From the sequence record MK250017.1: 64,000 bases of DNA, one strand, 5' to 3'. Under the pieces are notes generated by a model that worked only from the letters and a program-made list of their open reading frames with translations, was not told where the DNA came from and did no database searches. Made by a program: the position numbers and the translations under genes. Positions 1 to 64,000 of this stretch are shown here, in pieces (positions within the stretch are counted from its first letter, which is position 1; every line of letters begins with the position of its first letter).

Positions 1-1899
1 ATATATATACGGTTTATCTTTATCAGTTTCTTTATAAGGATTTTTCTAACTATCATATGATTTTATATATGTATACATAGTAGCTAACTATGAACATATT
101 TCATTTGGTGCGTCAGAATCTTCATCAGAATCATATTTATATAATGAAGCGATATAATCATATATTTGTTTATATTCATTATCACCTGTATATTTTTCAC
201 CTGCATTCTGAATAGCTTCATCATCTAATTCCTAACCGTATTTCTCTTTATTATCGACTGTAAACTATTTAGTTATCTTTTCTTTATATGCTTTATTCTC
301 ATTCTATACATATGATGATATTAACTATTTAAATTTGTTAAATTCCTATTTAATTTTAGTTTCTGATACATTTTTTCCATTGATATTATTAAATATATGT
401 TTAACATTATCATTGAATAAATTCATAAAATCTAACATCAAATCAGAATCTTTTCTCTATTCAACAATTACGCGTTTATTTATAATATCTGTTATAAGAT
501 TATAAAATTCCTATGAATACTTATCGGATGTTCCTGGTAATAAATTAATATTAGTTAATAAACTATAATAATAATTCTGATAACTATCAGCATCACCAAT
601 AGGTATATATGAAAAATCATCATCATATTGCTTTACATTTTTATATACGTCTGAATCAATATGCTCATTAATAAGAAATTTACAGTCTGTATAATTTTTA
701 TCATATTTACATAATGGTAATGTATCCAATGATTTATATATTTTAATAATATCATTTACATATTTTTCACGCGCATCTAATAATCGCTTACTTTCTTTCT
801 GTATTGCTTCATAAGGATTACTTGCTGTTTTAATTCTATTTGTTTGTCTATATGCCTTATCTTTAATTTCTCTTTTTACCTTCTTTCTTTTCCTCTTTTT
901 CTTTGCACGTTTTCTCCATGATTTCATATCTGACTTTGTTACATCCTCTGCTATAATAGATGAACCGAATTCATCTTGAGACTCATTTAAATTCATCATA
1001 ATAGAAGTATCAAAGATTGTTACACCAGTATTTAATTTATCATTTACAATGTCAAATGTAAACAAAGATGTGTCATATTTTTTATTATTCTTAAATCCTT
1101 CCTTTTTATTCGCATTAATTATAGAAATATCTAAATTATCATAACTTATATCAGATGAATCAAGATACCAACCGGAATAATATTGATAATTACCACTTAT
1201 TGTATTTTTACGTGTATATGTACCTCTATATCTTCGTGCTAATACGCAAGGTAATAAAGACTAACATAAATTATTTGTTATTAATGCATATAAATATCCT
1301 TCTTTCTGAAATTCATTATTAACTGCTGATATATCTTCAACAACATTAAAATCTTCATTCATTCCAAGTAATGTATTTTCCAATACAATATGTCTGTTAC
1401 ATTTTGATGGATATAATCTGAAATAATCTTCACCATTATTTGATGACATTACACGTCCTTTTTCAAATATTGATTTTAACGGTTTCATTTTTCCGTCTTG
1501 CTTTACAGAACCTATTATAGTATTGTTATCTATAGTATCACCAGGTTTTATATTTAATGTATATTCAACTGGTGTCGGATCTTTAACAGTTGCATCTGAA
1601 AATTCAATTATAACTCTTGTACTTGTATCTATATCAGATAAAATATCAGGTACCTCTTCAGATGGAGTTACAATAAGTTTCCATAAATCTTTATCATTAT
1701 ATAAATTCTATAATACTGATAAATCAGTAGAACCAACAATATCTTTAAAATCTGTTGTTATATCAGATTTTGCATAATCGACTGCACATAAATTTATATC
1801 ATTAAGATTTATAGTCTGCTATCCTTCAATTTCATCTGTATCTATCGTTAATGCCTTTGTTATTAAGTCATCTAAATATATTTTCTCTTCTTTTGTCAT
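1..1899 (-). CDS. Large TAG-recoded hypothetical protein, probably virion-associated (>633 aa, runs off window start)
   Basis: ATG at 1899 overlaps TGA of upstream gene (ATGA); frame has no TAA/TGA down to position 1 when TAG is read through; joins track ORFs 1261..1488 and 511..1065. Confidence 0.75.
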
Positions 1900-4568
1900 G
1901 TGTATAAATCATAATCTTTTCCGTAACATCTTAATATCTGACTACCATACAATGGTAATGATGAATCAGAATAATAAATTTCTGTATCTGCATCCTCAAC
2001 TTTATCTAATCCTAATAAAGTACCGTCTTGATATTTTGAATCAGGATATTGAACAAATAAAGATGCATCATCAAAATAATTTCCTGCTTTATCTAAATCT
2101 TTTTTCATTGCATTTCTCTATTCTGTTATTGCATCTTGATCAATATAAAGAATAGTTGGCAAATCCTATTTTATTATTTCATAATTAGATTTAGCATTTT
2201 TTAAATATAAATAAAGTTTTCTTGTATCAGGAATACCAATATTAATTTCAACATTTGTACCTATACTTGTTATACTATTAGTTATATAATCATATAATTT
2301 TAAAGAACGAACTGTATAGAAATTTGTTTTTGATTTATTTGCTTTTTTAAATAATTTATTAATTGCAGCAATTACTTTTACCATACCTAATAGATTTCCC
2401 GATGAATTCGCTTCTACTTTTGCCTTATTGATTTTATAATTCCTAATTAATTTTAGTATAACTTTTAATTGTGGAAATATTTCTTTTAATATAGAAAATA
2501 ATTCATGAACTAATTGAAATGTAGGTCTTTTAGTTGCTTTTGTTGGATCACCTGTATATTCTTCTTCTACAATACCTAATTCAAATTTTGATATTGCTTC
2601 TTCTGCTTCTTTTTTCTTTGCAGTTTCCTAAGCAATTCTATTTGCTTCATCTATTGCATTTTTTTGTTCACTTAACGTTTTATTAAAACCTTCTAATTCA
2701 AAATGGATTTTAAATGTAAATTCTAATAATTCAATAGTCTAATCTTTTCTCATTACATAACCTTCATCTATTGCATTTATAATAGACAACACAGATGAAG
2801 AGTCAAATATTTTCGTTCCATCTTTTTGATGTGCATTTGATAAAACTTTTGTTAACTATTTTTTTGCTTTCTTTGTTGTCGGATCTGCATATATATTAAG
2901 AGTCATTGTAAACGTATTTAAATCGTTCGTGAAGTCATATAAATGTTCTGCCTTTATTTCTGCACTAATTGTTGTATTGGAAGCGATGTCGGTTGCGATA
3001 TGAAGTCCTGATGAGATTGCTTGAGCTTCTATCTGATTCTATAAACTTGTTAAATTACCTGAGAATTGATTAATTCCATCTTGAATTGCTTTTTCTAATG
3101 AAATAACTGCTCCATCAGAATCAAGTCCCATTTCAACAAGCATATCCATGAAATCTTCAAATGAATCTATACCATCACTTAAAACATCTAAATCAACATT
3201 ATTAAATTGACTTATTAACATTTTAATTTCATCTATTGAATCTTTTATCTGTATTATAATAAAGGAATTATATATTAAATCAGATGCGCGCGATAATTCA
3301 TCCATTAGTGATTGTTTTATAATATCTGGATCAACATCCACATTTATTTTTGATGATACAGTACCACCAGAAGAATGCTGAATACCTGTTTCTTTTTCTT
3401 GCTCTTCTTGTTCTTTTTTCCTACGTTTTTGTTCTTTACACGCTTCTTTCCATGCCTTATACTTATGAATATAATCTGAACACATATAATATAATTCAGG
3501 TAATGTATATCCTGTATATTTAATACATTGTTCATTTATCATTACCCATATAGTATTCATCAAAAGTTCCTATGCATCTTTTAACACTTCTTGCATTGAA
3601 GGTAAATTTGTAATTGCATCATTTATTGTTTCATAATATTCATTTTCTAAGTCATTATAAATTGCTATATACATATCTTTCAATGATGTACAAATACTAC
3701 CTATTGCTACTTTTGCACTTGGTAACATCTGAATATTCTTTGGAAACATTTTAATAATACCAGTGATATTAAATAATGTAGAATCCATAAGATTGAGAAT
3801 AGACTATGCCATACCTAATGTTTCCTAATTAATACCTAAGTTATTCATTAAATTACTAGCACCTCCTGCAATTAAAGACTATATAGTAACTTCAAGATAT
3901 TGTGTTACTGCATCAGTAATTGCGCCAGATATTGCCATACCTGGCGCCTAGTTTATGTCAAGGTTATCAAGATCGACCTATTCTGCTTCTTCTACATTGC
4001 CAAATTCATCAACTTTTGTTATAGCTTTCTTTTCACCATATTTAGTTAAATCATTGTAAAAATTTGTATATGCTTTAATTAATTTCGGATGAGTCTATGT
4101 AATTTTTTTATATTTAGAAAATTCTGTATTTAAGTCATTTAACTATTCTTTATAATTCTTTACAATTTGTTTAAGATTAGTTGTTAGAGCTGAATGTGGA
4201 TCTTGTTTTTTTGCTTCTTCATATTGATCTTGATATTCTGTTAATTCACTGTTTACTTTATTAATTTCAGTTTGTAATGCGTTAACCCATGATTCTGCAT
4301 CTTTTAATTCAGTTTTATAATATTCTATTCTTAATTTTGCAGTTTCTACTTTCTTCGCATATGGAAGTGTGTCATCAAACTGAACAATACCTACATCAAT
4401 GATACCATAATCATATGCATTAATATCAACCATTTCAACGGTTGTCTTATGTTGACCTTTTTTCATATCTTCGGTATCAACTGTACCTGCAGACATTTTT
4501 TTATTTGAAAAGAAATCATAAGAATTACCAGGTGAATTTGTTAAATCTATATCTAATATTGTTGCCAT
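1896..4568 (-). CDS. 890-aa TAG-recoded coiled-coil-rich hypothetical protein (late/structural block)
   Basis: Five track ORFs (4143..4613, 3570..3788, 3039..3563, 2166..2384, 1896..2108) are one frame separated only by TAG; starts MATILDIDL, ends TGA. Confidence 0.8.
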
Positions 4569-4570
4569 AA

Positions 4571-5233
4571 TTAAAATACCTTTTCTTTTTGCATCATTGT
4601 TTTTAATGCCCAATACGAATCTACAAGATCATCAATACCTGCTATATAATTTGTTTTTGCTTTCATATAACCATTTGCAAGACAAAGACGAAGTTTTATA
4701 TCATTATTCTACGCGATGTATTTTTTTATCATCTTTGTTTTATCTGCGCAATCTTCTTTTGATGAACAACCTGCAGTTGCTTTGAGTGTGATAGGAGAAT
4801 ATGTATAAAGTCTTGTCAGATGATCACCATAATGTTCATATATTTTTGATAATAATACTCCTTTATATGTCGCGAGATTAAGTGTAGCATCACCTTTTGA
4901 TGCATATGATAATCCTTCTGAACATACATATAATTCATAATCTGTTAATTCGAATTTATTTGTTATTAAATCATCAATATCATTTATAATTAAATTTGCT
5001 AAATCAGTAGACCTGATAGTATGAATAAGAACTAACTGTGAATTCTCTACTGTTTTTGTATCAACTGACGACATATTTCTATTAACTATTGAAACATCAG
5101 CATCTTCATACATTTTCTATTGTTTATTAGTTATTTTCAAAGGCCAAAAATAATGATAATACTAACCTCTGAAATATATTGTAGCTGCTGGTTTATTCAT
5201 TGAAAAATCAAATCCTATTAAAACTTTATCCAT
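4571..5233 (-). CDS. RuvC-like Holliday junction resolvase (220 aa with TAG read-through)
   Basis: RNase H-fold motifs IGFDFSMNKPAA, SEGLSYASKG, SPITLKATAG..ADKTKM, GIDDLVDSY; first and last catalytic motifs lie beyond TAG codons. Confidence 0.8.
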
Positions 5234-5388
5234 TTAAATTAAAAATACTTTTTTGTTATTTATTATTTGTATATGACATACCATATATTATACAAAAAAT
5301 TGTTAATTATGTTTTTATAAAATGGTTATGTATGATAACATACCGTATTCCATTGAGGCGTATAGATACTGAAAATAAGAATTAAAAC

Positions 5389-6243
5389 ATGGCAACAAAA
5401 TATAATAAATTTTACCAACAAACATTTAATATTTCCACAACAATGACAAGCGCAACTTTTTTATTAACATATAATCTAAATTATAATTTTTCATTAACTG
5501 ATGATGAAAAATTATATTATCGTGTATTTTTTGGTTTAAATGATAAAGAAGATAATACATATAATGGAAAACTTACATTTGTTCCAAACTCTTCTGAATT
5601 TATGGTAACAGAAAGTTCAAAAAAAATAGATAATATAAAAATAAATCTAACGAATGTTGATAATACAAAAACAGCAGCAGAAATTTATATTACATATTCG
5701 TTTAATAATTTAACCGATTTTTTAGGAAAAACTTATTCTATAAAATATAATAATAAAACTTTTTTATATTTAAATTTTTTGATGTATAAAATATTAGTTT
5801 TTTCTAATCAGAAAACACCTTCAACTGGTTATCATGAAAATATATTCTTTGTCTTCGCACTACACAATGTATAGTTACCACATTCTATTCCAACTGAACA
5901 AATATCAAATAAAATTTCTGATGATAATGATATTTTACTTTTTTGTGATTATTTTCAAGGATATTTTTATTATAATGCATAGAGATATTTATATAACTAG
6001 CAAGATGATGAAAATTAGTTAATATACAAAAATTATACAGATTTTATGCCCACTGGCGAATCTAATTATGCATTAATGCCTAAACACTGTTTTGCATATA
6101 ATGGTATAAATTATACTGTTACAGACTTATTTCCACAATGTCATTTTTATGTTTATACATATTCTGAAAATGAATCTTCATTTTTTTGTGAAATAAATTT
6201 TGATAATATTTCTAATAAAGGAGAATATTATTTATTCAAATGA
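5389..6243 (+). CDS. 284-aa TAG-recoded hypothetical protein upstream of tail fibre
   Basis: Track ORFs 5389..5874 and 6046..6243 in the same frame joined through TAG codons; ends TGA. Confidence 0.7.
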
Positions 6244-6290
6244 TAATATCATATTTTCATGAATAAATAAGTTAAATGAAAATAATTTGA

Positions 6291-7508
6291 ATGTAGACAG
6301 CTTAGGTTAGACAACAATATACAAGAGATGGTAAGCCAGTTTCTTTGGCGACTTGTATAGAAACTCTATATTTTGAATAGACATATAATGGTTAGGTTTA
6401 TCGTACATCTCTTAATAACAGATTATTAGTAGTAGGAAATAAGTTAAATTCAGTTTCAAAAACAAATATCTCGGAATCATTAAATAAGGCATAGTTACCT
6501 TTCTATTATATAACAAAGATTGAATCTGATACTGCATCAGGTTTATACAGACTCGATGTTTCTCTTTATGCGATAGATACTGCAGTTCGCGCGACAGAAG
6601 TAATTGATGAAATTAAAACAACAATAGATAATAATTTAAATAATCTTAATACTTCAATTAATAATGTAAATGCAAAAATTGACAGTTTTCAAAGATATAA
6701 TGCATCTACATATCTTCCGTTAACAGGTGGAAGAATGTCTGGAGGTATCGTATTCGGAATGAAAGGTGGTGAAGAAAAGATTCAAGAACTTCCTGGTATT
6801 GGTTATAATGGTTAGAATCTCGTATTATCATGCCCTGATTCTGGATATATTTCATTTTGGGGTTCACTTTCAAATGAATATGGTGCAAATACACCAGGTA
6901 TTACATGGTTAAAACCAACTATTACAGAAAATGGTAAAGTTCCTGTATTTAATTATGCGAATAATCAGTTAATGTGGAAAACATATAATGCCGGTTCACT
7001 TTCATATACAACTGCTGATTATAAGAAATATTATATTCTCGGTATTACAGAAGATTCATATAATGGACGTGATATTGGTGAAACAAAATATATTGCAGAT
7101 GATGGTAATATTGAAACAAATGTTTATGTATCAAGAAAGAATGTATATGCAAATGCGTTTTATGCATCATCTGATATTGAATTGAAAACAGACGTTAAGC
7201 ATATTGATGCATCTACATATATTCCTGATGTTATTCAATTCCGATGGCTCGATACTTCTGAACTTTCTTATGGATTTATTGCACAGGATCTAGAAGAACA
7301 CGGGCTTTCTTATTTAATGGATAAAGATGATCTTAAACATTGGCGTGTTAACTATTCTGCTGCTATTTCATTAGTTGTCGGAGATCTGTAGAAATCAAAG
7401 AAAGACCATGAATAGAGAATTTCAGATTTAGAGACAGAAAATAAGAATTTAAAGAAAACATTAGAAAAACTTGAAAAAAGACTAGAAAAATTAGAAAAAA
7501 GTAAGTAA
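6291..7508 (+). CDS. Tail fibre/spike protein with C-terminal intramolecular chaperone (peptidase S74) domain, 405 aa
   Basis: YLPLTGGRMSG tail-fibre repeat; SSDIELK..., GFIAQD, VNYS and terminal coiled coil typical of S74; starts ATG TAG. Confidence 0.8.
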
Positions 7509-7510
7509 AA

Positions 7511-9427
7511 ATGGCATCAATTTATGATTTAAAAATATTCAAGCTAAACCGCCTTAAGTATGAGGAATTATGGAATGATGCTATTGCATGGGTGAAAAAA
7601 ACATACAATGTATCTGAACAACAGTTTACAATGGCTTCACCTTTTGCATAGTTACTTTCTGTAATTTTACATCTCGGACGAATGATTTTCTATTACATAG
7701 AAGATTCAATAACAGGTTTAAATATAAAAACAGCATATAGACCTGATCAAATCAGAGGTTTAGCAAGATTAACAGGACATAATGCAGGTAGAGCAATTGC
7801 TGCTCGCGGTGCAGTTAAAATTGTTTATTATGATACTGGTAATCAAGATTTAAATGGTAATGTATGTTTCATACCAAATAGAACAAAATTATTATGCGCG
7901 ATTAATGGTGCAACATATACTGTACTATTTGGTGCTGATACTGCATAGATAACAATGACTGCTGGTAATTATATAACAGCAACAATTATACAAGGCACAG
8001 TAAAATATCAGGCTGCAACATCAACCGGTAATAAATGGCAATCATATAATTTTACTGAAAGAAATTATGCAGATATAGATGAGTATTTTATAAATGTATA
8101 TGTAAATGGTGAATTATGGGATAGAATAGAATCATTTATAGATGCTGGTTTTGATTAGAAAGCTTGTGTTGTTAAAACAGGTATAAACGGAGGTATTGAC
8201 GTTACATTTGGTGACGGTAAAATGGGTATGATTCCAGTTGAAGGCGCAACTATTTATGTTGAATATATTGTTACTGATGGTGTAACCGGTAATCTTCCAA
8301 AACAGATATTAGATTAGGATCAGTATTTTGAAATACAAGGAACAGGTTATGCAACAGATGGTTCTGAAATTTCACTTGCTGATAATTTTAAAGTTCAATG
8401 TGATACAGACGTAATATTCGGTTCTGAAGCAGAAGATATTCGACTTACATAGTTAATTGCTCCACATACATCCAGATCATTTGTTCTCGCGAATGAAATT
8501 AATTACAGATATTTCTTTAAGAGAATGAATATGTTTTCTACTATAGAAATTATAAAAGGATATACATAGAAGCAAGCTAATTATATGGCATAGCTTAATT
8601 ATGATGTATATAATACAATGTATAAAAATACATTTAGTGATTGGTAGGATGCTGTTTCTGTATATGGAGAACAATCAGATGAAGCAAAAGAGTTATACAA
8701 CAATTTACAGGATATATTAAGTAAACGTAATTTTGCACAATAGCAAATAGAAGATACAGATCTTGCTGATAATACTGTATATCTTTTATTAATTCCTGAT
8801 TTAACTAAACGTATTTCATCATCATCAAATTATTTTACTGTTGATGAATCTGTATTTACATTATCTACAGATGAACAGAATAATATTATTAATTTAATTG
8901 ATAATTCAGGTTAGAAAATAATTACAGTAGAAAATAAAATACTTGAACCAAAAACACCAAGATTTGCAGTTAATACATAGGTAAAAATATGGGAAGGCTA
9001 TAATTTATAGAGTATATATTCTGCATGTTTAAATGCGTTATCTAATTACCTTATAAAGTTTACGCGCAAAGATATTATTCCGTTATCTGATATTACTGCA
9101 TTATTTGAAGCAATAGATGGTATCGATTCAGTAAAAGTATGGTTTGATGCAGACGTTGAAAATGAAAATATATATTGTGAAAGAGGTTTTTATGGTATTG
9201 ATTCTTATGGTGATATTATTTTAACAAGAACATATCAAGATTATAATGGGAATTCAAAGGATGTTAGAGATATATTACCATTGATACGCGGTGGATTTAC
9301 TTCACCTGATGGCGTTGAATATTCGGATACACAATCATTAGATTCATTATCTGCATTTAATATGCAGTTAATAGGTTATACACAAAATAATAAATTAACA
9401 TTAGAAAACTTTAAGACAATAACATAA
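7511..9427 (+). CDS. Baseplate wedge subunit, T4 gp6-like (638 aa)
   Basis: Continuous with TAG=Gln; motif VTFGDGKMGMIPVEGATIYVEYIVTDGVTGN characteristic of gp6/baseplate J family. Confidence 0.8.
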
Positions 9428-9432
9428 TAATT

Positions 9433-9807
9433 ATGATTAGAGAATTATATTGTAAATTACCGACGGATCTTGATTATGAACCAATGGTTGAGTCTACTGA
9501 TGAAATATTTAATCTATTACAATAGATAAGAGTTGTTCTTGGTACAAAACCTGGAGAAGTTTTAGGAACACCAATGTTCGGTTGTAATCTTGAAAAATAC
9601 TTATTTAGAATGAATCTAGATAAAGATGAAATTCTTACAGCGATAAGATAGGAAATATTAGATTATGTATATTATGATTCTAATAAATGGAATTTATCTA
9701 TAGATGTTTTATTCGGAAAAAATGCGAATGATCCATATGAATATGCATTAATAGATATTAGTATAAATGAAAAGAAATGTTTAGGTATTATTGTAAATCA
9801 GCAATAA
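9433..9807 (+). CDS. Baseplate wedge subunit, gp25-like (124 aa)
   Basis: GTKPGEVLGTPMFGCNLEKYLF motif; two internal TAG; absent from ORF track. Confidence 0.8.
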
Positions 9808-9822
9808 TACATTATAAATAAT

Positions 9823-9858
9823 AAAAGAGGATAATTCAGAAATGAGTTATCCTCTTTT
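9823..9858. terminator. Intrinsic terminator-like hairpin
   Basis: AAAAGAGGATAATTCA-GAAA-TGAGTTATCCTCTTTT, 16-bp stem with A/T tracts on both sides. Confidence 0.75.
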
Positions 9859-9901
9859 TCTATAATAAATATCTAAAATAAAAGGAATATTTAGAAGAAC
9901 T

Positions 9902-10156
9902 ATGCCAAGATTTAAATATATTAATTCATTTACAGAGAAAGAAGATCATATATATGATGATTATAAAAACTTAGGTTATAACTATAAACATCATATATTA
10001 AAGAATGTTATATCACCTGAATTATTTGCGAATCCTATGAATGATGTTATTTTCAGACAAATAGAAAAATTATTTGAATTCCTTATAGATTCTGTTAAGC
10101 AAATAAAATTGGCATACGCATATACATATCCTAAAAATGCAACAAATTTAAATTGA
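9902..10156 (+). CDS. Hypothetical protein in baseplate cluster (84 aa)
   Basis: ORF between gp25-like gene and giant structural gene. Confidence 0.65.
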   Translation: MPRFKYINSFTEKEDHIYDDYKNLGYNYKHHILKNVISPELFANPMNDVIFRQIEKLFEFLIDSVKQIKLAYAYTYPKNATNLN

Positions 10157-10166
10157 TAATTGAAAA

Positions 10167-13100
10167 ATGAGTAATATAGATCAAAGAGATAAATTAGTTT
10201 TTTATACAGAAAAAGGATATGAAATTCCCGTTGAAAAAACATATAGTATTCAATGGGAAATAATACCACATGTAAAGTTAAAATCATATTTTCTTCATAA
10301 TCCAAAAGGTCATTTCATGTATGATATTGATGATACAGATCATATATTAACTGTTGAATTTGATAATAAAGGTTTATTTAATTATGTTGATAATATAAAA
10401 GTTAATACTGGTATTATAAATAATGAAACAGGAAATTCTGTAGAATTTACCATTAATAATATTACTGAATTAATATTGTTTAATAAAGAATATACATATA
10501 AAAAATCAAAAGGAACAATATTTAATAGAAATGAAAAACGTTGGGAGGAAGATTTTGATGTTCTTAAGGGAAATATTTATAATACAGTAAGATTAACATT
10601 TAATACATTGGTTGGTTCAATTACATAGGATTATCCTGTAAATTATATATTCGAAACATGTACAGTAGAAAATAATAATAATTATAAAAATTTAACTAAT
10701 TTAACACTTACATTATTAGATAATAATAAAGAAGCGCTAGGTTAGAAAACATTTGTTAATTATCTTATTGTAAATAATTTTAATAATTATGAAGATTTAT
10801 TTCCATGTGTAAGGTATATAGGTTCAATTACATAGGATAAAGTTTCTACAGAATTCGTTGCTGCCAGCACATTTATAATATTAGATGAAAATGGTGATAG
10901 ACCTAATTTTAATATTGCAACAGATGAATATTATTTAAAATTTGAATTTCAGAAAGATTCTGAAATGAAATTTATTTCATCTGATAGTGTTGCTAATATT
11001 ATTTGGGAAGACTCACATGAAGTTAAGTCAAATATAACATAGGACGCACATAATCCTTTTGTTAAAGATACTAATATACCAATATATTTTTCTGTTGGTT
11101 TTCAGACAGCAGTAGAAGGATGCTATCAAAATATAATGGCAATGTATATTGTCAGCAATAAAACAAACAAGAAATATATTTTAGGTTTATTTACATTCTT
11201 AACTGAAGTAGTTGGTGAAGACGAAAGATATAGAGCATTATTAGGAAATCTCGGTATACCAGATCCTGTAAAATATCCAAATATATTTAAATCATAGGAT
11301 CCTGATGAACAAGGAGTTGATTGGACATTAATTAATGATAAGTCAAAAGAACTTATGATTAATTATGATAATATATTCCCATATGTTGGAACCTATAAAG
11401 CATTAATGGGAGCTATTAAATTCTTAGGATACGGTGATTTAATATTTAAAGAATGGTATAAAATAAAAGATTAGAATAATAAAGACAGATATGTAACTTT
11501 ATAGACATATGATTTATAGAAAGGTGAATCTTTAAATACAAAGTTAAAGAAAATAGGTGTTACATACGGTGAATTCGAACGTTATAAAAAAATAAACAGA
11601 TTATCAATGATATATCATCTTAATGAAATAGATGATGAAACAGGCGAATATCTTGATATGTATACACGTCGTCTCGATAATCCAGCAAAAGATAATCCTA
11701 CAACTGCACCAGAATCTGGTTTATATAAAGCATCATATAAAGATACGCATCATTAGGATTTATCAGATAACTTTACATAGAAACAATCTGTATTTTTCTA
11801 GTTACCTATAACAAAAACTATTTATGAATATAGAACAGATGAAATATTGGCAAAACTCTTTTCTGTTAAATAGTGGTTGGAAAAATATATTTTAGGAGTT
11901 AACTGTTTTATATCAGATATATGTGGAGAAGGTATAATAGTAGAACGTTTAAAAAATCAAGCTTATGTTACATAGCATCATCTTTAGGATATTACTACAA
12001 TATCTAAAGTGACTCCAAAGATTATAAAATATAATCCAAATATATATGTTTCACTTGATTCATCAAATAATGAAATTCATACAGATACTATATTAAATAC
12101 ATCTCATTTAGATTCATCAATAGATGATGAATGTATCAATGATATTTTATTTAGAAATTCAACAGCAATATTAAGATGTTCATTAAATGAATTTGATTCT
12201 TTAACAATTGGTGATTATGATGATTTCGAAATAGAAGATTTTATTATAGATACATCAACACCAAATGGTAGCATAGGAACTGTTTATATTTCCGCACCAT
12301 TGGAAACATTAGTAACTGTAAATGAATATCAATTTCAGTTAACAAATAAAAATGTATCTTCTGGAACACTTGCAGAATTTACAGATACAAGTTATATAAA
12401 CAATCCTATTCTTATATAGGATAATGAAATCTTATTTTATGATGATACAAAGAATTTCACAAAAATTGATAATAAAGAATTGCCTATTATAGAAATAACG
12501 CAAGGTAATTTAAGATACTGTCATGGTGATTGGAAATCTAATATCGCTTATTCTATAAATGTTGTTTCTGATTAGAAATCAGGAAAAGAATATTATGCAT
12601 TATATGAAACAGAAACAGATGAACCTGTTTATAAAGATTTTCAGAAAGTTATTTTATACCCAATGGAATCAGAAAGACATTATGATAAGTATAAATTATA
12701 TTGGGCATAGAGAACTGATAAGAAAATAAGTTCAAAACACTATAATGGATTAAATTCTGAATTTATATATACATCTTAGAATAAGTGGAATGTACCTCAG
12801 ATTATTATTCGTAATTATAAATGTGGTAATAATGATGAATTACTTCCAGGCGATTATATTCTTGAAATTATAGAAGGACGTATATTATTCAGAAATAAAC
12901 AATCTGATTTAAATATCAATAATGGTAAAGCATATGGATGTGAATTAGAATTCGGTGAAGAATTAGAAAGTAGTGAACAACCTATTAATGTAAATTATAC
13001 ATATATGTCTGATAGAGTTCCTATATATACTATAGATTCTTTAAATGATGTTTCAACATAGGAAGGTATAGAAAAATGTGTACATACAAACAAATATGTG

Positions 13101-15581
13101 GATGTTTCAGTAAATAGATTAGGTAATTATACAGTATCAGTAAATGCATATGATTATTATAATAATATATTTGTTAATCAGAGTGATGATATAACAACAG
13201 TTACAACAAAACCTATAAGTCTCGATATTATTCTTAATGAATCTGAATTAGTTAATAATAAAGATTTTTATCATTATAATGCTAAAGGTACTTATATGAC
13301 TAATAGTGAAACTAATACATTATTTGATAGTATTAATAAAAATGGAGATTATCCAATTTATCCATAGACATATAGAATATATGATATTGATCCTATTGTA
13401 GATAGTCCAAATACTATAGAATATGATAATATATCTTATGCAATAGATACACCTAAACCTGGAAACTTTATTATATTTAATAACTTTACAGAACAAGTTT
13501 TAAATATAATAAAAACTAATGATATATATAAATTTACATTAGTTGATGAAAGTCCAAATAGAGAAATATTACAGAATTCATCTTATGTTGGTTTATGTAT
13601 ATATGATTGTATACAAAAAGATATATTAGTTGATATATATCCGTTTGAAGTACAAAAATTCTATACATTTGATTCTTCAATAGTAGATTCATCATATTAT
13701 CGTTTTGATGCAAATAATTCTTATATAACAGTTAAAGACACATCTAATATGTTAAATGCTAGCGCATTTAAAGATATTTATGAAAAATCAATTGAATCCT
13801 CTGTTAATTCATCAATTAATTCATCTGCATTTTTTACAAATTCTATAAATGCATATGTATATACTGCTAATGAACATGTATTTGAACCAAATGATGAAAT
13901 AATATTAGATACATCAAACTTATTATCTTATATTCATACATTTAATAAAAAACAGTATTTTATGAAGAATTAGGTTATCAAAATTTGTTATGCAGATGAA
14001 ACAGTCATACATAATGATTATACTGATAAAGCTATAGATAATGAAACTGCATATCGTATTATTAATGTTAATCAAAATGAAGATAAAACATTTACATATA
14101 CAATAAATGGTTTAATAGATCTTGATAAACTTAATAATAAGTTATATCATAATAATGCATGTAGAGATATGAGTACAGGTGGTAAGTTAATTACTAAGAA
14201 TCCTTATAAATTAAAGATGTGTCCTGTACATTTAAGAGCTGCATAGTATGTATTACGTGTAAATGGTTATGGTGAGGAATTTACATCAAGATATAACAAA
14301 GGTGTAGTTTAGAGAACAACTGTAACATATGATCCAAAATCATTATTATTTGATAGTTATCTTGATACAACTTATTCTGCATAGATATTTGATTATGATC
14401 CTAAATTATTATAGAATATATGGATAAATGCAAAAGATCAATATGAAGATGAAACTCTTTATATCTATAGAGATAAACCTGTTACAATATCAAAAGGTAG
14501 AAATATTATATTAAGACCTGATACTTTATAGAATATATTATCTGAAAAGTTTAATGATACATCTGTACCATTAAGAATTCATTGGAATTGGAAATCTTAT
14601 ATTATAGATGATCATGAAACATTTGAATCAGAACAAGGCTTAATAGATAAACAAGTTGTATTTAAATCTGCAAATAAAATATTATCAATTAAACCTGAAT
14701 TATTAGGGTCTCAATCACCTAATATGATATGTTGTGATGTATATGGAAATCGTGTTATAAATGAAGCAGATGGATTTGTATATGTAGATGCAGATGGAAG
14801 TAATAATACTGTTGGTAAATTCGAAGAAGGTACAAGAAATATTATGTATAAAGATGTATTTATTGTTGGTTTTGATGTATAGTTTAGTCCATTAAATACA
14901 TTATCTACATATGGAGAAACTGCAACATATACAATAAGTGAAACTGGTTCTTCAAATGAAAATACAAATAATATATCATTTAAATATAAGATATATTATA
15001 GTGATGGTACTATTGTTGAAGATAAAGGATGTAATTGTAATTTACTTACATAGAAAGGAAATGTTTCTAAAACAAATAAGGTTAAATTTACAGTTAAAGA
15101 AGCAACAGAATCACATAAATCTAAAGTTGGTGAATTACAATGTAAATTAACTATTGATAAAAAATCAGATAGAGATATTATTCAACATGAACAAATTCAT
15201 ACATTAGATATTAAACAATATGGTACATCAATAACAACAAATATATATGATTTATCATTTAATGTAAAAGATATTCCGTCAGAAGGATTAGATAATATAG
15301 AAGAATATATTATTAGAGATTATATTAAAGATATAAAATATACATTAATAAGAAGTGAAGGTGAAATAGAATAGATAGAATCGCCAACATTTGAAAATTC
15401 AATGTTAAAAATAAAAGGCTTTAAAATAATTCATAATCAACGAGGAATAACCAATAATATACCGGAAAACAAATCAGGTAGAAAAGAGATAGGTATTTTA
15501 CAATTAACAGTATAGTTTAATGTACATGGTATTTAGAATGATATAGAAACAACAGGAATGTGTTCTATATATCAATTATAA
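10167..15581 (+). CDS. Giant TAG-recoded structural protein, probable baseplate wedge (gp7-like), 1804 aa
   Basis: One frame free of TAA/TGA over 5.4 kb; segment IFPYVGTYKALMGAIKFLGYGDLIFKEWY resembles baseplate wedge motifs; synteny with gp6/gp25. Confidence 0.7.
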
Positions 15582-15583
15582 TA

Positions 15584-15624
15584 AAAAAGACTGAAGGATT
15601 TTGCGATTATCCTTCAGTCTTTTT
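15584..15624. terminator. Bidirectional terminator between convergent genes
   Basis: AAAAAGACTGAAGGAT...ATCCTTCAGTCTTTTT perfect inverted repeat. Confidence 0.8.
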
Positions 15625-16320
15625 ACTTTCTTCAAATTTCTTTCTATATATTTCTTTTTTCCAGTCTTGTACTTTTAATGTAGTATCTTTAGTTGAAGTT
15701 TCACGTAAATCCATATTACTTTCATTATGAGATTGCTTTACTTCTTCATATGTAACTTGCTATGGTTCCTGATTTGTTATAGTTGGTTTTAATTTACGAT
15801 TAACTCCATTATCTTCAGCAATAAGGTCTTCATCCTCTTTATGTTGTAGATCAAGATATGTATCAATATAGTATTTTCTAAATTGATTTTGCATTTCATT
15901 AATCTACTTATTAAAATCTTTAGCAATAGACATTAATTTTGTATATGAATCAAATAATTTTGCAGATGTATCTCCTTTTGAAATTGTATCCATAATTACT
16001 TTAATCATAACATTATTCATGCTCTACTGATAGTAAAGTTGACCAAGCTAATCAGCATCCTATAATATTTTATCTTTAATAATAGGATTTTCCTAATATG
16101 CAGCAGGTACAATTGTATTAACAATCTATTTAACTGATTTTAAAGCTTTCGCAGTATCTGCAGACATTACTTCTTCATGTTCAACAACAAATATCGGATC
16201 CGGTTCTTGAAGCTCATCAGGAATATCTGTATCTATATCATTAGCATCATAATTTCCTGGTTGTGATGAAGCAGCTGCAGCTAAACTACCTAACTAACTC
16301 GCTATATCTTTTGCTTTCAT
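15607..16320 (-). CDS. 237-aa helical TAG-recoded protein; possible small terminase subunit (weak)
   Basis: Open frame with TAG=Gln (MKAKDIASQLG...); central helix SAKLFDSYTKLMSIAKDFNKQ loosely recalls gp16-type proteins; ORF well supported, function weak. Confidence 0.45.
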
Positions 16321-16341
16321 TTTTCTTTAATTAAATTATTT

Positions 16342-17439
16342 TTAAACTAATGTAGATATAAACTTTTGCATATTCTTATATGTATGTAAATATTTTGGAG
16401 CAATTTTTTTATATACATAATGCATGTAGTAATCATTAATAAATGCGCTTAATTTTGTTCCAAATGTTTTATAATCAACAGCATCTGTAAAATAGTTTAT
16501 ATAATTCTTATCAAATAAATCATTCATCTGTTTAATTGTTTTATCAGATGGATTACATTCATTTAATGTATTTGTTATATAATAAAATAATTTTATAGGA
16601 TCTTGTCCACATAATCCATTTATTGCTTGCGAATAATTACCGAATGTTTTATATACAATAGCATAACTGTAAATAAAACATGCATAATCATTATTATTCA
16701 ATGCAGGAGTTTCTATATATTTTAATATATCATCTTTAGTTGCATTTGGATTCTTTTTTGTATATACCATCATATTTTGAACAAATGAATGATACCATGC
16801 ATTTAATTCAGTTGGTTGTGAAACATAAAGAAAAGTTTTTAATGATTTATATGTTGTATCATTCTTTAATAATGCTTCTTTTATTTTTTCTTTAAATACT
16901 TGATTGTTAATATCAAATTCATCAGCTATTAATGTAATATGAAGTAATTCTTTTAATGGACCTCCAAATACGCCCATTATATTATCATAATAATGTCTAA
17001 GTTCATGATATACATATTCTTTAAGTTCATCTGTTAATTCTTCTTTATTACCTGTATAACCTTTAAAAGTATTATAGTTAATATAAATATAACCACAATT
17101 ATTTTTCTTTTTATCTACTGTAGAATCAACAGGTGAATAAAATGCGGCTTCATCATCATCAATAAATCCTTGAAATTTATAAGATGTATTAACTTTATCT
17201 GTATCTATATTAACTAATATAACTTTAATAAAACCTAATTTAGGATTATCTAAATCAAATGTAAATGTATGATAAAGAAAACCTTCAAGATCTTTCACAT
17301 TAGGTTTACCTTTTACTTCGTAATTAGTATCCCAATGAATATCAGGAGATGTCATAAATTCAACCATTGAATTTACAACATTATCTAAATTAAATTGTTT
17401 CTAATCGATATATCCTATTTTTTCTGTAATTGATTTCAT
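16342..17439 (-). CDS. Putative zinc metallopeptidase (HExxH), 365 aa
   Basis: HELRHYYD motif plus downstream PTELNAW glutamate; start extends through one TAG to MKSITEK. Confidence 0.6.
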
Positions 17440-17482
17440 AATAATTAACTTTATTTATAATGTATTTATTTCTATTAAAAAG

Positions 17483-17523
17483 AAAAGAGATAACAGAATA
17501 ATGTATAAACTGTTATCTCTTTT
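17483..17523. terminator. Intrinsic terminator-like hairpin
   Basis: AAAAGAGATAACAG...CTGTTATCTCTTTT. Confidence 0.75.
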
Positions 17524-17534
17524 ATATCGTATTA

Positions 17535-17912
17535 TTACTTCAATAATTTTAGATGTCTTACATAATTTTGAGGAATCTTATAACATGCAATTGCTGTTAT
17601 TTGATTATTCAAATCAGGTTCTTTGAATACACTCATTTCTTCATCTTTACTAATATATAATCTTCTTTTCATTTGATTAATGAAGTTATCAAGATCACAT
17701 GATAAGTAAACTACTGTATCATTTTGCCATTCACTATTTGGATGTTCAATCAGAAACTGCGCTATTGCATGTCCACCTTGAACTGCTCCATAAATAGGAA
17801 CTAATTTATTACTTACTAAAACATAAAGTTTTTTATTTGTTTCTAATTCATGTGGAACAAATTGTTTTTTTTTATTAATGATTTTTTTAATTATTAATTT
17901 TACTTTCCTCAT
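17535..17912 (-). CDS. Peptidyl-tRNA hydrolase type 2 (PTH2)-like protein
   Basis: LYVLV..L...YGAVQGGHA...W.N.TVVYL...F.EPDLNNQITAIA pattern of phage PTH2-like family. Confidence 0.7.
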   Translation of the reverse strand: MRKVKLIIKKIINKKKQFVPHELETNKKLYVLVSNKLVPIYGAVQGGHAIAQFLIEHPNSEWQNDTVVYLSCDLDNFINQMKRRLYISKDEEMSVFKEPDLNNQITAIACYKIPQNYVRHLKLLK

Positions 17913-18273
17913 AATTAGAAGCTTTATATTTTTTTATTAATTGCTGTATTCTCTTATAAAGATAATAATATTCATTAGTAAATGTTTGATATGAAAACAT
18001 ATAATGTTTTTTATATGTTTCATTACAGTATACTAAATATTTTTTTTGTTCATCTAAATTAAGATTATGTTTAACAATATAATATGCAACATTTATTGCA
18101 TGTATATCTTCTAATGTTTCTTCTAACTTAGATTTAGCATTACTTGTTTCTTCAAGATTATAATTTTCATCTTTTGATGATCTATTAGCAATTAATTTTA
18201 ATTCTTTTCTTTTTGCTATTTCAGATTTAAGATATTTCTTAAATTCAATTAAATTTTCATTAAGTGTTTTCAT
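17887..18273 (-). CDS. Hypothetical protein overlapping PTH2-like gene
   Basis: 128-aa ORF, HAINVAYYIVK motif; 26-nt overlap with downstream gene. Confidence 0.65.
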   Translation of the reverse strand: MKTLNENLIEFKKYLKSEIAKRKELKLIANRSSKDENYNLEETSNAKSKLEETLEDIHAINVAYYIVKHNLNLDEQKKYLVYCNETYKKHYMFSYQTFTNEYYYLYKRIQQLIKKYKASNYEESKINN

Positions 18274-18527
18274 TTTCTTCTTTAATTTGTTTTATTTTTA
18301 TAATAGTGTAATAATTATTTTAAATCAAAAATAAACAAATTAAAGGTGAACCTCTACTTAATGTAACTTACCAATGTTGAAGTTTCATAATTTTCTTTTT
18401 ATCATTTTTTAAAAAAATTAGTAGAATGATAGAATTTGATTCGCACAAATTTTCCTGTCTTTGAGATCTCTACACAGATTTTATCGATTATTAAACTACT
18501 ATCTCTACTTCTGTTTGCAAACCATTG

Positions 18528-18599
18528 TGCTCTATACAGGGATCGAACCCGTGATCTGGAAGTTTAAAATTTCCTGCTGTACCGCTTAGCTAATAGAGC
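18528..18599 (-). tRNA. tRNA with anticodon TTA (ochre suppressor)
   Basis: GCTCTAT acceptor pairs with ATAGAGC; D-arm GCT/AGC; anticodon stem GGAAA/CTTCC around loop TT-TTA-AA; T-arm ACGGG TTCGATC CCTGT; discriminator A, no encoded CCA. Confidence 0.85.
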
Positions 18600-18675
18600 A
18601 ATTAAAAATAATCATTACTTCTAATAAAATAATGTAATGATTATTTTATTTTTAAAAATTAAACACTGTTTATTA

Positions 18676-18855
18676 TTACTTTGTCTTTGAAGCCTCAATA
18701 GACTCCTTACGGAATGTCTTAAGCAACTTCTCAATTGCAAGAGAAGCCTTACGTGCACGCTGACCAGCTGCCTTATTACCCTTATCTGTCTGTGCAGTTG
18801 CATCTGCCTGGAAAGCTGCAAATGCCTCATTAATACTTGTCAAAATCTCATTCAT
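18676..18855 (-). CDS. Bacteroidetes histone H1-like small basic protein (59 aa)
   Basis: MNEILTSINEAFAAFQADATAQTDKGNKAAGQRARKASLAIEKLLKTFRKESIEASKTK; KGNKAAG.RARK.SL signature; high-expression codon bias; missed by track (<60 aa). Confidence 0.8.
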   Translation of the reverse strand: MNEILTSINEAFAAFQADATAQTDKGNKAAGQRARKASLAIEKLLKTFRKESIEASKTK

Positions 18856-19079
18856 AATTGTTTTCTTAAAATTAATTTTTATTTATGATTTTATTATTCT
18901 CCCATGTTTTGCTCCAATTTGCATCTGTTTTTAAATGTTGAAAACGAACATATTTGCCTACATTCTTATCAAAATCATTATAATTAAAACTATCTGCATT
19001 TCGTACTACAAAACCTTCAACTTCTTGTGATTTATGTAAATCACAATAATCAGAGAATGCTTTAATAATATTCTTAATA

Positions 19080-20566
19080 TTAAATAATTCACTTATAACA
19101 TATATAACTTTAATATTATATATGACATATATATGATTTGTCTGAAGTGAATCTAGAAAACTACAGATTAAACTAATCTATAGAAAGTCTATATTTAATT
19201 TTAGACTTTTTGAAGAAGTAATATAGTTCAATCAAATCCTTGTATGTAGGTTGTAAATTAAATTCTTCCAACGACTCAAGATACAACTTATTAAACATAC
19301 TCAAATTCGGTCTTATTATATTCTTTTTAATTTCTTTTGTTTTACTTATATATTGATTATAAAACTCATAACCACGCCTACCTATTTCTATTGATGCTAA
19401 TATCATATCAGGTAAATTTAATGAACGATATAGAAAATTACCAATAAAACTTGAATATTCTGGTTTAACTTTTAATAACTTAATATTATGAATATTACAA
19501 CGTTTAGTTAAATTATTCACAAATGTTGTTCTACACCATGAATTATTAACCAATTTATTAAAATATACACCTAAATCTTTATCTGAAGTTTTGATATTTA
19601 AATTCTCTATAGAAATAAGTTGACATTTATAATATATAGATTTATTAATTATATTCTTTACAATTTGTAAAGTCTCATAATTTCTCTTATCTGAAATATA
19701 TTTTCTTTCATTTGAATCAGATGAATATCCTTTATTCTTTAAATTAAAATCTTTATCATTCAATTTTTTAATTGAATAAATACCTGATTTGATAACATCA
19801 AATTCATTTTCAGATTTCCAATCAACAATAGACCATCCTATATAATTAGGATTTAAATCCAAAGATAGTACTCTATTTTTTATAAATTTAGTTTCATAAT
19901 TATAAACATCATTTTCTTCAAATATCACATAAATATATTCTAAATCTAATTTATATGCAATCTTTATTTCTTTTCTTTCTTGTTTCTAATATAGTTTAGA
20001 TAATATCTACTTTCTTTTATTTAATCCAATTAACCATAAATTTATTTTTGTATGTTTATTTGGTTTAAATATAATATTTTCTAAATCTTGTTCTATGTGA
20101 AATTTTCTATTTCCTTTAACTGATTTATTAACTATTTCACCTATTGAATATAAAGCCGATAATCTTTTCTACTTAAACTATTCTTTTGAAATATTGTTCT
20201 TTAATCTCTAAAAATAATTCTTCTTACTGCCAAATATAATTTTCTATTTCTTTGGTATATCATAGAAAGAACATTGAATAAACCAACTATCTAACAAATA
20301 TATATTGTTTAATGTTTTTATTTGTTGTTTTATATCTTTCTAAGATTTACCTTCCTATACTCTATTGTATACAAAATGCTGTACAGAACTATACTATTTC
20401 ATATAATTCCGTATAATATCTAATGATTGTTCATCCGTTCGATATTTAATCTTTAATACTTGCATTTTTAATTGTATATAATATTATATTCTTTTATTAT
20501 TTATCTGAATAATTTTAAAAAATAATAAATTCTTATAAAATATAAATTATAAGGTATTATTATATT
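19080..20566 (-). mobile_element. tnpB-only IS200/IS605-like element (element 2), no tnpA
   Basis: Boundaries defined by interruption of RNA ligase frame; carries a single TnpB-related ORF. Confidence 0.75.
19116..20465 (-). CDS. tnpB: TnpB-related RuvC nuclease lacking zinc finger (449 aa, 11 TAG codons)
   Basis: RuvC motifs SLDLNPNYIG, ISIENL, VKPEYSSFIGN, LPDMILASIEIGRRG; N-terminal 179 codons open only with TAG read-through. Confidence 0.75.
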
Positions 20567-20768
20567 TTATACACGCCTCTGTATATTTCGTCTACTATTT
20601 TGATATTATTTTTTTCACAAAATGAAACTGTTTTATCCCATGATAAACAATTATTTTTATCATCGTATATAGAAAAACATTGAAACAATTCATTCACATT
20701 TTTAAATGTATATGATATAGAATGTTTTGCCTGCATGTTTTCACCACATACTCGATAACCGTCAGGAA

Positions 20769-22137
20769 TTAAATAACAGTATGTTAAAACTTGAACAAAT
20801 TTGAACTTTGCTCTTTATTAACTTCTTGCTTCACTCTATCACTACTTTTTAGGTTCATTTCTGAACGGTCATCCATAGTTGGATAGTCCACAAGCTTAAA
20901 TTCGGGTGTACTGCACCCTATTATTCTTAAACCTTCATCAAGTATATTTAGTGCTGCATTGTAATCTCTATTAATAAGTTTACCACAATTAGGACAGGTC
21001 CATTCTCTATCACTCAATTTTAATTTCTTAAAAATATAACCACAACAGTTACATGTTTTACTTGATGGATAAAATCTATCTACAAATACTATCTTTCTGT
21101 TATACCATCTTGCTTTATACTCTAATATTCTTCGGAATTCACCAAAATTCATTTCTAAAATACTTTCAGCAAGTTTATGGTTCTTAACCATACCTTTCAC
21201 ATTTAAGTCTTCCATACATATAACTTGGTTTTCGTCAATGAGTGAATTACTTACATAGTGAAGATAGTATTGTTTTCTATCATTTATTGTTTTATATACT
21301 TTAGCAAGTTTAATTCTTGCTTTATTTCTGTTGTTACTTCCTTTTTGTTTTCTTGAAAGTTGTTTTTGAAGTTTATTTAACTTAATTATCTCATTCTTTT
21401 TAAAATGTAAGTTATTGAATACTTCTCCTTCTGATGTGATGATAAAATCTTTTACACCAAGGTCAATACCTACACAATTATCACTATCTTGTAATCCTTT
21501 ATGTATTAAATCACCATCAACCAATATTGACAAATAATATTCACCGCAAGGTAGTTTAGATAATGTTGCTTGTCTAATATTATCATGATGTTTTTGTAAA
21601 TATTGTACATATTTTTTATTACATCTGAACTTAATATTCTTTATATTAGCAAGAGATAACTAATATGTTGTATAATCATTCTTTCTTGAGATGGTACCGA
21701 TTTCAAATCTACAGCTTTGTTTGTTATCATGTTTTGATTTGAATTTTGGATACCCTGTATGTTGTTTAAAGAAACGTTTATATGCATCTAACATATCCAT
21801 TATAGATTGTTTAAGAACTTTTGTATTCTGTTCTCTGAGCCATATAAAATTATCATCTTTCAATAGTTCATGATGAAACCAATAACTGAGTGTAGATCTG
21901 TTTTCAGAAATATTATGTTCTTTATATTGATTTATTTTTCGAGCAAGTGTTTGATTATATACAAAACGACAACAACCAAGCAACTTATTAATTTGTGTTG
22001 CTTGTTCCATATTTGGGTATAATCTTATTTTTATTGCTCTTAACATAATTTATTTTTTTGTTTATTTCTTTTTTCTCTTATTTATTTAAATAATTTTTAT
22101 AAAAATGTACAATATTGTTCAAATTATTTATTTACTA
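20769..22137 (-). mobile_element. tnpB-only IS605/IS1341-like element (element 1), no tnpA
   Basis: Interrupts RNA ligase; flanked by direct repeat TGTTATTTAAT (minus strand). Confidence 0.8.
20784..22046 (-). CDS. tnpB: RNA-guided endonuclease TnpB (420 aa, one internal TAG)
   Basis: MLRAIKIRLYP HTH, GIDLGVKD, EDLNVKGM, FYPSSKTCNCCG/WTCPNCG zinc finger, RDYNAALNI; two track ORFs joined across TAG at 21662-21660. Confidence 0.9.
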
Positions 22138-22392
22138 TTAAATAACACCAATTTTGAATTATATATTTAACTTTTGATTGTCATGGATATGAACTTCCAT
22201 CTATAGATCTTGCATGAATATATCCGTCATTATATACAGTACAATTTTCACCATCCATTTTAACAGTAACTACAACTTCTTTAAACTTATTAAAATGCTC
22301 ATCAGATTTAAGTTTCTTATCATCATCTGTCGCATTAGGTGAGCATGGAAGATGAAATGTACGCGGATATTTTATATAAGTATTATCCATAA

Positions 22393-22596
22393 TTAATTAA
22401 ATATAACTTCACACATATCAACATTTACAATTGAATCATCATCTTCAAAAATAAATGCATCTTTATATGTAGGATCATTTTCATTTTTAATTATACCTAT
22501 AGCTTTATTTACTTTCTTACAAGATTTAAATGGTTTTCCAGATTTCTTTTTTACTTTAAAAGGAAATTCTAAAAGTACACTACTATTTGTTGCCAT
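22393..22596 (-). CDS. Small phage hypothetical protein (67 aa)
   Basis: ORF with KKSGKPFKS motif directly downstream of a TATCTTTG promoter. Confidence 0.6.
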   Translation of the reverse strand: MATNSSVLLEFPFKVKKKSGKPFKSCKKVNKAIGIIKNENDPTYKDAFIFEDDDSIVNVDMCEVIFN

Positions 22597-22639
22597 ATTT
22601 TATAAAAATTAAAAATGTATCTTCATATTAATTATTATA

Positions 22640-22647
22640 CAAAGATA
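22640..22647 (-). promoter_or_regulatory. Bacteroidetes-type -7 promoter element TATCTTTG
   Basis: Matches TAnnTTTG consensus; one of seven TGTATCTTTG copies found in intergenic positions. Confidence 0.65.
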
Positions 22648-22671
22648 CATAAAAATATTTTTATATGAAAA

Positions 22672-23646
22672 TTATTGATGTAAAATAATTTGCAATTTAA
22701 ATACAAGTCCTAATAATGTCACAAACTTATCAATAGATGTTGCAAGCATAGAATTATATTCTGCTGTTGCAATAAGAATAAGTGGAAGTTTATTTCCAAA
22801 TTGTGGACATGTTGTTAAAATAAAATCAGGAAAATCTTTACCGATTGCAAGAACTGCATCATCTGCACGTGTAGACCAATCAGCAACAAGTTTCTTATAA
22901 TTATTTACAGGATCTGGTTTATCTATAATAAGTTTAAAAAGATCTGAACAATCATATGTATTTGATAACATATCAGCTGATAATTCTTTTGCCCCTCTTG
23001 TATAAAGATTCTGAATCTTATTTAAAAGTGAACGCATATCAGGAAATGAACTTCTAACAAATGATGTTACTGTTTCATCTGTATATTGAATATTAAATTT
23101 TGTTAATATATATTTAATACGCTCAAGATAACCATTAAACAAATAAGTTTCTTCTTCTTTAGTAACAGGATCTATTGCTACAAGATTAAATCTAGATTGA
23201 ATAGGTTCTGGTACTTTATCAATATAATTACAGTTTGCAATAAATCTTACAGTTTTATGATATTTCTCAATAGTAGCACGAAGAGCTTTCCATGCTTCAA
23301 GTGAAAGTCCGTCACACTCTTCAAGAACAATAACCTTTAATTTTTCTTCACCAGAAAACAATGAAGATTGTGAAGCAAATGCGATAACTTTATCTCTAAT
23401 TGTATCAATACCATTTTCAAGTGATGCATTAATTTCCAAAACTGTATAACCCTTTGATAATATGCGAGTTAATGTTGACTTACCAGCACCAGGAGATCCA
23501 GCAAATAAAATATTATTTGTTAATCCATGTTGAAGGACTTCTCTAATTCGTGGTACAATAATTGCTTGATCCAATGTTTGTGGTCGTAACATTTCAGTAA
23601 ACAACTTCTGTGTTACATGAGTCTGTGTTGTATTATTATTTTCCAT
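22672..23646 (-). CDS. Clamp loader small subunit (RFC / T4 gp44-like AAA+ ATPase)
   Basis: RPQTLD, Walker A GSPGAGKST, INAS, Walker B LEECD, SRF, PDMR motifs. Confidence 0.9.
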   Translation of the reverse strand: MENNNTTQTHVTQKLFTEMLRPQTLDQAIIVPRIREVLQHGLTNNILFAGSPGAGKSTLTRILSKGYTVLEINASLENGIDTIRDKVIAFASQSSLFSGEEKLKVIVLEECDGLSLEAWKALRATIEKYHKTVRFIANCNYIDKVPEPIQSRFNLVAIDPVTKEEETYLFNGYLERIKYILTKFNIQYTDETVTSFVRSSFPDMRSLLNKIQNLYTRGAKELSADMLSNTYDCSDLFKLIIDKPDPVNNYKKLVADWSTRADDAVLAIGKDFPDFILTTCPQFGNKLPLILIATAEYNSMLATSIDKFVTLLGLVFKLQIILHQ

Positions 23647-23824
23647 ATATTATAGTAATTAAAATATACCTTATTTAAATTTTATACTATAAAAATATAA
23701 AAATGTCTTAATCAATTTATATATGTATTACTATATAAAAATAGAGAATTATATAATATTACTACTATATAATTCTCTCTTAAATTAAAATATATATTTA
23801 TGAAATTATGGAATTTTGTAAAAA

Positions 23825-24646
23825 TTACTTTTCACCAAGAGCTTTCTTTACCTCTGGATCTTCATCTGCTGCTGAAGCGGTAATAGCTTCATGGAATTCA
23901 ATAAATTCTTCAATATCAGAAATCTTCAAATTCATCTTCAAACCAGCATATGCAAGATTTACACGTTCCTTCAAAATAGTCAACTTCTTATCAATATTAG
24001 AAAGTTGCTTTACTTCAAGATTAATCTTCTCAAGAATACCACTATAAGTTACAGGAATATCTTCCTCAAATGCCTTTCCTGTTTCCTCATTATAATTCTC
24101 AAACTTCGCCATCTTTCTTGCGGTTTCAATTCCTGTACCCTTAGGATCACCCATACTCTGATACAAGAAAATCAATGTAGAATAATCGATTTCAAAATCT
24201 TTATCTTTATCAGCTTCAAGTTCTGTAATAATCTTATTAATTACCTTATCAAACTGAATCAAACCACGCCATGATCCTTTTTCCCATGTATTAAACTCTG
24301 CATTCCAATTCTTAAGGAATGTTGCAGTTGTTAATGCAAGTCCATCATCATGTGTTGCAATCAAATACTTCTTATTTTTATTCTCTTCAAGGCATGTTTC
24401 AAAATCTTTCTTTGCTGCTGCAATATCATCATCAGTTGCATTTACTGGATCAATTTCTGCCCATTTAGAAAATTTCTTATTAAATTCTGCACGAACAGTT
24501 GCACGTGCATATTCTTTCTGTTCTTCTGACATCTCAGGAATACCAGCCTTTGTAAGTTCATCTTCCTGCTTTACTGGAAGTTTCTTTGTATCTTTAACTT
24601 CATCAAGCTTTGCTCCCTATTCAACTGTAATCTTTTTCTTTGCCAT
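23825..24646 (-). CDS. 273-aa hypothetical protein, highly expressed codon bias
   Basis: Track ORF extends upstream through a single TAG (codon 10) to MAKKKITVEQ. Confidence 0.75.
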
Positions 24647-24703
24647 TTTTGACTTAATTTACATGATTTTTTTATTATTAAATATTATATTACATAATAA
24701 TTT

Positions 24704-25957
24704 AATAGTCTAAAATTAGTTAAAATTTTTTTTAACTGGATTCATCACTAACCCTCTATTTGTTGGAGATATAATCTCTTCACAAACTACATTTAAATAT
24801 TTTCTAAGTATATTTAAACTTCCATTTATATCTGCATTAATTAATATATTATTAGTTACATATAATCCTCTCTTTATACGTTTTCCTGAAAAATTATAAT
24901 GTTTATAATCTGAATTACATACTGGTATATAATCATTATCAAAAAATGATGCTTTACTTGTATATGATTCTTCTTGTAAAATAACATTAATTCCTTGTAA
25001 TTTACATTTATATTTTAACATATTAATTAGTATTTCAAAAGGAATAGATACAAAATTTTGATTATTTTTATTACCTAATTTAGTCTCTTGTTTCCAACCA
25101 TTATTTTTACCTATAATTAATGTATTAATGGATTGTTCAACTAATTGATTAACTATATATTTAGATACTTTATGAAAATAATCTTTAATTTTATTATTTC
25201 TCTTTAATGATAATCTATATAATCTATTTGACTAGTTCTTATGATTTTTTAATTTTAATTCTGATTGAAATTTTGATTTTTGCTTATTATAAAATTGATT
25301 TATAGATTTAATAGGTTTTCCATTTATAATAAATGATTTAGTTACATTAGAAATACAAGTGCATAAATTATCTATACCCAAATCTATAGACATATACCTA
25401 TGATTATCAGATTTTATATTTTTTTCTTTTATTTCATAAATTACTTCAAGTAAAATATAATTATTACGAGGTACAATACGTACTTGATTAATATTATTAT
25501 GTTGTATTTTAAATTGTATATTAGATTTTGGTAATTTGAGTATATATTGTTTTAATAAATTAGGAGATAATGTCATATGATTATAAATAACAACCTATCT
25601 ACCTTTTGTTTTATCAAGATAATTTGGGATTTTCGCATTTACTTTTTTATATGAATTAAAAAATGATTTATAATTCCAATAACATAATCTTATTATTTGC
25701 TAAGATGTATTAGCTGGTAATGACCTATAATCTATTTGATTTTCATTTTGAAATTCTTTACATAACTTATAATAATTTTTAAATGATTTATCTTTAAAGA
25801 ACTATATACGTATTCTATATAATGCTTGATTATATAAATTTTTTGATAAAAAACATAAATTATCAAGTTCATTATATCTTTTATCATTCTTTTTTATTAT
25901 ATGACGTTCTACTAATTTCATATATATTATATGATATAATATTAAAATAGTCTAAAA
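24704..25957 (-). mobile_element. tnpB-only IS200/IS605-like element (element 3) bounded by 12-bp direct repeats
   Basis: AATAGTCTAAAA at 24704-24715 and 25946-25957 brackets the tnpB ORF. Confidence 0.65.
24716..25921 (-). CDS. tnpB: TnpB (IS605 OrfB, GKNNGWKQ type), 401 aa, 5 TAG codons
   Basis: MKLVERHII start, SKNLYNQALY, SIDLGIDNL, IIGKNNGWKQ, QEESYTSKASFFD, NADINGSLNILRK. Confidence 0.85.
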
Positions 25958-25979
25958 ATAAAAGGTAAAGAAATAAAAA

Positions 25980-26189
25980 TTATCTCTTTACCTTTACAAA
26001 CTTACCTATTTTATTTTTACTACAGTCTGAACAACTTATAATCATATCCTGATTCTTATCAAACTGCTTATCAAAATTTTTTATCTATTTTGCAAAACTA
26101 TACATAGTTCCATAATATTCTATATTCTATGAACCATGTCCCTATGTCCACATTCCTTTTAAAAAATAAATGTTTCTGTATTTCTTCAT
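25980..26189 (-). CDS. 69-aa TAG-recoded hypothetical protein
   Basis: Open frame with three TAG, tightly packed after 26194..26688. Confidence 0.5.
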
Positions 26190-26193
26190 ATTT

Positions 26194-26688
26194 TTAGAGT
26201 AACAAAATTGCCAATAATATTGCACCACTTCCGACTAATGTAGTTACAATACTATTAACAATATAAATTTTCTTTTTTGATTTCAATACAGGTTGATAAT
26301 TCCATATAGCCAAATATCTACAACTAAAAGGTTTCCCACTTGATGGATCTTCAACATGGTAAAATTCTGGTATTGTAACATTATCACCAAGTTTTAAATC
26401 TTCACGAAGATATTTAGAGACAAAATATGACATTTCATTTAATTTATCCATAATTTGCCATTGCTGCCCTTTTAACTGATATTCTTCGGGTATATCAATT
26501 ACTTGTACAACCTCATAAAAATTATTTGTTGCTCGTAAATTACTCTGATTAAAAAAACTATTTCTATCATTTGTTTCACTTTGAATTATTTTATGAAATG
26601 CTTTTTTAATCAATTTATCAGTAGAAGATTGATGGTAATCATCTAAAAATGAATTCCACCAATCTTTTATATTTTCAAATAGTTTCAT
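26194..26688 (-). CDS. Hypothetical protein with C-terminal membrane anchor
   Basis: 164-aa ORF ending IVNSIVTTLVGSGAILLAILLL. Confidence 0.7.
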   Translation of the reverse strand: MKLFENIKDWWNSFLDDYHQSSTDKLIKKAFHKIIQSETNDRNSFFNQSNLRATNNFYEVVQVIDIPEEYQLKGQQWQIMDKLNEMSYFVSKYLREDLKLGDNVTIPEFYHVEDPSSGKPFSCRYLAIWNYQPVLKSKKKIYIVNSIVTTLVGSGAILLAILLL

Positions 26689-26698
26689 AATGTCTATC

Positions 26699-27649
26699 TT
26701 ACATCATTTTTGCAGCCTCATCACCAGAAGCTTCAAGATACATCTCATAAAGACCCTTATGTTTTGTCTTCATAATAGTCTCAAGAGTTTCCTTACCCTT
26801 ATACAAATAATTCTTAACAGTTGATTCATTCATATTAAGCTGATCTGCAATTTCTCTGATCTTCATATCATCAACCAACTTCATTCTAAGAACCTTTGCA
26901 TAGTTTCCACCAAGTTTTTCAATTTCATTGATAGATGTATCATACATCTTTACAACAAGATCATCAGCTGAATTCGCAACCAAATCACCTTTCTCTACTG
27001 TATACTGTGTTGAATTTGTAGACATTGCTGAACTTGAATTCAACATAGCTGAATCAAACATATCAGAAATATCATTACCAACGATATTTTCCTTATTACG
27101 CTTGTTAATTTCACCAAGACACAAGTTTCGACAAATAGTATAAAGCCATGTACTGAACTTTGCCTTCTCAATATCATACTTATCACGAAATTCCCATGCA
27201 CGTGTAAAAGTCTGAATAGCCATATCATCTGCCATATCCCAATCATGCATAAACTTAAATGCATGACCCTTTACACCAAAATAGAAACGCTCCCAAAGTT
27301 TATTGAAATTATCATGTGTAGGATTATCAACAAACTTCTTTACAAGAATAATATCATCCTCAAGTTTCTTCTTGCTCTTAGAAGACATTTTCTTCAACTT
27401 TTCAATTTGCTTCTTATCCTTCTTGTCCAATGCAATAATAGAACTATTAATTGCATCATCATCAAGATTGAACATTTCATCAATTTCATCTTCTGTAATT
27501 CCTGCTGTCTTAAGAACATCAAGATTTACGTCAACATCCATAGAATTATTGATAGTATAATTCTTTCCAGTATTTGTAACTGAATCAATAGCGTAATTGT
27601 CGTTGTTCATATATTCGTCATTAAACTGATTTTGCATTGCGATTACCAT
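26699..27649 (-). CDS. Phage-encoded sigma-70 family (ECF-like) RNA polymerase sigma factor
   Basis: Region 2 (ADDMAIQTFTRAW..KYD..KAKFSTWLYTICRN) and region 4 HTH (MKIREIADQLNMNESTVKNYLYKGK); acidic N-terminal extension. Confidence 0.85.
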   Translation of the reverse strand: MVIAMQNQFNDEYMNNDNYAIDSVTNTGKNYTINNSMDVDVNLDVLKTAGITEDEIDEMFNLDDDAINSSIIALDKKDKKQIEKLKKMSSKSKKKLEDDIILVKKFVDNPTHDNFNKLWERFYFGVKGHAFKFMHDWDMADDMAIQTFTRAWEFRDKYDIEKAKFSTWLYTICRNLCLGEINKRNKENIVGNDISDMFDSAMLNSSSAMSTNSTQYTVEKGDLVANSADDLVVKMYDTSINEIEKLGGNYAKVLRMKLVDDMKIREIADQLNMNESTVKNYLYKGKETLETIMKTKHKGLYEMYLEASGDEAAKMM

Positions 27650-27689
27650 ATTCTAAATTATTTTTTATATTATTAATTAATGAATTTGT

Positions 27690-28763
27690 CTACTTTTTAC
27701 CAAATATGTAATTCTCTATAAAAGGATTTACTATATTCAGTTGATAGTCTAATGAACACCATAGTGGTGTTTTCACTCTTTTATTTCTGAACACAAGAAA
27801 TAAGAATTTCAATATCGTTGGATATTCTATATCTTCCATTCTTGATGGAAACATATAATAATATTTCGATATTAGTTTAATATTTATTTCTTGATTTCTC
27901 AAAATCTCAATATTTTTCAAAATATTTTCGATGTCCGAAAAGTCTTTATTTATGATCTCTAATGCCAGATATAACTGACATATTTTCTTAACAGGATTGT
28001 AATCTTCAGTATAATTTAAATAATTATTATTAATGAACAAGTCATAAATATTCTCAAGATTTATAGCTTGTTTCATATTCTTTTCTTCATCTAAATGTTC
28101 CATAATTTTTTCATGAAACATTGGTGATTGAACCTTTACAATTCTGTTTATATTCTCAATATCTGTATGTTCATTAAATGTAAGAACGAATCCCTCCACA
28201 TTTTTTGAATCTATCTTATCATCCAACAAACTTAAAATTTGATACCATATCTTCTCTGTATCACATTTATTTTCCATCAGTGATAAAATGTATGATTCAT
28301 CAAAATAATCGTCATACAGGAGATTTATGCAACTAATATCGAGAAGTTCACTAATCTCTTTCAAACGACATTCAGGAAGAACACATCCAAACATATCATA
28401 ACCCGATAGAAGAACAATATCATTCTTATATTCACCATTATATTTAATAATGTGATTATCTTTGTTTCTATCAAATATTTCGAAATTCAATATTTCTATA
28501 TCAGATGGAATCTTATCTTCATTCTTATGAATAATGTTATATGCATTATTATACATATTATTCATAATGAGATCAAACTCATCAATGATATTTTTTGATG
28601 GTATATATGGAGCATTTGGACGCTTACCATACATCACCTTATTTTGATGCTTATAATATTGAAATGCAGAACCATCAACTTTTTCAGTTATTTGACAGTT
28701 GCAACTCAATATTTCTTTAACAGGTAATCTCTTACTCTGTAAAAACTGATATAAATGTTGCAT
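27690..28763 (-). CDS. RNA ligase-like nucleotidyltransferase (357 aa)
   Basis: Motifs I TEKVDGS, III NFEIF, IV VEGFVL, V IVKVQS; ends at a TAG whose status (stop or Gln) is ambiguous. Confidence 0.65.
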   Translation of the reverse strand: MQHLYQFLQSKRLPVKEILSCNCQITEKVDGSAFQYYKHQNKVMYGKRPNAPYIPSKNIIDEFDLIMNNMYNNAYNIIHKNEDKIPSDIEILNFEIFDRNKDNHIIKYNGEYKNDIVLLSGYDMFGCVLPECRLKEISELLDISCINLLYDDYFDESYILSLMENKCDTEKIWYQILSLLDDKIDSKNVEGFVLTFNEHTDIENINRIVKVQSPMFHEKIMEHLDEEKNMKQAINLENIYDLFINNNYLNYTEDYNPVKKICQLYLALEIINKDFSDIENILKNIEILRNQEINIKLISKYYYMFPSRMEDIEYPTILKFLFLVFRNKRVKTPLWCSLDYQLNIVNPFIENYIFGKK

Positions 28764-28801
28764 ACAATATATTATTCTACTTTACTTGTTTATTAACAAT
28801 G

Positions 28802-28809
28802 CAAAGATA
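28802..28809 (-). promoter_or_regulatory. Bacteroidetes-type -7 promoter element TATCTTTG
   Basis: TAnnTTTG match about 40 nt upstream of 28763 start. Confidence 0.65.
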
Positions 28810-28931
28810 CATCTTTTAAGTCAAATAAAAAAACATATAATTAAAAAAGTCTATATTACTAACATCTTTTAACAAATATAGGAGATTGAAAATATTAAAT
28901 CTCCAATCTCCTATATAATAATCATTATAAA

Positions 28932-30827
28932 TTAAATTAATGTTGGTGTATAACCACATTCTCTCTGTCTATTTCTTAAATAAATTAATCCGTCTTCTCG
29001 ATTCATTGTATTCTCAAATTTACAATATGTCTTTGTTTCTTCATTAAGTTTAAACCATTCTTGCTTACTATATTTAATAGGATGAATAAATTTATCATAA
29101 TATTCATTCATCATCTTATTATATAATATATCTAATGATTCTTTATTCAATTTCCATTTTGTTTGAATATCTCGCATCTTCTTAATATCATATTCAAGTC
29201 TATCAGAAACACTATATGTTCTCACTTGAATTGCAATCTGAGAAAAATCATATTCTGATGGAATATCTTTATCTATCAATAATGAATCTTCAAAAGAATG
29301 AATATAATTAGATTGTCTAAGTTTAAGTCTCATTAATCTCTTATTCCATAATCCAAATATTAAATTATCATCACATCCTAAAACTTGCAGTTCAAATTTA
29401 ATAGGATTATCGCCAGACATTTTATCTAATATATCGATATTTCTTTTTGAGAATACCATAAGTTCACCTCCAGCATATATATTAAATGCTGACCAGAAAC
29501 TTCCATACATTCTTCCTGTAAATATTTGTGAATCATCTTCTTGATATGCAAGGAATTCATTCATTAATGGAAGATTTATCCATGTTGAATTATTGGTTCT
29601 GATTAAATAATCATAATTTATATTTAATTTCTTTAATTCTCTAATAGCAAATATTGTTTTTGAATATGTATGATATAAAGCATCTTCATCCCGCGTATAT
29701 TCTCTCTTTATATAAATCATATGATTACTTTCATCTACATGTGTATCTTCACCTTCTTTAGCATCAGTATAAACCCAGAAATCAATATTCATATTATCAT
29801 CGATATTTGTTTTCCATGTTTCCTGACATACTTTTTCAAGTTCATTATATACTGGTTTATCCATACACATAGACAAAACAATAAGTTTCTTGTAATTCTT
29901 AACTTTTCGTAATCTTGTGTTATAATCAACCTTAGGATGAATATATTGTTTAGGGAATGCCTTAACATCTACTGTATTACCTGGTGTATTAAACAACATC
30001 AAAGCCTGTGCCTTATCACAACTTTCATCAAAATTATTAAATGAATTAACAGCTCTATCAATTAAATCATCATAATTATCAAAACATTTTTTTGATGACC
30101 ACATTTCAAGTTTCTTTCGGATGTCTGCACGAAGCCAGCTCAAATGATGCATTTTAACTTCATTCCATTTAAATACATGGTAATCTACTGTATATTGTTT
30201 AATCTTATGAATTTGACCATCTCTTCCGACTACGTTTTCTACTCCTGAATACGGTCTTACAAAACGTCTTGTAGGATCAGAAGGTAAAAGGAAATCAGTA
30301 CATTCAAATGAATGTCTATATTCTACTCTTGTAACAAAAGGTACATACATACCATCTTTAAACGGATATACTAAGAAATGTTTATAATCATGATAATAAT
30401 TTATATACTGACAATATGTAATAGGATAATTATTATCGTCTATAATTTTACATGCACTATCAAATGCTTTCTTTGTATAATATTCATCTGAATCTATTAC
30501 AATCGCATGTGTACAACCATTATCCTGAGCATCTTGAATTAACATATTTCTTTTATCTGTTTCCTGTTCTCTTGCAGGTTTTGTTGTATCTAACTCAACT
30601 TCAACAATATTATCAACTAATTTATCTTCATCACGTAATCGGAATATTTCCTGTAAATCAATTTCAGAAATTTTATCACCATGATAAGATAATCTCTACA
30701 ATCCAATGGAAACATAATCAACAGAATCTCTAAGTTCAGAAATAATATTATAAAGATGTTCTGTTCCTTCAAATGCAATAATTAATAAACCTAATTTCTT
30801 TATGTTCTTATAATTTGTTCTCTACAT
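28932..30827 (-). CDS. Two-domain glycosyltransferase-like protein (631 aa)
   Basis: N-domain with IVIDSDEYY (DxD, GT-A) and C-domain with YSKT..AI, YDYLIRTNNSTWINL (GT31/galactosyltransferase-like); starts ATG TAG. Confidence 0.65.
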
Positions 30828-31131
30828 TATTATTTTAACTGATTATGTTTAATTTATACTATATATTATACTTATATATTATTATAAAGTTTATATTTAA
30901 TTAAAAAAATTTATAATAAAAATGTAGACTTTTTTCACAAAAGTAAGTAAAATAATTACTGGTAATTTGGGAATCTAAGATATTTAAAGAAAATCTAATA
31001 TTTAGTAATAATTATTTAATATTATTTAGAATTTGTATAAATTAACATATAAATAATATTGATTATCAATTAGTTATAAATTATTTTTAATTTTTATTAA
31101 ACTTTTTTCACAAAAATGTAGACTTTTTCAC

Positions 31132-31259
31132 NNNNNNNNNNNNNNNNNNNNNNNNNNNNNNNNNNNNNNNNNNNNNNNNNNNNNNNNNNNNNNNNNNNNN
31201 NNNNNNNNNNNNNNNNNNNNNNNNNNNNNNNNNNNNNNNNNNNNNNNNNNNNNNNNNNN
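31132..31259. other. Assembly gap (N run)
   Basis: 128 N. Confidence 0.99.
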
Positions 31260-31342
31260 AATAATTTTTCTTTGGTTCTTTCTTTTTTGAAGGTAGATCC
31301 TTTCAGAGAATAAATATAGTAAATATTTTTTTTAATTTAATA

Positions 31343-32218
31343 ATGAAATTTGGCTTTGATAAATCTATTAATGAAAAATTATCTTTTTTATATGAAACAT
31401 TATTTGATGATTATGATGATATTGTTTCAGATGATAATTCATCAATAGAATCATTATATGATCTAGAATCATAGTTTAATGAACTATTATAGGAATGGAA
31501 AAAAATTGGTTTATTTAATAAACAATATAGTTAGGAACGTTATATTGAACTGTTAAAAGAAAATTCAAAAATAAATGATAATAATGAAATATATATTTAT
31601 GCATTAGCTTTATCATTTGATAATTAGTAGATATTTGATAAATTTCTTAATTCATTTGAAAATTATACACTTAATTTCGATATTAAATATTTAGAATTAG
31701 ATTTTACATTTCATAGAAGAATGAAACCAAAATTACATTTTTCTTTTAATAATATTCCTGATAATTTAAATATTACATCATTATAGGTATTTGGTGGTAT
31801 AATAGATGATTTATCAGGATTAAATAAAGATAAATTATTAAGATTATCATTTAATAATTCTTATGTTAAAACTATAAATGGATTAGGTTCAAATTTATAG
31901 AAATTAACTTTTGTATATGATACTGATATTGAATCTGTAACTGATTGGTCTAATTTAAAAAATATGAATTTGTTATAGTTAGAAGTTGACTATACAAGTT
32001 GGGAATTTATTGGTATAGAACATTTATTACATTTTAATAATATGCCAGAAGAAATAATAAATATACCAAGAGTTTTATTCATTAATCATGCTGCATTTGG
32101 TAAATTAAGATATTATAAAAACTATATAAAGAATATGTTTATTACTGATAATCCTTAGATTAAACCAAAAATAAGAAATTTAATAATAAACAAATTAAGA
32201 GAGATTGTTAATTACTGA
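31343..32218 (+). CDS. 291-aa TAG-recoded LRR-like protein
   Basis: Open frame with TAG=Gln; LYETLFDD N-terminal motif; short repeats DDLSGL, KTINGL, VTDWSNL; missed by track. Confidence 0.65.
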
Positions 32219-32248
32219 CATAATTTAAATAATATAATTATAATTAAT

Positions 32249-32803
32249 ATGAATGAAAGTTATAAAAATCAACATAAACCATCAAAAAATTCAAGATTTA
32301 AACAAGGATATTTTCATCCACAAAATCCATAGAAGTGGGTTACTAAAACTAATGAATACCGTTCGAGTTGGGAATTTCATTTCATGAACTGGGCAGATAG
32401 AAATCCTTAGGTTTTAAGAGTTGGATCAGAACCATGTGCAATTTAGTATAGAGATCCAGTAGCAAATTTAGAGTATTGTCATAAGCATAATTTAGACCCA
32501 AATAATCCATAGAACTGGAAAATAAGAAAATATTATGTTGATATGTGGGTTGAGTTTAAAAAGAAAGATGGAGACGTTATAAAAGTATTCATTGAAATTA
32601 AGCCATATGCTCAAACTATTAAACCAGAACCATTAAAACCTGGTGCTAAGTTAAAAGAAGTTAACCGTTATAATAGAGAGATGAAAACATTCTTAACTAA
32701 TTAGGCAAAATGGCGTGCTGCTAATTATGAATTTAAAAAAAGAGGCTGCAAATTTTTCATTTTCACGGAAAAAGAATTAAGTGATAAACTACATCTATTT
32801 TGA
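32249..32803 (+). CDS. Head completion nuclease, T4 gp4-like (184 aa)
   Basis: YRSSWE, D.NP.V...SEP, EIKP..QT, TN(TAG)AKWRAA; the TAG sits at the conserved Gln of NQAKW. Confidence 0.9.
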
Positions 32804-32830
32804 CATAAATTAAATATAGATTATGTATAT

Positions 32831-33739
32831 ATGAATACAAATATTAAGAAATTAGTTGAATCCTTATTTGATGATGATATTTTAACAGGTATGACAGATG
32901 ATGATATTTCAAAACAACTTGAAAACAACATGTTTTCTTTAAATGAATTGAAATCATTATTAGAACAATTACATGATCCAAAAAATACCTTATTTAAACA
33001 TAATTTATTGTCATGTGAAAATTTAATTAAATTATCAATTAAATCACAAGAAGGAAACGGTATATATATTCCTATAATAACTATATCATTATATGAAAAG
33101 AATATAGATATATTTAAAGATATTTTTGATATATTATATGAGTATAATGTAAGATTAGATGTTAATTCATTAATTTTTATATTAGAGAATAAAACTGATA
33201 ATTTTTATTCTATTAAAGAATTATTGGATTTAACAAAGTATAATGATATATTAAGAATCCAGGATTTTTCTGTTAATTATGGTAAGTTAAAAAATTTAGA
33301 AGGATTTCCTAAAATATGGGGTGAATATGATTTTCAATGGATAAGTGAAATAACATCATTTAAAGGATTTCCTAAAAATGATTATAATATATCTTTGTAT
33401 TTTTGGGGAAGCTCTTTACCAAATGATTGGTCAGGATGTCCAACACAATTACAGAATTTAAGATATGAGTCAAATATTGAACCTGTAGATGAAAATGATA
33501 TAGAAGATATAAAGAAACAAATAGGTTCATTAACCAATATACCATATGATTTAACATTTGAATTAAATAATCCTAATAAAATAGGATATAATTTTGTTGG
33601 TGGATCATTAATAAATCCAAAATGGAAACCAGATGTTAAAAGAGAAATAAGAAGTTATATAGGACAATGTTTGAAATCTCAATATAAGAATATAATGGGA
33701 TTAAAGAAAAGAATATGCAATAGTGAAAAATCTATTTGA
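32831..33739 (+). CDS. 302-aa LRR-like protein
   Basis: LVESLFDD N-terminal motif; repeats LKNLEGFP, ITSFKGFP, DWSGCP, GSLTNIP. Confidence 0.65.
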   Translation: MNTNIKKLVESLFDDDILTGMTDDDISKQLENNMFSLNELKSLLEQLHDPKNTLFKHNLLSCENLIKLSIKSQEGNGIYIPIITISLYEKNIDIFKDIFDILYEYNVRLDVNSLIFILENKTDNFYSIKELLDLTKYNDILRIQDFSVNYGKLKNLEGFPKIWGEYDFQWISEITSFKGFPKNDYNISLYFWGSSLPNDWSGCPTQLQNLRYESNIEPVDENDIEDIKKQIGSLTNIPYDLTFELNNPNKIGYNFVGGSLINPKWKPDVKREIRSYIGQCLKSQYKNIMGLKKRICNSEKSI

Positions 33740-33806
33740 TATAATTAATAATCACAAGAGTATGTTAAAAGTATTCTTGTGATTTTTTATTTTCATATAT
33801 TTTATG

Positions 33807-33814
33807 TATCTTTG
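33807..33814 (+). promoter_or_regulatory. Bacteroidetes-type -7 promoter element TATCTTTG
   Basis: TAnnTTTG match upstream of early-gene run starting 33845. Confidence 0.65.
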
Positions 33815-33844
33815 TGGTATAAAAAACAATTTAAAATTATATTA

Positions 33845-34144
33845 ATGTTATTTTATAGATTTGGTGATATTCCTGAAGATGAATGCTCATCTATATGGAA
33901 TAATAATGATGAAGTAATAGGTAAAGAAAAAGGTGTTTCCGTTTATGAAGCTCATAAAAATATAAATGGAGAATATACTCCTGTTATTCCATTTCCGACA
34001 AATGAAAAAGCATTTAATGATTTTATATATCATATAGGATATTTTACTGGTAACAAATATTTAGTAACCGGTGATTTGTTAGATGAAACCGGTACTGATG
34101 GTGAACCGTTAATTAATAATGTTAAAATAATAAAAAAATTATGA
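33845..34144 (+). CDS. Hypothetical protein
   Basis: ATG start MLFYRFGDIP within track ORF 33779..34144. Confidence 0.65.
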   Translation: MLFYRFGDIPEDECSSIWNNNDEVIGKEKGVSVYEAHKNINGEYTPVIPFPTNEKAFNDFIYHIGYFTGNKYLVTGDLLDETGTDGEPLINNVKIIKKL

Positions 34145-34368
34145 CACAGAAAGAAAGATACGATAAGATTTGTGAACTTGTTGATGTAGTAGATGATATT
34201 AAAGATAAACTTTGGAATATTGTCTGGGAGGCACAAGAAGGAAATTTTAAGGATCATTTTGATAATCTTCAAAAAGCAGAGAGAGTTGCAATTATTGGAA
34301 TTTTGAATGATGCAGCTAGACTTTCATCCTCAATAGGACAATATCAGCATTGGTTTGAAGAAAAATAA
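34141..34368 (+). CDS. Hypothetical protein (75 aa)
   Basis: ATGA overlap with previous gene. Confidence 0.7.
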   Translation: MTQKERYDKICELVDVVDDIKDKLWNIVWEAQEGNFKDHFDNLQKAERVAIIGILNDAARLSSSIGQYQHWFEEK

Positions 34369-34441
34369 ACATTTACTATATTTTATAGTATAATAAGTAG
34401 ATATTGCATAAGATTACTAATTTATTTTATAATAATTAAAT

Positions 34442-35218
34442 ATGAAGGAAAAAGAAGTACAAACAAAGGAATTATATCCATTTATTAGTGATGCTATTAA
34501 GAAAATGGATATTAGTCTTGAAAATATTCAATGGGCACATAAAATTATTACGAATAATACTGCTGGATATTTGGATGATATTAATAAGATTCAAAAGTAT
34601 GTTGAGAATATTATTGATAATGCATGTTCCGTATTTCGTGAGAAGATTACAAAAGAATTGTCATTAGATGATTTACTTTTGTATGCTCAGGTTGCAAAGA
34701 CATCTCAAGACTTTGATAATAACAAGAAACGAACATCTTTTTTTGATAAAAAAATACAGGATATTACAATTAAAGACATTGATTTAATTAATAGTACGGG
34801 TACAAGTACATATAAAGCTATTGAACAAGATTTATTTGGTAATTCTACTAAAGCTCCAGAAATTCAGAAAAGATATTGTACAGGTAGATCAATAGCAAGA
34901 AAGGTAAAAGATACCATTAAACTTTATGATAATCTTAATGATGTACCTTGCCCTGTTGGAAAACAAGCAGTATACCGTTTAGCTGTATGTATACCTAAGA
35001 GGTTTAATAAGGTAAATTCATATAAGAGACCACTTATATATGGACGAATTCCTACAATGTATTTTATTTCTGATAATAGAGATAGAGATTTCATTATTGC
35101 CAGAAATAATTTTACCAAGTTAATTAGAAAGAAATATTATGATGCTCTTCGTGAATATGAAGAAAAGTATGTACCTATTGGACATGATATTTCTATGAAA
35201 AAAATAAGTGTATTATGA
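34442..35218 (+). CDS. Hypothetical protein (258 aa)
   Basis: Long TAG-free ORF. Confidence 0.75.
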   Translation: MKEKEVQTKELYPFISDAIKKMDISLENIQWAHKIITNNTAGYLDDINKIQKYVENIIDNACSVFREKITKELSLDDLLLYAQVAKTSQDFDNNKKRTSFFDKKIQDITIKDIDLINSTGTSTYKAIEQDLFGNSTKAPEIQKRYCTGRSIARKVKDTIKLYDNLNDVPCPVGKQAVYRLAVCIPKRFNKVNSYKRPLIYGRIPTMYFISDNRDRDFIIARNNFTKLIRKKYYDALREYEEKYVPIGHDISMKKISVL

Positions 35219-35745
35219 TTGGAGCATATATTTTATTTTTATTTTTGTTTATATTGTCATTCGGTATAACATCAGTAATAATATTGTCACTTAATACTTT
35301 ACATAGTGATAGAAGAGATGAAGGACATTCAACATGGTTTTTGAAGTTGGTCATATTATTTATGTGTATTGCATCATTTAAGATTACATATAATATTATT
35401 GATAAACCGAATACATGGTTTTGTACAGATGAGCCAATTGCAACAAATAAAAATATGGAAACATATGTTTATTATAATTTCTTTCAAACTGATTCTGTAG
35501 TAAAAGAAGTACATAAATTTGAATATATAAAAGCAATAATTACGCATGAAAAAATGCAAGATGAAGGTGATGAAGGTTCATCACATATGCATATAGATGT
35601 GAAGTCTGCAGATGGAAATTATTTTATTAAAGATTATTGTACAAGATTTGAAGATTTACCATATAATGAGTTTAAGAAGCGTATTGCATTTAGGAAAGAA
35701 TATTGGCCAGATGTACATTATGAATTAATTTATTTTAGTAATTAA
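35215..35745 (+). CDS. Membrane protein (two N-terminal TM segments)
   Basis: Hydrophobic stretches; ATGA overlap. Confidence 0.7.
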   Translation: MIGAYILFLFLFILSFGITSVIILSLNTLHSDRRDEGHSTWFLKLVILFMCIASFKITYNIIDKPNTWFCTDEPIATNKNMETYVYYNFFQTDSVVKEVHKFEYIKAIITHEKMQDEGDEGSSHMHIDVKSADGNYFIKDYCTRFEDLPYNEFKKRIAFRKEYWPDVHYELIYFSN

Positions 35746-35749
35746 AATT

Positions 35750-36166
35750 ATGAGTATATTTGTAAATTTTTTAATATTCATACATTTAATTCCAGCATTT
35801 CTTGTATTTTATATATATTATATTATTCCATATCTTGAATTAAAGAAAGGTGCATCTCTTAATGATTATGTAAATGCTGTAGAATTTGATGGAATTCCTG
35901 CATTAACTGTATGTACATTATTACCAATATTTAATTGGATAATAATTAAGAGTTATTTTGACCCTGATGATTATGCAGATAGTAGAAGCTGTAAAGATTA
36001 TGAGAAAGCCTGTAAGATAAGAGATTATTTACTTAAATTAATCGTATGGTTATATAGATTTATTGCAGAATTTATAACTGCAATATGGATGTTAATTGTA
36101 TGGATGTTTGGATTAAAATATGTATTTAAAGTTATTAGAAAAATTTTAACATTTAAAATAAAATAA
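35750..36166 (+). CDS. Membrane protein
   Basis: Hydrophobic segments, operon packing. Confidence 0.7.
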   Translation: MSIFVNFLIFIHLIPAFLVFYIYYIIPYLELKKGASLNDYVNAVEFDGIPALTVCTLLPIFNWIIIKSYFDPDDYADSRSCKDYEKACKIRDYLLKLIVWLYRFIAEFITAIWMLIVWMFGLKYVFKVIRKILTFKIK

Positions 36167-36173
36167 AGATATT

Positions 36174-36455
36174 ATGGAACTTACAAAAGAATATCTGTTG
36201 GAACATGGATATGAAACTAATCATCCTGATAGAGTTTTGTGTCGTTTTTATAAAACAAATAATAAGAATCCAGAGTGGAGAGTTAGTGTAGAACAGGAAT
36301 ACCTTCCATTAAGTAATAAACTTGCATTTAATATTAATTGCTGGAGATGTAATGAAACCGGAGCAATTATTAAACGTGCATCTGTAAGTTATGCAGATAC
36401 AGTAGAAGAACTTAATGCAGTTATTCAGATGTGTGGTATTGATATTAATATGTAA
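36174..36455 (+). CDS. Hypothetical protein (93 aa)
   Basis: Operon packing. Confidence 0.7.
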   Translation: MELTKEYLLEHGYETNHPDRVLCRFYKTNNKNPEWRVSVEQEYLPLSNKLAFNINCWRCNETGAIIKRASVSYADTVEELNAVIQMCGIDINM

Positions 36456-36526
36456 AAATAAAATGGTTAATAGATTTTATATAGTAATTATATTTAATCC
36501 ATTAACCATTCTAATAATTTATTAAT

Positions 36527-37252
36527 ATGAATAATAAAAGTATAAGAAAAGAAAAAGCTATTAATCATACAGAACAGATGAATAAAGAATATTCTATAAT
36601 GATTAATGCTTCTATAACTAATTCTATTATATATACAGATGATAATATATACAACAATAATGTAATTGTTGTTGTTGAAAACATGACAACAACAGATGCT
36701 GTATCTAAATATAAGCATGATGAAAAACTTTGTGTTTTAAATTTTGCAAGTTATAAAAAACCTGGTGGAGGATTTATAAATGGTGCTATTGCACAAGAAG
36801 AAGCTATTTGTCATGATAGCACATTATATAATGTTATTTCATCTGAAAAATTTGAGTCTTACTATGAAGATAATAAAAACAATACTAATGGTGGATTATA
36901 TAGAAATGTAGCTATTTATTCACCAAGTATTGTATTTAGTAATAGTAAAGCAGTTGTTAATGTTATAACATGTGCTGCACCTAATTTGAGTATATTTAAA
37001 GGACCTAAATATAAAGCATATGATACAATTAGAAATAGAATAAAATTTATTCTCGATATTGCTGAAAAGAATAATGAAACCGAATTAATTTTAGGTGCAT
37101 TTGGATGTGGGGTTTTTAAAAATGATCCAGAATTTGTAGCCTCAATATTTAAAGATTTACTTTATTCTACTAATTACTATCATTTTAAAAAAGTAATATT
37201 TGCTATACCAGGAGGTATAAATTATGATATATTTAAAAAAGTCTTTGAATAA
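36527..37252 (+). CDS. Bacterial-type PARG / TIGR02452-like macrodomain protein
   Basis: LNFASYKKPGGGFINGAIAQEEAIC (GGG-x-QEE), VITCAAPN, LILGAFGCGVFKNDP. Confidence 0.9.
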   Translation: MNNKSIRKEKAINHTEQMNKEYSIMINASITNSIIYTDDNIYNNNVIVVVENMTTTDAVSKYKHDEKLCVLNFASYKKPGGGFINGAIAQEEAICHDSTLYNVISSEKFESYYEDNKNNTNGGLYRNVAIYSPSIVFSNSKAVVNVITCAAPNLSIFKGPKYKAYDTIRNRIKFILDIAEKNNETELILGAFGCGVFKNDPEFVASIFKDLLYSTNYYHFKKVIFAIPGGINYDIFKKVFE

Positions 37253-37276
37253 TTTTTTTATTTAAAGAATAATGTG

Positions 37277-37284
37277 TATCTTTG
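37277..37284 (+). promoter_or_regulatory. Bacteroidetes-type -7 promoter element TATCTTTG
   Basis: TAnnTTTG match upstream of 37313. Confidence 0.65.
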
Positions 37285-37312
37285 TATTGTTAAATAATAA
37301 AACAATAAAGAT

Positions 37313-37534
37313 ATGGATAAGAAACTCAAGATACAAATAACACTTCTTACAGTTATTATTACAGTAGGAATCATTATAATTAACAATGCAAAATCAAAAG
37401 TTAATTATATTTTAGAACCATGTCCTATATGTGGTTCATCAGAAGTTCTTGATTGTGGTTATGATAATATGAAGTATCAAGAACATGCACATTGTGTTAC
37501 TTGTAATAGAGATTTTTATATTGATGTAGATTAA
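37313..37534 (+). CDS. Small membrane-anchored zinc-ribbon protein
   Basis: N-terminal TM, CPICG and CVTC. Confidence 0.65.
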   Translation: MDKKLKIQITLLTVIITVGIIIINNAKSKVNYILEPCPICGSSEVLDCGYDNMKYQEHAHCVTCNRDFYIDVD

Positions 37535-37555
37535 ATATTTCCTACTGTATTTTAC

Positions 37556-37595
37556 AAAGGTTTAAAGAATGTTGGCGGATATTCTTTAAACCTTT
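37556..37595. terminator. Intrinsic terminator-like hairpin
   Basis: AAAGGTTTAAAGAAT...ATTCTTTAAACCTTT followed by T tract. Confidence 0.75.
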
Positions 37596-37636
37596 TTTAT
37601 TTAAACATTTTATAATTATTTGAATACAAATTATAT

Positions 37637-37960
37637 ATGATAAAGTTTAAAAATAAAAATATTGAAAGAGAAACTGAAATACGATATTTAACATATATTA
37701 CAGGACGTTCGTATTCATATAACGATGGAGTTAAACATCTAACAAATGTTATTCAAAAAATAATGTCCAATAATGATAATAATAGAAAATATTTAAATGA
37801 AATTGTATATGCTGATGTAATTCCATATATATATGGTTATTCAGAAACACATACAATTTATTATGTATCTGTAATAGTAAAACGTACATATTATAAAGAT
37901 ATGTATGAGTCTTTATATCTATATAATAGAGCATTAGAAGAAACAGAAATAAAGTTATGA
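37637..37960 (+). CDS. Hypothetical protein
   Basis: 107-aa ORF. Confidence 0.65.
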   Translation: MIKFKNKNIERETEIRYLTYITGRSYSYNDGVKHLTNVIQKIMSNNDNNRKYLNEIVYADVIPYIYGYSETHTIYYVSVIVKRTYYKDMYESLYLYNRALEETEIKL

Positions 37961-38109
37961 TAGTAGATATGAATGTATTAGAAGAACCAAAAGAATTTAA
38001 AGATTTTGGTAATTATCTTCAAAAAACATATAAATTTTCTAATGAACAAATAATTTCTATTACTAGTGAAATACATAAGTTAATTAGAAAAAAATTAAAA
38101 GAAAAATAA
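37957..38109 (+). CDS. Small hypothetical protein (50 aa)
   Basis: ATGA overlap; fills gap to 38122. Confidence 0.5.
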   Translation: MIVDMNVLEEPKEFKDFGNYLQKTYKFSNEQIISITSEIHKLIRKKLKEK

Positions 38110-38121
38110 GTAGTTGAATAT

Positions 38122-38592
38122 ATGGGTTTATTTAAATATCCAAGTATGCATGAATTGAAGGATATTGCAATGATTTATAATGATAATGAATGGGATAACG
38201 CAAAATTAGTTGTATGGGATCCAGAATATCAGAGAGAATATAATATATCATTTACAGGTTCTTCTAGACCAACTGAAAATGAAGTAGGTAAAGTTCATTT
38301 TAATATAACAAGAGTTAAAGATGAAAAATCTGCTGATGAAGAAGCGATAGATAAAGAATTAGATGAACAATTTCCTACTTTATCACAATTAGAGAAAAAT
38401 AAGTATGAACTTATTTTTAGACGTGGTGTTGAATATGGGAAAAATGTTATTAAGAATGAATTATTAAAAGAAATATTTAAATCACCATGTGAATCATGCG
38501 GAAATTATATGATGTCAGATGATTGCGTATGTAATAAATTATATAAGTATTGTGATTTTATAAAAGAAGTTAAAAAAAGGATTGAGAAGTAA
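38122..38592 (+). CDS. Hypothetical protein with C-terminal Cys cluster
   Basis: 156-aa ORF, CESC..CVC. Confidence 0.65.
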   Translation: MGLFKYPSMHELKDIAMIYNDNEWDNAKLVVWDPEYQREYNISFTGSSRPTENEVGKVHFNITRVKDEKSADEEAIDKELDEQFPTLSQLEKNKYELIFRRGVEYGKNVIKNELLKEIFKSPCESCGNYMMSDDCVCNKLYKYCDFIKEVKKRIEK

Positions 38593-38619
38593 ATATTCTC
38601 AATCCTTTAATTTTATATA

Positions 38620-39201
38620 TTAATATAAATCTTCATCATCATTTTCATCATACAAATAATCATCAGAATCAGTTTCCTCATCATATTCATCATCTTCTTG
38701 AGGATCTCCAGTATATATTTCTTCTACATTATCATTATCAATATAAAATGTGAATGTTCCATCTTCATATGATAACTTTATAGTGTGAGAATCTGCATCA
38801 TCTACATCAATAACTGTTACATCTTTATCATTTCTAAGTTCCTCAATATCCTTACAATATGAAGAATCAAAGATACCTAAAGCTCCTGCATCTACTCCAT
38901 ATGTTTTACCAGACATTGAATCATATGAACCATCACCAAATGCAGTTCCATGAACAAAACCGATAATATTATTATCATCTGTGATTATACCATCTTCATA
39001 ATCTGGTCCCCAACAATTTTCATAAATATCATCATCTAAAATATAACAAGGATCGCCAATAACCATTGTTAATTTTTCACCTTCTGTATCTATTGTTTCA
39101 GAGTAAGAATCTGAACTACTACTATAACTTTCATTAATTTTTGTTTTAACAGATTTTGCAATAGAAGTTATAATATTTTCATAAAGTTTTTTACTATTCA
39201 T
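38620..39201 (-). CDS. Acidic hypothetical protein (IGDPCY / GDGSY / VDAG family)
   Basis: 193-aa ORF; N-terminal KKLYENIITSIAKSVKTKINES leader. Confidence 0.7.
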   Translation of the reverse strand: MNSKKLYENIITSIAKSVKTKINESYSSSSDSYSETIDTEGEKLTMVIGDPCYILDDDIYENCWGPDYEDGIITDDNNIIGFVHGTAFGDGSYDSMSGKTYGVDAGALGIFDSSYCKDIEELRNDKDVTVIDVDDADSHTIKLSYEDGTFTFYIDNDNVEEIYTGDPQEDDEYDEETDSDDYLYDENDDEDLY

Positions 39202-39318
39202 AAATTAATATATAATTTATTTTTATATTTATTTGCTCATATTTTGATTAATATATAGTTAGCTTAGTATTTATATATTTTATTAATTACATGATGATAC
39301 AGAGCAAATATAGTATAA

Positions 39319-39356
39319 AAAATGAGATATAACTATTGAATGTTATATCTCATTTT
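39319..39356. terminator. Terminator closing the radical SAM / FETNSSS operon
   Basis: AAAATGAGATATAAC...GTTATATCTCATTTT immediately after last paralogue. Confidence 0.75.
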
Positions 39357-39362
39357 ATTTAA

Positions 39363-39668
39363 TTAACTATCATAACCATATCGTCCAAATGCATGAACAA
39401 TTTCACCTCCTGGTGTTTTATATGATTCATCATATGTTTCCATATCATAATCATTAAAATAATCATCATATGATTTATAATCATCATCTGAATCATATTT
39501 CTCTTGATTTGCTTCATACTCTTCTCTTGTAATGAAAACTTCACTATATTTGCCATATAGAAGTTCACCATTTTCCCACTTTTTATATTCTGAATCAGAA
39601 CACATAGTAAGTGTATGGACAGAACTTGAATTGGTTTCAAATACACCTTGTCTTACAGATACTTTCAT
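39363..39668 (-). CDS. FETNSSS-motif protein 5 (short type, 101 aa)
   Basis: MKVSVRQGVFETNSSSVHTL. Confidence 0.85.
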   Translation of the reverse strand: MKVSVRQGVFETNSSSVHTLTMCSDSEYKKWENGELLYGKYSEVFITREEYEANQEKYDSDDDYKSYDDYFNDYDMETYDESYKTPGGEIVHAFGRYGYDS

Positions 39669-39690
39669 TTTATTAAATTTATCTTAATTT

Positions 39691-40251
39691 TTAATTACCT
39701 TTATCAAAATCCCAAGATGAACCAAAATCTGGTGTTTCTACTTCTTCATCAACATTATCATTACCTGTTGATACATAACTATTATAATCAAACAAATAAT
39801 TCAAAAGTCTTTTTTCATTAAATACTGTTGACTCAATAAAATCACCAAGGTCTTCTGTATGGTCAATATAACCATCATCTTTTTCACCTTCTGCATTCTT
39901 ACATACTATGTAAGTATATGTGTCACCATTATCATATGTATGAGTATGCATAGAAATATCATCATAAACAAATACAGCTTTAATTCCATATTTTGCAAGT
40001 GTTTCTTTAATTGCTTGCATACATTCTTTAACTTTATCGATATTTTTCCAATAATATCCAATAATAGCTTCCCATAGATATGATGCTTTATCTGATGTAT
40101 TGAAATAGATTTCAAAATCCCATCCAAAATCTCCTTTATCAAATCTTACTGCATCTGGATATTCAGTAATATTTGATTTCTTAATAATAGAAATTGCATG
40201 TGTAGAACTTGAATTTGTTTCAAATACACTTTGTCTAATTTGTACTTTCAT
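39691..40251 (-). CDS. FETNSSS-motif protein 4 (long type, 186 aa)
   Basis: MKVQIRQSVFETNSSSTHAI; DKASYL, GYIDH, TGNDN. Confidence 0.85.
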   Translation of the reverse strand: MKVQIRQSVFETNSSSTHAISIIKKSNITEYPDAVRFDKGDFGWDFEIYFNTSDKASYLWEAIIGYYWKNIDKVKECMQAIKETLAKYGIKAVFVYDDISMHTHTYDNGDTYTYIVCKNAEGEKDDGYIDHTEDLGDFIESTVFNEKRLLNYLFDYNSYVSTGNDNVDEEVETPDFGSSWDFDKGN

Positions 40252-40277
40252 TTACTTTATTTTTAAAAATTAATAGA

Positions 40278-40634
40278 TTAACATGGTTGATATGTAGAAA
40301 CAACAATAGTAGAATCAACACCATTAGAGTCTTTTATAACCTCTGTAATAGTATCCCAACCTTCATCCGCATAATGATAAATATCCTTCCATACTTCATA
40401 AGGGATATAATCATAGTCATCGAACCAAATATCTTCATTTACATTATTAGGATCATAAATTAATTGATCCTTTGGGACATCTTTTACATTAATAAGTTTG
40501 TCTGCTGATGGTCCATTTTCAATAACCATTTTTCCTTCTTTAAATGCTTGCCAATCACTACCATTAAATAATGCTAATGAATGTGTAGAACTTGAATTCG
40601 TTTCAAATACGCCTTCTCTAATCTGAATTTTCAT
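40278..40634 (-). CDS. FETNSSS-motif protein 3 (short type, 118 aa)
   Basis: MKIQIREGVFETNSSSTHSL. Confidence 0.85.
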   Translation of the reverse strand: MKIQIREGVFETNSSSTHSLALFNGSDWQAFKEGKMVIENGPSADKLINVKDVPKDQLIYDPNNVNEDIWFDDYDYIPYEVWKDIYHYADEGWDTITEVIKDSNGVDSTIVVSTYQPC

Positions 40635-40637
40635 ATA

Positions 40638-41309
40638 TTACAAAATATAAATTTTTGGCTTATTATAAGGTGCATATGCAATATCTTGAAATGTGATAAT
40701 ATTTTCATCTTTCATTACATCATCAAAGAATTTATCGAACTCATCTACAGTAATCCATTTATTATTACCATGTTCAGAAAAATATTTTACATGTGTATCT
40801 GTATTTTCTATTGTTTCTGTATATACACCATGTTCAAGATTATTGATTACATGTACAATATCATAACCTTTACTTTTTGTATATTCTTTAATTCGTTCAA
40901 CAAATCTTGCATATACTTTAGTATCTGTTAGCAATGTATCATGATATTCATTTTCAAAATAAGTTGAACCATATGCATCTCTATTATAATCTTCTATATA
41001 ATATGCATTTTCATTTAATGCCATTGCAATATACTGAAGTTTTGCAATCCAGTTTGAGATAATATAATAAACATTTCCACATTCATCACCATTTTCAAAA
41101 TATATGCCTGTAAGTGTAAATGTTTTATTTTCTTTATCAATACAAAGTAAAGGATTAAACATATCATTATCAATGTTTTCCTTATATTGCTCTATAATAG
41201 CTTTGAATATATTATCTCTAACTGAATTTATAGAACCTTTAGTAATTTGCAAACTATGAGTAGAACTTGAATTGGTTTCAAATACTCCTCTCCTAATTTG
41301 TATTTTCAT
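40638..41309 (-). CDS. FETNSSS-motif protein 2 (long type, 223 aa)
   Basis: MKIQIRRGVFETNSSSTHSL; ATG 2 nt after previous stop. Confidence 0.85.
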   Translation of the reverse strand: MKIQIRRGVFETNSSSTHSLQITKGSINSVRDNIFKAIIEQYKENIDNDMFNPLLCIDKENKTFTLTGIYFENGDECGNVYYIISNWIAKLQYIAMALNENAYYIEDYNRDAYGSTYFENEYHDTLLTDTKVYARFVERIKEYTKSKGYDIVHVINNLEHGVYTETIENTDTHVKYFSEHGNNKWITVDEFDKFFDDVMKDENIITFQDIAYAPYNKPKIYIL

Positions 41310-41311
41310 AT

Positions 41312-41809
41312 TTAACAATATTCATAAAAATTTTTATATTTAGAACCTTGTGGAAGATCATTATCACTGCTAAAATAATTATTATCAAAACATTGACATG
41401 ATGATTTATTGTTAAAAATATATCCTAAAAGATATTTTTCAAATGTTTCATCATCAACATTATTATTGAAAATATTATCCAATACATCTTCACACCAACC
41501 ACTTGATTCATATTCACCATTTTCATCAATAAGGTAATCAAACTTAATTTCATATTTTGAAATTACCTTATTAATACGGTTTTTGCAATAAATGAAATTT
41601 GTTAATGAATCATTCATTGTCATGTAATTAAACAATGAATCAAGACGTTCCTGAAGTTTATCATTTGTTTGACGTTTATCCCATGGTATACCAAGTTTAA
41701 ATGTCATACCTGCATATTTTTTAATATTTACTGGTTCCAAACATATAGTTAATGTATGTACGGAACTTGAATTTGTTTCAAATACACCTCGTCTAATTTG
41801 TACTTTCAT
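41312..41809 (-). CDS. FETNSSS-motif protein 1 (long type, 165 aa)
   Basis: MKVQIRRGVFETNSSSVHTL. Confidence 0.85.
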   Translation of the reverse strand: MKVQIRRGVFETNSSSVHTLTICLEPVNIKKYAGMTFKLGIPWDKRQTNDKLQERLDSLFNYMTMNDSLTNFIYCKNRINKVISKYEIKFDYLIDENGEYESSGWCEDVLDNIFNNNVDDETFEKYLLGYIFNNKSSCQCFDNNYFSSDNDLPQGSKYKNFYEYC

Positions 41810-41823
41810 AATTATATATTATA

Positions 41824-42711
41824 TTACTTCTTGCTATATTTGTTTTGAATAAAATGAAACATTTCATCCATTGTCTTATCACCAATAGGGAATCGCTCTT
41901 TTGAAATTGAATTCTTTGCAAATTCACCCTTTACCATATCAATATAGAATGTATAACCTCCATCATCACCCATATAGAATTCATCCCATTCCTCTGATGA
42001 AAGAATACGCTGTACTTTAAGCTGTTCAATCGCAAGATTATCAAAACTCAAAACCTTAAAATATGTCTTAATCTCATCAAGATTATCAAAAAGATATTTT
42101 GTATTATTCTTAATGAATTCATCATGTTGCTTATGATAGTTAATACCACGCTGCAAATCCTTATATCCAAGAAGCAATACTTTCAAATCATGATCACGAA
42201 GTTTTTGAATATCAGATTCTTTTAGAATTCCAACAATAGTATGCAGAACAGTATTAGGAATACTATTCATCTTTTCAATAAGTTCATCTGTAGGATGAAT
42301 CAAAGAAACACCAATACCATAAACATACTTATGTTCAGACCATGTTTTCAATTTATCATAGTTTCTCAAGAACTGATTCTGATTAACAGTAATGTTTGCA
42401 TACACCTTTTTCTTTTTCAAAAATTCAAGGAATGCAACAAGATCAGGATGATCTAGGTCATTACCATTAAGAGCAATCTCTGTATATGGATGAAGAGTAT
42501 TAATAAAAGGATATGAAAACAAATCACCGTGTTTCCCTTCTGGTGAGCACCCCTCGTAACAAAACTGACACATCTCTCGACACTTATCTGTTAATTTGCA
42601 ATCTACGTTCTCAGAAAATGACGGAATAAATGAGTCTGCATCCGTTCGACGTATCTTAGTTCCATCACTCAAAATCGTTACAATGTAATTACCATTCTTA
42701 TAACTTGGCAT
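41824..42711 (-). CDS. Radical SAM enzyme (295 aa)
   Basis: CxxxCxxC (CREMCQFC), GN/GG-like motif EIALNGND, ANITVN, GIGVS; no obvious SPASM cysteine cluster. Confidence 0.9.
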   Translation of the reverse strand: MPSYKNGNYIVTILSDGTKIRRTDADSFIPSFSENVDCKLTDKCREMCQFCYEGCSPEGKHGDLFSYPFINTLHPYTEIALNGNDLDHPDLVAFLEFLKKKKVYANITVNQNQFLRNYDKLKTWSEHKYVYGIGVSLIHPTDELIEKMNSIPNTVLHTIVGILKESDIQKLRDHDLKVLLLGYKDLQRGINYHKQHDEFIKNNTKYLFDNLDEIKTYFKVLSFDNLAIEQLKVQRILSSEEWDEFYMGDDGGYTFYIDMVKGEFAKNSISKERFPIGDKTMDEMFHFIQNKYSKK

Positions 42712-42758
42712 AATTCTTTTTATTTAAAAATTAATATTTGTGTTTAAAACTGATATTA

Positions 42759-42766
42759 CAAAGATA
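42759..42766 (-). promoter_or_regulatory. Bacteroidetes-type -7 promoter element driving radical SAM operon
   Basis: TATCTTTG about 50 nt upstream of 42711. Confidence 0.65.
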
Positions 42767-42906
42767 CATAAAAGTTTTCACATAGAAAATATGTAATAAT
42801 CATTTTTAGCATTTATTTGATAAATAAAGAAATTTATATGATTTAAATAAACTTTTTATTATTTCTTTCTTAAATAATAGAAGATATATTTTAATTTTTA
42901 ATTTTA

Positions 42907-43248
42907 ATGATTATGACAGTATTTTACATTATTATGTTTATAGCATTGTATATTGCTTTTGGTATTACAATATTCGGAATTGGTTATAAATACGATTTTT
43001 TGGATGTTCGAAAAGATTATAAGCAATCAGTATGTCAAGGTGATGAATATTCAACAATTGTAATGAGTATTATTTTTTGGCCATTAATTGCAGCATGTTT
43101 TTTGTTGTTCTCAATACCACGACGTATAATAGATAGTCTTATTAATGCAATAGATGAAGATATAAAATATGAAGAATTATTACGTAATAAACGGTTGAAG
43201 AACAATAAAGATAATTATAATGACAATGATAATAATATAAAATTATGA
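42907..43248 (+). CDS. Membrane protein
   Basis: Two hydrophobic segments, IIFWPL motif. Confidence 0.7.
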   Translation: MIMTVFYIIMFIALYIAFGITIFGIGYKYDFLDVRKDYKQSVCQGDEYSTIVMSIIFWPLIAACFLLFSIPRRIIDSLINAIDEDIKYEELLRNKRLKNNKDNYNDNDNNIKL

Positions 43249-43544
43249 TTAATAGATTACATATTTCAACAAAAAGTCGTAAATATACAGATTATTACAG
43301 TGAATTTGTAAAATATAAAGGTAAGAAAATAAAAATTGTTATAAAATTTGAATCAAACCGATTTGTCGCACGTCTATATTTGTTAACAAATTTAGGGTTG
43401 AACGAATTTGCATACTCATCTGATTTTGAATGTGATGTTAATAAATTTAATTGTAATTTTGACAGTATAGATAAAAATGAAAAAATAAAAATGATTAATA
43501 CATTAAAAGATTTATCACGGGATTATATTACTCAAGTATTCTAA
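43245..43544 (+). CDS. Hypothetical protein
   Basis: ATGA overlap. Confidence 0.65.
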   Translation: MINRLHISTKSRKYTDYYSEFVKYKGKKIKIVIKFESNRFVARLYLLTNLGLNEFAYSSDFECDVNKFNCNFDSIDKNEKIKMINTLKDLSRDYITQVF

Positions 43545-43570
43545 ATAATAAATATAAAAAAGAATACATA

Positions 43571-43840
43571 ATGATGAATAATATATTATCTTTTGTAATT
43601 ATGTTTTTACAACATATATTATATATTATAGAAGGCTATTTAAAATGGTTATTTGATATTATAACATTTAAGGAATCTCGACTTTCTAAAAAGAGAATGA
43701 TTATATGTAAAAAATGTGAGAATTATAATCATGGTATATGTGATAAATGTGGATGTATTCTTAAAGCAAAAACTAGAGTGGACTTTTTATTAGATAATGA
43801 CGGAATTAGCATAGACGGATGTCCAATAAGGAAATGGTAA
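43571..43840 (+). CDS. Small Cys-rich (zinc-binding) protein
   Basis: CKKC, CDKCGC, CPIRKW. Confidence 0.7.
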   Translation: MMNNILSFVIMFLQHILYIIEGYLKWLFDIITFKESRLSKKRMIICKKCENYNHGICDKCGCILKAKTRVDFLLDNDGISIDGCPIRKW

Positions 43841-43895
43841 TAAACTATTTCCTTATTTTTTTATATAAAATATAAAAATAAAATGTTGTTATTTA

Positions 43896-44393
43896 ATGAC
43901 TGAAATTTTTAAAGATATTAAAAGAGAAATGCAGGAAATTCAAGATAATATAGGTGCTTTTCACGAAACAGGATTAAGTGATGATGGAATGATGAAAATT
44001 AAACCGTCTATTACTGTATGTGTTGATTTTGATGGAACAATGGTTCAACATGAATATCCTGAAATTGGTAAAGAAACAGAAGGTTGTGTTGAAACATTAA
44101 AGCGATGGATTGATGAATATAATGTAGGAATTATTCTCGATACTATGAGAAGTGGCGATTCATTGGATGAAGCTGTTGCATGGTGTAAAGAAAAAGGAAT
44201 TAAATTATATGGTATCAGTAAAGATCCAGAGCAAGAAAAATGGACAGATTCACCTAAAGCATATGCGCCATTTTCTATTGATGACAGAAATGTTGGATGT
44301 CCTTTAGTATATGGAAAATCAAGAAGACCATATGTAAACTGGGATAAGGTAGTAGAGATTTTTGAGCCTGTTATTAAAATGTTTGCAAAATGA
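43896..44393 (+). CDS. HAD-superfamily hydrolase/phosphatase
   Basis: Motif I VDFDGT, QHEYPEIG, TMRSG, IDDRN. Confidence 0.85.
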   Translation: MTEIFKDIKREMQEIQDNIGAFHETGLSDDGMMKIKPSITVCVDFDGTMVQHEYPEIGKETEGCVETLKRWIDEYNVGIILDTMRSGDSLDEAVAWCKEKGIKLYGISKDPEQEKWTDSPKAYAPFSIDDRNVGCPLVYGKSRRPYVNWDKVVEIFEPVIKMFAK

Positions 44394-44761
44394 TAAAATT
44401 TAAAAAGAAGGATACAGATAATATATTAATCAGAGTTAAAGGTATATCAGGAAATGTAAAAGATTTATTATCATTGTTAGATAAACATGATTTATCTATT
44501 GATGCATTATATAATTATAAGGAATTAGGAAAATATGTAGATAATTCAATTATAATGGCTGATATACGTAATTTGCTATGTAATGGTGCAAATGATTTAA
44601 TTAATATATCACATATAAAAATAATGTATGATATTACAGAAGTAAAATGTATAAAATTTGATACTTTTTATTTTTTTAAAGCATTATTATCAGATGCATC
44701 TACATCAACATATTTTTTAACTAATGATAAAATGTTTATTGAAAAATATATTAAAAAATAA
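44390..44761 (+). CDS. Hypothetical protein
   Basis: ATGA overlap, 123 aa. Confidence 0.65.
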   Translation: MIKFKKKDTDNILIRVKGISGNVKDLLSLLDKHDLSIDALYNYKELGKYVDNSIIMADIRNLLCNGANDLINISHIKIMYDITEVKCIKFDTFYFFKALLSDASTSTYFLTNDKMFIEKYIKK

Positions 44762-44764
44762 ATT

Positions 44765-45298
44765 ATGTAGTACGACGACACAATTATTATTAATTTGATT
44801 GCTGGTGCATGTGCAGGAAAATCAACTATTGCGAGTGGAATTTTTTATAAATTAAAAATGAAAGGAGTTGATTGTGAGCAGTCATTGGAATATGCAAAAG
44901 ACAGGGTTTGGGAAGGAAGTTATTCAACAATGGATGATTAGATTTATATGTTTGGAAAACAATATCATCGTGTATGGAGATTGAATCATAAAGTATAGGT
45001 GGTTATATCAGATAGTCCATTAATTTTATCAATTTATTATTCGAAATTTAAAAGTAAATATTTTGAAGATTTTGTAATAGAGCAATTTAATACATTTCAT
45101 AATATTACATATTTTATTGATAGAGACACTGAATATAATCAGAATGGAAGAATCCATACACTTGAATAGGCAAAAGAAGCAGATCAAGAATTGAAAGATA
45201 TTTTGGAAAAACATAATATTGAATATACCACTGTTAAAACAACAGAGGCAACGGATATTATAACAGATCATATTTTAGATATATTGAATATGAAGTGA
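44765..45298 (+). CDS. P-loop nucleotide kinase, NadR/AAA_28-like (177 aa)
   Basis: Walker A GACAGKST, EYAKDRVWE, DD(TAG)IYMFGKQ, SDSPL; starts ATG TAG; missed by track. Confidence 0.8.
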
Positions 45299-45389
45299 GA
45301 AAATAAAGGGATGCAGAATTTGGTGATAATCTACATCCCTTTATTGCTTAAAATAAATAATGAAATATCATATACGAATATTTTAATTT

Positions 45390-47006
45390 ATGGAAGAAAG
45401 TAATCTTATTAATAATGATAATATATATAATACTGATATGAGTACATCATAGTCTACTATTGGTGGAAATGCAACCACAAATAATAAATTTAATAAAGAT
45501 GATTTATAGGAAGTTACAGGTGGAGGAGGTGGAGGTATTGTTACACCACCAACTACAATAGTTGATGGATCTGAAACATCATAGACGACAGGATCTTTAA
45601 GACCTATATTATTAATATTAGGTGATGGTACATCTATAGATGAAGAACCAGTTTTGCTTGAAGAAGATGGAGACACAACATATAAAGCTGTTATAAATTT
45701 AGATTTGGAATCTGATATACCTATCATTACATTTAAAAGTGAAGCATCGAGCAAGTGTGATGCAAATTATGTAATTGCTGTTACAGAATCAGATAAAAAT
45801 ATACCTGTTAGTTATAACTCAAAAAATTTGAGTACAACATTTACTAATGATGGTAATAATTGGTGTAGTGTTGAATTTAAAAATCCATTAGAGGTAACAT
45901 TTCCAAATAAAAATTTAACAGCTGATAATTTCCATGATAATTCTAAAATAATTGTGCCTGTTATATCATGTAAAGAAAATACAGGAGCAGAAAGAAATAC
46001 AGTAATAACATTTAATATTGGAAATTTTTCTATATTACATAATATACAAATGAATGTTATATAGAGTGCATATTCAGGAGAAATTACAGCAGGACCTTGT
46101 GTATTAAAATATGTAAGTGGTGAAGGTAAAGATAACAAAACATATAAATATAAAATATTAACTAATAACACATATTATATATTTAAAAATAATGGAAGTA
46201 GTTATATATATGAAAATGAAAATGATAGAGATGCTAATAATGTAGGAAAATTTTTTTTATGTTTTGGTATTGTTGATTAGAATGGTAATATATATGATAA
46301 TTTACCAAAGGATTTTAATGAATTAACAAATAATTATACGAATTTAATAACATTATCAAAAACAAATTATAAATTATAGTTAATATATCAAACAGAAGTG
46401 TATAGAGTTGGAACTGCTGCAATAATGGAGATTGATATACCAAATGATGCGAAACTTTAGGATGTAATTACTTTTAGTTATAATAATAAACAATTTATGA
46501 CACTTAAATATGGACATTAGGATTAGGAAAATACAATAATTGCAAGGGCAAAATGGTATGATTCAACTAGTCCTATTACCGATGGTAGTTTATATTTTTT
46601 AACAAGTAAAAACGTTAAAAAAGAAATATGGTATAGTGGCACACCTTTATAGTCTTATATGACTCAAGATAATATTATATTTTTAATAGATAATAAATAT
46701 CAAATAAATACAAATAGCAAAATATTAAGTAATGTATTAACTGAATATAACTTAGAAAATAACGGTGGTTATGATTTTAATTCCTATATGAATTGTAACG
46801 TTATAGATATTTCTGATATAATAAATGATGTAGATGGAAACCATGTATATTTAAAAGATATAGAAAATGGTGAGCCTTTTATAAATTTTAAAATATATAT
46901 TTATACACGAAATAATTAGAATGAATATATTTATTTAGGGTATATAGCAATGGGAGAAACATATAATGAAAGTGAAGCATTTATTGGTTTTTTTGATAAA
47001 AAATAA
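45390..47006 (+). CDS. 538-aa TAG-recoded beta-rich protein with BACON-like segment (putative tail/adhesin)
   Basis: Single frame with TAG=Gln; GGGGGG linker; CKENTGAERNTVITF resembles the BACON N..R pattern. Confidence 0.6.
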
Positions 47007-47086
47007 TAACTTATAATTACGTCATTTAATTTACAGTATTTCATTTTTTAACGTAGATATATAAATTTATAGATAATTTATATATT

Positions 47087-48157
47087 ATGGAAACAGAAAA
47101 ATATTATGGTCTTGGTCTTGACTTAGAAACAACAAAGAAAGATTCATCTATTATAGATTGTGAACTTCCTGGTAAATTACCAGAAAATCCATCGCTAAAT
47201 ACTACGAATACATCTCTTTTAAATAAAGCAAGTACAATAAGTAATTATACAAAACTTGTAGATTGTCCAAAAGAATTTACATTAACTAAACATAATGATG
47301 CAATAACAGATAGTTCATTATAGGTAATAGAACAAAACTTATCTTTTAATGGTAACACTAACGTATCATATAATTATAGTATATCAATAGGTACAGGTCT
47401 ATTAATAGGCACAAGAAAAGATGTTTATCTTGGATATGAAGATATAAATAAAATATTTAACGGAAATTTAAGTTCTGTAATGACTGCATATAGTGCTACA
47501 TTAGATTCAGATGTTACAGGATGTTCAGCAAAGTTATCAAGAGCGGATACTACAGGTGCTTCAATTAAATATAGTTTAAATAAATGTACTAAAGATAGAA
47601 TTATTACATTTAGCTATAAGAATACTCCTATATTTAAAATTAATTAGACTTATGAAAAAAAGGAGATATATCAAACTTTTTATATATTTTCAATTTCTAG
47701 TATAGGAATTGGTAATAGTTTTGCATTATTTGAAAATAATAATGTGCTTCCTAATTCGTTTGATATGAATTAGACTAACAAAATTCGTATGTATATGGGT
47801 AATGGCGTTACCCAAACTAATGGAATCATATTATTTTATTTTTGTAACACTTCATATGTACTAACTTTTATAACTGTAGAAGAATTAATAAATAGTGGAA
47901 AATTAACGCATTTACAAGGACATGATTATTTAAATACTGAGTATAACAAATATAAGAGTTTATCACTAAATAAGGTAGATAGTATAAATTCATACAATAG
48001 TTATAATTTTAGTACAATATAGGCAACATTATCCATGAAAATATCGATATTTATATCACGTGAAAGCGGGTTATATAGAATTCCAGATTATATATAGTTT
48101 AGTAATACAGATAATGCAAATCATGTTGGTGTATATAAGTATATAATATCAAATTAA
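47087..48157 (+). CDS. 356-aa TAG-recoded beta-rich protein with BACON-like segment
   Basis: Track ORFs 47087..47323 and 47789..48022 joined via TAG; LNKCTKDRIITFSYK..FKINQ. Confidence 0.6.
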
Positions 48158-48160
48158 TAT

Positions 48161-48198
48161 AAAAGAGAGTTAGATAATCAAAAATCTAATTCTCTTTT
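48161..48198. terminator. Intrinsic terminator-like hairpin
   Basis: AAAAGAGAGTTAGAT...ATCTAATTCTCTTTT. Confidence 0.7.
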
Positions 48199-48213
48199 TT
48201 ATTTTTATAACTT

Positions 48214-48235
48214 NNNNNNNNNNNNNNNNNNNNNN
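48214..48235. other. Assembly gap (N run)
   Basis: 22 N. Confidence 0.99.
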
Positions 48236-48259
48236 ATAGTAAAGTATATAAAGCAAGAA

Positions 48260-50188
48260 ATGCAATACATGATAGAATCAATAAAATCAAATATATTAGA
48301 TTGGGTTGAAAATAATATAGGTTTAGATTTTTCATTCAGAAAATATCAGCTTGAATCTATAATGTTTATTATCAAAAGTATATTAAATGATAACAGAGAA
48401 ACTTCTATAATTGAAGCTCCAACAGGTTCAGGTAAATCACTTATATGTATTATATGTGCAGGTGTATTGTCAAAATATTATCATAAATCATCATATATAC
48501 TTTGTTCAGATCTTTTTCTCTGGCAGCAATATGCGGATTTTATTGATAAAATGTCATTATATGAATTTGGTTATATAAAGGGTGCAATAGGAAATTATAC
48601 ATGTTTTGTTAATAAGCAAGATCTCAGTTGTGGACGTTGTAAACTCGCAAAAGTTTCATATGGACAGTTAAGAGATAAGAATTGGAGAGAGCGTAATATG
48701 TTTACATGTGTTGAACGATGTAAATATATGCAAGACAGATTCCGTGCGGAACGTTCTAATGTTACACTTATGACATATCAGTTATGGCTTCATCATATGA
48801 ATCTTGTAAATCAAAAAGCAGGAACAAATCATCCATTTCCAAAGCGTGATGTTGTTTTTTGTGATGAGTGTCATAATATTCCTGATCTAGTTCAACAATT
48901 CTGTTCACCAACACTTCGAGATCAATCTCATACAAAGAAATTAATGGATATTCTTGATTATGCAGAACAACATAATATTGAAATGAAAACGCTTTCATCT
49001 GATATAATATATGATGAATTTTTTAAACCAGAATATTTAACACAATTATTAAATGAAAATAAAAAACTTGATACACACTATACATCTATATTTGATAACG
49101 ATAATATTAAAGACCGGTTGGATGTGGTATTTACTGGTCTTAATTACTATCATGATGATGCGGAACAAATTATAACATTACTTAAATTATTCCGAAATAT
49201 TCTTACTATTGTTGCAAATGTTAATTCATCATTAGAAGATGAAATTCAACATGAATCATTATTCAATACAAAGAATATGGATAAAGATATGGAAACATTG
49301 TCAAAAAGATTAACATGGTTCCATACATTTGGAAATTCATTTGAAGATTTCATGGAAGCAATTAAAAAGTCAGGAACTGAATATATGTTAATGGAAGTTA
49401 ATGTTAATCCAGAAACACATGAAAGAACATATCAGTTTAATTGTGCAAAAGAAGATTATCTTTGTAATGAATACCTATTATCACATGCAAATAATAAAGT
49501 TCTTTTGTCTGCTACCGTGGGATCTCATCATGCATTTGATGAGAATATAGGAACTAAATATACAAAACAACATGAATCTTTTTTCTCAAAGATTCCATCT
49601 ACATTTGATTTCAGTAAATCTCCTATATATTATATTCCTAAATATAAAATGAATTATGCAAATAAAGCTCATGATTTTCCAATGATTCAACAAATGGCAG
49701 CAAAAATTATAAATGCGCATAATCAATATAGAGGAATTATTCATACAGGTTCATATGAAAATGCAAGACTTTTTTATAATAGTGTTCCATATGAAGTAAG
49801 AAAACGGTTATTCCTTTATGGTACACCAAAACAAAAAGAAGAAATAATACCGGATTTTAAAAAATCAACTAATGGTATTTTAGTTGGTCCAACATTAACG
49901 GAAGGTATTGATCTTCCAGATGATTATTGTAGATTTATTATATTGATGAAAGTACCATATCCAAATATTACAAGTAAAATTGTAAAAAAGAAATTAGAAT
50001 TATTCCCATTATGGTATAATTGTACTACAAGTAATATTATTATACAAAGTATAGGTAGAGGCGTCAGAAATGAACATGATTACTGTACAACATATATATT
50101 AGATGGATGTTTTGGTAATTTATATCAACAAACAAAAGAACAATATTCTCCAGAACTTCAAAATAGAATAAAAATAATTTATGCATAA
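48260..50188 (+). CDS. DinG/Rad3-family SF2 helicase
   Basis: EAPTGSGKS, CDECH, LSAT, EGIDLPDD.CR, KVPYP, QSIGRGVR..DYC..YILD; Cys cluster compatible with Fe-S domain. Confidence 0.9.
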   Translation: MQYMIESIKSNILDWVENNIGLDFSFRKYQLESIMFIIKSILNDNRETSIIEAPTGSGKSLICIICAGVLSKYYHKSSYILCSDLFLWQQYADFIDKMSLYEFGYIKGAIGNYTCFVNKQDLSCGRCKLAKVSYGQLRDKNWRERNMFTCVERCKYMQDRFRAERSNVTLMTYQLWLHHMNLVNQKAGTNHPFPKRDVVFCDECHNIPDLVQQFCSPTLRDQSHTKKLMDILDYAEQHNIEMKTLSSDIIYDEFFKPEYLTQLLNENKKLDTHYTSIFDNDNIKDRLDVVFTGLNYYHDDAEQIITLLKLFRNILTIVANVNSSLEDEIQHESLFNTKNMDKDMETLSKRLTWFHTFGNSFEDFMEAIKKSGTEYMLMEVNVNPETHERTYQFNCAKEDYLCNEYLLSHANNKVLLSATVGSHHAFDENIGTKYTKQHESFFSKIPSTFDFSKSPIYYIPKYKMNYANKAHDFPMIQQMAAKIINAHNQYRGIIHTGSYENARLFYNSVPYEVRKRLFLYGTPKQKEEIIPDFKKSTNGILVGPTLTEGIDLPDDYCRFIILMKVPYPNITSKIVKKKLELFPLWYNCTTSNIIIQSIGRGVRNEHDYCTTYILDGCFGNLYQQTKEQYSPELQNRIKIIYA

Positions 50189-50522
50189 TCAAGAACTTTA
50201 TTTAAAGAATTCAGGATTATTATTTGCACATAAGTTTGAAAGAGTTGTTCATGGTGGTAGAGGAGATTATGTTGAATTTACATATGAACAAATTCTTCCA
50301 AACCTTTATTATAAATTTGATGAAGACCACATGGAATTTGATATAAATAATTTTGACAAATATACAGGCTTTTATTACCATTGGTTATATCCTTTATTTG
50401 ATACTGAAACAAAAGTATATTTTCAGTTAAAAACTGTCAAATACGCTGATTATAAATTATATCATTTTTATGTAAGTCCAGATTTATTCATAAATTTTAA
50501 AGATCCCCAAAGTTTATTTTAA
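50181..50522 (+). CDS. Hypothetical protein
   Basis: 113-aa ORF, RVVHGGRGDYVEF motif. Confidence 0.7.
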   Translation: MHNQELYLKNSGLLFAHKFERVVHGGRGDYVEFTYEQILPNLYYKFDEDHMEFDINNFDKYTGFYYHWLYPLFDTETKVYFQLKTVKYADYKLYHFYVSPDLFINFKDPQSLF

Positions 50523-50525
50523 AAT

Positions 50526-51488
50526 ATGATGGAATAGAATAAAAATAAGAAAAAGATATTAATATTACTGATGTCATGTAATATAGAATTCTTTTAGAAA
50601 GAAGAAGAACTTTGTAAACAAACATGGCTTTCTAATATTGATTAGTATGATAATATAGATTATTTTATATATACAGCATCAGACAATGATAAATGTTATA
50701 TAAATACAGACAATCATAAAATAAAAGTTCCAACTAATGATGATTTGTATTCAACATTATCAAAAACATTATTAACATTACAAGTATTAGAACAAATACA
50801 AATATTATAGAATTATGATTATATATTCAGAACAAATTTATCTACTTATATAAATATTTCTTTATTAAATGAATTTGTATAGAATATAAAGGATGATAAT
50901 ATTACATATGCAACTGAATGTTATATAACAAAAGAACAAGGACCATATAAGTATTGTATATTTCCATAGGGTAATGGTACATTATTATCTCGTAAATTAT
51001 ATAAATAATTTACGTTTGATAATTTCTACAGATATATGGAAATGTATAAAGATATTTATAAACCGGATGTAACAGCAAGCATTGATGATAATGGTATGGG
51101 ATTTATTTTAACATGTTATTATTTGGAAAACAAGTTTGATATATTTGACATGTTTTAGGAATTTGGTTTTGTTAGACCTGAATATCTGTATGAACCAGAT
51201 CCATATTATGATAATATAAATGATTTTAATAAATGTATAGCAATTTCATATAGAGTTTTTAAAAATAGAAATTTATAGAATGAATCTGATAACTGTATGT
51301 ATATTCACAGGAATATAAAATACGATAATACAGATTTATCATTTATAAATAAATGGTTATAGAAAGATATGATTCATCTTGTTGTTACATATTTAATTGA
51401 TGATATTATTACAAAACAAGATGCATTAAATATTCTTAAATATAATAAAGATTTTAGAAATATACCATATATTAAATATGAAAGATAA
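50526..51488 (+). CDS. GT31/galactosyltransferase-like glycosyltransferase (320 aa, TAG-rich)
   Basis: ILILLMSC, QTW, DDLYSTLSKT, YDYIFRTNLSTYIN, GNG, IDD; missed by track. Confidence 0.65.
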
Positions 51489-52425
51489 GAAAATAATTAT
51501 ATTGTCAATGTGCTGTAATTAGGAATTATTTCAGTAGTAGGAATATAGATTACGCACAGAATTATATGCAAAAGACATTTTAAATCATAAATTTAAAAAT
51601 GTTGATTATTGGACATATACGGCATCTACAGATGGTAAATATCATGTAAATAAAAAATTACATAAGATAGAAGTTCCAACAGATGATTCATTAAATGGAA
51701 CATATGAAAAAACATATCAAACATTTAAATTATTAAAACAACTTAATTTAGATTATGATTATATATTAAGAACTAATTGTTCAACATACATAAATGTTAA
51801 TTTGTTAAAAAGTTTTGTTAATCGATTAACAGATGAACGAATAATTTATTCTAATAATGTATATTGCACAAAAGATGGTTCAGGTCCATATGAGTGGAGT
51901 TTATATGGTGTTGGCAATTCATTATTATTATCAAAATTTTGGATTAACATTATATTAAATAATCATATATCTAAGATTAAAAATATTAATGAAAATAAAG
52001 CAAGTAAAAGTGCAATATTTGAAATTGATGATAATGCTATAGGTTTTACAGTAAATTGTTATTGTCTTCAACATAATTATGATGTATGTTTTATATGGCA
52101 GTCATGGAAATCACCATTGCCTAATGTTGATATTAATAATGCGGGTGATTATATTGCAATACCGTTTAGAGAATATAATAAAGCAAAAACAAGAGATAAT
52201 GAGTATGATAAATCATTATATATACATAAGTAGATAACAGAAAATAATGGTATATATGATGATGATTATATAAAGAGTTTAACAGAAAATCAATACATGC
52301 ATATATTAGATTTTGATTAGAATATGCATTCTATAGTAACTAAAGAGTTCTGTAAGAATTTTATGGATGTCGTTTATTTTCCATATTATTTAAAAAACAT
52401 AAAAAAGCAAATGAATAAAAAATAA
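51478..52425 (+). CDS. GT31/galactosyltransferase-like glycosyltransferase (315 aa, TAG-rich)
   Basis: IIILSMCC, DDSLNGTYEKT, YDYILRTNCSTYIN, GNS, IDD; contains CAG TAG TAG. Confidence 0.65.
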
Positions 52426-52429
52426 AGAT

Positions 52430-52639
52430 ATGGTAGATTTAGAATACGTTAAAGGAAATGTACGTGAAGGATGGATGTTGAATCCAAATGAAAAAATTGT
52501 AAATGGAATTATTAAAGGTATTAATCGTTGTAATGGTGATTGCCCTTGTAATAATGATTCTGAGGAAAAACATTGTCCATGTTCTAATTATAGAACAAAA
52601 GATAAATGTTGTTGTAAATTATATGTTAAACAAGATTAA
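52430..52639 (+). CDS. Ferredoxin-thioredoxin reductase catalytic-subunit-like protein
   Basis: GWMLNPN, CPC...CPC...CCCKLYVK. Confidence 0.75.
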   Translation: MVDLEYVKGNVREGWMLNPNEKIVNGIIKGINRCNGDCPCNNDSEEKHCPCSNYRTKDKCCCKLYVKQD

Positions 52640-52650
52640 TTTAATTTATT

Positions 52651-53367
52651 ATGGCTAAACATACAATAGATATTATAGAAGGAGTAAAGAATTTTTCACA
52701 AATGAAATTATTTACTATTAATAATTCATCAGAAGAAAATATTTCTTTTTCAAACGATGGATTATATCCTTGTATTAAAGTAACAAAGGAAGAAGTTCAG
52801 AAATATATCGAGCAGAATAAATTTTATTATATTCATACATATGGTGAAATTTATAATTTAACAGATGATATTTATGGAACTATTCTTGTTTATAATAAAG
52901 AAGATAATTGTTATAATATTGGTATTATTAATATGTCGTCTGATATTGGTATGAAAGGTGATGTTATTACTTTTATCAATTTAACAAAGAGGATTAATAG
53001 TGATAATGAATATTGGACACCGAAATATTGTTTTTATAATTATGAAAAATTTCATAATTACCAGACAACATTAATGTATCTTTTTGATACACGAAAAGAA
53101 TCGGCAGAAGATTTATTGTTGGATATTATTCAAAAATATAAATTTAAACTTTCTAAAGAAAAAGCGAATGTCATTACATTAAATAATAAAGAACTATATC
53201 AACAGAAATTTGATAAATTATTTAATGAACGTGTAGAAGAACTTAAAAAAGAAATTGAATCTATACTTAATAATGAAAAGCAAAAATCTGAAAGTGAAAT
53301 AACCAAATTAACTGAAAAGATTACATATACACAGGAAGATTTAAATAAGGTTAGAGAATGGAATTAA
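52651..53367 (+). CDS. Hypothetical protein with C-terminal coiled coil
   Basis: 238-aa ORF. Confidence 0.7.
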   Translation: MAKHTIDIIEGVKNFSQMKLFTINNSSEENISFSNDGLYPCIKVTKEEVQKYIEQNKFYYIHTYGEIYNLTDDIYGTILVYNKEDNCYNIGIINMSSDIGMKGDVITFINLTKRINSDNEYWTPKYCFYNYEKFHNYQTTLMYLFDTRKESAEDLLLDIIQKYKFKLSKEKANVITLNNKELYQQKFDKLFNERVEELKKEIESILNNEKQKSESEITKLTEKITYTQEDLNKVREWN

Positions 53368-53900
53368 TCAGTTATGAAGATTTTAAACAACATGAATCTA
53401 AGTCAGTATATGCTGTTATATATTCATCAATATTAAATAATGGTATTTTACCATTAGCAGAAGAACTTTCATCAAAGGAAATAGATAATTTAACAGATAT
53501 ATTTAATGATGATAATATAAAACCGGTTAAATTTACTCTGGTAAAAACAAGTAACATATTACCATCTAATAATTTATTCATTAAATATATGTTACAACCT
53601 ATTGATAATAATTGGAATAATCCTAATATTCCATATATTTTTTATCGAGAATGTAAAGATAATCCTTTAGTATTTGCAATAATATATAATATAGAAGATC
53701 AAACATTGAAATATTCAGTCCCTTATGGAAATAATAGGAATATCCATATGTTTTCTACTTTGGAAGAATGTAATGATTATATAACTAAATGTAAGGAAAT
53801 TATTATACATAATTTATTATCATATTATAAAACGAAGATTTCACAGTATACTACTACTGTAAATAAAATTGAGTCAAAAATTGATGATTTTTTATCATAA
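53358..53900 (+). CDS. Hypothetical protein
   Basis: 180-aa ORF. Confidence 0.7.
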   Translation: MELISYEDFKQHESKSVYAVIYSSILNNGILPLAEELSSKEIDNLTDIFNDDNIKPVKFTLVKTSNILPSNNLFIKYMLQPIDNNWNNPNIPYIFYRECKDNPLVFAIIYNIEDQTLKYSVPYGNNRNIHMFSTLEECNDYITKCKEIIIHNLLSYYKTKISQYTTTVNKIESKIDDFLS

Positions 53901-54032
53901 TTTATCAAATATTTATATTATTTTTTAATTAATTTTGAGGTTTTATTAAAATTAGCCAATATTTTAATAAAACCTTAATTTTAATATATACATATTTAAA
54001 TTAGATAAATAATAAAAATGATTTTTAATTGA

Positions 54033-54305
54033 ATGGAACCAAAAAAACATAGTTCACGCGATGGTTTAAGTGTTGTTGATGTTAATGATACACCAGAAGA
54101 CGTATATATGGATTCTTTTTTAGAAGATGGTGATGACGGTTTCGTAGAAAATATAGAACCAGATAAAATGCCAACAGAAGATTTACGAATTGAAGCGCTT
54201 AAACGTGCGATAGATATTGCAAAATTAATGAGTAACGTAACAACTCAAGACGTTATTAATATTGCAGCTAAGATTGCTGATTATATCAGTAATACATAGA
54301 TTTAA
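54033..54305 (+). CDS. Acidic MSNVTT-motif protein A
   Basis: DLRIEALKRAIDIAKLMSNVTTQDVINIAAKIADYI; ends TAG ATT TAA. Confidence 0.7.
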
Positions 54306-54330
54306 AAATAATATATTTAAGTTATATAAT

Positions 54331-54717
54331 ATGAATACAACTACATTAAAAGAAAGATTAGGTCTTGATGAAGAAGCCGTATTTGAAGATGGTGTAACAG
54401 CAACAGATGACGGTATGACTGATGAAGAACTTAAGATTGAATCATTGAAAATTGCAACTAATATAGGTAAACTTATGAGCAATGTAACAACAGAAGATAT
54501 TGTAAGTATTGCAGAAACAGTTGCTAAATTTATTAAGGGTGGTGAAGGTGCTTCACTTGAAACTACAAATGATGATAGTTCATCAGATGAAGATAATGGT
54601 GAAACAGAAGAAGACTTTAACACTGAAGATGAAGAAACACCAGAAGAAACACCAGAAGAAACAGATGAAGGAACATCTCCTGCAGCTGGTGAAGATGAAG
54701 AAGATTTTGAAATTTAA
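54331..54717 (+). CDS. Acidic MSNVTT-motif protein B
   Basis: ELKIESLKIATNIGKLMSNVTTEDIVSIAETVAKFI plus very acidic tail. Confidence 0.75.
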   Translation: MNTTTLKERLGLDEEAVFEDGVTATDDGMTDEELKIESLKIATNIGKLMSNVTTEDIVSIAETVAKFIKGGEGASLETTNDDSSSDEDNGETEEDFNTEDEETPEETPEETDEGTSPAAGEDEEDFEI

Positions 54718-54839
54718 TAATATAGGAATAACAATATTTAGCGATTTTGTTATTCCTTTTATTTTTATCATAAATAGACTTTATTTATATTTGGATATAT
54801 AAACTTTAAATATTCATAAAACTAAAAAGAAATAAAGTT

Positions 54840-55349
54840 ATGACAGAAGTAAATGTTAATGGATCTATTGATCTTAATGTAAATCGTGGTAAGAGAGTGA
54901 ATAATAATCAGCGTCCGCGTTTCAAGAAGGATGAGCACAAGCCACGTGTAAAGACAGATGAAGAGTATATTGCTCAGCTTAATGCAGCAATGCAGAAGGC
55001 AGGTGGACGTTATGTAAAATTTGATAATGTAGATCATACAGAAGGACTTATGGTTGCAGGTGTGCAGTCAAATGATGGAAAGTATATGTTTGCTGTAGTA
55101 GATCGAGATCGTCATGTTCAGCTTGTAGGAAATAATGAACATTTTTCAGTGATTCGTAATGTACCTGCAAGTCTTTATGTACTTGATTATCTTTATCACC
55201 GTGAATCAGCAACTTTACATGAGATGGTAACAAATACATTTGATATTGATAATACAAAACTTATCACAAAGCTATATATCAATGTACATAAGAAAACTAC
55301 TAAGACTAATAAGAAAGTAAAGAATACTAAGAAGAACACAAAGAAGTAA
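54840..55349 (+). CDS. Hypothetical protein with Lys-rich C-terminus, highly expressed codon bias
   Basis: 169-aa ORF. Confidence 0.75.
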   Translation: MTEVNVNGSIDLNVNRGKRVNNNQRPRFKKDEHKPRVKTDEEYIAQLNAAMQKAGGRYVKFDNVDHTEGLMVAGVQSNDGKYMFAVVDRDRHVQLVGNNEHFSVIRNVPASLYVLDYLYHRESATLHEMVTNTFDIDNTKLITKLYINVHKKTTKTNKKVKNTKKNTKK

Positions 55350-55383
55350 GTATCAATAGATTTAATTATTTTACTTCTAATAT

Positions 55384-55416
55384 AGAGATATAATTCAGTA
55401 TATGAGTTATATCTCT
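55384..55416. terminator. Intrinsic terminator-like hairpin
   Basis: AGAGATATAATTCA-GTATA-TGAGTTATATCTCT plus T tract. Confidence 0.7.
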
Positions 55417-55480
55417 TTTTATTTTATAAACTTATACTTTATTTTTAAATATAATATTTAAATATTTAATTGTACAAAAA

Positions 55481-55879
55481 ATGAAAGAACTAAATTCATT
55501 CAAAGAATTATTTACATGGAATAAAGAAGAACAGCAAGATTTAGAATTTGAAAATTTGAATCTTGTAACTGCTGTTTATTCTGCTAAACGTATAGAAATG
55601 TTAAGGGATGAATTTAAAAGTACTTATAAGAAACTTACAGATTTATTAGATATTAGGAAATCTGATAAATTACTCAAAGACAGAATAAAAGAATTTAATG
55701 CAGAACAATGGATACAACATGTATATTCATATATGAATGCATCTGTTAGAAAATATGAAGATTTAACATATGCAATAAATTTTCATAATATATTATTTCC
55801 GGATGAACCTGCATTAGGATTAACAGAAGATGAAATTAAGATTATAAATCAAATAAAAGGTATAGAAATAATCATATAA
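55481..55879 (+). CDS. Hypothetical protein
   Basis: 132-aa ORF. Confidence 0.7.
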   Translation: MKELNSFKELFTWNKEEQQDLEFENLNLVTAVYSAKRIEMLRDEFKSTYKKLTDLLDIRKSDKLLKDRIKEFNAEQWIQHVYSYMNASVRKYEDLTYAINFHNILFPDEPALGLTEDEIKIINQIKGIEIII

Positions 55880-55882
55880 AAT

Positions 55883-55914
55883 GGGGATTACTTGGTGTGC
55901 TGTCAGTAATCCCC
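55883..55914. terminator. Hairpin between convergent genes
   Basis: GGGGATTACT...AGTAATCCCC. Confidence 0.65.
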
Positions 55915-55935
55915 CTGTGCTTGTTTAATAGTTAT

Positions 55936-56325
55936 TTAAAATATGCAGTGAAGTAAACTGCCGATGCAGATTACCAATGTATACTTTAACATGTCCTTAT
56001 GATCGCATACATCACAAGTTTCTGCTTGCATATGATGTACATAACAAGACTGTACAATCATTGCTAATATTGAGAATGTAAAACCACATAAAATAGAAAT
56101 TAAAAACCATGCAATAAACATGATAGAATTTCCATTATTTGTTTTTACATCATTCCAAACTTCTTTGAGGATTTCCCATAGATACAATCCAAAAGTTACG
56201 AAGAACTTTTTTACTGATTCAAATGTTAAACCTTTAAAAAAGTTTACTAGATTAATAAATGAACTTAACATATTAGATAATAAATAACTATTTTTAGGAA
56301 GTATAATAATTTGTTTATTATACAT
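55936..56325 (-). CDS. Membrane protein
   Basis: Several hydrophobic segments, CDVC. Confidence 0.6.
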   Translation of the reverse strand: MYNKQIIILPKNSYLLSNMLSSFINLVNFFKGLTFESVKKFFVTFGLYLWEILKEVWNDVKTNNGNSIMFIAWFLISILCGFTFSILAMIVQSCYVHHMQAETCDVCDHKDMLKYTLVICIGSLLHCIF

Positions 56326-56398
56326 ATATATTTATTATAGACAAAATTAGAACTTTATTATACAAACATAAGTAAAGACAGATTAGAATATAAAAAAT

Positions 56399-56941
56399 AT
56401 GGTAAAACAAAAATATAATTTATCAATAGCGGAAGAAATGTCTTATGATGAAGATATTATTTGCTTCTGGAAACCTTATGGTAATGACACAATAGGTCCT
56501 CATGTATTTTGTCAGTGGTATAAATCAAATTTCATTGATGAAAATAATATAAAGTTTTCATGTACTGAACAATATATGATGTTTAAAAAGGCTATGTTAT
56601 TTGGTGATAAACAAATTGCATATCAGATTTTGTTGGAAACTGATCCATCTAAAATGAAAAAGTATGGAAGACTCATTAAGAATTTTGATGATAAAATTTG
56701 GAATGAAAATAAGTTTACTATTGTTTATAATGGTAATTATTTGAAGTTTACACAGAATGACGAATTAAAGAAATATATTAAATCAACTGGTAATTCTATA
56801 TTAGTTGAAGCAAGCCCATATGATAATATTTGGGGTGTAAAATTATCTGCAGATAATGATGATATTTTATATCCAGAGAAATGGAAAGGCGAAAATCTTT
56901 TGGGATTTGCATTGATGCAAGTAAGAGATGATATAAAATAA
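56399..56941 (+). CDS. NADAR family (YbiA-like) N-glycosidase / ADP-ribosylhydrolase
   Basis: FCQWY, EQYMM.KKA.LFGD, KF.QN..L, LVEASPYD.IWG, W.G.NLLG.ALM.VR. Confidence 0.9.
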   Translation: MVKQKYNLSIAEEMSYDEDIICFWKPYGNDTIGPHVFCQWYKSNFIDENNIKFSCTEQYMMFKKAMLFGDKQIAYQILLETDPSKMKKYGRLIKNFDDKIWNENKFTIVYNGNYLKFTQNDELKKYIKSTGNSILVEASPYDNIWGVKLSADNDDILYPEKWKGENLLGFALMQVRDDIK

Positions 56942-56961
56942 TATTTAATTTTTAAATTTTA

Positions 56962-57483
56962 ATGACAATGAATATTAATGAAATTATAGAAGAATTGAAA
57001 ACTTTTTCTGATGAAGATATAATTAAGTTTAATAAAGTATTTTCTGATTTTTATAAGCCATACAAGAAGAAGGAAAATGAGATAAAGAAAAAACTCAAGA
57101 AACAGAAAGAGGAATTGCAGAAAGTGGAAGCAATTAAAGCAGGTGATAAACTTTGTGAAATTTATGGTATTAATGCATATCCTATTTCTATTGTTCATAA
57201 AGCATGGGATTGTCCATATAATGGATGGCTTGATGATTGTATAGGGGATGATGAGAATATCGGTGATTTATTTGATAATCCAACAGAAGGATATACAAAT
57301 GATGATATTGAAAATATAGAAAATACATTTTACGAGTATTTTTATAATTTTATGTTCGATGAAGATAAAGATTCAAGAAATCTTCGTCCGGGTAGATCAT
57401 TGTATAGAGTTTATGTAAAAAACACTAATGGTGAAATAAAAGATATTGATGAAGATGAAATTAGAACTTTTATGCAAGGTTAA
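56962..57483 (+). CDS. Hypothetical protein
   Basis: 173-aa ORF. Confidence 0.7.
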   Translation: MTMNINEIIEELKTFSDEDIIKFNKVFSDFYKPYKKKENEIKKKLKKQKEELQKVEAIKAGDKLCEIYGINAYPISIVHKAWDCPYNGWLDDCIGDDENIGDLFDNPTEGYTNDDIENIENTFYEYFYNFMFDEDKDSRNLRPGRSLYRVYVKNTNGEIKDIDEDEIRTFMQG

Positions 57484-57745
57484 AAATTATATAAAATATA
57501 AAACACCTTGGCGATACGTTACTTATAATAGAAGACTATATAAAGGAGATAACATGTATATTGATTTTAGTTGGAGGCGAGAACGACATTGCTCTTTAGG
57601 ATTCTATTATGACGGTAATCTTCATACAGATGTATTTACAAATAATGAAGAATGGTTTGTAAATAGACTTTATATAAATTTTATATTCGCAACTATAAAG
57701 ATAACAACGAAAAGAAAATTGTATTGTATACGAAATTATGATTGA
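57446..57745 (+). CDS. Hypothetical protein (start uncertain)
   Basis: ORF overlapping neighbours. Confidence 0.5.
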   Translation: MMKMKLELLCKVKNYIKYKTPWRYVTYNRRLYKGDNMYIDFSWRRERHCSLGFYYDGNLHTDVFTNNEEWFVNRLYINFIFATIKITTKRKLYCIRNYD

Positions 57746-58103
57746 TAACTCAAAGGAATATATTGTATGTGCTGCATATCTTCAGACAAAGAATACAGCA
57801 AATAGACAATATATGATAGATACAATGAATAAAGATCCTAAAAGTATATATCATAAACCGCATGATGAAGTTTTTGATATGAGATTGGGATTTAGACATC
57901 CTGATATTATATATCAATTTAAAGATGAAATTAATTCATTTGAATCTGATGGTGGTTTTATGACTTCTAAAGGTAGATATGTTGATAGAATAGAAGCGAT
58001 GAAAATAGCATATGAATGTGGTCAGGTAACTAAAGAAAGAGCGTTAAGAAACGATGATAGTAATATAAAATATTGGCCATTATATTCAGAAGATATTTAT
58101 TGA
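57738..58103 (+). CDS. Phage hypothetical protein
   Basis: IVCAA, GFRH, GFMTSKGRYVDRIEA.KIA pattern. Confidence 0.7.
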   Translation: MIDNSKEYIVCAAYLQTKNTANRQYMIDTMNKDPKSIYHKPHDEVFDMRLGFRHPDIIYQFKDEINSFESDGGFMTSKGRYVDRIEAMKIAYECGQVTKERALRNDDSNIKYWPLYSEDIY

Positions 58104-58127
58104 AAAAATATTTACATTATTTTAAAA

Positions 58128-58418
58128 ATGATGACATTAAAAGAAGCAATAGAACATGCAACAGAAATTTCAGAAACATGTGATAATAAAGAATGCGGTT
58201 TAGATCATAAACAATTAGCAAATTGGCTTACTGAACTTGAAGAATTGAGGGAAGAACATAAGCAGAATGTGATGAATATGCTAGCAACAGACTATGCAGA
58301 AAATCATACATCTAATGTTGAATACCGTTATACAAATTGTACTGTTAGAGATTTTTATAATGCAAATAAAGCAGCATACATTGCTGGATTTAAAGAAGGA
58401 TTAAAATATAAAGAATGA
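58128..58418 (+). CDS. Hypothetical protein
   Basis: MTLKEAIEHA..C..EC..H.QLA.WL.EL pattern. Confidence 0.7.
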   Translation: MMTLKEAIEHATEISETCDNKECGLDHKQLANWLTELEELREEHKQNVMNMLATDYAENHTSNVEYRYTNCTVRDFYNANKAAYIAGFKEGLKYKE

Positions 58419-58645
58419 GAGATATAAAGAAAGGTGAGCATATGCATTCATATGCAGTAGGGCCATGCCATGATGAAATAAGATGGATATTTCCAAAAGA
58501 TTTTGACGGTCTTGATGATGAAGCATATTATGAAATAGAATATGACTATCATTATGCATCAGATCCATTTGATTTTTCTTGCACATATAATGTAACATAT
58601 ATTAAGAAAGTTGATGCTTCTCTATATCATATATTTAATTTTTAA
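58415..58645 (+). CDS. Hypothetical protein
   Basis: ATGA overlap. Confidence 0.6.
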   Translation: MRDIKKGEHMHSYAVGPCHDEIRWIFPKDFDGLDDEAYYEIEYDYHYASDPFDFSCTYNVTYIKKVDASLYHIFNF

Positions 58646-58720
58646 ATCATTATAATGATACACAAGCACATCAGATTCATTTATGGAATGGTTTAATAAA
58701 CATTATACATTAAATTGTAA

Positions 58721-59059
58721 ATGAAATTAGATAATTATGAATTGGTAATATCTTTTGCTATGCCTTGTTATTTATATATTGAAGGTGAGTCAAAAGAAAA
58801 ATTTTATGTAGATGAACAAACATGTGATTATTATCTATTTAAAGACATTGATAATGTTCCAAAATATTGGAAACTTATGTTATATAAACCTGATAATATA
58901 GAGCATGTGAATAAAGGTAATATTCATTTATGTAAATGGTTAGTTAATGAAAGTTATCATGATTTTGTATCAAATGATGATAATGATGACAGTAATGATG
59001 ATACAGATTATGAATATTATGAATGGGATTTTAAAAATCATTGTATAAAAAAAGATTAA
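58721..59059 (+). CDS. Hypothetical protein
   Basis: 112-aa ORF. Confidence 0.65.
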   Translation: MKLDNYELVISFAMPCYLYIEGESKEKFYVDEQTCDYYLFKDIDNVPKYWKLMLYKPDNIEHVNKGNIHLCKWLVNESYHDFVSNDDNDDSNDDTDYEYYEWDFKNHCIKKD

Positions 59060-59060
59060 T

Positions 59061-59291
59061 ATGAAATACCGAATATTAAAAGAAGAGAAAGGATTCCGTG
59101 CACAAGTTCAACTTGAAAGTAAACGGTTCGGAAAGTATTTTGAATATATTGAAGAAGACGGAAATCTTAATTCATGCCCAATAACTCATTATTATGAAAC
59201 TGAACAAGAAGCTATTGAAGCATGTAAGAAACATCATGTAAAAATGGGTTATGATAAACTTCCAAAAGTTGTTGACGAATTTGAATTGTAA
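59061..59291 (+). CDS. Hypothetical protein
   Basis: 76-aa ORF, operon packing. Confidence 0.65.
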   Translation: MKYRILKEEKGFRAQVQLESKRFGKYFEYIEEDGNLNSCPITHYYETEQEAIEACKKHHVKMGYDKLPKVVDEFEL

Positions 59292-59296
59292 TTATT

Positions 59297-59698
59297 ATGT
59301 GGTTAGCAAGAAATCAAGGACATGATACATTATCTGGTAAATACATACCAGGTGATTTATATCTTTATATGAAAAAACCTAAACGTGCAAATTCATTTAA
59401 AGGAACATTATTAGAAAATATACATACAGAAAATGATATATGGACTGCAAGATGTCCAAAAATGAAATATGATAAAGAAGCATTTTCTGATTTGAAATAT
59501 GAAGATGAACCTATTGAGGTTGATTTAGATATTAAATATAATAGATGGCATTTAGATATTTACAAATATCTATTGAGAATTAAAGAAATTACAGATACTT
59601 ATAAAAATCCGTTAATAAATGATTCTGGAGGTGCATCTATTTGTAATGACATTGATAAAAAAGTAGATGAACTAATTAAAATGGTTTTATTTAAATAA
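59297..59698 (+). CDS. Hypothetical protein
   Basis: MWLARN start, 133 aa. Confidence 0.65.
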   Translation: MWLARNQGHDTLSGKYIPGDLYLYMKKPKRANSFKGTLLENIHTENDIWTARCPKMKYDKEAFSDLKYEDEPIEVDLDIKYNRWHLDIYKYLLRIKEITDTYKNPLINDSGGASICNDIDKKVDELIKMVLFK

Positions 59699-59725
59699 TT
59701 ACTTTTTAATTCCAAATAAAATATG

Positions 59726-59733
59726 TATCTTTG
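59726..59733 (+). promoter_or_regulatory. Bacteroidetes-type -7 promoter element TATCTTTG
   Basis: TAnnTTTG match upstream of 59763. Confidence 0.65.
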
Positions 59734-59762
59734 CATATATAAAATAATTAAAATTATATATT

Positions 59763-60224
59763 ATGAATAAAGTAGAGATACAACAATATTTAAATAAAGT
59801 TAATTCTTATATTGATTATAAAGTTGGTGATTGGGTAGAAACATGTAATATGTTACCTGGTATTGTTCAAGAAATTAATAATTATTATGATAGTAGAAAA
59901 TTAATGCAATGTTTTGTCGATGATGTTGTAATTTTCTATCCTCATGAAACTATTAATAATGACAATTATCACGGAGGTACATGTTGTTCAATACAGAATT
60001 GCGGTGTTCATAAAATTTCTCAAGAATATGCAAAAATTTTATTTGCAATTGGAAGAGAAACATTAGTAAAATTGTGGAGTACTACTTATTTAAAAAGTGA
60101 TAATACAAAGCAATGGTCTGATATTGTTATTGAACATTATAACAATAATATTGAAAAATATAAAAATAACGGAGTTGAATTATTTAATATAGGTGAAGAA
60201 TATTCACGTAAAATTAAAAAATAA
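59763..60224 (+). CDS. Hypothetical protein
   Basis: 153-aa ORF, VGDWVETCNMLPGIV. Confidence 0.7.
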   Translation: MNKVEIQQYLNKVNSYIDYKVGDWVETCNMLPGIVQEINNYYDSRKLMQCFVDDVVIFYPHETINNDNYHGGTCCSIQNCGVHKISQEYAKILFAIGRETLVKLWSTTYLKSDNTKQWSDIVIEHYNNNIEKYKNNGVELFNIGEEYSRKIKK

Positions 60225-60227
60225 ATT

Positions 60228-60647
60228 ATGGATATTAAATCAAATAAAGCAGGATTATATTTTGAAAATGCATATGGTATATGTGAAACAAGAACATCTT
60301 ATCCAGAGAATTATGATCCAGAAAAAGATACGACTTTTATGAGATACTTATCATATGATACATCATGGAAAGAAAATCAACCAGAACGTGTATTTTGGAA
60401 TCGTAATTTCATGAAAGATACACATATTTTCAAAACATTTACATTCTATTATGCAGAATTTAATCATCCTACATTAGGTCCTGCTATATATGGAGCAAGT
60501 ACAAATCGAGGATTTATGTGGAAGTTTGATTCAGAGAAGGATGTAAAATGCTCAATGTGTAGATCTCTTGGATCTATTTATAAAACAATGTTGAAAGATG
60601 GTTATATTAAAATCAAAATTGGTCACGAATCTTATACAGGAGAATAA
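60228..60647 (+). CDS. Hypothetical protein
   Basis: 139-aa ORF. Confidence 0.7.
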   Translation: MDIKSNKAGLYFENAYGICETRTSYPENYDPEKDTTFMRYLSYDTSWKENQPERVFWNRNFMKDTHIFKTFTFYYAEFNHPTLGPAIYGASTNRGFMWKFDSEKDVKCSMCRSLGSIYKTMLKDGYIKIKIGHESYTGE

Positions 60648-60650
60648 ATT

Positions 60651-61046
60651 ATGAATTATAAAATTAAACATAAATATACAGGATTATATTATCAACCGAC
60701 AACAGCATCAGGTTCAAACATGGGTAAAAAAGGAAAGGTTTATACATCTGAGAATAACTCATGTTTAACGGGTTCTTATGATACTATATGTGTTACAATT
60801 AAGAAAAAATCACCTATATATAAGAATTATTATGAGATGTTATCAAAACATTATCATGATACATCTAGCCGCACAGAACGTTATGCATGTTTTTCTATTC
60901 CAAAAGATGATTTTGAAAAAGAATATGTAGAGGTTGATATTGATTTATTAACAAATATCATTAACAGTAAAAAAGAACAATATTGCGATAATGATATTGT
61001 AAAGATATGTTTAGATGAAATTTTAAAATTAGTTAAAAATAACTGA
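60651..61046 (+). CDS. Hypothetical protein
   Basis: YKIKHKYTGLYYQP..S..GKVY pattern. Confidence 0.7.
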   Translation: MNYKIKHKYTGLYYQPTTASGSNMGKKGKVYTSENNSCLTGSYDTICVTIKKKSPIYKNYYEMLSKHYHDTSSRTERYACFSIPKDDFEKEYVEVDIDLLTNIINSKKEQYCDNDIVKICLDEILKLVKNN

Positions 61047-61056
61047 TTAATTTATT

Positions 61057-61227
61057 ATGGATAATACACAAAAACATTTTACTGATGAAGAAGAACAATT
61101 ATATTCTGAAGTAGAAACATCTATGATGAATTACCTTTCTGAAAAAGAATTAAAACAAATAGATGATTATGAATATAAGTTGTTATCAATGATGGCAGAT
61201 GAAAGTTTAGAAGATAATTATTATTGA
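61057..61227 (+). CDS. Small acidic hypothetical protein (56 aa)
   Basis: Open frame filling gap before terminator. Confidence 0.5.
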   Translation: MDNTQKHFTDEEEQLYSEVETSMMNYLSEKELKQIDDYEYKLLSMMADESLEDNYY

Positions 61228-61231
61228 AAAT

Positions 61232-61265
61232 AATGGTGAATAACTAATTAAAGTTATTCACCATT
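61232..61265. terminator. Bidirectional terminator between convergent genes
   Basis: AATGGTGAATAACT...AGTTATTCACCATT. Confidence 0.75.
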
Positions 61266-61270
61266 TCTTT

Positions 61271-63379
61271 TTATTCATATGTTTTAATTTTAATACCTAA
61301 TTTATTTGCTTTCTTCATTTTACTTGATGTTGAATTTAAATCATCAGTAAATAATATTTTACATTCGGACCATACTGTAGTTTCTTCATATTCTGGATGT
61401 ATATTTAAGAAATCTTTTTTTGTTGAAAAACCGAATGCTTTTGGAGATCCAGTCATAATAATCTTTATTTTTTCGTTATTATCCTTACTGTTTTCTTTTG
61501 TTGATATATCGATATTAAGTAAATTAACAACATTCATAACCAGATTATATTCTTCACTGTTTTTATCTAATGCCCAATTATAAGATACTGAACTGAAACT
61601 TGATGTCGAATATTCCTCATTTCTTATAATCTTCGCACATAATGCAGATGCTCTATGTCCACATGTCTTAAAACAAAAACTTAATATAATATCTTCCAAT
61701 GTAAGATGATTCCTATATTCTCTTAAATTATTAACAATATTTGTATATGTTTTTGTTTCACCAAATGTTTTTGTAATAAGATCTAAATTATTATCAGACA
61801 TTAAATAAACAATATTAGTTAAATCTTTAATGTCATTATGTAAACCATCCCATAATGTATTTGCAGCAGCTGGACCTATAGTATTAATATTTAATGCAGT
61901 AGCAGAAGCTAAGAACTTATTTTTATTAAATTCATTATGTGATTTAAAAATCTTCATAAGATGCATATTACCAGAAGTTTCCGTTATTACTTCAGAATCA
62001 TTTGGTAAATTAATATTATCAATACCTGATGGCTTAACAATTTCATATACAAAAGGAATTATATCACCTGCTAATGAAATTCTTACTTCTGAACCAATAC
62101 CACATTTATTATTAATGATATAATTATAATTATGTAAAGAAGCTTTCTTTAATTCTTTTCCATCAAGATAAATCGGTTCAATTATAGCTTTAGGAAAATA
62201 TTCTCCTGTTTTCTTTACATTCCATTCAATATCAATAATATGTGTTGAATTTATCATAGGAATAAATTTCATGGCAACACAATCTACAGGTCGTACTCTA
62301 TCTTCATTATATAATCTATTTGAACAAGACGGTTTAAATACAATACCATCCAATGCATATACAGATTCATTATTTCTGAATTTATTATATTCATCATATA
62401 TATCTGATAACATTTTACCGGTTATTTTGTTTGAATATGAATGTAACTGACAATATTTTGTTTCTGGTAATTCTCCAATATAACCGATATAATTACTTAA
62501 TATTTTATATGTAGGATCATTTTTATTAATCCATGATAATTCTGTATACTTTTTAGATACAGTATTATATATTCTATAATCATAACATACAAAATGTAAA
62601 TCATTATGTAGAATAAGATTTGGATGTATATCTGAAAGTTTTCTACCTAATAACCCTGCAACATAAGAACGAGGATTAGTAAATTCATCTGCATATTTTT
62701 CATTGAAATCTTTAACAGGTACAAGAACTTCTCCTCTGATACATAAAATATCATTTGGTGTAAGAATATCTTGACAGCATTCCTTAATCTTTGTCCATTC
62801 TTTTAAAATCTTTGGTTTAATCCAATGACTAATATCAGTACCATAATTACCGTCACCACGTGTTGCACATGATATGAATTTGTAATTATGATTTTCATCT
62901 ACTGTAAATTCAGCACTAAATGAACAACCATCTAATTTTGGTGTTGTTTCAAAATATTTAGTGTTTGATGATTTATCTATATATTTAGATATTTCATCAG
63001 CAAAATAATTCATATCAACATTACCTGTTTCTTTATCTTGTTTAATCTGAACTTTTGATAAAGAACCCATAATGAAACTATGTTTGATAGTATAATTTGC
63101 ATGTTTAGCTGTACTTTTACTACCTACATAATTATTATTTTCTAATCCTATATATGTTTCAAGAGCATCAAATTTATAATCATCAATAATTTCTTTTTGA
63201 GTATTATAATATGCGTCTTTACATATATTCAATAAATCAGTAATCTCATCATTACTTAATATAGATTTAATTTCATCTACATTATATTTTGATAGTTCAT
63301 TACGTAATGATATTATTTTATCATCTGTATAATTATTTTGTTTAATATCAAAGATTAAACTCTTAATAGTACTTATCAT
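61271..63379 (-). CDS. ligA: NAD-dependent DNA ligase
   Basis: PKLDG, TRGDG, RGE, NPR, LDGIVFK, AMKF, OB fold, C-terminal BRCT (IIMTGS). Confidence 0.9.
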   Translation of the reverse strand: MISTIKSLIFDIKQNNYTDDKIISLRNELSKYNVDEIKSILSNDEITDLLNICKDAYYNTQKEIIDDYKFDALETYIGLENNNYVGSKSTAKHANYTIKHSFIMGSLSKVQIKQDKETGNVDMNYFADEISKYIDKSSNTKYFETTPKLDGCSFSAEFTVDENHNYKFISCATRGDGNYGTDISHWIKPKILKEWTKIKECCQDILTPNDILCIRGEVLVPVKDFNEKYADEFTNPRSYVAGLLGRKLSDIHPNLILHNDLHFVCYDYRIYNTVSKKYTELSWINKNDPTYKILSNYIGYIGELPETKYCQLHSYSNKITGKMLSDIYDEYNKFRNNESVYALDGIVFKPSCSNRLYNEDRVRPVDCVAMKFIPMINSTHIIDIEWNVKKTGEYFPKAIIEPIYLDGKELKKASLHNYNYIINNKCGIGSEVRISLAGDIIPFVYEIVKPSGIDNINLPNDSEVITETSGNMHLMKIFKSHNEFNKNKFLASATALNINTIGPAAANTLWDGLHNDIKDLTNIVYLMSDNNLDLITKTFGETKTYTNIVNNLREYRNHLTLEDIILSFCFKTCGHRASALCAKIIRNEEYSTSSFSSVSYNWALDKNSEEYNLVMNVVNLLNIDISTKENSKDNNEKIKIIMTGSPKAFGFSTKKDFLNIHPEYEETTVWSECKILFTDDLNSTSSKMKKANKLGIKIKTYE

Positions 63380-63468
63380 ATATTATAATTTTGTTTAATT
63401 ACTCATATATTTTATTGTATTATGAATAAAAAGTTTATGATATATTTTTTTATTAGGAAATAAATGTG

Positions 63469-63476
63469 TATCTTTG
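63469..63476 (+). promoter_or_regulatory. Bacteroidetes-type -7 promoter element TATCTTTG
   Basis: TAnnTTTG match upstream of 63524. Confidence 0.65.
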
Positions 63477-63523
63477 TAATGTAAATAATAAACAAGAAGT
63501 TAAACATTTAAAAATATATAATT

Positions 63524-63925
63524 ATGTTATCATATACAGATTTATCATCAGAAGAGTTCCTTTCAAAGGGTATTAAGAAGTCTTATCAAGCTATGTTGAT
63601 TCCAGAAATTCAGCAAATGATTAAGACTATTGATGAATTGCATGAAACAATTCAGAAGATGTCTCAGAAGGAAGAAGAGCTTCAGCATGAAATTGAGGTT
63701 CGAGATGCACAGCTTAATACACCAGAACATGAAGTTGCACTTGCAATTAAGAAGATGATGCAATCAACCGCAGAGTCTGTAGTTGATACAAAGACTCCAT
63801 CTATTGTTCGTGAACAAGTTTCTAAGCATATGGAAGTATCTGTTGAAACAGAAGCAGAATATGACCCATATTCTGGATGTCGTGATCCATATTACACATC
63901 AACTGCAGAAGTTTCATGGAAGTAA
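63524..63925 (+). CDS. Coiled-coil hypothetical protein
   Basis: 133-aa ORF with high-expression codon bias. Confidence 0.7.
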   Translation: MLSYTDLSSEEFLSKGIKKSYQAMLIPEIQQMIKTIDELHETIQKMSQKEEELQHEIEVRDAQLNTPEHEVALAIKKMMQSTAESVVDTKTPSIVREQVSKHMEVSVETEAEYDPYSGCRDPYYTSTAEVSWK

Positions 63926-64000
63926 TTTTAAACTAAATAACATTAAAGAGTTGAATATAAACAAACTTTATTCAACTCTTTTCTTATAATAATATAAGAA

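What the first reader, a model, noticed from the sequence alone, without database searches (positions are those of the whole stretch)
39363..42766. Radical SAM enzyme plus five tandem proteins sharing an N-terminal VFETNSSSxH leader: candidate phage protein-modification (RiPP-like/maturase) system
Seen: one promoter (TATCTTTG at 42759-42766), a CxxxCxxC radical SAM gene, five tightly packed genes and a closing terminator (39319-39356). All five products start MK(V/I)x(I/V)RxxVFETNSSS(T/V)H(S/T/A), then diverge strongly (101-223 aa). There are two subtypes: long (41809, 41309, 40251; share a K/R-x-x-Y/S-L helix and an acidic C-terminal strand) and short (40634, 39668; share W/Y-x-x-F/W-x-x-G after the motif and an acidic Tyr-rich body). 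Established: radical SAM maturases, both RiPP enzymes and anaerobic sulfatase-maturating enzymes, recognise short conserved N-terminal motifs in co-encoded substrates. Inference: the enzyme modifies the Ser/Thr/Asn/His-rich motif (crosslink, oxidation, epimerisation or backbone cleavage) on a family of effector proteins. The operon is TAG-free and behind a host-type promoter, so it would be expressed early, consistent with host takeover or anti-defence. I know of no characterised function for this motif.
Basis: partly seen in the sequence, partly recalled or inferred. Interest (0 to 1): 0.93.

Follow-up and report, generated by a model that had tools for sequence, protein, structure and literature searches.

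The report
Radical-SAM enzyme with tagged partner proteins
A giant gut phage encodes one radical-SAM enzyme followed by five proteins that all start with the same 18-residue motif; the same pairing recurs in hundreds of unrelated phages and is sometimes fused into one protein, so it is a large, real and uncharacterised enzyme system whose chemistry is still unknown.

Summary
The window is Prevotella megaphage Lak-A1. On the minus strand, between a Bacteroidetes-type promoter box and a hairpin terminator, lie a CxxxCxxC radical-SAM gene and five tightly packed genes. Each product begins MK(V/I)x(I/V)RxxVFETNSSSxH.

The predicted link to the enzyme holds. A homologue of this radical-SAM gene sits next to 75 of 80 viral loci seeded with the motif protein. 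The motif sits next to 78 of 79 loci seeded with the enzyme. Both genes occur in the same 24 of 50,697 GenBank phages. In Salmonella phage Arash, and in more than 100 metagenomic proteins, the "long" motif domain is fused to the N-terminus of the enzyme.

The N-terminal motif profile finds 7,285 protein clusters, almost always at residue 1. The enzyme has a single Fe-S cluster and is structurally closest to the peptide maturases SkfB and SuiB. The partner has a confident model with no fold match in the PDB.

The "RiPP leader" reading is only partly right. The partners are folded proteins, and no protease, transporter or recognisable RRE domain is present. My best reading is that they are dedicated protein clients whose invariant N-terminal strand-loop is docked and modified by the enzyme. 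A non-substrate subunit or adaptor role is a serious rival. The chemistry is untested.

The parts
42759..42766 (-). Promoter-like -7 box TATCTTTG (Bacteroidetes TAnnTTTG type), 48 nt upstream of the radical-SAM start codon
   Evidence: Sequence read. This is a consensus match only; no transcript data were examined.
41824..42711 (-). Radical-SAM enzyme, 295 aa. It has a single C44xxxC48xxC51 cluster motif, a 3-stranded N-terminal sheet, and a Cys-less C-terminal domain where SPASM/twitch would sit.
   Evidence: ORF. phrog_16999, E 1e-34. Alignment A2 has C44/C48/C51 invariant and no other conserved Cys. AF2 model pLDDT 94.8. Foldseek and VIA best matches are SkfB and SuiB.
41312..41809 (-). FETNSSS paralogue 1, 165 aa. 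A divergent long type that has lost the GYIDH and TGNDN motifs but keeps the N-terminal motif intact.
   Evidence: hhalign against A1 gives probability 99.1 over residues 1-143. The body cluster is found only in the Lak clade.
40638..41309 (-). FETNSSS paralogue 2, 223 aa from ATG 41309. Its body is specific to Lak-clade phages.
   Evidence: It aligns to the long-type profile only over residues 1-26. Body cluster 2 has 221-223 aa members in Lak-like contigs only.
40278..40634 (-). FETNSSS paralogue 3, 118 aa. A divergent short type that is absent from Lak-B phages.
   Evidence: hhalign against the short-type alignment A3 gives probability 99.4 over residues 1-85. Lak-B loci L006-L008 have four motif ORFs, not five.
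39691..40251 (-). FETNSSS paralogue 4, 186 aa. The canonical 'long' type, with GW, K..Y, GYIDH, TGNDN and a C-terminal KGN.
   Evidence: phrog_28997, E 7e-21 over the full length. It has 372 full-length homologues. Alignment A1. AF2 model pLDDT 90.5, with residues 1-12 below 50. No PDB fold match.
39363..39668 (-). FETNSSS paralogue 5, 101 aa. The canonical 'short' type: the motif, W..GEL, an acidic Tyr-rich variable linker, and a C-terminal TTPSGDxVVAFGxYGYD.
   Evidence: Alignment A3 of 37 short-type proteins. The short-type body cluster has 84 unique members.
39319..39356 (-). Intrinsic-terminator-like hairpin (15 bp stem, 8-nt loop) followed by a T-run, directly after the last gene
   Evidence: The scan found 3 terminator-like sites in the region, against 0.5 expected.

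Best explanation
This is a self-contained two-component radical-SAM system that is widespread in large phages. It consists of one single-cluster, SkfB/SuiB-like radical-SAM enzyme and one to six dedicated 'client' proteins.

Every client begins, at a fixed distance from Met1, with a strand-loop M-K-x-x-(I/V)-R-x-x-x-(F/W)-E-T-N-S-S-S-x-H.

Proposed mechanism:
- The N-terminal strand docks on the enzyme. The conserved extreme C-terminal strand of the clients probably docks too.
- The invariant T-N-S-S-S-x-H loop is placed at the SAM/[4Fe-4S] site. There the 5'-deoxyadenosyl radical abstracts a hydrogen from a loop residue, most plausibly a Ser.
- This makes a post-translational modification that the clients need, such as a Ser-derived aldehyde, an epimer, or a crosslink to His or the invariant FG(W/Y) aromatic.
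- In long-type clients the modified loop would complete a pocket lined by GW, K..Y, GY(I/V)DH and (T/G)GNDN.

Shown: the gene linkage, the fusion, the motif invariance, the fold class of the enzyme, and the absence of auxiliary-cluster cysteines.

Inferred: physical docking, the loop being the site of chemistry, and any particular modification.

The confidence of 0.45 is for 'clients are modified substrates'. That the two gene families form one functional, probably physical, unit I put at about 0.9.
For: **1. Linkage**
- 75 of 80 viral loci seeded with the long type carry a radical-SAM homologue (32-98% identity) on the same strand, usually less than 1 kb away.
- 78 of 79 loci seeded with the enzyme carry (F/W)ETNSSS ORFs.
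- 66 of 79 loci in bacterial and archaeal genome or MAG contigs are linked.
- In 50,697 GenBank phages, the same 24 records (Lak and Microcystis phages) carry both genes.
- In Ma-LMM01, gp130 and gp128 are two genes apart.
- One apparently unlinked case, L062, has the enzyme 23 kb away in the same genome.
- No third gene is conserved nearby.

**2. Fusion**
- Salmonella phage Arash gp146c is a long-type domain joined to the radical-SAM domain. hhalign gives probability 97.7, E 1e-12. BLASTP gives 2e-18. The single protein hits both phrog_28997 and phrog_16999.
- The fused architecture search returned 726 hits. The 120 best listed are 435-570 aa and cover 92-100% of the query.
- TNSSSxHS, GW, K..Y, DH and GNDN are invariant across fused and unfused forms.

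**3. The motif is what all clients share**
- Across 85 diverse N-termini, M1, R6, E11, N13, S14-16 and H18 are invariant.
- Bodies fall into unrelated BLAST clusters.
- Divergent Lak paralogues lose the body motifs but keep the N-terminus perfectly.
- An HMM of the 34 N-terminal residues finds 7,285 clusters, nearly always at residues 1-34.

**4. The N-terminus does not pack on its own body**
- In a model with pLDDT 90.5, the invariant residues 1-12 are the only low-confidence segment.

**5. Concerted evolution**
- The variable N-terminal positions of long and short paralogues are more alike within a genome (5.18 of 8) than between genomes (4.50 of 8), permutation p about 5e-4.
- All three paralogues in L089 carry WETNSSS.

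**6. Enzyme class**
- The nearest solved structures are the peptide maturases SkfB (Z 17.7) and SuiB (Z 17.2), about 3 Z above the next hits. Only these two alignments extend over the enzyme's N-terminal sheet.

**7. One enzyme, several clients**
- One enzyme with 1-6 clients per genome matches the pattern of a maturase with several substrates.
Against: - No direct evidence of binding or modification exists. The complex prediction gave no verdict, which counts neither for nor against.
- Fusion of an enzyme to its own substrate is unusual. Fusions more often join subunits or consecutive enzymes, and fused genomes carry no extra clients.
- The enzyme lacks the auxiliary clusters used by SkfB, SuiB, anSME and most peptide-modifying relatives.
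- It has no recognisable RRE domain.
- The long-type body has its own enzyme-like invariant polar motifs (DH, GNDN). This fits a catalytic or ligand-binding subunit as well as a substrate.
- The radical-SAM domains of fused homologues hit nucleotide-modifying families (viperin, MoaA) about as well as peptide maturases in NCBIfam. All these hits are far below the curated cut-offs.
- Low pLDDT at the N-terminus could be a modelling artefact of invariant columns.
Confidence: 0.45

Rival explanations
1. The motif proteins are subunits or adaptors, not substrates. They would be obligate, exchangeable subunits of a two-part radical-SAM enzyme that acts on a third molecule, such as a nucleotide, DNA base, cofactor or host signalling molecule. 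The TNSSSxH loop, with DH and GNDN, would bind phosphate, metal or substrate and present it to the SAM site. The paralogues would be alternative specificity or regulatory subunits.
For: - Domain fusion to the enzyme's N-terminus is widespread and ancient.
- The long-type C-terminus (..KGN) aligns to the hairpin that starts the radical-SAM domain in fused proteins, suggesting a fission junction and an interface.
- The invariant polar motifs DH, GNDN and Ser-rich loop look like a ligand or metal site.
- Fused radical-SAM domains hit viperin and MoaA models at 1e-9 to 1e-10, and viperin is a structural neighbour at Z 14.3.
- The modules often lie among replication and nucleotide-metabolism genes: Ma-LMM01 primase and resolvase, Arash polymerases and RNA ligase, DNA polymerase B in L002.
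- Inteins in the enzyme are typical of nucleic-acid-metabolism genes.
- An ESM-Atlas cluster carrying a Tad2-like domain shares the long-type fold at TM 0.55.
Against: - Short-type and divergent paralogues lack DH and GNDN entirely, yet keep the N-terminal motif invariant. The shared function therefore cannot need the body pocket.
- Two to six redundant subunits for one enzyme is harder to explain than several substrates.
- The best structural neighbours are peptide maturases, not nucleotide enzymes.
- No candidate third-party substrate gene or pathway is conserved nearby.
Confidence: 0.3
2. Radical activation. The enzyme would act like a glycyl-radical activase and install a stable protein radical on the clients, for example on the invariant Gly of the FG(W/Y) hairpin or in the Ser loop. 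The clients would then carry out radical chemistry themselves.
For: - The enzyme has a single [4Fe-4S] cluster of about 295 aa and no auxiliary cluster, as in PFL-AE-type activases.
- The only body residue conserved in long, short and fused types is a Gly next to an aromatic residue: G43-W44 in the long type and G88 in the short type.
- It follows the one-activase, several-clients pattern.
Against: - PFL-AE is a much weaker structural match (Z 9.2) than SkfB or SuiB.
- There is no RVxG[YF]-type motif.
- There is no conserved Cys to act as a thiyl-radical site in long-type clients.
- The module also occurs in phages of an oxygenic cyanobacterium, where glycyl radicals would be fragile.
Confidence: 0.06
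3. Classical RiPP logic. The N-terminal 20 residues would be a leader used only for recognition. The variable C-terminal part would be the modified core, and the leader would be removed to release a peptide product.
For: - The N-terminus is conserved and the remainder is variable.
- Several tandem 'precursors' sit next to one radical-SAM enzyme.
- The nearest structures are RiPP maturases.
Against: - The clients are 92-404 aa, and the canonical one is a confidently folded domain conserved to its last residue.
- The most invariant residues are reactive polar ones (E, T, N, S, S, S, H), not a typical hydrophobic leader.
- No leader protease, transporter, immunity gene or RRE/PqqD-like gene is conserved.
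- In fused forms the 'precursor' sits at the N-terminus of the enzyme itself.
Confidence: 0.05
4. No functional link. The motif would simply be the first strand and loop of a phage protein family that happens to sit beside a radical-SAM gene.
For: A few loci lack a nearby radical-SAM gene: L064 and the 29-kb ENA contig L002.
Against: - Linkage is reciprocal across enzyme identities from 32% to 98%, across host phyla and across gene orders.
- The phyletic match in GenBank phages is perfect.
- The two genes are fused in hundreds of proteins.
- Most exceptions are contig ends or incomplete genomes.
Confidence: 0.02

Closest known systems
SkfB and SuiB (radical-SAM RiPP maturases: sactionine formation, Lys-Trp crosslink)
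   Same: They are the best structural matches to the enzyme model, over nearly its whole length and including the N-terminal region: Z 17.7 over 263 residues and Z 17.2 over 269 residues, with Foldseek E 4e-6. In both, one enzyme acts on co-encoded ribosomal products recognised through an N-terminal segment.
   Different: Sequence identity is only 11%. The phage enzyme has no twitch/SPASM cysteines, no full RRE domain, and reaches no NCBIfam cut-off. Its partners are folded proteins, not 30-60 aa peptides. The partner can be fused to the enzyme.
Anaerobic sulfatase-maturating enzyme (anSME/AtsB) with sulfatases
   Same: One radical-SAM enzyme matures several paralogous folded enzymes by oxidising a Ser or Cys in a short invariant motif near the N-terminus, creating a catalytic residue. 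anSME is a structural neighbour at Z 13.1.
   Different: anSME needs two SPASM auxiliary clusters, which are absent here. The target motif is (C/S)xPxR, not TNSSSxH. The substrates have an alkaline-phosphatase fold, whereas the long-type model has no PDB fold match.
QhpD with QhpC (radical-SAM crosslinking of the small subunit of quinohemoprotein amine dehydrogenase)
   Same: From my own knowledge: a radical-SAM enzyme modifies a small (about 100 aa) protein subunit internally, building a protein-derived cofactor site that involves an aromatic residue. This is analogous to the invariant motif plus FG(W/Y) in 92-190 aa clients.
   Different: QhpD is a SPASM enzyme that makes Cys thioethers. Long-type clients have no conserved Cys. 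No homology was detected.
Pyruvate formate-lyase activase and other glycyl-radical activating enzymes
   Same: Single-cluster radical-SAM enzymes of similar size that act on folded protein clients.
   Different: The structural match is weaker, at Z 9.2. The clients have no glycyl-radical signature.
Viperin and MoaA (nucleotide-modifying radical-SAM enzymes)
   Same: Viperin is a structural neighbour at Z 14.3 and MoaA at Z 12.2. Fused homologues hit the viperin and MoaA HMMs weakly.
   Different: All hits are far below family cut-offs. The viperin C-terminal extension and the MoaA auxiliary cluster are absent. Those enzymes have no obligate partner protein.

Membership tests
Radical SAM superfamily | CxxxCxxC motif that ligates a [4Fe-4S] cluster | tested here: met
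   C44, C48 and C51 are invariant in 47 homologues. In a Lak variant, a mini-intein is inserted exactly at C51.
Radical SAM superfamily | Partial or full TIM-barrel radical-SAM core fold | tested here: met
   The AF2 model has pLDDT 94.8. The top 30 or more structural matches are radical-SAM enzymes, with Z up to 17.7.
Radical SAM superfamily | Pfam PF04055 gathering score | tested here: not met
   The Lak protein scores 12.1 bits against a cut-off of 29.5. Some close homologues and all fused homologues do carry PF04055. The family is therefore a divergent member rather than a non-member.
SPASM/twitch radical-SAM subfamily (SkfB, SuiB, anSME, PqqE) | C-terminal Cys-rich motif binding one or two auxiliary Fe-S clusters | tested here: not met
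   Several homologues have only 3 Cys in total, and no Cys outside CxxxCxxC is conserved.
RiPP biosynthetic system | Short precursor peptide with a recognition leader and a modified core | tested here: not met
   The partners are 92-404 aa. The canonical 186-aa type is conserved end to end and folds confidently.
RiPP biosynthetic system | RRE (PqqD-like) domain in the maturase or a neighbouring gene | tested here: inconclusive
   No Pfam or NCBIfam hit was found. The enzyme has only a 3-stranded N-terminal sheet of about 30 aa. That sheet is included in the alignments to SkfB and SuiB, but a full winged helix is absent.
RiPP biosynthetic system | Co-encoded leader protease, transporter or immunity gene | tested here: not met
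   Clustering of all neighbouring ORFs in 155 loci finds no third family conserved beyond sub-clades.
anSME-sulfatase maturation | (C/S)xPxR target motif in a substrate with alkaline-phosphatase fold | tested here: not met
   The motif is TNSSSxH. The partner model has no PDB match above Z 3.0.
Glycyl-radical enzyme with activase | RVxG[YF]-type glycyl loop in the client, and an activase closest to PFL-AE or NrdG | tested here: not met
   No such motif is present. PFL-AE scores Z 9.2, against 17.7 for SkfB.
PHROG families phrog_16999 (enzyme) and phrog_28997 (partner) | Significant HMM match | tested here: met
   phrog_16999 matches at 1e-34. phrog_28997 matches the 186-aa paralogue at 7e-21 over its full length, and matches the other paralogues only at their N-termini. 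Neither family has a known function beyond the label 'Fe-S oxidoreductase'.
Known anti-defence or defence proteins (PADLOC models; Tad2) | Significant HMM match or shared domain | tested here: not met
   PADLOC gave no meaningful hit. Pfam found no Tad2-like domain in any variant scanned. The only link is a TM 0.55 structural resemblance to an Atlas cluster that carries PF11195.

The most novel reading that the evidence does not exclude
A previously unrecognised class of radical-SAM system. A minimal, auxiliary-cluster-free enzyme would use a universal N-terminal 'plug' (R..xETNSSSxH) carried by interchangeable proteins of a new fold.

Two versions are not excluded:
- The enzyme makes a new Ser-derived, protein-bound cofactor.
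- Each paralogue presents a different ligand, such as a nucleotide or a host immune signal, to the same radical active site. Phages would then diversify these paralogues in tandem arrays as an anti-defence toolkit.
Probability: 0.3. Interest if true: 0.92.

Novelty: new variant of a known kind. Interest (0 to 1): 0.8.

Why it matters
- **Scale.** The N-terminal motif profile finds 7,285 clusters (at 50% identity). The enzyme search found more than 5,600 proteins. Both occur in phages of Bacteroidota, Clostridia, cyanobacteria, Salmonella and CPR bacteria, and in archaeal MAGs. Neither has a Pfam, NCBIfam or literature description that I could find.
- **Testable pairing.** The near-obligate pairing and natural fusions give a clear hypothesis: enzyme plus client. 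Tractable starting points exist in Salmonella phage Arash and Microcystis phage Ma-LMM01, and the proteins are small and easy to express.
- **Payoff.** It could reveal new radical-SAM chemistry on folded proteins without auxiliary clusters, a new protein fold or cofactor, and the function of a tandemly diversifying early-gene array in megaphages.

Tried and rejected
- **Complex prediction.** The job used the enzyme, 4Fe-4S, SAM and the 186-aa partner, each protein with its own alignment. The score was 0.18 against a mark of 0.32, so there was no verdict. It is not used as evidence either way.
- **Family libraries.** Pfam, NCBIfam and PADLOC scans of all six products and of ten longer variants gave nothing above noise.
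- **PDB by sequence.** The partner profile found nothing. The enzyme profile found only weak radical-SAM hits, plus an odd E 0.007 match of its C-terminal domain to the soluble domain of T4 holin T (6pxe_T). I treat that match as chance.
- **Fold searches for the partner.** Foldseek against PDB found no hit. VIA-wide gave a best Z of 3.0. BFVD found only a family member.
- **Tad2 lead.** An Atlas hit to a cluster with a Tad2-like domain (TM 0.55) could not be followed up, because no sequence was available.
- **Literature.** Searches for 'FETNSSS', the PHROG ids, Lak plus radical SAM, and phage radical SAM plus anti-defence found nothing relevant. The phage Arash paper does not discuss gp146c.
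- **Third conserved gene.** None was found. Neighbourhoods of fused homologues were uninformative.
- **Basic residue pairing with E11.** I looked for an enzyme residue that is basic in the unfused clade and could pair with E11. K177, R235 and R273 are candidates, but the comparison is confounded by phylogeny and is a lead only.
- **Pyruvoyl-type self-cleavage at N-S, and SurE-like or metallophosphatase-like active sites.** Both were considered from memory. No fold or sequence support was found.

Full report
**Identity of the window and check of the observation**

The region is 100% identical to Prevotella megaphage Lak-A1 (MK250015, about 541 kb) and 72% identical to the Lak-B phages. ORF listing shows six co-directional minus-strand genes, 2-26 nt apart:
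- a 295-aa protein with C44xxxC48xxC51 (41824-42711);
- five proteins of 165, 223, 118, 186 and 101 aa.

Each of the five begins MK(V/I)x(I/V)RxxVFETNSSS(T/V)H. A six-frame scan finds FETNSSS, and the shorter NSSSxH, exactly five times in the 64-kb window, all at these N-termini.

A TAnnTTTG-type box (TATCTTTG) lies 48 nt upstream of the first ATG. A 15-bp hairpin with a T-run follows the last stop codon.

The window contains many ORFs with in-frame TAG, up to 31 in one gene. This fits the TAG recoding known for Lak phages (my own knowledge). The block from about 32.8 to 44.7 kb, which includes this operon, has none, and all six genes end in TAA. 'Expressed early' remains an inference.

**What the partner proteins are**

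None of the six products reaches a Pfam, NCBIfam or PADLOC threshold. PHROGs places the enzyme in phrog_16999 ('Fe-S oxidoreductase', E 1e-34). All five partners fall in phrog_28997 (unknown function). Only the 186-aa protein matches that family over its full length.

The 186-aa protein has 372 full-length homologues of 165-200 aa in metagenomes. In an alignment of 46 of them (A1), conservation is not limited to the N-terminus. The invariant or near-invariant positions are:
- Q4, R6, F10, E11, T12, N13, S14, S15, S16 and H18;
- G43-W44, K55..Y58, G127-Y-x-D130-H131 and T162-G-N-D-N166;
- a C-terminal K184-G-N186 that ends the protein.

AlphaFold2 with this alignment gives a confident model (pLDDT 90.5, pTM 0.86). 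The exception is residues 1-12, which have pLDDT below 50 even though they are the most conserved part.

The model has no match in the PDB. Foldseek found nothing, and an exhaustive VIA search gave a best Z of 3.0. In the ESM Atlas it matches three all-viral unnamed clusters (TM about 0.8). It also matches, at TM 0.55, a cluster that carries a Tad2-like domain. I could not pursue that lead.

**The link to the radical-SAM gene is real and reciprocal**

| Seed and collection | Result |
|---|---|
| Long-type alignment, IMG/VR (best 80 loci, ±10 kb) | 75 carry an enzyme homologue (32-98% identity), same strand, usually <1 kb away; 1-6 tandem motif ORFs each |
| Enzyme alignment, IMG/VR (79 loci, ±6 kb) | 77 have a strict FETNSSS-type ORF; one has three WETNSSS ORFs; the last sits at a contig end |
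| Long-type alignment, GTDB genome contigs (79 loci) | 66 are linked; most exceptions are short contigs |
| tblastn, 50,697 GenBank phages | Long type in 24 records, enzyme in 25; the 24 are the same (15 Lak, 9 Microcystis phages) |

The GTDB hosts include Clostridia, Bacteroidota, CPR bacteria, Methanobrevibacter and isolates such as Eubacterium plexicaudatum ASF492.

In Ma-LMM01 the two genes (gp130 and gp128, 35% identical to the Lak enzyme) are two genes apart. One unlinked viral locus, L062, has the enzyme 23 kb away in the same genome. The other exceptions are genomes estimated at 9-59% complete.

Clustering every neighbouring ORF across 155 loci found no third conserved gene. The module is the enzyme plus its motif proteins and nothing else.

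**A Rosetta-stone fusion**

The 25th GenBank record is Salmonella phage Arash. Its gp146c (476 aa, annotated 'methyltransferase') is a natural fusion.
- Residues 1-143 are a long-type domain: MYLTQIRYGFATNSSSSHS...GYGWD...AKRDY...GYIDHES...LGGNDN. hhalign against A1 gives probability 97.7, E 1e-12.
- Residues 171-452 are the radical-SAM domain. BLASTP against the Lak enzyme gives 2e-18.
- Both PHROG families hit the one polypeptide.

The fusion is not a one-off. A search with it returned 726 proteins. The 120 best listed are 435-570 aa and cover 92-100% of the query at 30-37% identity for most. They come from phage contigs up to 584 kb and from records named Methylobacterium ajmalii, Thermoanaerobaculia and Promethearchaeota.

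All 119 fused sequences examined carry (F/L/H)ATNSSS(S/T)HS near residue 11. Across fused and unfused forms, T-N-S-S-S-x-H, G-W, K..Y, D-H and G-N-D-N are invariant. Fused genomes have only that one motif copy.

In the alignment, the unfused long type's C-terminal ..F/YxKGN falls on the hairpin that begins the radical-SAM domain in fused proteins. Unfused enzymes start MxxYKNGNY. This looks like a fission/fusion junction and suggests that the partner's C-terminal strand packs against the enzyme's N-terminal sheet. That last point is inference.

**The motif, not the body, is the common denominator**

A total of 258 unique motif proteins were clustered by their bodies:
- one long group (143 members, 141-267 aa, with several sub-types);
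- one short group (84 members, 92-156 aa);
- small clade-specific groups, including the Lak 223-, 165- and 118-aa proteins.

The short type keeps only three elements: the N-terminal motif, a W..GEL turn, and a C-terminal TTPSGDxVVAFGxYGYD. A variable acidic linker lies between them. Its only invariant residues are R6, E11, N13, S14-16 and H18.

Among the Lak paralogues:
- The 165-aa protein is a long type that has lost GYIDH and TGNDN.
- The 223-aa protein aligns to the long type only over residues 1-26.
- The 118-aa protein is a divergent short type.

All three keep the motif perfectly.

Longer variants (233-404 aa) include a Cys-rich type of about 310 aa. They have no Pfam domains. Met1 is always 8-9 residues before the aromatic residue of the motif.

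A profile of the 34 N-terminal residues finds 7,285 clusters in 1.84 billion representatives. Of these, 1,027 have E ≤ 1e-10, and the motif is nearly always at residues 1-34.

The variable N-terminal positions of long and short paralogues are more alike within a genome (5.18 of 8) than between genomes (4.50 of 8; permutation p about 5e-4). The long/short split predates the phage lineages, so this is what co-adaptation to one resident partner would give. Gene conversion at the 5' ends would give it too.

**The enzyme**

The enzyme family is large (5,659 hits) and highly conserved, at 60-70% identity across many contigs. In 47 diverse members only C44, C48 and C51 are conserved cysteines, and some members have just three Cys in total. 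There is thus a single [4Fe-4S] cluster and no SPASM or twitch auxiliary cluster.

The AF2 model (pLDDT 94.8) shows a 3-stranded N-terminal sheet, the radical-SAM barrel and a helical/β C-terminal domain.

Structural neighbours:

| Structure | Z |
|---|---|
| SkfB (263 residues aligned) | 17.7 |
| SuiB (269 residues aligned) | 17.2 |
| EpeE | 14.8 |
| BlsE | 14.4 |
| viperin | 14.3 |
| ChlB | 13.9 |
| PqqE | 13.4 |
| anSME | 13.1 |
| MoaA | 12.2 |
| PFL-AE | 9.2 |

Only the SkfB and SuiB alignments begin at residue 1 of the model.

NCBIfam hits of fused homologues are weak and mixed: NirJ, MftC, ScmF, viperin, MoaA, StsB and SkfB. All lie far below the curated cut-offs.

Some Lak variants carry a 132-aa mini-intein inserted exactly at C51. 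Another phage has a roughly 1.3-kb insertion at the same place. This is indirect evidence that the cluster site is functionally essential.

**Interpretation**

Linkage, phyletic match, fusion and concerted evolution together make a functional, and probably physical, partnership very likely. I put it at about 0.9.

What the partnership does is not shown. I favour the client/substrate model at 0.45. In it, the invariant strand-loop is docked and the TNSSSxH loop is the site of radical chemistry. My reasons are:
- The only feature conserved in every partner type is this reactive, polar, terminus-anchored motif.
- It persists when the body motifs decay or are absent.
- It does not pack on its own domain in the model.
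- One enzyme serves 1-6 partners.
- The enzyme's nearest relatives modify peptides.

The anSME-sulfatase and QhpD-QhpC systems are the best functional analogies. Membership of those families fails on auxiliary clusters, target motif and substrate fold.

The main rival, at 0.30, is that the partners are non-substrate subunits or adaptors that present a third molecule, perhaps a nucleotide. In its favour:
- the fusion;
- the enzyme-like DH and GNDN motifs;
- the affinities to viperin and MoaA;
- the replication-gene neighbourhoods.

Glycyl-radical-type activation (0.06), a classical cleaved-leader RiPP (0.05) and coincidence (0.02) are much less likely. Tandem diversification and copy-number change (five copies in Lak-A and Lak-C, four in Lak-B) are compatible with it.

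**Novelty**

I found no paper, Pfam, NCBIfam or PADLOC entry for the motif family or for the pairing. The general kind, a radical-SAM enzyme with dedicated protein clients, is known. This version differs in having no auxiliary clusters, a new partner fold, a terminus-anchored Ser-rich motif, exchangeable or fused partners and a phage-wide distribution. I rate it a new variant of a known kind. There is a real chance (about 0.3) that its chemistry or logic is new in kind.

Noticed in passing
P0121 (Lak-variant homologue of window 41824-42711); loci L005 and L088; G002:C1:75010-77283: Some Lak variants carry a 132-aa mini-intein (Hint domains PF07591/PF14890) inserted exactly before C51, the third Cys of CxxxCxxC in the radical-SAM gene. 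An unrelated phage (the genome of L062) has a roughly 1.3-kb insertion at the same position.
   Followed up: partly
window 1-64000, e.g. 10167-15581 (+), 1896-4568 (-), 45390-47006 (+): Reading TAG as sense gives long ORFs with many in-frame TAGs: 31 in the 1,804-codon ORF at 10167-15581. Blocks at about 32.8-44.7 kb and 52.6-64 kb are TAG-free. This looks like a mosaic of recoded and standard-code gene blocks.
   Followed up: partly
L241:3491-4921 (Salmonella phage Arash gp146c, OQ632216): This gene is annotated 'methyltransferase'. It is in fact a fusion of a phrog_28997 (FATNSSS) domain with a phrog_16999 radical-SAM domain. It is a cultivable entry point for experiments.
   Followed up: yes
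L089:5417-7838: All three motif paralogues flanking one enzyme gene have WETNSSS instead of FETNSSS, and all begin MK(E/Q)(T/V)(I/V)R. This is a concerted change within one genome.
   Followed up: partly
window 41824-42711, residues about 207-272 of the enzyme profile: The C-terminal domain profile (SFDNLAIEQL...FYMGDDG...YID) matches the soluble domain of T4 holin T (PDB 6pxe_T) at E 0.007. It is probably chance, but I did not resolve it.
   Followed up: no
model m03f6fa610963 (window 39691-40251): An ESM-Atlas cluster of 261-aa viral proteins carrying a Tad2-like (PF11195) domain shares the long-type fold at TM 0.55 over residues 12-169. This is a possible link to anti-defence sponges. No sequence was available to test it.
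   Followed up: no
L022:8871-9971 and about 22 related loci; L025:7708-8460; L031:11710-12528: In sub-clades of phages that carry the module, nearby genes include three of note: an adenylosuccinate-synthetase-like protein (GDEGKG, PurZ-like?), a second small CxCxCxxC radical-SAM-like protein of 250 aa, and a Thg1-like protein. None is conserved across the whole family.
   Followed up: no
window 38620-39201 (-): The next gene after the terminator encodes a 193-aa, very acidic protein (phrog_20074; weak DUF4241 hit). It has its own upstream region and is not part of the operon.
   Followed up: no
P0241, P0242; L038/L039:8115-9476: A few database proteins contain two FETNSSS motifs, or show a radical-SAM ORF running on into the next gene. 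They are probably adjacent genes merged by gene callers, or cases of alternative stop-codon use.
   Followed up: no
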